Shown one piece after another: positions 1 through 23,313 of a stretch of 23,313 nucleotides of DNA. The position numbers were made by a program, and so were the translations under genes. Where the stretch lies: IMG/VR virus record IMGVR_UViG_2602041905_000003. One strand, given 5' to 3'. The notes beneath the pieces were generated by a model, which saw only the letters and a program-made list of their open reading frames with translations, was not told the origin of the DNA and did not search any database. Source of the stretch: a virus (Duplodnaviria; Heunggongvirae; Uroviricota; Caudoviricetes). Positions within the stretch are counted from its first letter, which is position 1. Every line of letters starts with the position of its first letter.

Positions 1-1
1 G

Positions 2-868
2 CAGTATCTGTTTAATCCACCGTGGGAATCTCTGGCAGATAAATTCCAGTTCCGTGAGGCAGAGTTGACGCTGGTCAATGGTGTGAACGGTCACGGAAAA
101 ACGGAGGTTGTCGGGCATATGGCACTTGAGGCAATGCGTCAGGGTGTGAAGACGTGCATCGCGTCACTTGAGCTGAAGCCAGGCATTCTCCTTAAGCGAC
201 TTACCCGTCAGGCGACGTGCTGCAAGATGCCGCCAGTGCTGGAAATTGACTCTGCATTTAAATTTTATGACGAAAGACTTTGGGTGTTTGGCCTGACCGG
301 AACGGCGAAAGCCGACAGGCTGATCGAAATATTCGACTACGCTCGCCGCCGATACGGGATCCAGTTATTCATCATCGACAGCCTGATGAAATGTGGCATA
401 GGCGACGATGACTATAACGGGCAGAAGGCGTTTGTTGACTCGATTTGCGACTTCAAAAACAAAACAAACTCCCACGTCATTCTCGTTACTCACTCGCGAA
501 AAGGAGACAGCGAAGAAAAACCAACCGGGAAAATGGACGTAAAAGGCTCTGGAGCGATAACAGACCTGACAGACAACCTTTTCATCATCTGGCGTAACAA
601 GGCTCGCGAGAGAGCGTTACAGAGAGTTCAGAGTGGTGAAAAGATGTCAGAGAAGGACGAACAGCTACTGGCATCTCCGGCATCTGTTTTGATGCTTGAA
701 AAACAACGTAACGGCGAAGGTTGGGAAGGTGGTGTCCCGTTGTTCCTTGACGAGCAATCGCACCAGTTCCTGCAACTTGAATCAGGATCGCCATATAGCT
801 ACATCGCCAATATGCCGAAATCGGAATATGACGAGGCGTGGCGACAGGAAAACGTGACGGAGTATTAA
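2..868 (+). CDS. Replicative DNA helicase, DnaB-family RecA-like C-terminal domain (5' partial; true start upstream of window)
   Basis: Frame is open from nt 2 with no stop; the track's TTG at 65 is internal. Walker A-like GVNGHGKT and Walker B-like hydrophobic run ending in D (LFIIDSL) in the translation. Position upstream of the nin region matches the replication module of lambdoid phages. Stop TAA 866-868. Confidence 0.7.
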   Translation, partial: QYLFNPPWESLADKFQFREAELTLVNGVNGHGKTEVVGHMALEAMRQGVKTCIASLELKPGILLKRLTRQATCCKMPPVLEIDSAFKFYDERLWVFGLTGTAKADRLIEIFDYARRRYGIQLFIIDSLMKCGIGDDDYNGQKAFVDSICDFKNKTNSHVILVTHSRKGDSEEKPTGKMDVKGSGAITDLTDNLFIIWRNKARERALQRVQSGEKMSEKDEQLLASPASVLMLEKQRNGEGWEGGVPLFLDEQSHQFLQLESGSPYSYIANMPKSEYDEAWRQENVTEY

Positions 869-897
869 ATGACCATCTACATCAGTGAGCTTGTAAC

Positions 898-929
898 AGG
901 CCTGCTGGTAATCGCAGGCCTTTTTATTT
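898..929 (+). terminator. Rho-independent terminator, tR2-like (between replication genes and nin region)
   Basis: Perfect 8-bp inverted repeat aggcctgc (898-905) / gcaggcct (914-921) with 8-nt loop, followed by tttttattt. In lambda, tR2 lies between P and the nin genes. Confidence 0.6.
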
Positions 930-944
930 GGGGGAGAGTAAATC

Positions 945-1151
945 GTGGCTGAGTTAATTTTCTCTGCATTGAGGATTCTCGGTGCTATGTGGATGGTGTC
1001 GACGTTCATTGTGGTTGTCGGAAGTTTTGTCCGGTTGGTAGGCGAAGGTAAAGACCTGGTGGGTGTGCTTTTCGGTAGCATTTTCCTGTGGGTGATTATC
1101 GGTGTTATGCCTGTTGTCGTTGCAAAAGTGGCGTGGCGTTTTGTGAGTTGA
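945..1151 (+). CDS. Small membrane protein, two predicted transmembrane helices, unknown function
   Basis: 68-aa ORF with GTG start preceded by GGGGGAGAG Shine-Dalgarno at ~6 nt; translation is dominated by two hydrophobic stretches (MWMVSTFIVVVGSFV and VLFGSIFLWVIIGVMPVVV). Confidence 0.5.
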   Translation: MAELIFSALRILGAMWMVSTFIVVVGSFVRLVGEGKDLVGVLFGSIFLWVIIGVMPVVVAKVAWRFVS

Positions 1152-1168
1152 ACTGAGGGTAAGTACCG

Positions 1169-1525
1169 ATGGACGAATCAAGAAAGAAGTTTGAGGAATA
1201 CGTTGCCAAAAAATTGAGATTACCATTCGAGATGATAACCGAGGCAAGAAATGGTGATAGGTACTTCGCATTTTCAAGCATGGATATTCGTCACTCCTTA
1301 AATGAGTGGTGGACTTTATGGCAGGCATCGCGAGCAGCTATTGAACTGGATATCGACTGGCCAGAATCGAATGACGACTTTTGGAAAGATGGTGAAGAAG
1401 GTGCTTATGCGATGGGTTATGAGGATGGGCGTGACAAAACGGTAATTGCAGTAATGAAAGCTATCAGAGCCGCTGGAATTAAAGAGAAGAATTTCGATGA
1501 AGCAAACAATATTCCTCCGAACTAA
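1169..1525 (+). CDS. Hypothetical nin-region protein (118 aa)
   Basis: ORF with ATG start and upstream GAGGGT; overlaps ninB start by 29 nt, typical of compact phage operons. No family recognised. Confidence 0.55.
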   Translation: MDESRKKFEEYVAKKLRLPFEMITEARNGDRYFAFSSMDIRHSLNEWWTLWQASRAAIELDIDWPESNDDFWKDGEEGAYAMGYEDGRDKTVIAVMKAIRAAGIKEKNFDEANNIPPN

Positions 1526-1907
1526 GCAACAACAGCAAGCCGCAATCAACGCCATCCTCGCAACACCACTCGATAAAGACAAGCCAGTCACCATCCGCAT
1601 TACTGACTACAAGCGCAACCTTGACCAGAACGCAAAATTTCACGCGATGCTGGCGGATATCGCTCGTCAGGTTCAATGGTGCGATAAATGGCTAAAACCA
1701 GAACAATGGAAGGTTTTGTTGATCAGCGGTCATGCAGTGGCAACAAAACAGGAAGCTGATGTTTTGCCCGGGCTTGAAGGCGAATACGTCAACATTCGCG
1801 AAAGTAGCGCGCAGATGAGTGTGAAGCGTATGGCAAGTCTGATTGAGTACACGACAGCATGGGCTATTGGTCAGGGTGTCAGATTTACCGACAGGAGGTA
1901 CGAATGA
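1497..1907 (+). CDS. ninB: NinB (Orf-family recombination mediator)
   Basis: 136-aa translation aligns along its length with my recollection of lambda NinB (DQN motif, MKxx...Q..AI start, similar length). Stop TGA overlaps the next start (ATGA). Confidence 0.9.
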
Positions 1908-2086
1908 GACGACAGCGACGAAGCATCACCGACATCATCTGCGAAAACTGCAAATACCTTCCAACGAAACGCTCCAGAAATAAACGTAAGCCAATCCCAA
2001 AAGAATCTGACGTAAAAACCTTCAATTACACAGCTCACCTGTGGGATATCCGGTGGCTTAGAGAACGTGCGAGGAAAACAAGGTGA
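1904..2086 (+). CDS. ninE: NinE
   Basis: ATG at 1904 preceded by AGGAGG; 60-aa product [32 protein letters not shown]... matches remembered NinE. The track ORF 1859-2086 is an upstream in-frame extension. Confidence 0.8.
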
Positions 2087-2253
2087 TTGACCCAAATCGA
2101 AGTTACGAACAAGAAAGCGTCGAGCGGGCTTTAACGTGCGCTAACTGCGGTCAGAAGCTGCATGTGCTGGAAGTTCACATGTGTGAGCACTGCTGCGCAG
2201 AACTGATGAGCGATCCGAATAGCTCAATGTACGAGGAAGAAGACGATGAGTGA
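2083..2253 (+). CDS. ninF: NinF (small Cys-rich protein)
   Basis: Not in the ORF track (under 60 aa). GTG at 2083 overlaps the ninE stop (GTGA); 56-aa translation [56 protein letters not shown] closely matches remembered lambda NinF. Confidence 0.8.
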
Positions 2254-2515
2254 TTTCTCTGAGCTTATTTCCTTCAAAAAAGACAGAGAAGAAATGCGGA
2301 CTGAATCTGTCTATTACGTTCAACACCGGAATAAACGCTCGGTGCTTGATCAGGAGTTGGTTATTACCGGAGACCTGGCATTCAGAACATATAAGGCCAG
2401 CATGGAAATGAAGGATTTCCCTAAATGTGGTTCTGAAAGAGAAGCCGCGTTAAAGCTGGCTGAGTGGATGCAGAGAATGGCTGCTGCAATTGAGAATTAC
2501 TGGAGCGAACCATAA
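2246..2515 (+). CDS. Hypothetical nin-region protein (89 aa)
   Basis: ATG overlaps ninF 3' end; stop TAA 2513-2515 overlaps the next ATG. No family recognised. Confidence 0.6.
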   Translation: MSDFSELISFKKDREEMRTESVYYVQHRNKRSVLDQELVITGDLAFRTYKASMEMKDFPKCGSEREAALKLAEWMQRMAAAIENYWSEP

Positions 2516-2803
2516 TGGCTAACCTACGCAAAGAAGCACGCGGCAGAGAATGCTAGGTACGTATTTACGGCATATGCAATGGCAATCCTGAAACTACAGT
2601 TCTGGCACATTACCGGATGGCTGGAATTTGCGGAACTGGAANNNNNNNNNNACCTGATCGGCGCATGGGCTTGTAGTGACTGCCACGCGGAGATCGACCG
2701 ACGCACCCGGATTCTCGACAACAAAGACGCCAGACTTTACCACCTCGAAGGCGTGATCAGGACGCAGGCGATACTGCTGAGGGAGGGGAAGATTAAGCCA
2801 TGA
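2515..2803 (+). pseudogene. ybcO: YbcO-like (DUF1364) nin-region protein, interrupted by in-frame TAG at 2554-2556 and by a 10-N assembly gap
   Basis: N-terminal MANLRKEARGREC*VRIYGICNGNPETTVLAH... and, after the N-run, ...CSDCHAEIDRRTRILDNKDARLYHLEGVIRTQAILLREGKIKP resemble the DLP12 YbcO family. The apparent frame change across 2642-2651 is explained by unknown true gap length. TAG sits where a Gln codon (CAG) is expected. Confidence 0.6.
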
Positions 2804-3162
2804 ACGAATATCAGTTTGTGCTTCCATACCCGCCGTCGGTGAATACCTACTGGCGAAGACGGGGAAGCCAATACTACATCAGCGATAAAGGCCAGAAATA
2901 CCGAAAAGACGTTCAGCAAATCATCCGCCAACTTAAGTTAGACATTTTCACCAAATCACGACTCCGCATCAAAGTCATCGTAGACGTTCCGGACTCCCGC
3001 CGTCGCGACCTCGACAACATCCTGAAAGGTTTACTCGACTCCCTTATCCACGCCGGATTTGCGGAAGACGACGAGCAATTCGATGACATTCGCGTAATTC
3101 GTGGCGTGAAAGTACCAGGCGGAAGGCTTGGAATAAAAATCACCGAACTGGAGAACGCATGA
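2800..3162 (+). CDS. rusA: RusA Holliday-junction resolvase
   Basis: 120-aa translation aligns with remembered E. coli RusA (LPYPPSVN...YW, RRRDLDN, GGRL...TE). ATG overlaps the upstream stop (ATGA). Confidence 0.9.
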   Translation: MNEYQFVLPYPPSVNTYWRRRGSQYYISDKGQKYRKDVQQIIRQLKLDIFTKSRLRIKVIVDVPDSRRRDLDNILKGLLDSLIHAGFAEDDEQFDDIRVIRGVKVPGGRLGIKITELENA

Positions 3163-3347
3163 ACGCCACAATTCAAACGATACCAGAGCTTCTTATCCAG
3201 ACACGAGGCAATCAGACCGAAGTGGCAAGGATGCTTTCCTGCGCAAGAGGAACAGTGCTCAAGTACAACCGAGACAGCAAAGGCGAGCGTCACGTAATAG
3301 TTAACGGCGTCCTGATGGTCAAACAGGGCAAAAGGGGAAGGCCATGA
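3159..3347 (+). CDS. ninH: NinH-like small DNA-binding protein
   Basis: 62-aa translation ...GNQTEVARMLSCARGTVLKYNRD...VIVNGVLMV matches remembered lambda NinH (GNQTEVARRL.CSRGTVRKY). Overlapping start/stop with neighbours. Confidence 0.75.
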   Translation: MNATIQTIPELLIQTRGNQTEVARMLSCARGTVLKYNRDSKGERHVIVNGVLMVKQGKRGRP

Positions 3348-3967
3348 GACTCGAAAGCGCAGCTAAATTTCATTCGCCAAAAAGCCCGATGATGAGCGAC
3401 TCACCACGGGCTACGGCTTCTGACTCTCTTTCCGGTACTGATGTGATGGCTGCTATGGGGATGGCGCAATCACAAGCCGGATTCGGAATGGCTGCATTCT
3501 GTGGTAAGCACGAACTCAGCCAGAACGACAAACAAAAGGCTATCAACTATCTGATGCAATTTGCACACAAGGTATCGGGGAAATACCGTGGCGTTGCAAA
3601 GCTTGAAGGAAATACTAAGGCAAAGGTACTGCAAGTGCTCGCAACATTCGCTTATGCGGATTATTGCCGTAGTGCCGCGACGCCGGGCGCAAGATGCAGA
3701 GATTGCCACGGTACAGGCCGTGCGGTTGATATAGCCAAAACAGAGCAGTGGGGGAGAGTTGTTGAGAAAGAGTGCGGAAGATGCAAAGGTGTCGGCTATT
3801 CAAGAATGCCAGCAAGCGCCGCATATCGCGCTGTAACGATGCTAATCCCAAACCTTACTCAACCCACCTGGTCACGCACTGTTAAGCCGCTGTATGACGC
3901 TCTGGTGGTGCAATGCCACAAAGAAGAGTCAATCGCAGACAACATTTTGAATGCGGTCACACGTTAA
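3344..3967 (+). CDS. Q: Late-gene antiterminator Q (lambda Q type)
   Basis: 207-aa translation appears nearly identical to remembered lambda Q, including the zinc-binding Cys pairs (CRDCHG...CGRCKG). ATG overlaps ninH stop. Confidence 0.95.
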   Translation: MRLESAAKFHSPKSPMMSDSPRATASDSLSGTDVMAAMGMAQSQAGFGMAAFCGKHELSQNDKQKAINYLMQFAHKVSGKYRGVAKLEGNTKAKVLQVLATFAYADYCRSAATPGARCRDCHGTGRAVDIAKTEQWGRVVEKECGRCKGVGYSRMPASAAYRAVTMLIPNLTQPTWSRTVKPLYDALVVQCHKEESIADNILNAVTR

Positions 3968-4009
3968 CAGCATGATTGCCACGGATGGCAACATATTAAC
4001 GGCATAATA

Positions 4010-4038
4010 TTGACTTTTTGAATAAAGTTGGGTAAATT
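4010..4038 (+). promoter_or_regulatory. Late promoter pR' with overlapping qut region
   Basis: TTGACT (4010-4015), 17-bp spacer, TAAATT (4033-4038), directly downstream of Q; predicted start about 4045. About 190 nt upstream of the tR'-like terminator, as for the lambda 6S transcript. Confidence 0.7.
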
Positions 4039-4178
4039 TGACCCAACGATGGGTTAATTCGCTCGTTGTGGTAGTGAGATGAAAAGAGGCGGCGCTTACT
4101 ACCGATTCCGCCTAGTTGGTCACTTCGACGTATCGTCTGGAACTCCAACCATCGCAGGCTGAGAGGTCTGCAAAATGC

Positions 4179-4240
4179 AATCCCGAAACAGTTCGCAGGT
4201 AATAGTTAGAGCCTGCACAACGGTTTCGGGATTTTTTATT
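4179..4240 (+). terminator. tR'-like intrinsic terminator (end of 6S-like leader transcript)
   Basis: 11-bp perfect inverted repeat aatcccgaaac (4179-4189) / gtttcgggatt (4223-4233) enclosing a smaller hairpin, followed by a T-run (4232-4240). Confidence 0.7.
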
Positions 4241-4241
4241 T

Positions 4242-4316
4242 GGGTCAGTCGTATAAAGGTCATTACGGAAGGCTGTTAACCTTCTTATCGTGGTTCGAGT
4301 CCACGCTGTCCCGCCA
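4242..4316 (+). tRNA. tRNA-Asn (anticodon GUU), with atypical D-arm and acceptor stem
   Basis: Hand-folded: anticodon stem gaagg/ccttc, loop cTGTTaa (GTT); T-arm cgtgg-TTCGAGT-ccacg; acceptor gggtcag/ctgtccc with one U.U mismatch; discriminator G; CCA encoded. D-stem is only 3-4 bp. Needs tRNAscan-SE. Confidence 0.5.
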
Positions 4317-4321
4317 AATAT

Positions 4322-4397
4322 GCTGGTTTAGCTCCAATGGTAGAGCGGTCGCCTTGTAAGCGAATGGGTAGCGGTTCAAGTCCGTTAACCAGCACCA
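4322..4397 (+). tRNA. tRNA-Thr (anticodon UGU)
   Basis: Hand-folded cloverleaf: acceptor gctggtt/aaccagc, U8-A9, D-arm gctc-caatggta-gagc, anticodon stem gtcgc/gcga(a) with loop cTTGTaa (TGT), T-arm agcgg-TTCAAGT-ccgtt, discriminator A, CCA encoded. Confidence 0.7.
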
Positions 4398-4639
4398 TAA
4401 CTGAGCCGTAGCCACTGGCTATCCTGAACTCATCAGTGATAGTTACGCTGCGGCCTTCTACACATGACCTTCGTGAAAGCGGGTGGCAAGAGGCTGCGCT
4501 AACAACCTCCTGCCGTTTTGCCCGTGCATATCGGTCACGAACAAATCTGATTACTAAACACAGTAGCCTGGATTTGTTCTATCAGTAATAGACCTTATTC
4601 CTAATTAAATAGAGCAAATCCCCTTATTGGGGGTAAGAC

Positions 4640-4963
4640 ATGAAGATGCCAGAAAAACATGACCTGTTAGCCGCCATTCTCGCGGCAAAGGAACAAGGCA
4701 TCGGGGCAATCCTTGCGTTTGCAATGGCGTACCTTCGCGGCAGATATAATGGCGGTGCGTTTACAAAAACAGTAATCGACGCAACGATGTGCGCCATTAT
4801 CGCCTGGTTCATTCGTGACCTTCTCGACTTCGCCGGACTAAGTAGCAATCTCGCTTATATAACGAGCGTGTTCATCGGCTACATCGGTACTGACTCGATT
4901 GGTTCGCTTATCAAACGCTTCGCTGCTAAAAAAGCCGGAGTAGAAGATGGTGGAAATCAATAA
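4640..4963 (+). CDS. S: Holin S (class I, lambda type) with dual-start motif (antiholin from Met1 at 4640, holin from Met3 at 4646)
   Basis: 107-aa translation [34 protein letters not shown]... matches remembered lambda S; three hydrophobic segments; Met-Lys-Met start. Confidence 0.95.
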
Positions 4964-5423
4964 TCAACGTAAGGCGTTCCTCGATATGCTGGCGTGGTCA
5001 GAAGGAACAGATAACGGACGGCAGAAAACCAGAAATCACGGTTATGACGTCATTGTAGGCGGAGAGCTATTCACTGATTACTCCGATCACCCTCGCAAAC
5101 TTGTCACGCTAAACCCCAAACTCAAATCAACAGCAGCCGGACGTTACCAGCTTCTTTCCCGTTGGTGGGATGCCTATCGTAAGCAGCTTGGCCTGAAAGA
5201 CTTCTCTCCCAAAAGCCAGGACGCTGTTGCGCTGCAGCAGATTAAGGAACGTGGCGCTTTGCCGATGATTGATCGCGGTGATATCCGTCAGGCTATCGAC
5301 CGTTGCAGCAACATCTGGGCTTCACTGCCGGGGGCTGGTTATGGTCAGTTCGAGCATAAGGCTGACAGCCTGATTGCAAAATTCAAAGAGGCTGGCGGAA
5401 CGGTCAGAGAGATTGAGGTATGA
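4947..5423 (+). CDS. R: Endolysin R (lytic transglycosylase, lambda type)
   Basis: 158-aa translation [26 protein letters not shown]... matches remembered lambda R; start overlaps 3' end of S. Confidence 0.95.
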
Positions 5424-5887
5424 GCAGAGTCACCGCGATTATCTCTGCTCTGGTTATCTGCATCATCGTCTGCCTGTCATGGGCTGTTAATCATTACCGT
5501 GATAACGCCATCGCCTACAAAGAACAGCGTGATAAAAAAGTCAGTGAGCTGAAGCAGGCGGCCGCCACCATTACTGACATGCAGCGACGCCAGCGTGCTG
5601 CTGATGCACTCGATGCTAAATACACGAAGGAGTTAGCTGATGCGAAAGCTGAAAATGATGCTCTTCGGCGCAAGCTTGATAATGGTGGCAGGGTGCTCGT
5701 CAAAGGAAAATGCCCTGTGCCATCCTCAGCCGAAACCTCCGGCGCCTCCGGCATGGGCAATGATGCCACCGTCGAACTCTCTCCAGTTGCTGGACGAAAC
5801 GTTCTCGGTGTCCGGGACGGAATTATCCGCGACCAAACAGCACTGAGAACGCTTCAGGAATACATCAGGACGCAATGCCTTCGATGA
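5420..5887 (+). CDS. Rz: Spanin inner-membrane subunit Rz (i-spanin)
   Basis: N-terminal TM segment ([18 protein letters not shown]) followed by charged coiled-coil-like region; ATG overlaps R stop (ATGA); N-terminal half resembles lambda Rz. Confidence 0.9.
5640..5846 (+). CDS. Rz1: Spanin outer-membrane lipoprotein Rz1 (o-spanin), embedded in +1 frame within Rz
   Basis: Lipoprotein signal with lipobox (LIMVAGC), Pro-rich mature region ([11 protein letters not shown]), entirely inside Rz in another frame, AAGGAG Shine-Dalgarno 8 nt upstream of ATG. Confidence 0.8.
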
Positions 5888-6062
5888 TAGCGATAATTTT
5901 ACTCATCATCCTTCACATCTGGCTCTGTAGACAGGGTGATGATCACTTCTGGAGTGAATCCAGATTAAACATCTCATTGCTGATGCTTGATATTGAGCAT
6001 CTTGCGCGCAGTAAGGGGCTGCGTTGAGATAAGAGCCAGTTCATTACAAATACCAGGATTTA

Positions 6063-6087
6063 GCCTCGCATTCGCGGGGCTTTTTAT
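6063..6087 (+). terminator. Candidate intrinsic terminator downstream of lysis cassette
   Basis: 7-bp stem gcctcgc/gcggggc (one G.U) with attc loop followed by ttttta. Confidence 0.45.
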
Positions 6088-6229
6088 ATCTGAATTTCAC
6101 AGCGCATCTCACGCGCATATTAACGAGAGCCTTTCAGTAAGCGAGCCTGAGAAATGCCGTTATAGGTGGCGACCTCTCTCGGGCGGCTTTTCTGTGAGAC
6201 AGGCTCACTTTCTAAAAGGTAAAGACGCT

Positions 6230-6754
6230 ATGAATAATCATTCAGTTATTCCAGCCTTCGACTTCCGAGAAATGGTGCAAGCCAAAAACGGAGAGGTCGT
6301 TACCACATCCAGAAAAATTGCCAAGTACTTCGGCAAGCGACACGGTGATGTTCTCAGGAAAATCGAGCAGGTTAAGGCTGATTGCTCGCGTGAGTTTAGC
6401 CAACGCAATTTTGCGTCGGCTGATTATATCGATGAGCAGGGCAAGGTTCGCCCGATGTACAGCCTGACGAAAGATGGCTGGATCATGGTTGTGATGGGGT
6501 TCACCGGGAAAGCTGCTGCGGCAATCAAGGAGAGCTATATCGCAGCATTCAACTGGATGGCAGAGCAACTGAGCCGCCGCATGGCAATTGGCGAAGAAAT
6601 GCAGCACCGCTACGCCATCAAAGAAACACGCTCAAAGCTGAAAGGTACGATCGGCAGTCGGTTAATGAACGAACGGAAGAAAGAGAAGCGTGTCCTGGCT
6701 GTCGAGCATGAATACATCTTGCAGGTGACACAGCCTGAACTGCTGATTAATTGA
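6230..6754 (+). CDS. rha: Rha-family phage regulatory protein
   Basis: Translation from ATG 6230 (MNNHSVIPAFDFREMVQAKNGEVVTTSRKIAKYFGKRHGDVLRKIEQ...) has the pattern I associate with the Phage_pRha N-terminal domain. The track ORF from 5987 is an upstream in-frame extension without convincing coding character. Confidence 0.65.
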   Translation: MNNHSVIPAFDFREMVQAKNGEVVTTSRKIAKYFGKRHGDVLRKIEQVKADCSREFSQRNFASADYIDEQGKVRPMYSLTKDGWIMVVMGFTGKAAAAIKESYIAAFNWMAEQLSRRMAIGEEMQHRYAIKETRSKLKGTIGSRLMNERKKEKRVLAVEHEYILQVTQPELLIN

Positions 6755-7054
6755 AGATGTCATTACAAAGCCTATCTACGGGTGGGCTTGATAATGAAAC
6801 CGGAGTTAATTTCTGGTCACTAATTAACGGCAGTACAGCGAAACAACCCAAGCCAGTAAGTGGGGAAATAACACTGGCAGCCACTGAAAGATGAACCTCC
6901 TGCCTTATGGCAAAAAAGATTCTTTGTGGTGGCGGACTGATGGAAAGACATCGGTTATTGCAGAGACCATTCAATGAGTGGTCTCGACAATGGCTTATAC
7001 CCTACACGGGATAACTTAACTGATATCCCTTTTAACGGATAAACGGAGCCAACA

Positions 7055-7297
7055 ATGGCAGAGATTATTCCCATGACTGAAGAACAGAAATTCCAGTTAG
7101 AGATTTACAAGCTGGTCATGAACCAGAACGCAGCCGCAGAAGAAGCATTTCAATTCATCGGCACTGACGAGTTGAAGCTTGAGCTATTCAAAATTCACTT
7201 CCAGTCAGGCGGCGCTAATTCAGATATCACTACCCGCACTATCGAAGCGGTGCGTAAATCGAAGGAAGCGTTATACCTGTTCACCACCGGAGCATAA
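7055..7297 (+). CDS. Hypothetical protein (80 aa) upstream of terminase
   Basis: ORF with GGAG-like motif upstream, same strand and tight spacing to the small terminase gene. No family recognised. Confidence 0.5.
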   Translation: MAEIIPMTEEQKFQLEIYKLVMNQNAAAEEAFQFIGTDELKLELFKIHFQSGGANSDITTRTIEAVRKSKEALYLFTTGA

Positions 7298-7299
7298 AC

Positions 7300-7740
7300 A
7301 TGGCGCGCCCAACAAAGTATCAAGAGGCGTATGCCGAACAGGCACGCAAACTGTGCTTGCTGGGCTACACCGATGCAGAGCTTGCTGATTTCTTCGAAGT
7401 CAGTGAGTCAACTATTAACAAGTGGAAGCTTGATTATCCTGAGTTTTCGGAGTCCATAAAAAAGGGTAAGGCCGTCGCTGATGCAGAAGTTAGTGACCGT
7501 CTTTATCAACGCGCTATGGGCTTCGTGGCTCCAGACATCGATATTCGTGTTATTGAAAACAGAATTGTCGAAACTCCGCTTGAGAAGTATTACCCGCCTG
7601 ATACAACTGCCGCCATCTTCTGGCTTAAGAACCGACAGAAGGATAAATGGCGCGACAAGGTTGATCACGAGCTAACAGGCAAAGACGGCGGCGCAATTCA
7701 GATTGAAACATCACCGATGAGCACTCTGTTCGGAAAATGA
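7300..7740 (+). CDS. Terminase small subunit (Sf6 gp1-like)
   Basis: 146 aa; position directly upstream of and overlapping the large terminase start; C-terminal ...GKDGGAIQIETSPMSTLFGK matches my recollection of the Sf6-type small terminase; helix-rich N-terminal region. Confidence 0.75.
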   Translation: MARPTKYQEAYAEQARKLCLLGYTDAELADFFEVSESTINKWKLDYPEFSESIKKGKAVADAEVSDRLYQRAMGFVAPDIDIRVIENRIVETPLEKYYPPDTTAAIFWLKNRQKDKWRDKVDHELTGKDGGAIQIETSPMSTLFGK

Positions 7741-9152
7741 CCTCGATTAATCCTATCTTTGAACCGTTCATTGAGGCGCATCGCTACAAAGTCGCCAAAG
7801 GCGGTCGAGGTAGCGGTAAATCATGGGCAATTGCGAGGCTGCTTGTTGAAGCGGCGCGTCGTCAGCCAGTGCGTATTCTTTGCGCTCGTGAACTGCAAAA
7901 CAGTATCAGCGATTCGGTAATCCGGCTGCTTGAAGACACCATCGAGCGTGAAGGATATTCGGCTGAGTTTGAAATTCAGCGTTCAATGATTCGTCATCTC
8001 GGAACGAATGCTGAATTCATGTTCTACGGCATCAAAAACAACCCGACGAAGATTAAATCGCTCGAAGGTATTGATATCTGCTGGGTGGAAGAAGCGGAAG
8101 CGGTAACGAAGGAATCATGGGATATCCTGATACCAACCATCCGTAAGCCGTTCTCTGAAATATGGGTGAGCTTTAACCCGAAGAACATACTCGACGATAC
8201 CTATCAGCGATTCGTCGTAAATCCTCCTGATGATATTTGCCTGTTGACGGTGAACTACACCGACAACCCGCACTTTCCTGAAGTTCTCCGTCTGGAGATG
8301 GAAGAGTGTAAACGCAGAAATCCGACACTGTATCGTCACATCTGGCTTGGTGAGCCAGTGAGCGCAAGTGATATGGCAATTATCAAACGTGAATGGCTTG
8401 AAGCCGCAACCGATGCGCACAAGAAACTCGGATGGAAAGCGAAAGGCGCTGTTGTCTCTGCGCATGACCCATCAGATACAGGGCCAGATGCTAAAGGTTA
8501 TGCATCGCGTCACGGTTCGGTAGTTAAGCGCATTGCCGAAGGTCTGCTGATGGACATCAACGAGGGTGCTGACTGGGCTACTTCGCTGGCGATTGAAGAC
8601 GGCGCTGACCATTACCTGTGGGATGGTGATGGTGTTGGTGCCGGGCTACGCAGACAGACAACGGAAGCGTTTTCCGGCAAGAAAATCACCGCCACGATGT
8701 TCAAGGGCAGCGAATCGCCATTCGATGAAGATGCACCGTATCAAGCCGGAGCATGGGCTGATGAAGTCGTACAGGGTGACAACGTTCGCACTATTGGCGA
8801 TGTGTTCCGCAATAAGCGAGCACAATTCTATTACGCGCTGGCTGACAGGCTGTATCTGACATATCGGGCGGTTGTCTACGGTGAGTATGCAGACCCCGAC
8901 GACATGCTGAGCTTCGACAAAGAAGCGATAGGCGAGAAGATGCTGGAGAAGCTGTTTGCAGAATTGACGCAGATTCAGCGCAAATTCAATAACAACGGGA
9001 AGCTGGAGCTAATGACTAAGGTCGAAATGAAGCAGAAGCTCGGTATTCCATCTCCTAACCTGGCTGATGCGCTGATGATGTGTATGCATTGCCCGGAGTC
9101 GGCTGCGCAACCCGACTATTCCAGTTACTCAATTCCTTGTGGTGTAGGTTGA
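7737..9152 (+). CDS. Terminase large subunit (ATPase/nuclease)
   Basis: 471 aa; Walker A GGRGSGKS near N-terminus, Walker B-like ICWVEEAE; followed immediately by the portal gene. Confidence 0.95.
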   Translation: MTSINPIFEPFIEAHRYKVAKGGRGSGKSWAIARLLVEAARRQPVRILCARELQNSISDSVIRLLEDTIEREGYSAEFEIQRSMIRHLGTNAEFMFYGIKNNPTKIKSLEGIDICWVEEAEAVTKESWDILIPTIRKPFSEIWVSFNPKNILDDTYQRFVVNPPDDICLLTVNYTDNPHFPEVLRLEMEECKRRNPTLYRHIWLGEPVSASDMAIIKREWLEAATDAHKKLGWKAKGAVVSAHDPSDTGPDAKGYASRHGSVVKRIAEGLLMDINEGADWATSLAIEDGADHYLWDGDGVGAGLRRQTTEAFSGKKITATMFKGSESPFDEDAPYQAGAWADEVVQGDNVRTIGDVFRNKRAQFYYALADRLYLTYRAVVYGEYADPDDMLSFDKEAIGEKMLEKLFAELTQIQRKFNNNGKLELMTKVEMKQKLGIPSPNLADALMMCMHCPESAAQPDYSSYSIPCGVG

Positions 9153-9153
9153 T

Positions 9154-11352
9154 ATGGCAGAAAAAAAGATGACTGACTGGCATCGCAAGGTGCTGTGCAA
9201 CTTTGATAATGCCTGGTCAGCAACGCAGGATATGCGTGAGCAGATTATTGAGGCTCAGCGTTTCGTCCGGGTGTCCGGCGCACAGTGGGAAGGCAGCACA
9301 AACGCTGGTTACTCATTTGATGAAGGCAGGTTTGAGCATTATCCGCGTTTTGAACTGAATAAGATTTCCCGTGAATGTGATCGCATCATTGGCGAGTATC
9401 GACAGAATCGCATCAGCGTTAAATTCAGGCCGAAGGATGACAAGGCATCGGAAGCTTTAGCCGAAAAAATGAACGGCAAATTCCGCGCTGACTATCAGGA
9501 AACATCCGGTGGCGAAGCGTGTGATAACGCATTTGATGATGCCGTAACGGGTGGATTCGGTTGTTTCCGCATGTGTGCCGATTACGAAGATGAAATGGAT
9601 CCGAGTAACGAGCAGCGCCGCATCAGCCTTCTTCCTGTTTACGACCCAGCGACATGCGTCTTCTTTGATCAGGACAGCAAGCAATATGACCGCTCTGATG
9701 CTATGTGGGCTATGGAAATGTTCTCCATGACGCCTAAAGCGTTCGAGGCTGAATACCCTGATTCCATCGCGGCAAGCCTTTCTCGTGATGACACTGGCAC
9801 TCAATATGACTGGTCAACGCCAGATGCCATCTATGTTGGACGTTACTACGAAGTCCGCATAGAGAAGGTGAAGCTCACGGCGTGGCGCAACCCTGTTAGC
9901 GGAGAAACGGCAATCTATGATGAAGATCAAATCAAAGATATTGTCGACGAGCTAACCGATGGCGCATTCGAACTGATTGGTGAGCGAACGGTGAAGAAAC
10001 GCCGCGTTTATTGCGGCCTTCTGTCTGGCGCTGAATGGCTGGAAGAACCGAAGCGTATTCCGGGCGAACATATTCCACTCATCCCGGTATATGGGCGTCG
10101 CTCATTTGTTGATAATCAGGAGCGAATCGAAGGCCACGCAGCAAAAGCGATGGATGCACAGCGTCTTGAGAACCTGATGGTTTCCATGATTGCAGATAAC
10201 GCCACTCAGGCTGGCGGTGATGGCATTCCTATCGTGGATGTTGATTTCATTCCCGGCCCATTAATGAATCACTGGGCAGAGAGGAATAAGAAAAGACCTG
10301 CAGTTCTTCCTATGACCAGCAAGAAGGACAAAAACGGAACAGTCATTTCAGAAGCTCAGGTTGCTGGCTGGACACCTCCGACACAAATGCCGCCAGCTCT
10401 TGCCGGGCTATTGCAGTACACCGGAACGGCTATTCAGCAAATTACAGGTGCGTCGCAGCTTGAGAACATGCCGAGCAACGTCGCTACCGATACCGTTGAT
10501 AGCATCTTTAACCGGATGGACACGCAGTCCTATATCTACATGGACAACATGGCTAAATCCATGCGCCGTGCTGGCGTCGTGTGGCTTTCTATGGCTCGTG
10601 AAGTCTATGGCAGCGATACGCCAATGCGCATCGTTAATGAGGATGGCAGCGATGACGTGGCGCTGATGACTGGTGAAGTGGTTGACCGTCAGACAGGGCA
10701 GGTTATCGCGCTTAACGACCTTTCGCAGGGTAACTATGAAGTGACTGTCGATGTCGGTCAGTCGTTCGCTACTCGCCGTGACGCAACGGTTAAGTCGTTA
10801 CTTTCCATGCTGGCACTTATCCCGCCCGGAACGCCGAAACACGACCTTGTATCGTCGATGATCCTCGACAATATGGACGGCGAAGGGATGGACGACCTTA
10901 AAGAATACAACCGCAATCAGTTGCTTCTGTCTGGAGTTATCAAGCCGAGAACGCCAGAAGAACAGCAGATGGTTGAGCAGGCGAAACAACAACAGGCCAG
11001 TCAGCCAGATCCGGCTATGGTTGCTGCGCAAGGTCAGCTTCTTGCTGGTCAGGCTGAATTGCAGAAAGCGCAGAACGAGCAGGCAGCCATTCAGGTTAAA
11101 GCATTCCAGGCACAGACTGATGCTCAGGTTGCAGCGGCAAATGTTGTGAAAATCCTCGCATCTGCCGATAGCCAGCAGAAATCTGATATCCGCGAGGCTC
11201 TGAAACTGCTCGGACAGTTCCAGCAACAGCAAGGAGACAATGCCCGTGCTGATGCAGAGCTTGTCCTGAAAAGTCAGGCACAGGGCCATGCGCAGCGCAT
11301 GGACATCAGCAGCATCCTGCAAAAATCAACTCAGCAACAACCACAGCAGTAA
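9154..11352 (+). CDS. Portal protein (P22 gp1-like)
   Basis: 732 aa; blocks such as GEHIPLIPVYG and the C-terminal Gln-rich helical tail (PEEQQ...AQGQLLAGQAELQKAQNEQ...RMDISSILQ) parallel remembered P22 portal. Confidence 0.95.
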   Translation: MAEKKMTDWHRKVLCNFDNAWSATQDMREQIIEAQRFVRVSGAQWEGSTNAGYSFDEGRFEHYPRFELNKISRECDRIIGEYRQNRISVKFRPKDDKASEALAEKMNGKFRADYQETSGGEACDNAFDDAVTGGFGCFRMCADYEDEMDPSNEQRRISLLPVYDPATCVFFDQDSKQYDRSDAMWAMEMFSMTPKAFEAEYPDSIAASLSRDDTGTQYDWSTPDAIYVGRYYEVRIEKVKLTAWRNPVSGETAIYDEDQIKDIVDELTDGAFELIGERTVKKRRVYCGLLSGAEWLEEPKRIPGEHIPLIPVYGRRSFVDNQERIEGHAAKAMDAQRLENLMVSMIADNATQAGGDGIPIVDVDFIPGPLMNHWAERNKKRPAVLPMTSKKDKNGTVISEAQVAGWTPPTQMPPALAGLLQYTGTAIQQITGASQLENMPSNVATDTVDSIFNRMDTQSYIYMDNMAKSMRRAGVVWLSMAREVYGSDTPMRIVNEDGSDDVALMTGEVVDRQTGQVIALNDLSQGNYEVTVDVGQSFATRRDATVKSLLSMLALIPPGTPKHDLVSSMILDNMDGEGMDDLKEYNRNQLLLSGVIKPRTPEEQQMVEQAKQQQASQPDPAMVAAQGQLLAGQAELQKAQNEQAAIQVKAFQAQTDAQVAAANVVKILASADSQQKSDIREALKLLGQFQQQQGDNARADAELVLKSQAQGHAQRMDISSILQKSTQQQPQQ

Positions 11353-11442
11353 TTAACCCATAACGTGCAATGGCTGTCTTTATGAGGCCTGGCACCCTAT
11401 TGCCTTCCGATGGGCTGAACATCGAGTAAACAGGGGTAACAA

Positions 11443-12336
11443 ATGGACCAGATGGCAGAAAACACACCAGAAGTTGAAATCGAAACCGACGCGTCAGAGC
11501 AGATTCCTGATGATGTCGAACTGGCTGAAAAAGTCGAAACAGAAGATGGCAGTGAGTCCTCAGGCAATGATGCAGAGGAGGCTACTGAAACTGATGACGA
11601 CGAATCAGAACAGGAATTCTACTTTGGTGACGAAAAGCTGGATTCGACAACCAGCGAAGATGGCGCTGAGCATGGACTGGTAAAACACCTGCGCAAGACG
11701 ATTAAAGAGAAAGACCGCGAGCTGAAAGAGCTGATGCGTCAGTCTCAGAAACCCGTCGAGCAGCAGCCGGTAATCACTCAACCACCGCGAATGCCAAAAC
11801 TGGATGATGAGGACATCGGTTTCGATGAAGAAATCTACCAGCAACGCATGGCTAAGTGGGCAGAGGATAATGGCAAGTACCAGCAACAGGAGATGGCTCG
11901 CAAGCAGAAGGAGCAGGAGCTTCAGGCTGCCTATCAAGAGCGATTATCCAAATATCAGCAACGTGTTAAGGCTCTCAAAGTTCCTGGCTATCAGGAAGCT
12001 GAGCAGGCCGTACTCGAGGAAATCCCCATCGAGACACAAAACGCGATCCTGTTTGAGTCAGAGAAGCCGGAAATCGTTGTTCTGGCGCTTGGTCGCAACG
12101 CTGAACTGCGCAAGCAACTGGCAGAAGCTACCAACCCCGTAGCAATTGGTCGTCTGCTGGAACGTATCGAATCGAAGGCCAGAATCATGCCAAAAGCAAA
12201 AACCACGGCAGCCACAACCCCGACGGTTAAGGGGAGCAACGGCGCAGTAATCAACAACCTCGACAAATTGAAAGCCAAGGCGCTGGAAACTGGTGACTGG
12301 ACGCCGTATTTCGCCGCTAAAAAGGCAAAAAAATAA
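11443..12336 (+). CDS. Scaffolding protein (P22 gp8-like)
   Basis: 297 aa, highly acidic N-terminus, coiled-coil-like middle, basic C-terminal end; located between portal and coat. Confidence 0.85.
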   Translation: MDQMAENTPEVEIETDASEQIPDDVELAEKVETEDGSESSGNDAEEATETDDDESEQEFYFGDEKLDSTTSEDGAEHGLVKHLRKTIKEKDRELKELMRQSQKPVEQQPVITQPPRMPKLDDEDIGFDEEIYQQRMAKWAEDNGKYQQQEMARKQKEQELQAAYQERLSKYQQRVKALKVPGYQEAEQAVLEEIPIETQNAILFESEKPEIVVLALGRNAELRKQLAEATNPVAIGRLLERIESKARIMPKAKTTAATTPTVKGSNGAVINNLDKLKAKALETGDWTPYFAAKKAKK

Positions 12337-12354
12337 CCTATTGGAGCATTAAGC

Positions 12355-13571
12355 ATGGCTAACCAATTAGCAAAAGACCTTGAAATCATGTTCGAAAACT
12401 ACGTTGAAGGCTTTGAGGCCGCCTGCGTAGTTTCCCGTAACGCTAAAAAATTCCGTCCCGGTGATACAGCAATGCAGCGAGCAGGTGATGTTCTGTATCG
12501 TCCGCAGCATTACCACATGAATATTGAGGAAGGCCTCGACCTCAGCAGCAAAACGCCAACAGCACTGGTTCAGCGCCTTGTTCCTTCAGTGTTCAAGGAG
12601 CCGAAAAACATTCTGTACACTCTGGATGCGCGTGAAATGCGTGATCCGGAACATAAAACTGAAGCTGGTCGCGCCGCAGGTATGCGCCTTGCTGCACAGA
12701 TTGACTCTGACCTGATTTCCATGGTCACGCAGCGTGCTACTAACGTGATCACGATGGCTGACTCAACCGCAGGTACACAGGGCCGTGATTTGTGGAACTG
12801 TGCGGCAGGTATTGATGCCACCATGACGGCGATTGGTGTACCTCAGGGTATCAACCGTCGCTCTTTCTGGAACCCCTTCAACTACAAAGACCTTGCTGGC
12901 GAGCTTGGTCACCGTGCCTATGCTCAGGGCGCAACCCTGACAGCATACGAAAAAGCGCAAATCCCTCCGGTTGCGTCCTTCGATAGCTACAAGACCGATA
13001 TTTCTGGTCGATTACCGAAAGGAAGCACTGAATCCTTGACAGTATCAGGCCAACCTGAACACAAGGTTGAAGCGAAAGATTCAAATGGTATGCCAGTTGA
13101 TAACCGACAGGGGACTATTACGGTATCTGCATCTGGCTTGCAGGTTGGTGATGCGTTCACCATTGCCGGTGTGAATTCCGTACACCAGATCACAAAAGAT
13201 ACCACCGGTCAACCGCAGGTATTCCGTGTTCTGGCTGTTAGCGGAACTACCGTAACAATTTCTCCAAAGATTCTCCCTGTTGAAAATACTGATGTTGCGA
13301 GTCGTCCATATGCAAACGTCGATGCCAAACCGGCAGAATCAGCAGCAATCACCATTCTCAACAAGAACGCAGCACCTGCTAACCTCTTCTGGGCTGATGG
13401 TTCTGTTGAGCTGATGTACGGCAAACTGGCATTCCCGACAGGTCAGGGTCCACAGGTAATGACAGCAACCACCGAGCAGGGNNNNNNNNNNCCACTGCTC
13501 GTTTCACCACTCTGTACGGTTGCTCTGTACTTGTTCCTGAATATACGGGCATCGTTATTGCCGGGCAGTAA
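12355..13571 (+). CDS. Major capsid (coat) protein, P22 gp5-like; contains 10-N assembly gap at 13482-13491
   Basis: Translation resembles P22 coat (e.g. NLFWADGSVEL). After the N-run the correct frame reads ...TARFTTLYGCSVLVPEYTGIVIAGQ and stops at TAA 13569-13571; the track's extension to 13635 is a gap-induced frame artefact. Confidence 0.9.
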
Positions 13572-13578
13572 TTTTGGT

Positions 13579-13598
13579 GGGGCTTCGGCCCCATTTTT
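13579..13598 (+). terminator. Intrinsic terminator/attenuator after coat gene
   Basis: ggggc-UUCG-gcccc hairpin (13579-13592) followed by attttta. Confidence 0.55.
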
Positions 13599-13612
13599 AT
13601 TGGGAGAAGACA

Positions 13613-13801
13613 ATGGCACGAACAATGCTCTATAAGCCTGGCAACATGATCACCTGTGGTCAGTTTGCTGTCGATTACGTCATTGTTGATGACGAAGAAG
13701 TTAAATCTCACCTGAAAAAAGGTTGGGTAAAAACTCCTGAAGAAACCGCAACGAAGCAAAAAGTGGCTAAGGCGGAAGAAGATGGCGAAAACGAAGGGTG
13801 A
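13613..13801 (+). CDS. Small hypothetical virion-module protein (62 aa)
   Basis: ATG 13613 preceded by GGGAGAAG; acidic C-terminus; overlaps start of the gp4-like gene. Confidence 0.5.
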   Translation: MARTMLYKPGNMITCGQFAVDYVIVDDEEVKSHLKKGWVKTPEETATKQKVAKAEEDGENEG

Positions 13802-14243
13802 TCTCGTTCTAAAGGCTTTACGAAAAGCCGGGCTGTATTCCAATGCCACGTTGACAGATGCTGACCCTCAGGCAATTGAAGATGCCATTAATGACCTCGA
13901 AGACATGATGGCAGCATGGCAGGCTAAAGGTATCGAGCTTGGATATCAGTTTGCTGATACAGAAAACGGCATCATGCCGTTACCTGACGATGATTCAGGT
14001 ATCCCTGCATGGGCAAATGATGGCGTCGCTTTGAAACTCGCTGTGCAAGTGTGCATGGATAACGTCATTCAGCCGTCAGACGCTCTCCTTACCGCTGCTG
14101 ACAGTGCATATCAGACAATCTGTATCGCTTTAACCAAAATACCACCACTTGAGCGGCGAAATGACATGCCTCGCGGTAGTGGTAACAAAAGCGCGTTTAC
14201 GTGGAATCGGTTTTACATCGAGAAAGATGATCCGAGTACGTGA
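13782..14243 (+). CDS. Head completion / tail accessory factor (P22 gp4-like)
   Basis: 153 aa; N-terminal MAKTKGDLVLKALRKAGLYSNATLTDADPQAIEDAINDLEDMMAAW parallels remembered P22 gp4. Confidence 0.85.
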   Translation: MAKTKGDLVLKALRKAGLYSNATLTDADPQAIEDAINDLEDMMAAWQAKGIELGYQFADTENGIMPLPDDDSGIPAWANDGVALKLAVQVCMDNVIQPSDALLTAADSAYQTICIALTKIPPLERRNDMPRGSGNKSAFTWNRFYIEKDDPST

Positions 14244-14252
14244 GGTGAATAA

Positions 14253-15671
14253 ATGCCGATTCAGCAACTTCCGCTTATGAAAGGTGTCGGCAAAGACTTT
14301 AGAAACGCCGACTATATCGACTATCTGCCAGTGAATATGTTGGCTACACCCAAAGAAATCCTTAACAGCAGCGGATATCTTCGCTCATTCCCGGGCATTG
14401 CCAAACGCTCTGATGTAAACGGTGTATCGCGCGGAGTTGAGTACAACATGGCGCAGAATGCTGTTTATCGCGTGTGTGGCGGCAAGCTGTACAAAGGAGA
14501 AAGTGAAGTCGGTGATGTTGCCGGAAGTGGTCGTGTATCAATGGCGCATGGTCGAACATCTCAGGCTGTAGGCGTTAATGGTCAACTGGTTGAGTATCGC
14601 TATGATGGCACGGTTAAAACCGTCTCAAACTGGCCTGCAGACAGCGGATTTACGCAGTATGAGTTAGGTTCAGTCCGCGACATTACACGCTTACGTGGGC
14701 GTTATGCGTGGTCAAAAGACGGCACGGATTCATGGTTTATTACTGACCCTGAAGACGAATCGCACCCTGACCGATACAGCGCACAATATCGCGCAGAATC
14801 GCAGCCTGACGGCATTATCGGCATCGGAACATGGCGAGACTTCATTGTCTGCTTTGGTTCATCAACGATTGAATATTTCTCCATGACTGGTGCAACCACT
14901 GTTGGTGCCGCTTTGTATGTCGCACAGCCATCGCTGATGGTGCAGAAAGGTATTGCCGGGACTTACTGCAAAACGCCGTTTGCTGATTCGTATGCGTTCA
15001 TCAGCAATCCGGCAACAGGCGCGCCTTCTGTATACATCATCGGCTCCGGTCAGGTATCACCAATAGCCAGCGCGAGCATTGAGAAAATCCTCCGCTCCTA
15101 CACTGCTGATGAACTGGCTGATGTCGTGATGGAATCGTTGCGGTTTGATGCTCATGAGTTGCTGATTATTCACCTGCCGCGCCACGTCCTCGTGTACGAC
15201 GCATCTTCAAGCGCCAATGGTCCGCAATGGTGTGTACTGAAAACAGGCCTGTATGACGATGTGTACCGCGCTATCGACTTCATTTACGAAGGCAACCAAA
15301 TTACGTGCGGCGATAAGCTTGAATCGATGACAGGGAAATTGCAGTTCGATATCAGCAGCCAGTACGACAGGCAACAGGAACACCTGCTGTTTACTCCGTT
15401 GTTCAAAGCGGATAACGCCAGAGTTTTCGACCTTGAGGTTGAGTCGTCAACTGGCGTTGCGCAGTATGCTGACCGCCTTTTTCTCTCTGCAACCACTGAC
15501 GGCATCAATTACGGGCGTGAGCAGATGATTGAGCAGAATGAACCGTTCGTTTACGACAAACGTGTTTTGTGGAAGCGAGTAGGGCGCATCAGGAAAAATG
15601 TCGGCTTCAAATTGCGCGTTATCACGAAGTCACCTGTCACTCTGTCTGGTTGCCAGATAAGGATTGAGTAA
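14253..15671 (+). CDS. Head completion / tail accessory factor (P22 gp10-like)
   Basis: 472 aa, same length and gene-order position as P22 gp10. Confidence 0.85.
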
Positions 15672-16372
15672 TGGCTGATTCGAATCTCAATGAGCCGGTA
15701 ACAATTCAGGCTACACGACTCGATACATCAATCCTTCCACGCAATATATTCAGCCAGTCTTACCTGCTGTATGTCATTAATCAGGGGGCTGATGTCGGCG
15801 CAATTGCCGGGAAGGCAAATCAGGCTGGTCAGGGCGCTTACGATGCCCAGGTAAAAAACGATGAACAGGATGTCGAACTGGCTGATCACGACGCAAGAAT
15901 CACCGCAAACACAAAAGCGATAAATCTACTTGAGGTCAGGTTAACAACTGCCGAAGGGAAGATAGTCGTACTGCGTAGCGATGTTGATTACTTGCTGGAT
16001 GAGGTTATCGATATTCAGGCGCATCTGGTCACTGTTGACCAAAGACTGGATGACGTAGAAAACGATGTCTCTGGCATTAAGAGTGATTACGTATCGAAAA
16101 CCGTAACCGAATCGCAGTCTCTTGCGTCACCGCTGGATGTAAAAACATCATATTCAGTTGATGGAATTCAGGTTGTTGGAGCAAGAAATACCGGATGGAC
16201 TGCAGCCACAGGTACACCTCTTCTTGGCTCATTCAACGCTAACCAGTCATACACGGTCGGCACTACGTACACACAATCCGAAGTCGCGGCTCTCGCTACA
16301 GGTTTGCAGCAGGCGCGGCAGCGTATTCTGGCGATTGAAACGGCACTTAGATTACATGGGCTGATTGACTGA
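15671..16372 (+). CDS. Tail needle protein (P22 gp26-like)
   Basis: 233 aa; N-terminal [73 protein letters not shown] and C-terminal ...[18 protein letters not shown] parallel remembered P22 gp26. Confidence 0.9.
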
Positions 16373-16827
16373 TGATTACATTCAAACCAACGCGAAACAT
16401 CGACCTGATAGAAGCCGTAGGAAATCACCATGACATTATCGCCGGGAGCAACAACGGTGATGGATACGACTACAAACCTGAATGCCGTTACTTTGAGGTG
16501 AACGTGCACGGGCAGTTCGGCGGAATTGTTTACTATCAGGAGATTCAGCCGCTAACCTTTGATTGCCACGCCATGTACCTGCCAGAGATTCGCGGCTTCA
16601 GCAAGGAAATCGGGCTGGCGTTCTGGCGATACATTCTGACTAACACCACCGTTCAGTGCGTCACATCGTTCGCTGCACGCAAATTCCGCCACGGGCAGAT
16701 GTACTGCGCAATGGTTGGCCTTAAGCGTGTAGGAACCATCAAGAAATACTTCAAAGGCGTGGATGACGTGACGTTTTACAGCGCCACACGCGAAGAACTA
16801 ATCGACTTCCTGAATCACGGGAGATAG
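16372..16827 (+). CDS. Virion assembly protein (P22 gp14-like by position)
   Basis: 151 aa; overlapping start/stop with gp26-like gene, directly upstream of the three ejection protein genes. Assignment is by synteny only. Confidence 0.6.
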   Translation: MITFKPTRNIDLIEAVGNHHDIIAGSNNGDGYDYKPECRYFEVNVHGQFGGIVYYQEIQPLTFDCHAMYLPEIRGFSKEIGLAFWRYILTNTTVQCVTSFAARKFRHGQMYCAMVGLKRVGTIKKYFKGVDDVTFYSATREELIDFLNHGR

Positions 16828-16829
16828 CC

Positions 16830-17519
16830 ATGTTATATGCATTTAAGCTGGGCAGAAAACTGCGCGGCGAGGAACCTTATTGCCCTGAAAAAGGCGGGAA
16901 AGGTGGCTCCGATAAAAGTGCAAAGTATGCCGCAGAAGCTCAGAAGTATGCCGCAGACCTGCAAAATCAGCAGTTCAACACCATCATGAATAACCTGAAG
17001 CCGTTTACTCCTCTGGCTGAGAAGTATGTCGGCAGCCTCGAGAACTTATCGTCTCTGGAGGGGCAAGGTCAGGCACTTAACCAGTATTACAACTCTCAGC
17101 AGTATAAAGACCTTGCAGGTCAGGCTCGCTATCAGAGTCTGGCGGCAGCGGAAGCAACAGGTGGATTGGGTTCCACCTCAACCAGTAATCAGTTAGCAAC
17201 AATCGCACCAACGCTTGGTCAGCAATGGCTATCTGGACAAATGAACAACTACCAGAATCTGGCAAATATTGGTCTTGGCGCGCTTCAGGGGCAGGCAAAT
17301 GCTGGGCAAACATATGCCAACAACATGAGCCAGATTTCACAGCAAAGCGCGGCTCTTGCAGCGGCAAACGCCAACAGACCATCAGCAATGCAATCTGCTA
17401 TTGGCGGAGGTGCGTCTGGTGCCATTGCTGGGGCTGGACTTGCGAAATTAATTGGTTCATCAACTCCGTGGGGGGCTGCGATCGGCGGCGGTCTTGGTCT
17501 GCTTGGCTCGTTGTTTTAA
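16830..17519 (+). CDS. Ejection (pilot) protein, P22 gp7-like
   Basis: 229 aa, same length and position as P22 gp7; Gln/Ala-rich with a C-terminal Gly/Ala-rich hydrophobic segment. Confidence 0.8.
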   Translation: MLYAFKLGRKLRGEEPYCPEKGGKGGSDKSAKYAAEAQKYAADLQNQQFNTIMNNLKPFTPLAEKYVGSLENLSSLEGQGQALNQYYNSQQYKDLAGQARYQSLAAAEATGGLGSTSTSNQLATIAPTLGQQWLSGQMNNYQNLANIGLGALQGQANAGQTYANNMSQISQQSAALAAANANRPSAMQSAIGGGASGAIAGAGLAKLIGSSTPWGAAIGGGLGLLGSLF

Positions 17520-17528
17520 GGGGTAATC

Positions 17529-18944
17529 ATGGCTACGTGGCAACAGGGTATTAATTCTGGTGGTTTTCTGGCTGGCATCGGTACGCAAAATGAGAATGCG
17601 CCAAAGGCAAGCGACATTAACGCAACGCTTGGTCTGATCCGCGAAAACAATGAACTGGCTCGCTCAGGTGCAAATAACATTGGTCTGACCGCGTTACGTG
17701 GTCTGGCTGGAGTTGCTGATATTTACAATCAGGAACAGCAACAGAAAGCTATTAGTGCGTTCAATAAGGTTCACGCTGATGCATGGGCTTCTGGTGATCC
17801 ATCTGGACTATTTAAGTTTGCCCAGGAAAATCCAGCGTTTGTTGCACAGGCACAACAGGCGTTTTCCGGTCTTAATGAGCAGCAACGCAACGATATGGGC
17901 GATTTAGCCATGAGGGCTAACGTCGCTCTTTCCCAGGGACCGGAAGCCTACAGTAAATTCATTACTGACAACAAGGACAGGTTAAATCGCGTGGGGGCGA
18001 ATGCTGACTGGATGATTCAGACAGGTATCCAGAATCCAGAGCAGCTATCACACATGCTGACTACTATGTCTCTCGGTGCGCTTGGACCAGAAAAGGCGTT
18101 TGCTGTTCAGGACAAGATGGCTGGTCGTGAAATTGACCGAGGCAAACTGGCAGAGACAATCCGCAGCAATCAGGCTGGAGAAGCACTTCAGGCGAGAGGG
18201 CAAAACCTTTCCTATCAGTCAGCAATGACTGGGCACAATATCGCAGCACAACGCTTGGCTCTGGATCAGCAAGAGTTCGGGTTTAAGATGCAGCAAGCGC
18301 AGGAAAAGGCTCAGCAGTTGATTAGTGAAGCACCTAAGCTGTCAGTAAACATGGAAAAAGGCATCGAGACGGCTGTAAACAATGCCACAGCATCATCAAA
18401 CTCAGCCAATTCTATGAGTGCGCTTGCTCAACAGTTCAGAGCAGAAAAACCAACGACAGGTTTGTTCGGTAACGCACAGAACATGTTCGCAAAACTTACC
18501 GGAAGCGATACGACATTGCGTGATTTGCGCATCCGCCAAAATGCCCTTGTTAACAGTCAGGTTCTTAAATTCCTACCTCCCGGCCCAGCAACGGATAAAG
18601 ACGTTGAGATCGTTCGACAGGGTGCGCCAACTGACATGGATAACCCTGAGACGGTCGCAAGATGGCTTGATGCAATGGCAAACCTTGAGCGACGAAACGC
18701 GCAGTTTAATGAGTTTAAAGCCGAGTGGATGAGCGCGAATGGCAACCCTGGACAATCGCGTAATGGCGGTCAGATATTGGGGTTGGATGTTAAAAAAGGT
18801 GAATCACTGGGGAGTGCCGTTAAGCGGTATATGTCAATGAATACTGACGCAGCGCCAGCACAAGATTCGACACCTTCAGGAGAACCACGGAATCAGGTTG
18901 GATCATATACCTCAAAATCAGGCATTCAATTTACGGTGGAATGA
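17529..18944 (+). CDS. Ejection protein, P22 gp20-like
   Basis: 471 aa, same length and position as P22 gp20. Confidence 0.8.
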
Positions 18945-20770
18945 TGAAAGTAACTGCAAACGGTAAGACATTTACCTTTCCTGATGGTACGAGCACCGAA
19001 GATATTGGGGCCGCCATTGATGAGTATTTTGCTGGTCAGGCTGTTCAGCAACAAACAGTTAATCAGGCCAATAATGCACCAACACGGGAAGAACCATCAT
19101 TGATGCAACAAGCTGGCGATTGGCTCACAGGTGGTCAAAGTGCAGGGCAAATTGCAGAACAGGCTGGTCGTGGTCTGGTAAACATACCATTTGACGTATT
19201 GCAGGGTGGCGCAAGTCTGATTAATGCAATCAGTCAGGGGCTTGGTGGTCCAAAAGTATTGGATGATGTCTATCGTCCAGTCGATCGACCGACAGACCCT
19301 TATGCGCAAACTGGAGAAACAATTGGCGGGTATTTAGTTCCAGGAGTTGGAACGGCAGGAAGCATGGCTATTGGATCACTGGCAGAGGCCGCAAATCAGA
19401 AAGGCGATTTCGCACAAAATGCAGCAAAAAATGCCGGAGTTAACCTTGCCGCTCAGGGGGTTCTTTCCGCAGCAGCAAAGGGAATAGGGCGTGGAATAAC
19501 GGCTATAAAAGGTGATATTGCGCCAGAAGTGGCGAAGAAAATTGCCACATCAGAATCGATGGGCGTGACACCAATGACATCTGATGTTATCCCGCCGAAA
19601 AATGCTTTCACTCGCGGCCTTACTCAGGATGCCGAGGGGGCTTTGCTCGGGACAGGTTCAAAGCGTGCGGAGCAATATGCAAAAAGAAGTCAGCTAGTTA
19701 AAAAACAGCTTGAGAAATATGGTGAATATAGCCCATCAGTTGTTGTTGACGATCTGTATGGTTCTCTGAAGTCAAGGAAGGATTCAGCTGGAAGCGTTAT
19801 TGAAGACATTACAACTAAAATGGGAGATACACCTGTTGACACATCAAAATCCATTAAGGTTATCGACAACGTGCTTACCAGGGCTAACAGGCTTGGGAAA
19901 GTGGCAAATAAGGATTTGATTCGCGGGCTATCCGATTTGCGAGAAGAGCTTGCTAAACCAGATGTAGATTTTGGACTATTGAGAGAGTTGCGGTCAGCAT
20001 TAAGGGAAAGTATTCAGGGAGATGCCATGGTTTTTCCTAATAGCGCGAAAGCCGCAACTGATGCCGTGGAGAGGGCAATGGGTTCAGATTTGAGGAATAA
20101 CGCAGCACGGTATTTGGGGGCTGGAGAGGCTGCCAGATACGTCAAAGCAAACTCTGACTACTCCAACGTCTTCAATAAGGTTCTCAATAAAAGGATTGCG
20201 AACAATCTCAACAAAGCTAAAAAAGAGTTTACTCCAGAGCTAATAAACAGCGTTGTATTCAGCAGAAAACCATCAGATATTAAGAGGATATGGCCTGCTC
20301 TTAGTGAAGATGGAAAGAACGCTATGCGTGCTGCTTATATTAGCAAGATTGCAGAAAAGGCAGGAGACTCGCCAACAAAATTTCTTACCGAGTTAAATAA
20401 GTTGAAGTCGCAATCTGACGGTCAGATATATAACACGATATTCAGTGGGAGACACATGAAAGAGCTTGATGCTCTTCATGAAGTTCTACAGCAAACAGCA
20501 AGGTCAGACATCGCAAATGTTGTAACTCAGACAGGGCAATCGCAAGCCAACAGGATAAGGACGATTGGCGCAACTGCGACTCTTGGGGCAACACTGGCGC
20601 TTGAATCTGGTTTCGGTACAATGATGCGCCTGTATGAGTCCAAAGCAACAAGGAATGCGCTCTTACGTCTGGCAAACACTAAAGCTGGAACGCCAGCTTA
20701 TGAAAGAGCGCTGAATAATGCTGCGAATGCCATCAGACCGCTGTTTGCTACTGAGGCAACACAGCAGTAA
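18941..20770 (+). CDS. Ejection protein, P22 gp16-like
   Basis: 609 aa, same length and position as P22 gp16; ATGA overlap with upstream gene. Confidence 0.8.
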
Positions 20771-20794
20771 CGTATGGGTAATTGGATTCAATCG

Positions 20795-21184
20795 TTAACA
20801 TTTTCTTTTTACTTTTCCAACAAAAGCTTTGGTTGAATCCATATTTCCATAACCGGAAATGGTTTTTGACATTAAAACTGTTCCAGTAGGATGTATTACC
20901 CATGAGTCGATAACGCGTTGAGTTTCGCCATTTGCGCCGATTCCTATGATGGAGTTTTTAGACAATGCTTTGTAAGCCATGCCGCCCGCATCTGCCCCAG
21001 AATATGTGATGCTGGCATCTTCACCGCTTGTCTTAATGATGAATGTTCCACTAAAACCATCTTCTTCTGGTTGGAAATTATTTCGTTCTGAATAGCTTAT
21101 TCCGCGCATATCTCCAACTACCCAGCACTCTGCTGTAGCCCCAAAAGATATGAATAAGAACATAGCAGCAAGAAATTGCCTCAC
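20795..21184 (-). CDS. Secreted (periplasmic) protein of unknown function, 129 aa; accessory/moron gene
   Basis: GTG start with AGGAGG Shine-Dalgarno 5 nt upstream on the - strand; N-terminal signal peptide (MRQFLAAMFLFISFGATA with AxA cleavage site before ECW); AT-rich; convergent with gp16. Confidence 0.6.
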   Translation of the reverse strand: MRQFLAAMFLFISFGATAECWVVGDMRGISYSERNNFQPEEDGFSGTFIIKTSGEDASITYSGADAGGMAYKALSKNSIIGIGANGETQRVIDSWVIHPTGTVLMSKTISGYGNMDSTKAFVGKVKRKC

Positions 21185-21552
21185 ACCAACCTCCTTAGTT
21201 TTGCTCAGGATACCAGATGATACTTTATTGGTGGAGTGGTGTGTGAAAACGTGTCAACGACAAACCATCCACAACCTGGACGAATGATTTAGCAAAAAGT
21301 GCTATTTTTGGTGTTTGGTGTCATAGAAAAGTGAATAGCTCACTTTTCAACATTGCATGAAACTTGCAGGAAATGTGACATTACCTTATAGGTAACTTCG
21401 GCGAAAATGCAGTAAATGTGAAACGTAATGATTTAAACGTGTCGAGAAAGTGGTTGTAAGTTAGCCTCTGAAGGATTGATGACAGCTTTGTTATGGTATT
21501 AAATGCAACTTGACACAGTTGTATACATAGCTGCGGCTATCAAGATGGAGGT

Positions 21553-22002
21553 ATGTTTATGCTCACTTGTTTTGATGTCGCCGACTACTTCTTGGCGCAT
21601 TGCGATGAAGAAAGTGGCGACATTATCTCTAACCTAAAAATTCAGAAGTTGACGTATTATGCCCAAGGGTTTTCTCTGGTTCTTCTGGGTAAGCCGCTAT
21701 TTAATGAGAAAATTGAAGCCTGGATGCATGGGCCAGTAGTTCCTGAATTGTATCGTAAATATAGGGACTGTGGTAACGGAGCTTTACCTGCGCCAGAAAA
21801 CTTTGACGCTAAAAAATTCAGTGAAGATGAAATTGAATTGCTGGATGAGGTGTATAAAGTTTATGGTCAGTTTTCTGCCTGGAAACTGCGCAATATGACT
21901 CACGAAGAGCAGCCATGGAAAGATGCTTACATTGAGGGTGCGGTTAGCCAAGAAATCACACTTGATTCTATGAAAGGTTTTTTCAAAACGTTAATTAACT
22001 GA
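21553..22002 (+). CDS. Panacea-domain protein (DUF4065; GepA/SocA/PanA-like phage-associated antitoxin-type protein)
   Basis: Translation MFMLTCFDVADYFLAHCDEESGDIISNLKIQKLTYYAQGFSLVLLGKPLFNEKIEAWMHGPVVPELYRKY follows the conserved pattern I recall for COG3600/DUF4065 (...KLQKLLYFAQG...G.PLF...IEAW..GPV.P.VY). GGAGG at 21547-21551 suggests the real start may be the second ATG at 21559. Confidence 0.8.
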   Translation: MFMLTCFDVADYFLAHCDEESGDIISNLKIQKLTYYAQGFSLVLLGKPLFNEKIEAWMHGPVVPELYRKYRDCGNGALPAPENFDAKKFSEDEIELLDEVYKVYGQFSAWKLRNMTHEEQPWKDAYIEGAVSQEITLDSMKGFFKTLIN

Positions 22003-22007
22003 CGTGT

Positions 22008-22430
22008 ATGTCTAGAGTTAAGGGAAGAATAAAACAGAGGGATAAAGAGAGCTCTGCTACTGTTGGCCTCTCTATCCATCACGAATCTCATGATGTAGAC
22101 AAAAGTCCGCCTGTATTTTCTCTTAGATACCTACAAAAGGGGTATTGCCTAGATTGCTGCCAAAAGCATGAAAAGGCAGCATTTGCAGATAGGCTGTTCA
22201 GGTTAAGTCAGATGTCATGGGATGAGATACGAAAATCTGATAAACACGGGCTTGGGACGGAAAAAATTGCCAGAAACGCGATAAAGGCTCCGATTCCTAA
22301 GCATGTTACTCAAGATGTGGATTTCATTGCGTTCAGATTTTGCTCTAAGGCACCTATGGTTGGTTATAAGATAGGAGCCACTTTTTATGTCTTATGGCTC
22401 GACAGGGAGTTCAAGCTATACAAGCACTAA
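22008..22430 (+). CDS. Unclassified 140-aa protein co-transcribed with the Panacea gene (candidate toxin/effector partner)
   Basis: ORF begins 5 nt after the Panacea gene stop, same strand, followed by a strong terminator. No family recognised; start codon uncertain (no clear Shine-Dalgarno). Confidence 0.55.
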   Translation: MSRVKGRIKQRDKESSATVGLSIHHESHDVDKSPPVFSLRYLQKGYCLDCCQKHEKAAFADRLFRLSQMSWDEIRKSDKHGLGTEKIARNAIKAPIPKHVTQDVDFIAFRFCSKAPMVGYKIGATFYVLWLDREFKLYKH

Positions 22431-22432
22431 TA

Positions 22433-22458
22433 AAACCCACCGTCAGGTGGGTTTTTTA
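22433..22458. terminator. Bidirectional intrinsic terminator between convergent accessory operons
   Basis: aaacccacc-gtca-ggtgggttt perfect hairpin with A-run on 5' side and T-run on 3' side; lies between the + strand Panacea operon end (22430) and the - strand ClpP-like gene end (22483). Confidence 0.8.
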
Positions 22459-22482
22459 TAAGGAGTAATCATGATTTACCCA

Positions 22483-23019
22483 TCAAACAACCCACCAGTT
22501 TGCCTGATTGGATGCCAGCCTTGCAGTTTTTATGGAATTAATTATGCCATGCTCAAGAGCCTTGTTAGCATCCAAAATGGTCGAGTCTGCTATCAGGGAT
22601 GCCCACCTAATATGGGTTCCGATGTCGATATTGAACGTCTCAACGAAGCGATCAAGATCGTTATCGAGGCATTTCCCGTACTCTCTCAATCTGGCATGGT
22701 CGGCGGCTGGGGAGGCAAAGCCCCATAATAGAGGATGTAACAGGAATCTTGATAATGGGTTTGCGAAACGTTCTGAGCCAGCCAGGAAAACGATATTAGC
22801 TATGGATTCAACATTGCTTATGTTGTGAGTTCTAACGGTAACAGGGAGTGACTTAAGAAAGTTATACGCAGTAAAGCCAGCGGCAGTTTCCCCTCCCTGA
22901 CTTGATATATGGATATTTAATTCAGTTGCGCCTTGAGATAATGCGGTGAGACAGTGGTTCTGAAGTTGCCCAACAGTGGCAGTGTTAACGGGGCATAAGA
23001 AATGAATTGTGTGCAGCAT
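22483..23019 (-). CDS. ClpP-fold serine protease-like protein (truncated S14-type, 178 aa)
   Basis: Translation aligns by eye with E. coli ClpP core: IHISSQGGETAAG vs INSPGGVITAG; NVESIANIVFLAG vs GQAASMGAFLLTAG (Ser retained); RFANPLSRFLLHPLLWG vs RFCLPNSRVMIHQPLGG (His retained); later Asp retained. Lacks about 60 N-terminal residues of canonical ClpP. ATG overlaps the upstream RHH gene stop (TAATG). Confidence 0.75.
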   Translation of the reverse strand: MLHTIHFLCPVNTATVGQLQNHCLTALSQGATELNIHISSQGGETAAGFTAYNFLKSLPVTVRTHNISNVESIANIVFLAGSERFANPLSRFLLHPLLWGFASPAADHARLREYGKCLDNDLDRFVETFNIDIGTHIRWASLIADSTILDANKALEHGIINSIKTARLASNQANWWVV

Positions 23020-23267
23020 TATTTTTCATCCTTACCATACATGGTCTTTAGCGTCTCAAGCAGCGCCTCTTTGAATTTGTCAGCTTCTTGCTGAGCAAAT
23101 GACTCAACTGACTTTGGCGACCTATCTTCATCAATCGCGGCTTGCAAAATCATGACGATCTCGGAGTTAACAGAGCGACCATTTTTTGATGCTCTGACAG
23201 CAAGAGCCTCGCGTAAAGATTCAGGGATTCTTACCGTAGTTGGAGAAATTGACACACCCTTTGCCAT
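23019..23267 (-). CDS. Ribbon-helix-helix transcriptional repressor, Mnt/Arc-like
   Basis: 82 aa; N-terminal ...TVRIPESLREALAVRASKNGRSVNSEIVMILQAAIDE matches the Arc/Mnt RHH signature (NGRS.NSE) and is Mnt-like in length; AAGGTG Shine-Dalgarno upstream on the - strand. Confidence 0.8.
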   Translation of the reverse strand: MAKGVSISPTTVRIPESLREALAVRASKNGRSVNSEIVMILQAAIDEDRSPKSVESFAQQEADKFKEALLETLKTMYGKDEK

Positions 23268-23313
23268 ATCACACCTTTGGTATTCAATTTGATATCAAAG
23301 TGTATGCAAAAAA

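Follow-up and report, generated by a model that had tools for sequence, protein, structure and literature searches.

The locus described here raises the question of why a phage whose late control region is close to that of lambda should carry two tandem tRNA genes at the head of its late operon, and what those tRNAs could contribute there. The window, by which we mean the whole analysed stretch of 23,313 nucleotides from a caudoviricete record in IMG/VR (IMGVR_UViG_2602041905_000003), contains the following features from Q to S:

3344..3967, plus strand: Q, late-gene antiterminator of the lambda type (205/207 aa identical to lambda Q; Pfam Antiterm PF03589, E=1e-57)
4010..4038, plus strand: pR' late promoter (TTGACT, 17 nt spacer, TAAATT; near-identical to lambda pR')
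4045..4241, plus strand: 6S-RNA-like late leader (197 nt; about 99% identical to lambda)
4180..4231 and 4232..4241, plus strand: tR' hairpin and its T-tract TTTTTTATTT, forming the end of the late leader
4240..4400, plus strand: exchangeable cassette slot (161 bp here versus 165 bp of unrelated sequence in lambda)
4242..4316, plus strand: tRNA-Asn(GUU) (75 nt; G73, encoded CCA; ARAGORN, Rfam and covariation)
4317..4321, plus strand: spacer AATAT between tRNA-Asn and tRNA-Thr (5 nt; one substitution relative to phage 21 and Sf6)
4322..4397, plus strand: tRNA-Thr(UGU) (76 nt; G1-C72, C2-G71, A73, CCA; ARAGORN and Rfam)
4401..4639, plus strand: conserved untranslated stretch upstream of S (common to lambda; first 70 bp or so also in phage 21 and Sf6)
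4640..4963, plus strand: S holin/antiholin, first protein-coding gene of the late operon (Pfam Phage_holin_3_1, E=2e-30; homologous records say holin)

Run over all 23.3 kb of the window, ARAGORN makes two tRNA calls and no more: a tRNA-Asn(gtt) spans 4242-4316 and a tRNA-Thr(tgt) 4322-4397, each on the plus strand. The Rfam family RF00005 matches the two at 55.3 and 61.2 bits respectively (E=1e-9 and 3e-11 for the whole window), well over its gathering score of 29. The original prediction of a tandem Asn-GUU and Thr-UGU pair at 4242-4397, which had named a tRNA finder as its check, was right in both coordinates and anticodons. No other RF00005 match above threshold occurs anywhere in the window, and a permissive Rfam scan of the Q-S intergenic region (3960-4660) returned no further RNA family even at E<=1. 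Both tRNAs have the expected cloverleaf hallmarks of RF00005, namely a 7-nt anticodon loop with U33 and a GTTCRA T-loop, and both genes encode the 3' CCA. Identity as an Asn tRNA depends on G34 U35 U36 and G73, and identity as a Thr tRNA on G1-C72, C2-G71 and G35 U36; all of these elements can be read from the respective sequences.

The surroundings of the pair are lambda-like, as had been claimed: Q is 99% identical to its lambda counterpart and pR' and tR' are near-identical, and lambda has no tRNA at this position. The late leader folds with a long tR' hairpin (MFE -68.5 kcal/mol, z=-4.0), and we place the pR' start site (about 4045) and the AACGAT pause element where they are presumed to lie from established knowledge of lambda. 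Downstream of the cassette are lambda-type S, R and Rz genes followed by those for Rha, DUF2560, terminase, portal, scaffold and coat. Over the region as a whole, its best relatives are prophages of the P22-like kind (Lederbergvirus), among them phiv205-1, HK446, Kapi1 and mEp506; the window and phiv205-1 are not the same phage, their similarity being a mosaic of 84-99.6% identical blocks that is not collinear overall, and the early-left region is absent from the window. Two runs of exactly 10 N, at 2642-2651 in a nin-region ORF and at 13482-13491 in the coat gene (12355-13635), mark masked or unresolved positions. A +1-frame ORF with a lipoprotein-type signal (5640-5846) lies inside the Rz gene (5420-5887), the expected arrangement of an Rz1 o-spanin.

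The tRNAs had been described as inserted between tR' and the holin gene. This location is correct, but alignment with lambda indicates a replacement and not a pure insertion: identity of about 98% runs up to the T-tract and resumes from CTGAGCCGTAGCC onward, and the intervening stretch is 161 bp long in the window (4240-4400), where it holds the tRNAs, and 165 bp long and unrelated in lambda (lambda 44782-44946). ARAGORN finds no tRNA in this lambda filler, and aligning the cassette to it gives scattered, chance-like matches, so that a hidden tRNA remnant was rejected. Between the same T-tract and CTGAGCCGTAGCC anchors E212 has 201 bp and IME10 298 bp, both tRNA-free; given that the fillers of lambda, E212 and IME10 all differ from the cassette, the slot is polymorphic, with the tRNAs being one of its alleles. 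In comparisons with phage 21, Sf6, L and JLK-2012 the shared block starts exactly at the terminator T-tract, whether a lambda- or a 21-type hairpin precedes it, and the junction TTTTTTATTT/GGGTCAG is common to all contexts compared. At the other end, the block shared with phage 21 and Sf6 extends about 70 bp beyond tRNA-Thr into sequence also present in lambda. A scan of viral contigs with a pattern fixing loop bases only recovered at least 120 loci; among the matches listed, 113 have full context, and in 78 of these the cassette directly follows a T-tract, the upstream hairpin being 21-type in 57, lambda-type in 13 and of other kinds in 8.

The cassette itself is already known: GenBank and RefSeq records annotate its genes, and several papers discuss them (PMC3636060, PMC8022706). 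The SfI genome paper describes tandem Asn(GUU) and Thr(UGU) tRNA genes downstream of Q and places one or both at the same position in Sf6, ST64T, PS3 and phage 21 (PMC3636060), and the phage L paper treats the same tRNA site, leaving undecided whether the tRNAs are excised from the late transcript or transcribed from a promoter of their own (PMC8022706). A 167 bp segment around the tRNAs is 98.2-100% identical among SfI, Sf6, phage 21, HK446, Kapi1, mEp506 and BTP1, most of whose records annotate tRNA-Asn and tRNA-Thr; its identity to the window is 100% in SfI and phiv205-1, 99.4% in HK446, Kapi1, mEp506 and HF4s, and 98.8% in phage 21, Sf6 and BTP1. The pair can be placed with the phage 21/Sf6-type cassette by near-identity (98.8% over the 167 bp), Asn-then-Thr order, 5-nt spacer and a location after tR' and before the lysis genes, and it shares these traits with SfI, BTP1, HK446, Kapi1 and mEp506 as well. 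In HK446, Kapi1, mEp506 and phiv205-1 the lambda-type Q and S flanks are also common to the window (98.6-100%). Phage 21 and Sf6 differ from it by one substitution at position 26 of tRNA-Thr, by a second in the spacer and by an upstream Q/tR' of the 21 type where the window has the lambda type; their records place the tRNAs one base past the annotated tR'. Among 5,426 complete E. coli genomes the cassette is present in 369, nearly always annotated by PGAP, and the arrangement of lambda-type Q, tRNAs and S is found at >=80% coverage in 298 complete E. coli genomes; a scan of species-representative genomes gave six loci, too few for host-range statistics. Contigs with this enterobacterial cassette are also binned in MAGs labelled Segatella copri and Collinsella sp., and these are probably misbinned Enterobacteriaceae prophage contigs. 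As a discovery the cassette is thus without importance.

The first alternative to be weighed is that the tRNAs are decaying, non-functional relics, with the Asn gene in particular a pseudogene. The original prediction had pointed to a weak D-arm and one acceptor mismatch in tRNA-Asn, and both are visible in the Rfam alignment, the mismatch as U4•U69 and the weak arm as a D stem of three pairs, rich in A/U, with U13•U22; furthermore, the second tRNA of phage L and ST64T has been truly rearranged, with a 4-nt deletion and annotation as Leu(TAA). The suggestion drawn from these blemishes, that tRNA-Asn may be degenerate, is nevertheless contradicted by covariation in the family. The 113 listed loci yielded 36 distinct Asn variants, of which 35 were counted after one incomplete variant was left out. 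Across these 35 variants, from the matches listed, the Asn cloverleaf is paired in 92.4% of cells versus 67.9% in shuffles (0/500 as high), slid registers reach <=51%, and 16 of 21 pairs have compensatory changes on both sides. Pair 13-22 is unpaired in 32 of the 35 listed variants, and pair 4-69 in 20, as U•U in the lambdoid subgroup, while the other 15 have a proper pair there (UA, CG, UG, AU or GC); hence U4•U69 and U13•U22 are, on this comparison, conserved family traits and not random damage. In tRNA-Asn the GUU anticodon, G73, T-loop and CCA are all intact, its Rfam score of 55 bits stands against a threshold of 29, and its sequence is identical in phage 21, Sf6, L and JLK-2012 even though the flanks of these phages differ. 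On the Thr side, compensatory changes at 3-70 and 6-67 are seen in Mulock and Flyfo. We accordingly give next to no credence to the relic explanation and reject a degenerate tRNA-Asn: both tRNA genes are real, intact and strongly constrained.

Two further observations concern the variability of the family. The 'tRNA-Leu(TAA)' of phage L (positions 1287-1358 of locus L007; the same in ST64T) is a rearranged derivative of the cassette tRNA-Thr that retains the acceptor, D and T arms of that gene but has lost 4 nt and has a scrambled anticodon arm; with 72 nt, a Thr-type acceptor stem and no long variable arm, it is unlikely to be a normal Leu tRNA. Among the listed viral-contig matches, the phage-type Asn tRNA is the constant first member of arrays whose partners vary: Asn-Ile(GAU), Asn-Ile-Tyr, Asn-Gly(UCC), Asn-Phe-Thr-Arg(UCU), Asn-His-Arg and Asn-Met.

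Given that the two genes are intact, we asked how they might be expressed. RNA polymerase starting at pR' (about 4045) would normally halt at tR', and Q-modified polymerase, or occasional readthrough, would proceed directly into tRNA-Asn. RNase P cleavage at G4242 and 3' trimming to the encoded CCA would, from general tRNA biology, free both tRNAs and so separate them from the leader and from the S-R-Rz-structural mRNA. That the tRNAs begin right after the tR' T-tract had been foreseen, and G4242, the 5' end of tRNA-Asn, does adjoin the T-tract at 4232-4241, with zero bases between. In a consensus scan of 3900-4700 the only sigma-70-like site is pR', and no other promoter-like site was found between Q and S; a promoter belonging to the tRNAs themselves was set aside on this ground, although weak or non-sigma-70 types are outside the power of such a scan and are not thereby excluded. 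Of the possible routes, transcription that starts at pR' and passes tR' has the best support, because there is no gap between T-tract and tRNA, no other promoter-like site, and a junction conserved in 78 of the 113 listed copies.

The original prediction had also confined expression to late infection through Q-mediated readthrough; the route agrees with the promoter scan, but its restriction to late times is not established. In lambda, pR' is not under repressor control. For lysogen cultures of BTP1, whose cassette is 98.8% identical, a study counts five genes above TPM 100, 'excluding the two tRNA genes', and describes the lytic operon as beginning right after the tRNAs, so that the BTP1 tRNAs are apparently highly read in such cultures (PMC7067206). 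An alternative is therefore that the pair mainly serves the host cell, being expressed constitutively through leakiness of tR' or from an unrecognised promoter, and could protect lysogens from tRNA-targeting toxins or help them translate acquired ACA-rich genes. Besides the unrepressed pR' and the BTP1 text, which implies that the tRNAs are among the genes with TPM>100, pT, a putative promoter dedicated to the tRNAs in the corresponding slot of 933W, would accord with this explanation. Weighing against it are the lack of a promoter-like site from pR' to the tRNAs, the direct abutment of T-tract and tRNA, the frequent spontaneous induction of BTP1, unusually high and able to explain the signal (PMC7067206), and the unvarying position of the pair as first in the late operon, which argues for a link to late expression. 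We regard a primary benefit to the lysogen as improbable. RNA-seq of Kapi1 displays a clear antisense signal opposite the tRNAs, with a similar signal between the tRNAs and the holin gene in BTP1 (PMC12922286); the consensus scan of 3900-4700, which includes the corresponding region at about 4240-4640, yielded no minus-strand promoter.

The exact abutment of the tRNA 5' end to the terminator T-tract, whichever hairpin lies upstream, could also be taken to mean that the cassette acts in cis as an RNA-processing element, with RNase P and RNase E cuts detaching the leader and setting the 5' end and stability of the late mRNA, and with decoding being secondary. Punctuation of polycistronic RNAs by tRNA-like elements occurs in other systems. 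Nevertheless, lambda, E212 and IME10 run the same late operon with tRNA-free fillers, and the conserved anticodons, identity elements and CCA are needless for processing alone. Moreover, the protection that phage tRNA-Thr affords against a tRNA nuclease, discussed below, depends on its UGU anticodon (PMC12445682). A mainly processing role is hence highly improbable, and we return to the reading in which the genes provide working elongator tRNAs.

If so, codon usage might indicate which codons they serve. Codons were counted in the window's own genes and in 59 K-12 genes from two 50 kb regions; the window's own ORFs were used because phiv205-1 is mosaic and not collinear with the whole window. 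The comparison of late genes with the host, which had been proposed as a check, gave a divided answer. ACA occurs at 17.8 per thousand codons in the late genes versus 9.4 in the host genes and accounts for 31% of their Thr codons versus 16% (OR 1.9, p=1e-6), a 1.9-fold enrichment, whereas Asn codons are not significantly enriched relative to the 59 K-12 genes (about 1.2-fold, p=0.06-0.08). According to a 2025 study, E. coli K-12 has a single tRNA with the UGU anticodon, ThrU (PMC12445682); tRNA-Thr(UGU) would decode ACA, which the late genes use about twice as often as a host that has ThrU alone for it. Four Asn tRNA genes are present in the K-12 region covered. Codon supply therefore offers a reasonable, if partial, rationale for the Thr gene, and a weak one for the Asn gene because there is neither a significant Asn codon excess nor a shortage of host genes, of which there are four.

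Pure codon supply, in which the tRNAs only top up over-used codons and any nuclease resistance is incidental, is the classical view, taken by the papers on SfI and phage L (PMC3636060, PMC8022706). It is in keeping with the ACA enrichment above and with the ACA bias of SfI (17.3% vs 7.1%), for which no Asn bias was reported (PMC3636060), and also with the use of AAC for 24 of 25 Asn codons in the phage L coat gene (PMC8022706), AAC being 69% of Asn codons in scaffold and coat here. Against it stand the missing significant excess of Asn codons in a host with four Asn tRNA genes, and the enrichment in the phage of AGG, AGA, AAG, CGA and TCA beyond ACA, each of them without a phage tRNA. A further objection comes from the anticodon arm of tRNA-Thr.

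P2-OLD is the effector of P2-lambda interference. According to the 2025 study, it kills through cleavage of host tRNA-ThrU(UGU), its primary target, which is cut in the anticodon stem at a paired CNG motif (positions 28-30 and 40-42); many tRNA families are cleaved (PMC12445682). Phage tRNA-Thr(UGU) variants rescue such cells, resistance requiring alteration of the CNG motif plus a shortened anticodon stem; the phage 21 tRNA ('tRNA-Thr21'), whose stem is shorter and carries C28U/G42A, is protective in cells and withstands cleavage in vitro, protection requires the UGU anticodon, only UGU tRNAs having been rescuers in the screen, and the rescue, by plasmid-expressed tRNA, was partial (PMC12445682). 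The window tRNA-Thr is identical to that of phage 21 at 75 of 76 positions, the single difference (G26 vs A26) being outside the anticodon arm. Its arm, GUCGC/GCGAA, is identical to that of phage 21, with G27•A43 as a mismatch and both strands free of CNG, and positions 28-30/40-42 read UCG/CGA where host thrU has CUG/CAG within a five-pair arm, ACUGA/UCAGU. Its loop, CUUGUAA, has the UGU anticodon with A37, and thus all sequence features of a P2-OLD-resistant tRNA-Thr (UGU with A37, an altered CNG and loss of the 27-43 pair) are present. The window gene accordingly resembles the published tRNA-Thr21 and tRNA-Thr6 in UGU and A37, and tRNA-Thr21 in its entire arm (27•43 mismatch, C28U/G42A); it differs in having G26 and in its setting in a late-operon leader, the published tRNA having been made from a plasmid promoter (PMC12445682).

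Escape by anticodon-loop mutations was considered and rejected, since neither phage loop, CUGUUAA or CUUGUAA, differs from its host counterpart; such mutations characterize mycobacteriophage tRNAs. Any resistance must therefore lie in the stems. Among the matches listed there are 77 cassette-associated Thr(UGU) tRNAs, of which 74 have exactly this arm, two are one base off and one bears a CNG; the 27•43 mismatch and freedom from CNG are thus found together in 76 of these 77. Not all phage Thr(UGU) tRNAs look resistant, because those of P1 and Cyrano keep the full CNG motif and a 5-bp stem. The retention in 76 of the 77 listed copies of a mismatch-shortened, CNG-free arm, experimentally the determinant of resistance, makes supply insufficient as the sole explanation, and we hold pure supply to be unlikely.

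Together these comparisons suggest that the window tRNA-Thr is likely a cleavage-resistant replacement for ThrU as well as a supplement for ACA. We consider it quite probable that the pair represents two functional elongator tRNA genes, the known Asn(GUU)-Thr(UGU) cassette of lambdoid phages placed first in the late operon, whose tRNA-Thr is a resistant spare for ACA letting late proteins be made. The cassette would most likely sustain late protein synthesis when host tRNA is scarce or destroyed, and tRNA-Asn probably acts similarly, by supply or as a nuclease-resistant spare, which is less certain. A point to be set against counter-defence is that tRNA-Thr, if made only late, may come after OLD has acted. 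On the proposed reading the phage would be a natural example of one carrying a nuclease-resistant tRNA, its tRNA-Thr being practically that of phage 21, which overcame P2-OLD in the 2025 work. Given that the late region differs from that of P2-OLD-sensitive lambda mainly by the 161 bp swap, the two provide a convenient, natural isogenic-like comparison, and this prophage family is suited to asking whether the cassette protects a lambdoid phage natively and what the Asn tRNA does.

An independent example is the tRNA-Thr of JLK-2012 (positions 1087-1162 of locus L008), which has a chimeric makeup, with a 5' half like that of the lambdoid cassette and anticodon and T arms like those of host thrU. 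It bears G42U and U43C, leaving a 3-bp anticodon stem and a destroyed 3' CNG, the same two kinds of change as reported for P2-OLD resistance.

Could the Asn partner be a second spare? Host tRNA-Asn, as read from its sequence, has CGG/CCG at 28-30/40-42 together with A37 and fits the P2-OLD substrate consensus, while the phage tRNA-Asn has AAG/CUU at these positions. The OLD study names host tRNA-Asn(GUU) a single time, among three further tRNAs whose kinetics of cleavage were set beside those of ThrU; of the phage 21 pair it tested only the Thr half, with no discussion of the neighbouring Asn gene (PMC12445682). We tentatively raise the possibility, itself doubtful, that the cassette is a two-part counter-defence unit in which tRNA-Asn too is a nuclease-resistant spare; if true, both spares, at the start of the late transcript, would shield late protein synthesis in cells with P2-like prophages or other Toprim tRNA nucleases. 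Against this, stems arising by chance are more often than not free of CNG, 12 of the 113 listed family members have CNG on both strands, including the Klebsiella-phage type GCAGG/CCUGC, and rescue in the published screen was by UGU tRNAs only (PMC12445682).

The position of the cassette had been equated with the Q-to-S slot in which Stx phages carry tRNAs and toxin genes, and this is right as to architecture and position but not as to tRNA identity or a toxin gene. In 933W the order is Q, pR', qut, terminators, putative tRNA promoter pT, ileZ-argN-argO, a terminator and stx2AB, so that its tRNAs likewise lie after Q/pR'/qut/terminators and before the lysis genes, and they are likewise thought to serve rare-codon decoding. 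In contrast to the window, the 933W tRNAs are Ile, Arg and Arg, unrelated in sequence to Asn/Thr, and lie several hundred bp from the terminators, with their putative own promoter pT and the stx genes next to them. There is no toxin ORF here, S beginning 242 bp after tRNA-Thr, and the cassette is not a Stx-phage moron.

The P1 family also has an Asn-Thr pair, with the same specificities in the same order, a few nt apart and with a tRNA-Thr about 81% identical. It differs in that its Asn tRNA belongs to a different, more host-like lineage, its Thr tRNA retains the CNG motif and 5-bp stem, and the pair lies outside any Q-dependent late leader. In P1 (positions 1425-3078 of locus L011) and JLK-2012 (positions 1007-2001 of locus L008) the Asn-Thr array, with an additional Gly in JLK-2012, is followed by tciA/tciB, an arrangement that suggests a larger tRNA-plus-tci module moving between unrelated temperate phages.

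Follow-up and report, generated by a model that had tools for sequence, protein, structure and literature searches.

A divergent Hex-family gene in the sieA slot of a P22-like prophage may encode a periplasmic exclusion factor

The 23,313-nucleotide stretch of viral DNA analysed here (the window) is a P22-like (Lederbergvirus) prophage, and in the slot where phage P22 carries sieA it carries a divergent new member of the Hex protein family. We propose, with moderate confidence, that this gene encodes a prophage-expressed exclusion factor: a disulfide-stapled barrel of the periplasm that would act against DNA delivery by P22-like phages. Exclusion appears the most likely role because Hex excludes P22, because the family is found at two lysogen-expressed sites, because the product looks exported and because SieA blocks DNA injection. 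A preliminary description of the locus, made from the sequence, had already raised the possibility of a periplasmic exclusion factor. That idea is now backed by homology to Hex and by a slot in which 11 of the 12 gene families, among the matches listed, encode envelope proteins; the exclusion phenotype itself is what this sequence evidence would predict.

Results

The gene and its start codon

The open reading frame (Table 1) is a real gene, and comparison of sequences indicates that it is under purifying selection. Against the homologue in Salmonella phage Emek, dN/dS is 0.28; against a 66%-identical relative (locus L011), pN is 0.19 and pS is 0.85, a level at which synonymous sites are saturated. 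The strong AGGAGG site and the 24-nt gap to the stop codon of the convergent gp16 homologue, both given in the preliminary description, were recovered exactly (Table 1). The gene 16 homologue is itself one candidate target of genes in the sieA slot.

That description was silent on the start codon, which is GTG. RefSeq/PGAP entries for E. coli instead carry a 122-aa version that begins at Met8, cutting off the n-region of the signal peptide, and this is probably a mis-start. The GTG is favoured by homologues that have ATG at the aligned position, by the spacing from the Shine-Dalgarno sequence and by identity of the leader to that of sieA.

Table 1. Features of the window around the Hex-like gene, in window coordinates
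Feature	Position	Strand	Basis or detail
Gene 16 homologue (ejection/DNA-transfer protein), convergent neighbour	18941..20770	+	67% identity to P22 gp16 over 609 aa
Spacer between the convergent stops of the gp16 homologue and the Hex-like gene	20771..20794		24 nt
CDS of the Hex-like precursor, 129 aa	20795..21184	-	GTG 21184-21182, TAA 20797-20795; ORF listing
Mature domain, 111 aa, predicted nine-strand meander beta-barrel	20798..21130	-	AlphaFold2 and Cys conservation
Predicted signal peptide, codons 1-18 (MRQFLAAMFLFISFGATA)	21131..21184	-	Sequence features and family conservation; predicted signal-peptidase I cut A18/E19
34-nt sieA leader TGGTATCCTGAGCAAAACTAAGGAGGTTGGTGTG, ending in the start codon	21182..21215	-	Alignment with P22
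Shine-Dalgarno sequence AAGGAGG	21190..21196	-	5 nt before the GTG
Putative promoter: -35 TTCACA 21247-21242, 19-nt spacer, -10 TATCAT 21222-21217	21217..21247	-	Read from the sequence, aligned with P22
Terminator-like hairpin just upstream of the putative promoter	21265..21283	-	
Panacea/SocA-type antitoxin-domain protein	21553-22002	+	PF13274, E=2e-24
140-aa partner of the Panacea-type protein	22008-22430	+	MAG6450 family and PADLOC NsnC C-terminus, both weak matches
82-aa Arc/ribbon-helix-helix protein and 178-aa ClpP-like serine protease	22483-23267	-	The two overlap by one base

A member of the Hex family

No recognisable family had been assigned to the protein in the preliminary description, and this no longer holds. 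Residues 14-129 match PHROG 2651, the Hex/Sf6 gp38 family, at E=2.4e-60, and the protein aligns end to end with Hex of phage 434 at 27% identity (BLASTP, E=2e-12). Searches of Pfam (E<=10), NCBIfam and PADLOC gave no match. A profile of 66 members found 187 cluster representatives among 1.8 billion proteins, and its full-length matches are nearly all single-domain proteins of about 120-150 aa. The window and Hex branches align as one family; function in the window branch may differ from that of Hex, identity being only 27%.

Among all phage records, tblastn returned five records from three phages at E<=1e-5, with no P1 or T4 match at that threshold. Salmonella phages Emek and ST-35 carry near-identical genes and HK446 a distant one (E=8e-6). 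The HK446 protein (HK446_039) is 98-100% identical to the products of Sf6 gene 38 and of the genes in HK633, Sf101, Huey and phage 434, and the phage 434 records annotate Hex as a 'repressor protection protein'. The branch that unites HK446, Sf6 gp38 and 434 is hex.

The two branches occupy different genomic positions. Members of the Hex branch lie directly after a 210-aa cI, with stop and start codons overlapping, in E. coli, Enterobacter, Yersinia, the 434-type phages and Sf6, and 5 nt after a 210-aa cI in Citrobacter. RT-PCR has shown that the PRM transcript runs through hex, which is co-transcribed with cI (Shkilnyj, Colon & Koudelka, PMC3564112). That paper also recounts 'heterologous exclusion', in which lambda-imm434 lysogens of Salmonella exclude P22 and hex- lysogens do not. 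Our literature search found no later work on Hex. The window branch is located in the sieA slot in E. coli, in phage Emek and in the 66%-identical relative, and the repressor of the window prophage, of 228 aa, is not followed by hex. Position after cI marks the hex locus rather than the protein family.

Two further members were noted in passing. The Hex orthologue of phage Huey (PQ850609.1) is annotated 'PagP lipid A acylation protein', a name that was probably given in error to a small soluble barrel on the strength of its fold. An Aeromonas member (P0087; loci L012-L015) lies at the edge of an integrated element, adjoining an integrase or resolvase, with no cI repressor beside it and outside any P22-like late operon.

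A probably exported, predicted beta-barrel with a conserved cysteine pair

Conserved features of the N-terminus make it very probable that the window protein is exported, and the Hex family as a whole looks periplasmic on the same kind of evidence. The precursor begins with MRQFLAAMFLFISFGATA followed by ECW, and comprises a basic n-region (R2), an 11-residue h-region (F4-F14) and A16-T17-A18 ahead of E19. Our signal-peptide call combines these features with conservation over 200 full-length homologues. A hydrophobic core stands ahead of the invariant Cys in 198/199 homologues, the n-region contains Lys or Arg in 195/199, and Ala, Ser or Gly occupies position -1, two residues before that Cys, in 179/199. 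Four residues before it, most of the 200 homologues have Ala, Ser, Val or Thr. Thus the Sec signal proposed earlier is borne out, together with a signal-peptidase I site and a Cys pair, as a property kept family-wide.

Cys20 is invariant (200/200), the residue after it is Trp, Tyr or Phe in 188/200 and a C-terminal Cys is present in 190/200. In about 75 distant members, cysteines also stand in place of both Tyr71 and Gly81, suggesting a second disulfide. Most members have Glu, Asp, Asn, Gln or Lys just ahead of the invariant Cys, and a lipobox-like context occurs in only 3/199. Since the usual residue there is Glu, Asp, Asn or Gln, we read the site as one for signal peptidase I and not as a lipobox. 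A lipoprotein of the Cor/Llp/Ltp type was accordingly rejected, there being no lipobox.

The mature protein (111 aa, 11.9 kDa) is 31.5% Gly, Ser and Thr, in agreement with the Gly/Ser/Thr-rich composition described previously. Structure prediction, suggested in the preliminary description as a check, was run with AlphaFold2 on the family alignment and returned a small, soluble meander beta-barrel at a mean pLDDT of 89.8, with nine strands in residues 18-128. Residues 1-17, which include a helix at 4-10, are of low confidence (block pLDDT 56-67), and the barrel begins at residue 18. One N-terminal hydrophobic segment is followed by an all-beta domain, and no transmembrane segment is left after signal cleavage. 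Because first and last strands are adjacent in a closed meander barrel, a Cys20-Cys129 disulfide could staple one to the other in the predicted structure.

No specific structural relative emerged. Foldseek against BFVD and PDB gave no match at E<0.001, and no PDB sequence matched the profile at an E-value below 0.6. The structural matches of the barrel are generic: membrane and soluble barrels obtain similar scores. An eight-stranded outer-membrane barrel of the OmpX/OmpW/PagP kind (mature length ~150 aa or more) was rejected, as the protein is too small and has no C-terminal aromatic beta-signal. Neither Pfam (E<=10) nor NCBIfam gave a match to lysozyme inhibitors (MliC/PliC, Ivy). An inhibitor of the MliC/PliC type was rejected too, for want of a profile match and because the fold match is generic only; a likeness to MliC/PliC seen by eye ('SxSG..Y / TK') was backed by no search.

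The sieA slot and a putative promoter

The preliminary description placed the gene at the position of sieA, and the nucleotide sequence bears this out. The leader, Shine-Dalgarno sequence and GTG agree with those of P22 sieA at every base but the two variable ones after TGGTATCCTG, which are AG here and CA in P22. In P22, too, sieA and gene 16 converge, and their stops are 22 nt apart.

The annotated P22 promoter PsieA (TTGGTA, 19 nt, TTTCAT) lies 30-60 nt upstream of the start, and the putative promoter of the window has the same geometry and position. With its 19-nt spacer it would be weak by consensus. An automatic promoter scan, which accepts spacers of 16-18 nt only, found no site. The hairpin upstream could shield the gene from minus-strand transcription entering from that side. 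P22's own PsieA region stands upstream of a Hex-like gene in strain A26, and upstream of 5 of the 24 Hex-like genes among the IMG/VR matches listed. P22 sieA with 85 bp of upstream DNA is enough for exclusion (Leavitt et al., PMC10883804). We regard expression of the window gene from the prophage as likely.

In E. coli genomes, homology of the module that contains the open reading frame ends at 21215-21222 and homology of the upstream Panacea module begins at 21181. The two meet at the leader, and we therefore interpret the leader as a recombination joint.

Alternative genes behind one leader

An exact scan of IMG/VR found the leader in at least 120 contigs, and the 118 complete open reading frames that start from its GTG were grouped. 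Among the matches listed, they form 12 unrelated families joined to the leader exactly at the start codon (Table 2). A hydrophobic N-terminal segment or signal peptide is present in 11 of these 12 families (among the same matches), compared with 1 of the 32 other window genes. At least six variants of the promoter region assort freely with the cassettes among the matches listed. Read from these sequences, the sieA slot is a place where genes for envelope proteins are exchanged.

Table 2. Families of open reading frames that start at the GTG of the sieA leader, with counts among the IMG/VR matches listed
Family	Open reading frames
107/109-aa membrane-anchored coiled coil	29
Hex-like	24
SieA	11
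62-aa two-helix membrane protein	10
75-aa two-helix membrane protein	9
Second 109-aa anchored coiled coil	8
116-aa three-helix protein	6
149-aa anchored protein	5
140-aa protein, apparently cytoplasmic	5
103/106-aa anchored protein	4
99-aa signal-peptide protein	4
68-aa YobH-like protein	3

The YobH-like family was seen in an E. coli genome as well. A blastn search located the leader in 73 named phage records, among them P22 (sieA), epsilon34 (gene 14), HK620 (hkcB/hkcC) and phiv205-1. Exact scans of a one-genome-per-species collection found no copy; the leader seems confined to P22-like phages and prophages that are missing from those representative genomes. High flux of the 'ant moron' has already been noted (Villafane et al., PMC2629481), and our literature search found no description of a shared leader.

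Several local arrangements deserve mention in their own right. In 7 of the 12 cassette families the sequence CCATCC(A/G)TGG comes right after the stop codon, before the stop of gene 16, and in an eighth it lies 6 nt further on; the Hex-like cassette does not have it. This sequence is a possible second conserved joint or small bidirectional hairpin. One IMG/VR locus (L089) carries the leader twice on the same strand, at 2339-2372 and 4104-4137, 1.7 kb apart, with a Hex-like gene after the first copy and the 149-aa family after the second; the two copies may be a true tandem or an artefact of assembly. In phiv205-1 (L003 23631-24212) there is no Hex-like gene, and the sieA leader is followed by an unannotated stretch that probably holds a different, uncalled cassette gene.

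Distribution and the surrounding prophage

Of 5426 complete E. coli genomes, 147 (about 3%) carry the Hex-like gene, always on the chromosome and nearly always in single copy, and it is intact in 146 E. coli genomes. Over 861 bp around the open reading frame, the window and E. coli PA45B are 100% identical; among phages, phiv205-1 resembles the window most overall.

The divergent neighbours of the gene are the Panacea-type antitoxin-domain gene and its partner (Table 1), probably a toxin-antitoxin or defence module of the ant moron. Beyond them, the Arc-like and ClpP-like pair is an unusual occupant of the mnt position of the immI region; in phiv205-1 the protease is called 'head maturation protease'. 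In E. coli ETEC4071 (L008 515-3873) the gene-16 position holds a pseudogene annotated 'lytic transglycosylase domain-containing protein', with about 1.6 kb unannotated between it and the Panacea gene. A search of Rfam over window positions 20000-23313 gave nothing relevant.

Discussion

Looking across the analysis, we suggest that the sieA expression slot of a P22-like prophage has received, by exchange, a Hex-family gene. A PsieA-type promoter would drive its transcription in the lysogen, on the strand opposite the silent late operon, and it would be translated from the GTG behind its strong Shine-Dalgarno sequence, as indicated by the sequence and its identity to the sieA leader. Based on the conserved features, the precursor would be exported by the Sec pathway and cut after Ala18. 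Oxidation of Cys20 and Cys129 in the periplasm would then tie together the first and last strands of the 11.9-kDa barrel, as the predicted structure and the Cys pair suggest. In this form the barrel would hinder DNA delivery by incoming P22-like phages, and might be the soluble counterpart of the inner-membrane SieA.

The most plausible partner would be the periplasm-exposed part of the gp7/gp20/gp16 conduit, or another periplasmic component of entry. The choice of the conduit is a guess from compartment and genomic neighbourhood, and we put it forward tentatively. SieA, the one characterised occupant of the slot, blocks DNA injection, with escape mutations in gp16 and gp20 (PMC10883804). A broader proposition, possible but in our view doubtful, is that Hex proteins are widespread periplasmic barrels that jam the ejection conduit, that the published mechanism of Hex is an artefact of an unfolded half-barrel, and that the sieA slot is a start-codon-precise cassette in which one 34-nt leader serves at least 12 envelope-targeted exclusion genes.

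Alternatively, the barrel could be directed at the host as a product of lysogenic conversion, for example as an inhibitor of, or immunity protein against, lysozyme, colicins or type VI systems, or as a binder of small ligands. We consider this unlikely. The Pfam search at E<=10, which included MliC/PliC, gave no match, and the structural matches, which take in membrane and soluble barrels alike, are generic. Moreover, the genetics of the homologue Hex are those of phage exclusion, and the one characterised gene from the same slot is an exclusion gene.

A different activity follows from the published model of Hex, in which the protein acts in the cytoplasm; the window protein would then block RecA-stimulated autocleavage of the repressor and lower spontaneous induction. 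Deletion of hex raised spontaneous phage release 30-fold in recA+ but not in recA- hosts, a 61-residue fragment (sHex) complemented the deletion about 7-fold, and in vitro sHex inhibited the cleavage that RecA mediates of the repressors of 434 and P22 (PMC3564112). The tight tie of the Hex branch to one 210-aa cI type is consistent with this model. Counter to it, a cytoplasmic mechanism based on RecA and repressor does not fit the export signals of the Hex family, whose conserved Sec signal peptide and Cys pairs point to the periplasm.

The identity of the active fragment bears directly on this question. The open reading frame of the published study encodes 158 aa; expression of the full-length product was lethal, and an MBP fusion gave only the ~6-kDa sHex, E43-N103, which was purified with guanidine (PMC3564112). 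That reading frame starts 24 codons upstream of the 134-aa start, inside cI (434 hex, L009 2429-2905), and the cloned sHex DNA begins GAATGCTGG, that is, Glu-Cys-Trp. E43 corresponds to E19 of the 134-aa protein, the predicted signal-peptidase site (ANS/ECW), and N103 to N79, in the middle of the barrel, so sHex is not a folded domain. Lethality of over-expressed full-length Hex is typical of jammed export, and the words 'signal', 'periplasm' and 'membrane' do not occur in the text of the paper. Given a fragment that starts at the signal-peptidase site and ends mid-barrel, and a study that did not address localisation, we hold the RecA/repressor model to be improbable for the window protein. 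It would apply even less to the window gene than to Hex, because the window branch has no link to cI and occupies the sieA slot of a prophage whose repressor, of 228 aa, is a different one. A periplasmic location leaves the reported 30-fold induction phenotype of the hex deletion unexplained.

There is very little to recommend an outer-membrane barrel or lipoprotein that masks or alters a phage receptor, in the manner of Cor, Llp and TraT or of PagP. P22-like phages use O-antigen and not a protein receptor. The mature protein is short (111 aa), as are five of the nine strands, at 8 residues or fewer. It ends in Cys or Cys-x-x across the family rather than in an aromatic beta-signal, its conserved disulfide pair would be unusual among outer-membrane proteins, and lipoboxes are as rare as noted above (3/199). 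We give equally scant credence to a silent or decaying passenger open reading frame without current function: the automatic scan did return no consensus promoter and phiv205-1, the closest phage overall, is without the gene, but purifying selection, intact copies in 146 E. coli genomes, structural residues kept across the 187 cluster representatives and a strong Shine-Dalgarno sequence in a leader shared with sieA all argue for a working gene.

A Hex-family exclusion factor would give a testable function to a 'hypothetical protein' of about 3% of complete E. coli genomes and of several Salmonella phages, and it would join two classic lambdoid exclusion loci, 434 hex and P22 sieA, that have so far been treated separately. 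There is also a specific objection to the sole mechanistic study of Hex, in that the family appears to be periplasmic and the 'active fragment' has its first residue at the predicted signal-peptidase site. The dozen alternative genes behind one leader, nearly all of them envelope-targeted, provide a catalogue for joint screens of exclusion among P22-like phages. Most of these families are uncharacterised and, if the broader proposition above is true, would be envelope-targeted exclusion genes. Such screens matter for phage therapy and for typing strains of E. coli, Shigella and Salmonella.

Precedents for exclusion of DNA entry outside the cytoplasmic membrane come from unrelated phage groups, and any resemblance of the window protein to them would be functional only. 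Phage P1 Sim is a periplasmic protein processed by removal of its signal peptide. Sp and Imm of T4 are further precedents, Sp being an inhibitor of the cell-wall hydrolase of the incoming phage. Envelope morons of prophages that block related phages, as cited in PMC10883804, include T5 Llp, phi80/N15 Cor, TP-J34 Ltp and HK97 gp15. These are lipoproteins or membrane proteins, in contrast to the window family, which has neither a lipobox nor a transmembrane segment after cleavage.

The comparison with P22 SieA is one of position rather than of protein. Both genes are convergent with gene 16 at nearly the same distance (22 nt in P22, 24 nt here), behind the same leader, Shine-Dalgarno sequence and GTG; the PsieA promoter region is identical in some prophages that bear a Hex-like gene, and both products are prophage-encoded and located in the envelope. 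The proteins share no sequence similarity (BLASTP against P22 SieA, E=2.2), and a SieA homologue was rejected on this ground. SieA is a polytopic inner-membrane protein of three to four transmembrane helices without a signal sequence (PMC10883804), whereas the window protein appears to be a soluble beta-barrel with a cleaved signal.

The hex gene of phage 434 is directly downstream of cI and transcribed from PRM, whereas the window gene stands alone in the sieA slot of the ant moron. The proteins nevertheless share full-length homology, a signal peptide, a mature N-terminus of the form x-Cys-Trp, a C-terminal Cys and a size of ~130 aa, and the carriers of both are temperate phages, lambdoid or P22-like, that have the gene at a site expressed in the lysogen.

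Follow-up and report, generated by a model that had tools for sequence, protein, structure and literature searches.

The window, by which the whole analysed stretch of 23,313 nucleotides is meant, carries two genes on its minus strand that are joined stop to start. The upstream one (23019..23267) is an mnt-like gene encoding an 82-residue maintenance repressor of the RHH type, and the downstream one (22483..23019; stop codon 22485-22483) is a short ClpP-like gene encoding an N-terminally truncated ClpP-fold serine peptidase subunit of 178 residues. The junction reads ...GAA AAA TAATG CTG... on the minus strand, where the TAA of mnt (23021-23019) and the ATG of the ClpP-like gene (23019-23017) overlap by one base within the sequence TAATG (23017..23021). 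An initial annotation had described a TAATG-coupled Mnt-like RHH gene and an N-terminally truncated ClpP-fold gene here, and both reading frames and the one-base overlap were found as described. The ClpP-like gene has a Shine-Dalgarno motif of its own, AAGGA (23029..23033, minus strand), which is placed 9 nt ahead of the start codon, still inside the 3' end of mnt, and is kept in the copies from Pectobacterium, PhiR12 and Providencia (loci L071, L003, L075 and L076). The TAATG overlap itself recurs in Pectobacterium (L071) and PhiR12 (L003); in Providencia a 30-nt spacer stands in its place.

Pattern scans found neither a promoter-like nor a terminator-like site between mnt and the ClpP-like gene, and no internal promoter-like site from the start of mnt to the start of the ClpP-like gene. 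Below the pair, a GC-rich hairpin with U/T runs on both strands (22432..22459) was missed by a simple terminator pattern scan but is supported by RNA folding (-18.9 kcal/mol, z -2.86, minus strand). It is a probable bidirectional terminator, and would end both the mnt-clpP transcript and the convergent operon of the Panacea-domain gene. Only the beginning of the divergent mnt/arc-ant control region (23268..23313) falls within the window, the end of which cuts it; its continuation in locus L001 (7088-7201) holds a promoter-like site directed toward arc, TTGACT-17-TATCTT, as well as the palindrome TTGATATCAA. An Rfam scan returned two tRNAs only, both distant from the locus. From this layout and the precedent of P22 we infer that in the lysogen the mnt promoter drives the ClpP-like gene.

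The 82-residue protein was identified as Mnt by several searches. It matches the Pfam family Arc (PF03869, E 9.6e-11), although it also scores on FitA-like_RHH, and its best match in the PDB is the Mnt repressor 1MNT (E 2.3e-6, query residues 12-73). A BLASTP comparison with P22 Mnt gave 36 % identity over residues 11-79, including the C-terminal helix, so that the similarity to P22 Mnt takes in the N-terminal RHH and the C-terminal helix over the full length. Three identical loci (L001, L002 and L004) extend past the end of the window and carry Arc, a small ORF, the antirepressor and the tailspike, with arc and the antirepressor gene divergent from mnt; the gene pair lies, as in P22, with a gene-16 homologue on one side and the tailspike gene on the other. 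As had been supposed, this is an immI or "ant moron" region, and the locus forms its leftward (maintenance) arm in a P22-like prophage; the RHH protein is an ordinary Mnt facing arc-ant, no antitoxin. Other P22-like phages carry different cargo after mnt, or none. The initial annotation knew of no RHH-plus-ClpP-like pair in P22 immI regions, and our literature search bears this out: in the library searched, no description of such a ClpP-like gene was found for prophages generally, for P22-like phages or immI, or under the RefSeq protein accession, and the epsilon34 and SieA papers on the immI region do not mention a Clp gene.

The assignment of the 178-residue protein to the ClpP fold, made earlier from the sequence, was upheld by a profile search (Pfam CLP_protease, PF00574: 46.6 bits against a cut-off of 20.2, E 4.8e-12) and by structure prediction. 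The AlphaFold2 monomer model (pLDDT 93.1) has the long handle helix at residues 108-132 and was superimposed by using Foldseek on 9uxt_A with a TM score of 0.93 (rmsd 1.7 Å, 38 % identity) and on E. coli ClpP (1YG6) with a TM score of 0.83. The closest solved relative is ClpP1 of Pseudomonas plecoglossicida (PpClpP1, PDB 9UXT; phmmer E 2.8e-35 over residues 3-175), to which identity is 38-40 %, against ca. 21-25 % to E. coli ClpP. The protein begins at the strand aligned with residues ca. 27-33 of E. coli ClpP, so that about 26 residues are absent, and the loss of the N-terminal pore and docking region that had been noted is real. Without the N-terminal axial loops and helix A it does not qualify as a canonical ClpP, and it reaches just 22 bits on the canonical model TIGR00493, for which the cut-off is 308.6. 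It is instead a member of the "short" ClpPs, a family of the PpClpP1 type that was described recently, with which it shares full-length similarity in sequence and fold, the truncated N terminus, and a Ser-His pair with a non-acidic residue at the third position; a profile of this family collected 292 clusters at 50 % identity with E<1e-30.

One part of the earlier description did not survive the family alignment. An intact Ser-His-Asp triad had been claimed; the conservation of catalytic residues was read from alignment columns over 144 family representatives, and the canonical triad is not present. Ser72 (codon 22804..22806, minus strand), which aligns with Ser97 of E. coli ClpP and Ser73 of PpClpP1, and His95 (22735..22737, minus strand), which aligns with His122 and His96, respectively, are invariant (144/144), which argues that catalysis is under selection. 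The column of E. coli Asp171, in contrast, is occupied by Ser146 here and in the family by G (61), A (30), R (10), P (8), S (7) and, in 3 of the 144 representatives, D. The preceding Asp145 (Asp145-Ser146 codons, 22582..22587, minus strand) was probably the residue mistaken for the triad aspartate; its column holds E, Q, G, K, A and others across the family, and D, N, Q, K or S even among close homologues. Specific to the family is an acidic residue just before the catalytic serine (Glu71, codon 22807-22809, minus strand), D or E in 116 of the 144 representatives. The docking pocket is also altered. In E. coli ClpP, the hydrophobic pocket that receives the IGF/LGF loops is formed by Y60, Y62 and F82; these aromatics, on which ClpX and ClpA dock, align with N35, H37 and S57 of the 178-residue protein. 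PpClpP1 has been reported to assemble into a homotetradecamer whose pore measures 42.7 Å and which does not bind ClpX; it cannot do without Ser and His, whereas the third residue is not needed (PMC12900304, PLoS Pathog 2026). By itself it is a weak peptidase that degrades neither casein nor GFP-ssrA; with canonical ClpP it forms a heterotetradecamer that binds ClpX and is more active, although the effect in the hybrid is small (PMC12900304).

The complete Mnt-ClpP pair was detected in 78 of 5426 complete E. coli genomes (ca. 1.4 %), and the ClpP-like gene has a dN/dS of 0.08 against the Pectobacterium copy, which denotes purifying selection; on both grounds the pair is more than a chance arrangement. 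In the comparison of prophage loci that had been proposed as a check, the pair recurred in P22-type immI regions (E. coli, Pectobacterium and Providencia) and only there, whereas at least nine further prophage contexts have the ClpP-like gene (53-75 % identity) alone and antisense to its neighbours. These stand-alone copies lie at the lysis/terminase boundary in Leclercia (75 % identical), Klebsiella, E. coli and Rahnella, beside N in Proteus, at the tail fibre/lysis boundary in Chromobacterium, at the boundary of the tape measure and DNA-circulation genes in Pantoea, among tail and baseplate genes in an Enterobacterales MAG, and next to a gene of the Rha family (Rha/ORF11CD3 antirepressor type) in Erwinia. 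By phmmer, a Mnt/Arc-like ORF was found beside the ClpP-like gene in the P22-type immI contexts only and in none of ca. 55 other loci. Upstream of the ClpP-like gene, the mnt alleles of Pectobacterium, Providencia and PhiR12 differ widely: the Mnt partners are highly divergent, the ClpP-like proteins 66-80 % identical, and between PhiR12 and the window the ClpP-like protein is 98 % identical but Mnt just 66 %. The ClpP-like gene moves among prophages as accessory cargo, that is, as a moron. The relatives in Pseudomonas are chromosomal, have no RHH gene alongside and are syntenic across the genus with KGG stress-protein genes and a DUF6555 gene; their role there need not carry over to the prophage copies. 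A conserved partner (an unfoldase, an adaptor or a second ClpP) was sought by clustering the neighbouring ORFs of 51 genome loci, for which naive ORF calls in high-GC DNA gave many spurious frames, and synteny within Pseudomonas was all that emerged.

We favour, and consider slightly likelier to be right than wrong, an explanation in which an ordinary mnt is followed directly by a mobile short-ClpP moron, so that an accessory, gate-less ClpP subunit is expressed in the lysogen by riding on the mnt transcript. The short clpP gene would have been inserted right behind mnt as horizontally mobile cargo and would be driven in the lysogen by the mnt promoter, as the layout and P22 suggest; Mnt would lend the promoter only and would not be a partner of the protease. 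Extrapolation from the 38-40 % identical PpClpP1 predicts heptameric rings around a wide pore that has no gate, and a protein that, like its relative, would be unable to dock an unfoldase itself. It may then contribute as an accessory peptidase subunit in one of two ways: on its own, as a homo-14-mer with low activity, or, to greater use, in a stack with a host ClpP ring, in which case host ClpX or ClpA would deliver substrates to the hybrid chamber. The gain to the prophage would be an altered proteolytic state of the lysogen, through which other phages might be outcompeted or excluded, lysogeny stabilised, or fitness under stress improved. Because the protein matched no PADLOC model and no partner gene is conserved across phyla, nothing points to a specific substrate. 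The more far-reaching proposal, that temperate phages of the Enterobacterales spread a gate-less, unfoldase-blind ClpP that stacks on host ClpP, in P22-like phages as a product of the mnt maintenance operon, and that the hybrid serves superinfection exclusion, defence or lysogeny stabilisation, is put forward tentatively, and we regard it as unlikely; it would amount to a new type of device, one that hijacks the compartmentalised protease of the host in place of a nuclease, a membrane protein or an NADase.

Among the other readings, a dedicated superinfection-exclusion or anti-phage effector in the slot of sieA has the best claim, though it too seems unlikely. The ungated protease would degrade proteins of an incoming phage, either ejected unfolded or made early, or would trigger abortive infection. 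The antisense, moron-like placement of the gene in all prophage contexts seen speaks for it, as does the probable PanA-type toxin-antitoxin pair that adjoins the ClpP-like gene in the window; in Proteus, moreover, the copy lies beside the N gene, the area in which P22 has sieB. Within immI, its place is the variable region between gene 16 and mnt that houses sieA in P22 (PMC2629481; PMC10883804). When five local proteins were scanned with PADLOC-DB v2, however, the 178-residue protein matched no model at E<=1 and the RHH protein gave only a chance-level hit to BrxA (0.028); no literature on such an effector was found, the characterised relative PpClpP1 is a weak peptidase that degrades no protein alone, and the Pseudomonas orthologues resemble housekeeping genes of the chromosome. 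Such a role overlaps with that of an accessory subunit and is not exclusive of it. A function confined to immI, in which the protease co-expressed with Mnt clears leaked Ant or Arc as a post-translational lock on lysogeny, appears improbable. In the P22-like phages and PhiR12 the gene is always accompanied by mnt, arc and antirepressor genes, and the Erwinia copy adjoins the antirepressor-type gene, but the homologues of 53-75 % identity at lysis/terminase or tail modules or beside N have no antirepressor next to them, and many P22-like immI regions function without a ClpP-like gene. We give equally little credence to a ClpR-like modulator that caps or poisons host ClpP rings, its own face offering no dock to an unfoldase, and stabilises the substrates of ClpXP and ClpAP rather than adding proteolysis. 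The exchange of Y60/Y62/F82 for N/H/S, the missing axial loops and canonical Asp, and the low activity and lack of ClpX binding of PpClpP1 would suit it; against it stand the invariant Ser72 and His95 (144/144) and the PpClpP1P2 hybrid, which showed more activity, not less.

The initial annotation had also considered a toxin-antitoxin-like pair, with the RHH protein neutralising or autoregulating a toxic protease. An RHH gene that overlaps the gene downstream is typical of type II operons of this kind, and the score on FitA-like_RHH is in keeping with it, but this RHH protein is a bona fide, full-length Mnt homologue facing arc-ant. The ClpP-like gene also occurs without any RHH gene in Leclercia, Klebsiella, Proteus and other prophages and on Pseudomonas chromosomes, so that the conserved pairing expected of a toxin and its antitoxin is missing from the ca. 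55 loci outside immI, and the Mnt partners diverge far more than the ClpP-like proteins; we reject this reading as very improbable. Less credible still, to the point of being negligible, is a decayed ClpP-type head-maturation protease that has no function today. It is suggested by the best PHROG match (phrog_94, head maturation protease, E 1.5e-21), with which the annotation of phiv205-1 agrees. The NCBIfam model NF045542, however, gave 49.6 bits against a cut-off of 120, the gene lies outside the head module, and the portal, scaffold and coat genes (9154-13635) are of the P22 type with no protease gene among them; capsids of this type assemble without a protease. The low dN/dS, the high-confidence fold prediction and the invariant Ser and His form a conservation pattern by which decay is refuted. 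A functional link between the ClpP-like gene and the adjoining SocA/Panacea protein was considered as well, SocA of Caulobacter being a ClpXP adaptor, and was rejected: the Panacea gene does not lie beside the ClpP-like gene in the PhiR12 cassette, in Pectobacterium or in Providencia.

For ClpXP and ClpAP, E. coli is the reference organism, and it is taken to have only one ClpP. A second, phage-borne ClpP-like subunit in 78 of 5426 complete genomes bears on this assumption, and PGAP labels the gene "ATP-dependent Clp protease proteolytic subunit". If hybrids with host ClpP form as they do for the Pseudomonas relative, lysogeny would alter regulated proteolysis in the host, an unexplored type of lysogenic conversion. 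The newly solved PpClpP1 is now placed in a large family (292 clusters) in which the catalytic Asp is almost absent (3/144), and the Enterobacterales members of which are carried by prophages. For annotation, "head-maturation protease" and "ATP-dependent ClpP" are both wrong names for the ClpP-like gene, and the neighbouring RHH protein is Mnt, not an antitoxin.

Among known systems, accessory ClpP paralogues that enter mixed rings include ClpP2 of P. aeruginosa, ClpP1 of Listeria, ClpP1P2 of Mycobacterium and the cyanobacterial ClpR. These are also treated in the discussion of PMC12900304. Like the protein in the window, they are second, divergent subunits with a weakened or altered active site, and they rely on, or draw stimulation from, a canonical ClpP ring on which they stack and which bears the unfoldase-docking features. 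They are host genes, however, that have co-evolved with their partner, whereas the subunit described here would arrive with a temperate phage in a host, E. coli, that has one ClpP. Phage head-maturation proteases (NF045542, phrog_94) share the ClpP fold without axial loops and provide the best PHROG similarity, but the 178-residue protein falls below the family cut-off, has no scaffold or capsid extension and is encoded outside the head module. The P22 immI region (mnt, arc, sar, ant, sieA, orf59a and hkcC) agrees with the locus in being flanked by the gene-16 homologue and the tailspike gene, in the divergence of mnt from arc-ant and in the accessory genes on the mnt side (PMC2629481; PMC10883804); it differs in that orf59a and sieA occupy the place of the ClpP-like gene, in a region that has been described as a rapidly changing moron (PMC2629481). 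PpClpP1 is of similar length (183 against 178 residues), is likewise truncated at the N terminus, and keeps Ser and His with a residue other than Asp at the third position, Pro in PpClpP1 and Ser in the protein of the window. By count on the aligned 9UXT sequence this proline is residue 150, and it is given as P151 in PMC12900304; the numbers of Ser73 and His96 agree. The difference lies in the genetic setting: PpClpP1 is encoded by a chromosomal gene of Pseudomonas, whereas the gene in the window is prophage cargo behind mnt.

The mnt-like gene (23267..23019, minus strand, 82 aa) and the ClpP-like gene (23019..22483, minus strand, 178 aa) meet at the minus-strand junction ...GGTAAGGATGAAAAATAATGCTGCAC..., in which the mnt stop codon TAA and the ClpP-like start codon ATG have one base in common; an AAGGA motif lies 9 nt 5′ of the ATG. 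No promoter-like or terminator-like site was found by pattern scans from the mnt start to the ClpP-like start. About 25 nt past the ClpP-like stop is a GC-rich hairpin (22432-22459), AAAACCCACC-GTCA-GGTGGGTTTT, with flanking U/T runs on both strands (-18.9 kcal/mol, z -2.9 by RNA folding); it was absent from the output of a simple terminator pattern scan. The overlap, the AAGGA motif, the 3′ hairpin and the lack of internal sites therefore uphold the coupled two-gene unit of the initial annotation. A convergent plus-strand operon also ends at the hairpin, which is likely a bidirectional terminator common to both operons. Plus-strand ORFs of 85 and 106 aa inside the ClpP-like gene (22471-22828) are most likely spurious, given how strongly the frame on the minus strand is conserved.

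The 82-aa protein matched Pfam Arc (E 1e-10), and its nearest solved relative was the Mnt repressor (1MNT, E 2e-6). It was 36% identical to P22 Mnt over residues 11-79, C-terminal helix included; the proposed Mnt-like RHH identity was thus borne out. With the arc-ant genes on the opposite side, the protein is a maintenance repressor of the ordinary kind and not one dedicated to partnering the protease.

The 178-aa protein scored above the Pfam CLP_protease threshold and far under the NCBIfam cut-offs for both canonical ClpP and ClpP-related head-maturation protease. The latter function, annotated in phage phiv205-1, was ruled out by location, score and P22 biology. An AlphaFold2 model built with 34 homologues as input (pLDDT 93) gave as top Foldseek match PDB 9UXT, ClpP1 of Pseudomonas plecoglossicida (PpClpP1; TM 0.93, 38% identity), and matched E. 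coli ClpP with TM 0.83; by sequence, 9UXT was found at E 2.8e-35 and the next-best PDB entries at 2e-8. The protein lacks the axial loops and helix A, since its first strand is the equivalent of E. coli ClpP residues ~27-33; the N-terminally truncated ClpP fold proposed earlier was thereby confirmed. Purifying selection on the gene is strong (dN/dS 0.08 relative to the copy in Pectobacterium, dS being saturated for remoter copies).

Catalytic residues were examined in two alignments, both of which included the 178-aa protein, PpClpP1 and E. coli ClpP; the first added 34 homologues, the second 142 sequences that each represent a 50%-identity cluster from an exhaustive profile search. Ser72 and His95 were invariant (144/144). 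At the position of E. coli Asp171 the protein has Ser146 and the family as a whole has G (61), A (30), R (10), P (8), S (7) and D (3); the adjoining Asp145 varies even within the enterobacterial homologues. The intact Ser-His-Asp triad claimed previously is therefore wrong, and the short ClpPs are a Ser-His family. Glu71 (codon 22807-22809, minus strand), immediately before the catalytic Ser, is D/E in 116 of 144 sequences and Ala in E. coli ClpP; this family-specific acidic residue might compensate for the missing Asp. Y60, Y62 and F82, the unfoldase-docking pocket aromatics of E. coli ClpP, align with N35, H37 and S57. This is in keeping with the experiments in which PpClpP1 did not bind ClpX (PMC12900304).

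The genome is that of a P22-like (Lederbergvirus-type) phage, with P22-type large terminase, portal, coat, gp10-type stabilisation protein and ejection proteins gp7 and gp20, and a 609-aa protein (18941-20770) at the gene-16 position. Near-identical loci are present in phages EC.P3, E212 and phiv205-1; just beyond the window end, matching records continue divergently with an Arc gene and a small ORF, and then with the antirepressor and tailspike genes. The whole 785-bp mnt-ClpP pair occurs in 78 of 5426 complete E. coli genomes, chromosomally in every case. The locus is the region known in P22-like phages as immI or the "ant moron", which is variable and in rapid flux and whose P22 version also holds sieA, orf59a and hkcC (PMC2629481; PMC10883804).

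Further genes in the window were recorded. Directly after the gene-16 homologue is another variable-region cargo gene (20795-21184, minus strand), whose 129-aa product has a segment resembling a signal peptide at its N-terminus (phrog_2651, E 2e-60; no Pfam match). Convergent with mnt-clpP (21553-22430, plus strand), a 149-aa SocA/Panacea-domain protein (Pfam PF13274, E 2e-24) is followed after 5 nt by a 140-aa protein (phrog_8366, E 1e-75; weak matches to NCBIfam MAG6450 and PADLOC NsnC; no PDB relative); they are probably a PanA-type antitoxin and its toxin, and in the PhiR12 cassette, Pectobacterium and Providencia they are not linked with the ClpP-like gene. Two phage-borne tRNA genes, tRNA-Asn(GTT) and tRNA-Thr(TGT) (4242-4397, plus strand), lie just 3′ of a Q-type antiterminator gene (3344-3967), and a Rha-family regulatory gene (5987-6754, plus strand; Pfam Phage_pRha, E 4e-28) lies between the tRNA and terminase genes, a typical moron/antirepressor position.

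Within P22-type immI regions Mnt and the ClpP-like protein form a unit. Pectobacterium prophages have the same order and overlap (ClpP-like protein 80% identical), and Providencia prophages have the pair with a 30-nt spacer (66%). In PhiR12_1, PhiR12_4 and PhiR12_5 the full ant-arc/mnt-ClpP cassette (2525-4537 of the locus in the siphovirus PhiR12_1) is flanked by the lambda-type tail genes L and K. The Mnt partners are highly divergent (22 to 97 bits against the window Mnt), whereas the ClpP-like proteins paired with them are 66-99% identical, which indicates that the cargo gene recombines behind differing mnt alleles. The PhiR12 copy (ClpP-like 98%, Mnt only 66% identical) places a recombination joint near the mnt 3′ end. 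In other P22-like phages mnt is followed by other cargo or just by a terminator.

Outside immI the ClpP-like gene stands alone, antisense to its neighbours in every case: in the lysis/terminase gap (Leclercia, 75% identical; Klebsiella, E. coli, Rahnella), the tail-fibre/lysis gap (Chromobacterium) and the tape-measure/DNA-circulation gap (Pantoea), adjoining an N gene (Proteus) or a Rha-type gene (Erwinia), and amid tail/baseplate genes (an Enterobacterales MAG). A GGAG-type SD of its own precedes every stand-alone copy that was checked. With Mnt as phmmer query, no RHH gene was found adjoining the ClpP-like gene in ~55 non-immI loci, and the toxin-antitoxin-like pairing suggested at first was rejected on this distribution. 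The pattern is that of a classical moron: the ClpP-like gene is autonomous, horizontally exchanged and antisense between phage modules, a layout to be expected of a gene expressed from the prophage.

In P22-like phages the gene has been slotted behind mnt, so that the maintenance promoter would drive it. By homology with PpClpP1, a ring-shaped, ungated, unfoldase-blind peptidase subunit is expected, which would either work weakly by itself or stack on the host's ClpP. Since E. coli has a single ClpP of its own, adding a second ring from the phage would yield a hybrid protease, an interesting idea if true. The benefit to the prophage could be exclusion or defence, control of Ant or Arc, or, by analogy with Pseudomonas, a stress-fitness effect, each of them compatible with the data; PADLOC has no model for the protein.

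PpClpP1, published in 2026, has a truncated N-terminus and forms a homotetradecamer with an axial pore of 42.7 A; in its Ser-His-Pro "triad" only the third residue is dispensable, Ser and His being essential (PMC12900304). Its peptidase activity is 13-fold below that of the canonical paralogue, with which it forms a heterotetradecamer that binds ClpX and is somewhat more active; the deletion mutant has growth and motility defects (PMC12900304). The literature search found no paper on the prophage ClpP-like gene. Neither the mnt gene nor the immI layout is out of the ordinary; the protein is a new addition, carried by a prophage, to a family of which the first member was characterised in 2026. 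Its carriage by prophages, its place as an insertion in the mnt operon and the absence of the catalytic Asp throughout the family are undescribed, a modest but real gain. The Pseudomonas branch including PpClpP1 is chromosomal, with no phage genes nearby, and is syntenic with KGG-repeat stress-protein genes and a DUF6555 gene (L065-L070, Pseudomonas loci, 4000-6300 within each), flanks that suggest a stress-regulon context undiscussed in PMC12900304; the gene described here, in contrast, is prophage-borne and lies behind mnt.

Follow-up and report, generated by a model that had tools for sequence, protein, structure and literature searches.

The repressors Mnt and Arc are the classic models of how ribbon-helix-helix (RHH) proteins read DNA. 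RHH dimers such as those of Arc and Mnt insert a two-stranded beta-ribbon into the major groove, and Mnt forms a tetramer through its C-terminal region. In phage P22, O-arc is a 21-bp operator located between the -35 and -10 elements of Pant, where two dimers bind half-sites that are about one helical turn apart. RHH antitoxins, such as FitA, also bind as dimers to short inverted repeats that overlap their own promoter, and this results in autoregulation. With reference to the genome paper of phage epsilon34, the P22 version of the immI region is the sole one that has been studied (PMC2629481), and our literature search returned no paper on the palindrome sequence considered here or on immI operators other than those of P22.

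In this study, a 12-bp palindrome near the end of a 23,313-nucleotide stretch of phage DNA (the whole stretch is hereafter called the window) was investigated together with the RHH gene beside it. As judged from sequence comparison, the palindrome is probably the core of the principal operator of a Mnt-like RHH repressor, in what would be a heteroimmune variant of P22 immI. Most likely, the element represents a new specificity and a somewhat different layout within a textbook system, and no new kind of element.

The immI-type region around the palindrome

The last 2 kb of the window are 100% identical to several E. coli chromosomes, and the reading was continued past the window end in locus L001 of E. 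coli PA45B (window coordinate = L001 + 15312; the window ends at L001 8001, within the regulatory part of a complete P22-type immI module). The leftward part of this locus carries the injection-protein genes, a Panacea-domain gene with its partner, and the ClpP-like and RHH genes, both on the minus strand. Beyond the 114-bp intergenic region at L001 7956-8069, the rightward part carries on the plus strand a 50-aa Arc-family gene, a 57-aa ORF, ant and the tailspike gene. The divergent small protein, WP_000410001.1, is 39% identical to P22 Arc. A sar RNA homologue (Rfam RF00262), detected at full length across the ant start with 76.6 bits against a gathering score of 43, is flanked on its own strand by a promoter-like sequence and a terminator-like hairpin (Table 1). 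From the injection genes to the tailspike gene, the genes follow one another in the order and orientation of P22 immI, with which this locus also has the divergent arc homologue, sar RNA and ant in common. Since a Mnt homologue, an Arc homologue, sar RNA and a divergent strong promoter-like site are all present, the layout is that of a P22-type immI, and the palindrome most likely forms part of immI (antirepressor control) in a P22-like prophage of E. coli. An earlier note on this DNA had supposed a P22 mnt/ant-like arrangement beyond the window end, and the continued reading bears this out, as the divergent promoter TTGACT-17-TGcTATCTT is followed by the Arc homologue, sar and ant. The 57-aa ORF (phrog_17642), which is placed between the arc-like gene and ant and overlaps the arc-like stop codon, occupies a position where P22 has no gene.

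The RHH gene had been called Mnt-like from the window letters, and our comparisons agree with that name. Its product matches the Pfam Arc domain (9.6e-11), has 1MNT as its best PDB match (E 2.3e-6, aligned over residues 12-73), and shares 36% identity with P22 Mnt in an alignment of 74 residues that takes in the C-terminal region (pairwise E 8e-14). The FitA-like_RHH model also matches (2.1e-8), and in the identical PA45B locus the gene is annotated as WP_001051912.1, 'Arc family DNA-binding protein'. P22 Arc has the same fold and belongs to the same family (Pfam Arc) as this protein. FitA-type antitoxins have a toxin partner, whereas none is adjacent to the Mnt-like gene, whose context is immI, and the C-terminal part of the protein resembles Mnt and not the toxin-binding tail of an antitoxin. 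The DNA-facing strand reads PTTVRIP here against HFNFRMP in P22 Mnt. The core of P22 O-mnt, CCACGGTGG, shares the pattern CAC-n-(G/T)TG with the operator candidates of this locus; with regard to the 17-bp O-mnt (AGGTCCACGGTGGACCT), CACGGTGGA was not found in the intergenic region even when one mismatch was allowed. The immunity specificity predicted from these sequences differs from that of P22.

Downstream of mnt lies a ClpP-like gene, and there is nothing like it in P22. Its ATG overlaps the stop codon of the Mnt-like gene (TAATG), and it is presumably co-transcribed with that gene and therefore under the same control. The same ClpP-like gene (98-100% identical) was noticed after three different Mnt-like N-terminal types and was absent from the other types examined; being found in some immI types only, it behaves like a mobile moron with its junction inside the 3' end of mnt. 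Convergent with it are a SocA/Panacea-domain gene (149 aa, Pfam 2.2e-24) and, 5 bp past it, a gene for a 140-aa protein (phrog_8366, no Pfam match), which together look like a Panacea antitoxin-toxin pair in an 'ant moron'.

The layout departs from P22 in the space between the divergent genes. The intergenic region measures 114 bp here and 90 bp in P22, the mnt ATG stands 27 bp farther from the Pant -35 than it does in P22, and the palindrome falls within this extra DNA. Its centre lies 23.5 bp upstream of the Pant-like -35, on the side of mnt, whereas P22 O-mnt is on the arc side, over the Pant start. Located in the extra DNA upstream of the Pant-like -35, the palindrome is therefore not the positional equivalent of P22 O-mnt, and its place on the other side of Pant argues against a simple equivalence of the two sites. 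In P22, O-arc lies in the Pant spacer and Pmnt overlaps Pant on the opposite strand, whereas the promoters here stand back to back. Because they do not overlap, there is no need to suppose that Mnt activates Pmnt indirectly as in P22; of the two modes, direct autorepression is the likelier at this locus.

Where P22 has O-mnt, this locus displays CTTTTGTATTCGAAAAG, a 17-bp imperfect palindrome with 6 of 8 pairs matched. It shares CTTTTGTATTC (10/11) with CTTTGGTATTC, which is found beside the mnt-like Shine-Dalgarno sequence. As a P22-like operator, CTTTTGTATTCGAAAAG was rejected, since it is polymorphic in close relatives and Serratia has GTATTC-N5-GAATAC instead; a secondary or Arc-related site is possible.

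Promoters were sought with a sigma-70 weight-matrix scan, in which the annotated Pant and Pmnt of P22 come out as top matches. In the mnt direction, the best candidate is TTTGCA-17-TTGAAT, which is weak (score 8.3) and absent from the output of a stricter scan. The TTG of its candidate -35 is invariant across the immI types that use the same scaffold (invariant columns C43, A44-A50). The palindrome falls in the spacer of this best candidate, and binding there would therefore be autoregulatory; either way, a protein on the palindrome would cover the core of the sole plausible mnt-like promoter.

Table 1. Positions of features in the window and in the adjoining part of locus L001 (window coordinates unless L001 is named)
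Feature	Position	Strand	Details and basis
SocA/Panacea-domain gene	21553-22002	+	Pfam
140-aa gene	22008-22430	+	phrog_8366
ClpP-like gene, 178 aa	22483..23019	-	Pfam CLP_protease 4.8e-12; PHROG head-maturation protease/ClpP families
Mnt-like repressor gene, 82 aa, N-terminal RHH	23019..23267	-	ORF list, Pfam, PDB, P22 alignment
Shine-Dalgarno AAGGTG of the Mnt-like gene	23272..23277	-	direct reading
36-bp imperfect palindrome	23276..23311 (L001 7964-7999)		18-nt arms, 14/18 complementary (28/36), no gap; repeat finder
Candidate -10 TTGAAT of a mnt-like promoter (weak)	23282..23287	-	abuts the palindrome; candidate from the weight-matrix scan
18-bp near-palindrome, CAATTTGAT then ATCAAAGTG	23285..23302		16/18 symmetric
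12-bp palindrome TTTGATATCAAA	23288-23299		direct reading of the letters
Inverted-repeat arm GATATCAAAGTG (12 nt)	23291..23302	+	repeat finder
Candidate -35 TTTGCA / TTGCAT of a mnt-like promoter	23304..23310	-	candidate
Pant-like promoter TTGACT-17-TGcTATCTT	starts 4 bp past the window end	faces arc	consensus match, highest weight-matrix score in the region
Partner CACTTTGCTATC of the inverted-repeat arm	L001 8020-8031		
17-bp imperfect palindrome CTTTTGTATTCGAAAAG	L001 8031-8047		
57-aa ORF	L001 8219-8392	+	phrog_17642
sar RNA homologue	L001 8388-8454	-	Rfam RF00262
Terminator-like hairpin flanking sar	L001 8422-8391	-	
Promoter-like TTGATA-17-TGnTATACT flanking sar	L001 8490-8462	-	

Symmetry of the site and its inverted copy

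The perfect palindrome reported in the earlier note is exact in both letters and coordinates, TTTGATATCAAA being its own reverse complement, and the distance of about 20 bp to the RHH start codon is likewise correct, as 20 bp separate the ATG from the palindrome. Perfect symmetry stops just outside the 12-mer, with a at 23287 and g at 23300. The 12-mer is nevertheless the centre of the 36-bp imperfect palindrome, whose outer flanking pairs are symmetric in 8 of 12 cases (P ~0.006). The 18-bp near-palindrome consists of two head-to-head copies of the 9-mer CACTTTGAT, with CAATTTGAT on the plus strand and CACTTTGAT on the minus strand. Matches to this 9-mer occur at intergenic index 18 (+) and 27 (-), which is the palindrome, and at 65, which is the Pant -10, where a third copy, CACTTTGCT, lies across the extended -10 of the Pant-like promoter. 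A search for another copy beyond position 23313 had also been proposed, and such a copy is present: CACTTTGCTATC lies 29 nt from GATATCAAAGTG, is 11/12 (92%) complementary to it, and covers the extended -10 of the divergent Pant-like promoter. An inverted copy of this quality has P ~0.03 in random sequences of equal composition. The octamer TTTGNTAT is clustered as well, with three of its four occurrences in the window falling in the last 50 bp and one more at the second copy. The putative functional unit is larger than 12 bp.

One perfect 12-bp palindrome is observed in the 23.3 kb (N runs aside), against about 5.5 expected from composition, and a Markov-1 simulation without N runs gives 5.9 +/- 2.4 per window, so that the window is, if anything, depleted in such palindromes. 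One or more perfect 12-bp palindromes would arise by chance in the 114-bp A+T-rich intergenic region with a probability of ~0.05. The two N runs of the window, 10 each (2642-2651 and 13482-13491), yield spurious palindromes and distort naive simulations. As the 12-mer itself is not rare, the case rests on its context, that is, the extended symmetry, the inverted second copy, the clustered TTTGNTAT octamers and the position-matched type-specific repeats in relatives; each single statistic is modest (P 0.006 to 0.05). An RNA hairpin or terminator was considered and rejected, since a loop-free 12-nt palindrome forms at most a 4-bp A/T stem, and a scan of L001 7700-8500 for terminator-like sites found none at the palindrome.

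Variation among related loci and competing readings

A protein scan of viral contigs yielded 80 related loci, and a scan of genome contigs yielded one extra locus, from Serratia. The same-type set comprises 34 viral contigs whose repressor is essentially the same and whose intergenic region is 114 bp long, with 15 variable columns. Eleven of the 12 palindrome positions are invariant in this set; the remaining one, 23295, varies more than any other column of the intergenic region (T in 20, G in 14), so that 14 of the 34 loci read TTTGATAGCAAA in place of TTTGATATCAAA. Perfect symmetry is therefore dispensable, and because most intergenic columns are invariant among close relatives, the conservation of the other 11 bases says little. 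In the Serratia locus, where the repressor is 79% identical and has the strand PTTIRIP, the perfect palindrome and the second copy are both kept. The earlier note had made its operator reading depend on conservation in homologous loci, and a loss from such loci is not what is seen: the sequence is largely kept, up to a perfect palindrome in Serratia, with the symmetry broken in 14 of the 34 loci.

The base of the second copy that matches 23295 (L001 8027) is C in 30 and A in 4 of the same-type loci. The palindrome copy accordingly reads GATATC in 20/34 and GATAGC in 14/34, and the Pant -10 copy GCTATC in 30 and GATATC in 4. All four loci with GATATC at the Pant -10 have GATAGC at the palindrome, and GATATC at both sites was found in 0 of 34; this reciprocal polymorphism may have arisen by chance, by gene conversion or through selection against two sites of the EcoRV type. 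The variant core of the 14 loci is presumably identical to the FitA half-site, TGCTATCA.

Other immunity types use the same promoter scaffold, the invariant AGTGTAnnCAAAAAAAnTTTGnCT with the -35 included, and have their own palindromes at the same place; a DNA pattern scan with this scaffold disclosed no further immunity type. These heteroimmune P22-like contigs (IMG/VR L037, L118-L131 and L038-L048), with repressors 63-80% identical, show the same site positions, and each type is marked by a repeated 9-mer and a palindrome of its own, GTGATATCAC, GTGATAATCAC or CTACACAGTGTAG. Each immunity type scores low on the 9-mers of the others (Table 2). In L118 and L037, 9-mers of the CACnGTGAT type are found at the same two positions as the halves of the palindrome. 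In L037, which carries GTGATATCAC twice, this sequence stands at the palindrome's exact distance from the -35, and TGTGATATCACA is found again directly after the Pant -10, in the place of P22 O-mnt. The contigs L038-L048 have near-equal Mnt-like and Arc-like strands (PLGIRIP/PLGIRIP or PMGIRVP/PLGIRLP) and four to seven CAC-n-GTGTA sites, which suggests operators common to both repressors, in the manner of CI and Cro. The Arc-like ORF of the seven contigs L125-L131, which belong to the L118 immunity type, has 36 aa (...SFNSEVM) against 50 aa, and this gene may be degraded.

Table 2. DNA-facing strands and repeated 9-mers of the immunity types (copies counted in the intergenic region with at most one mismatch)
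Locus	Mnt-like strand	Arc-like strand	Repeated 9-mer	Copies
Window type	PTTVRIP	SKILVRMP	CACTTTGAT	3
L197	PTTVRIP	SRILVRMP	CACTTTGAT	3
L083 (Serratia)	PTTIRIP	SKTLIRMP	CACTTTGAT	3
L118	PYSVRMP	SRILVRMP	CACnGTGAT	6
L037	PYGVRMP	DCIVRMS	CACnGTGAT	5
L038	PMGIRVP	PLGIRLP	CACnGTGTA	7
L039	PLGIRIP	PLGIRIP	CACnGTGTA	5
P22	HFNFRMP (Mnt)	QFNLRWP (Arc)	CACgGTGGA	2

These variations also bear on the other readings of the palindrome. The first supposes promoter sequence only, in which the palindrome would be the spacer or the extended -10 (TGaTATCAA, minus strand) of a mnt-like promoter with no repressor recognition, and its likeness to TGcTATCTT would reflect two similar promoter cores placed back to back. 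Both copies indeed read TTTG-n-TATC, and their sole polymorphic base is the 'n' of TGn (23295; L001 8027), which is free in an extended -10. The Pant-like copy coincides with a high-scoring -10, and the GATATC core is common to three types with different repressor strands. However, TATCAA is without the conserved final T of a -10 and has no -35 at the right distance, and the weight-matrix scan prefers TTTGCA-17-TTGAAT, which leaves the palindrome in the spacer, though neither candidate is strong. Promoter sequence also leaves unexplained the shared CAC(T)TT flank, the 36-bp symmetry, and the change of the flank to CACnGTG at all copies together with the change of the Mnt-like strand. We consider this reading unlikely as a full account; since operators usually overlap promoter cores, it is compatible with the operator reading.

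The second supposes an operator of the Arc-like protein and not of the Mnt-like one, which we judge to be quite improbable. L197 and L118 share the Arc-like strand SRILVRMP, yet they differ in the Mnt-like strand and in the 9-mer, CACTTTGAT and CACnGTGAT respectively, whereas L118 and L037 have similar Mnt-like strands and the same 9-mer in spite of the quite different Arc-like strand of L037, DCIVRMS. As the repeated 9-mer changes with the Mnt-like strand and not with the Arc-like one, it goes with the Mnt-like protein. It is the Pant spacer, GATATAnTCAC, that varies with the Arc-like type; this spacer is the place of P22 O-arc, and O-arc in P22 behaves in the same way. The Arc-like operator of this phage is likely a separate sequence in the Pant-like spacer past the window end (AGATATACTCAC...). 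What speaks for Arc is the presence of one copy in each promoter: in P22, a single operator, annotated as spanning Pant and Pmnt, serves Arc to repress the two promoters, and two related copies would be expected here because two non-overlapping promoters would need one Arc site each. The nearly equal Arc-like and Mnt-like strands of L038 and L039 also indicate that shared sites occur in the family. The covariation itself comes from three to four independent immunity types sharing the scaffold, and since the sites on the mnt side are in physical linkage with that gene, part of it may be co-inheritance; the sole copy free of this objection is the one at the Pant -10.

Lastly, a chance palindrome in A+T-rich intergenic DNA, or a mere EcoRV (GATATC) site, with no regulatory role is very improbable. 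It is true that 5.5-5.9 are expected per window, that P is ~0.05 for the intergenic region and that the symmetry is broken in 41% of close relatives. Chance is unlikely, however, to have brought together the extended symmetry, the second copy and the type-specific palindromes that four other immunity types have at matching positions, and the window avoids such palindromes (1 observed against ~5.9 expected).

A putative Mnt-like operator and its meaning

We prefer the reading of the palindrome as the core of an operator of the Mnt-like repressor. In this model, Mnt-like dimers would place their beta-ribbons in the major groove at the 9-mer repeats, and, as in P22 Mnt, the C-terminal region would probably hold the dimers together as tetramers. 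The protein would bind an 18-36-bp quasi-symmetric site centred on the palindrome. In one register, a single dimer would sit on TTG-N4-CAA (also TTG-N4/5-CAA), flanked by quasi-sites 11-11.5 bp away; in the other, two dimers would sit on the two 9-mers, as in O-mnt. Occupancy of the palindrome would shut off the mnt-like/clpP-like transcript, so that the repressor would regulate its own gene negatively. With the weaker copy on the Pant-like -10 bound, possibly with help from the strong site 47 bp away, arc-ant would not be expressed in the lysogen. The spacing of 11-11.5 bp between the flanking quasi-repeats can be compared with that of the P22 O-arc half-sites, and just as O-arc lies in the Pant spacer, the palindrome lies in the spacer of the candidate mnt-like promoter; unlike O-arc, it tracks the Mnt-like protein. 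Two generic traits of RHH operators are present, as the repeats are found within or beside a promoter at about one-turn spacing and the site covaries with the beta-strand in three to four independent types.

A more far-reaching version, which we consider unlikely, is that immI is rewired here. A tripartite 36-bp high-affinity operator in the repressor's own promoter would be combined with a weak half-site on the Pant-like -10, 47 bp off, so that direct autoregulation would be coupled to cooperative, possibly looped, repression of ant, and the same operator would set the level of the mobile ClpP-like protease. If true, this would contrast with P22, where one operator at the Pant start serves Mnt to repress ant and indirectly to activate its own gene; defence or regulator turnover are possible roles of the protease.

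The site itself is a matter of routine regulatory-site annotation, and its main value is as a member of an RHH series. The strands PTTVRIP, PYSVRMP, PYGVRMP and PLGIRIP form a natural series on one shared promoter scaffold, with candidate sites that vary in one or two bases (CACtTTGAT, CACnGTGAT and CACnGTGTA). This series represents a simple, testable RHH recognition code, and it predicts immunity groups among the P22-like prophages of E. coli, Salmonella and Serratia.
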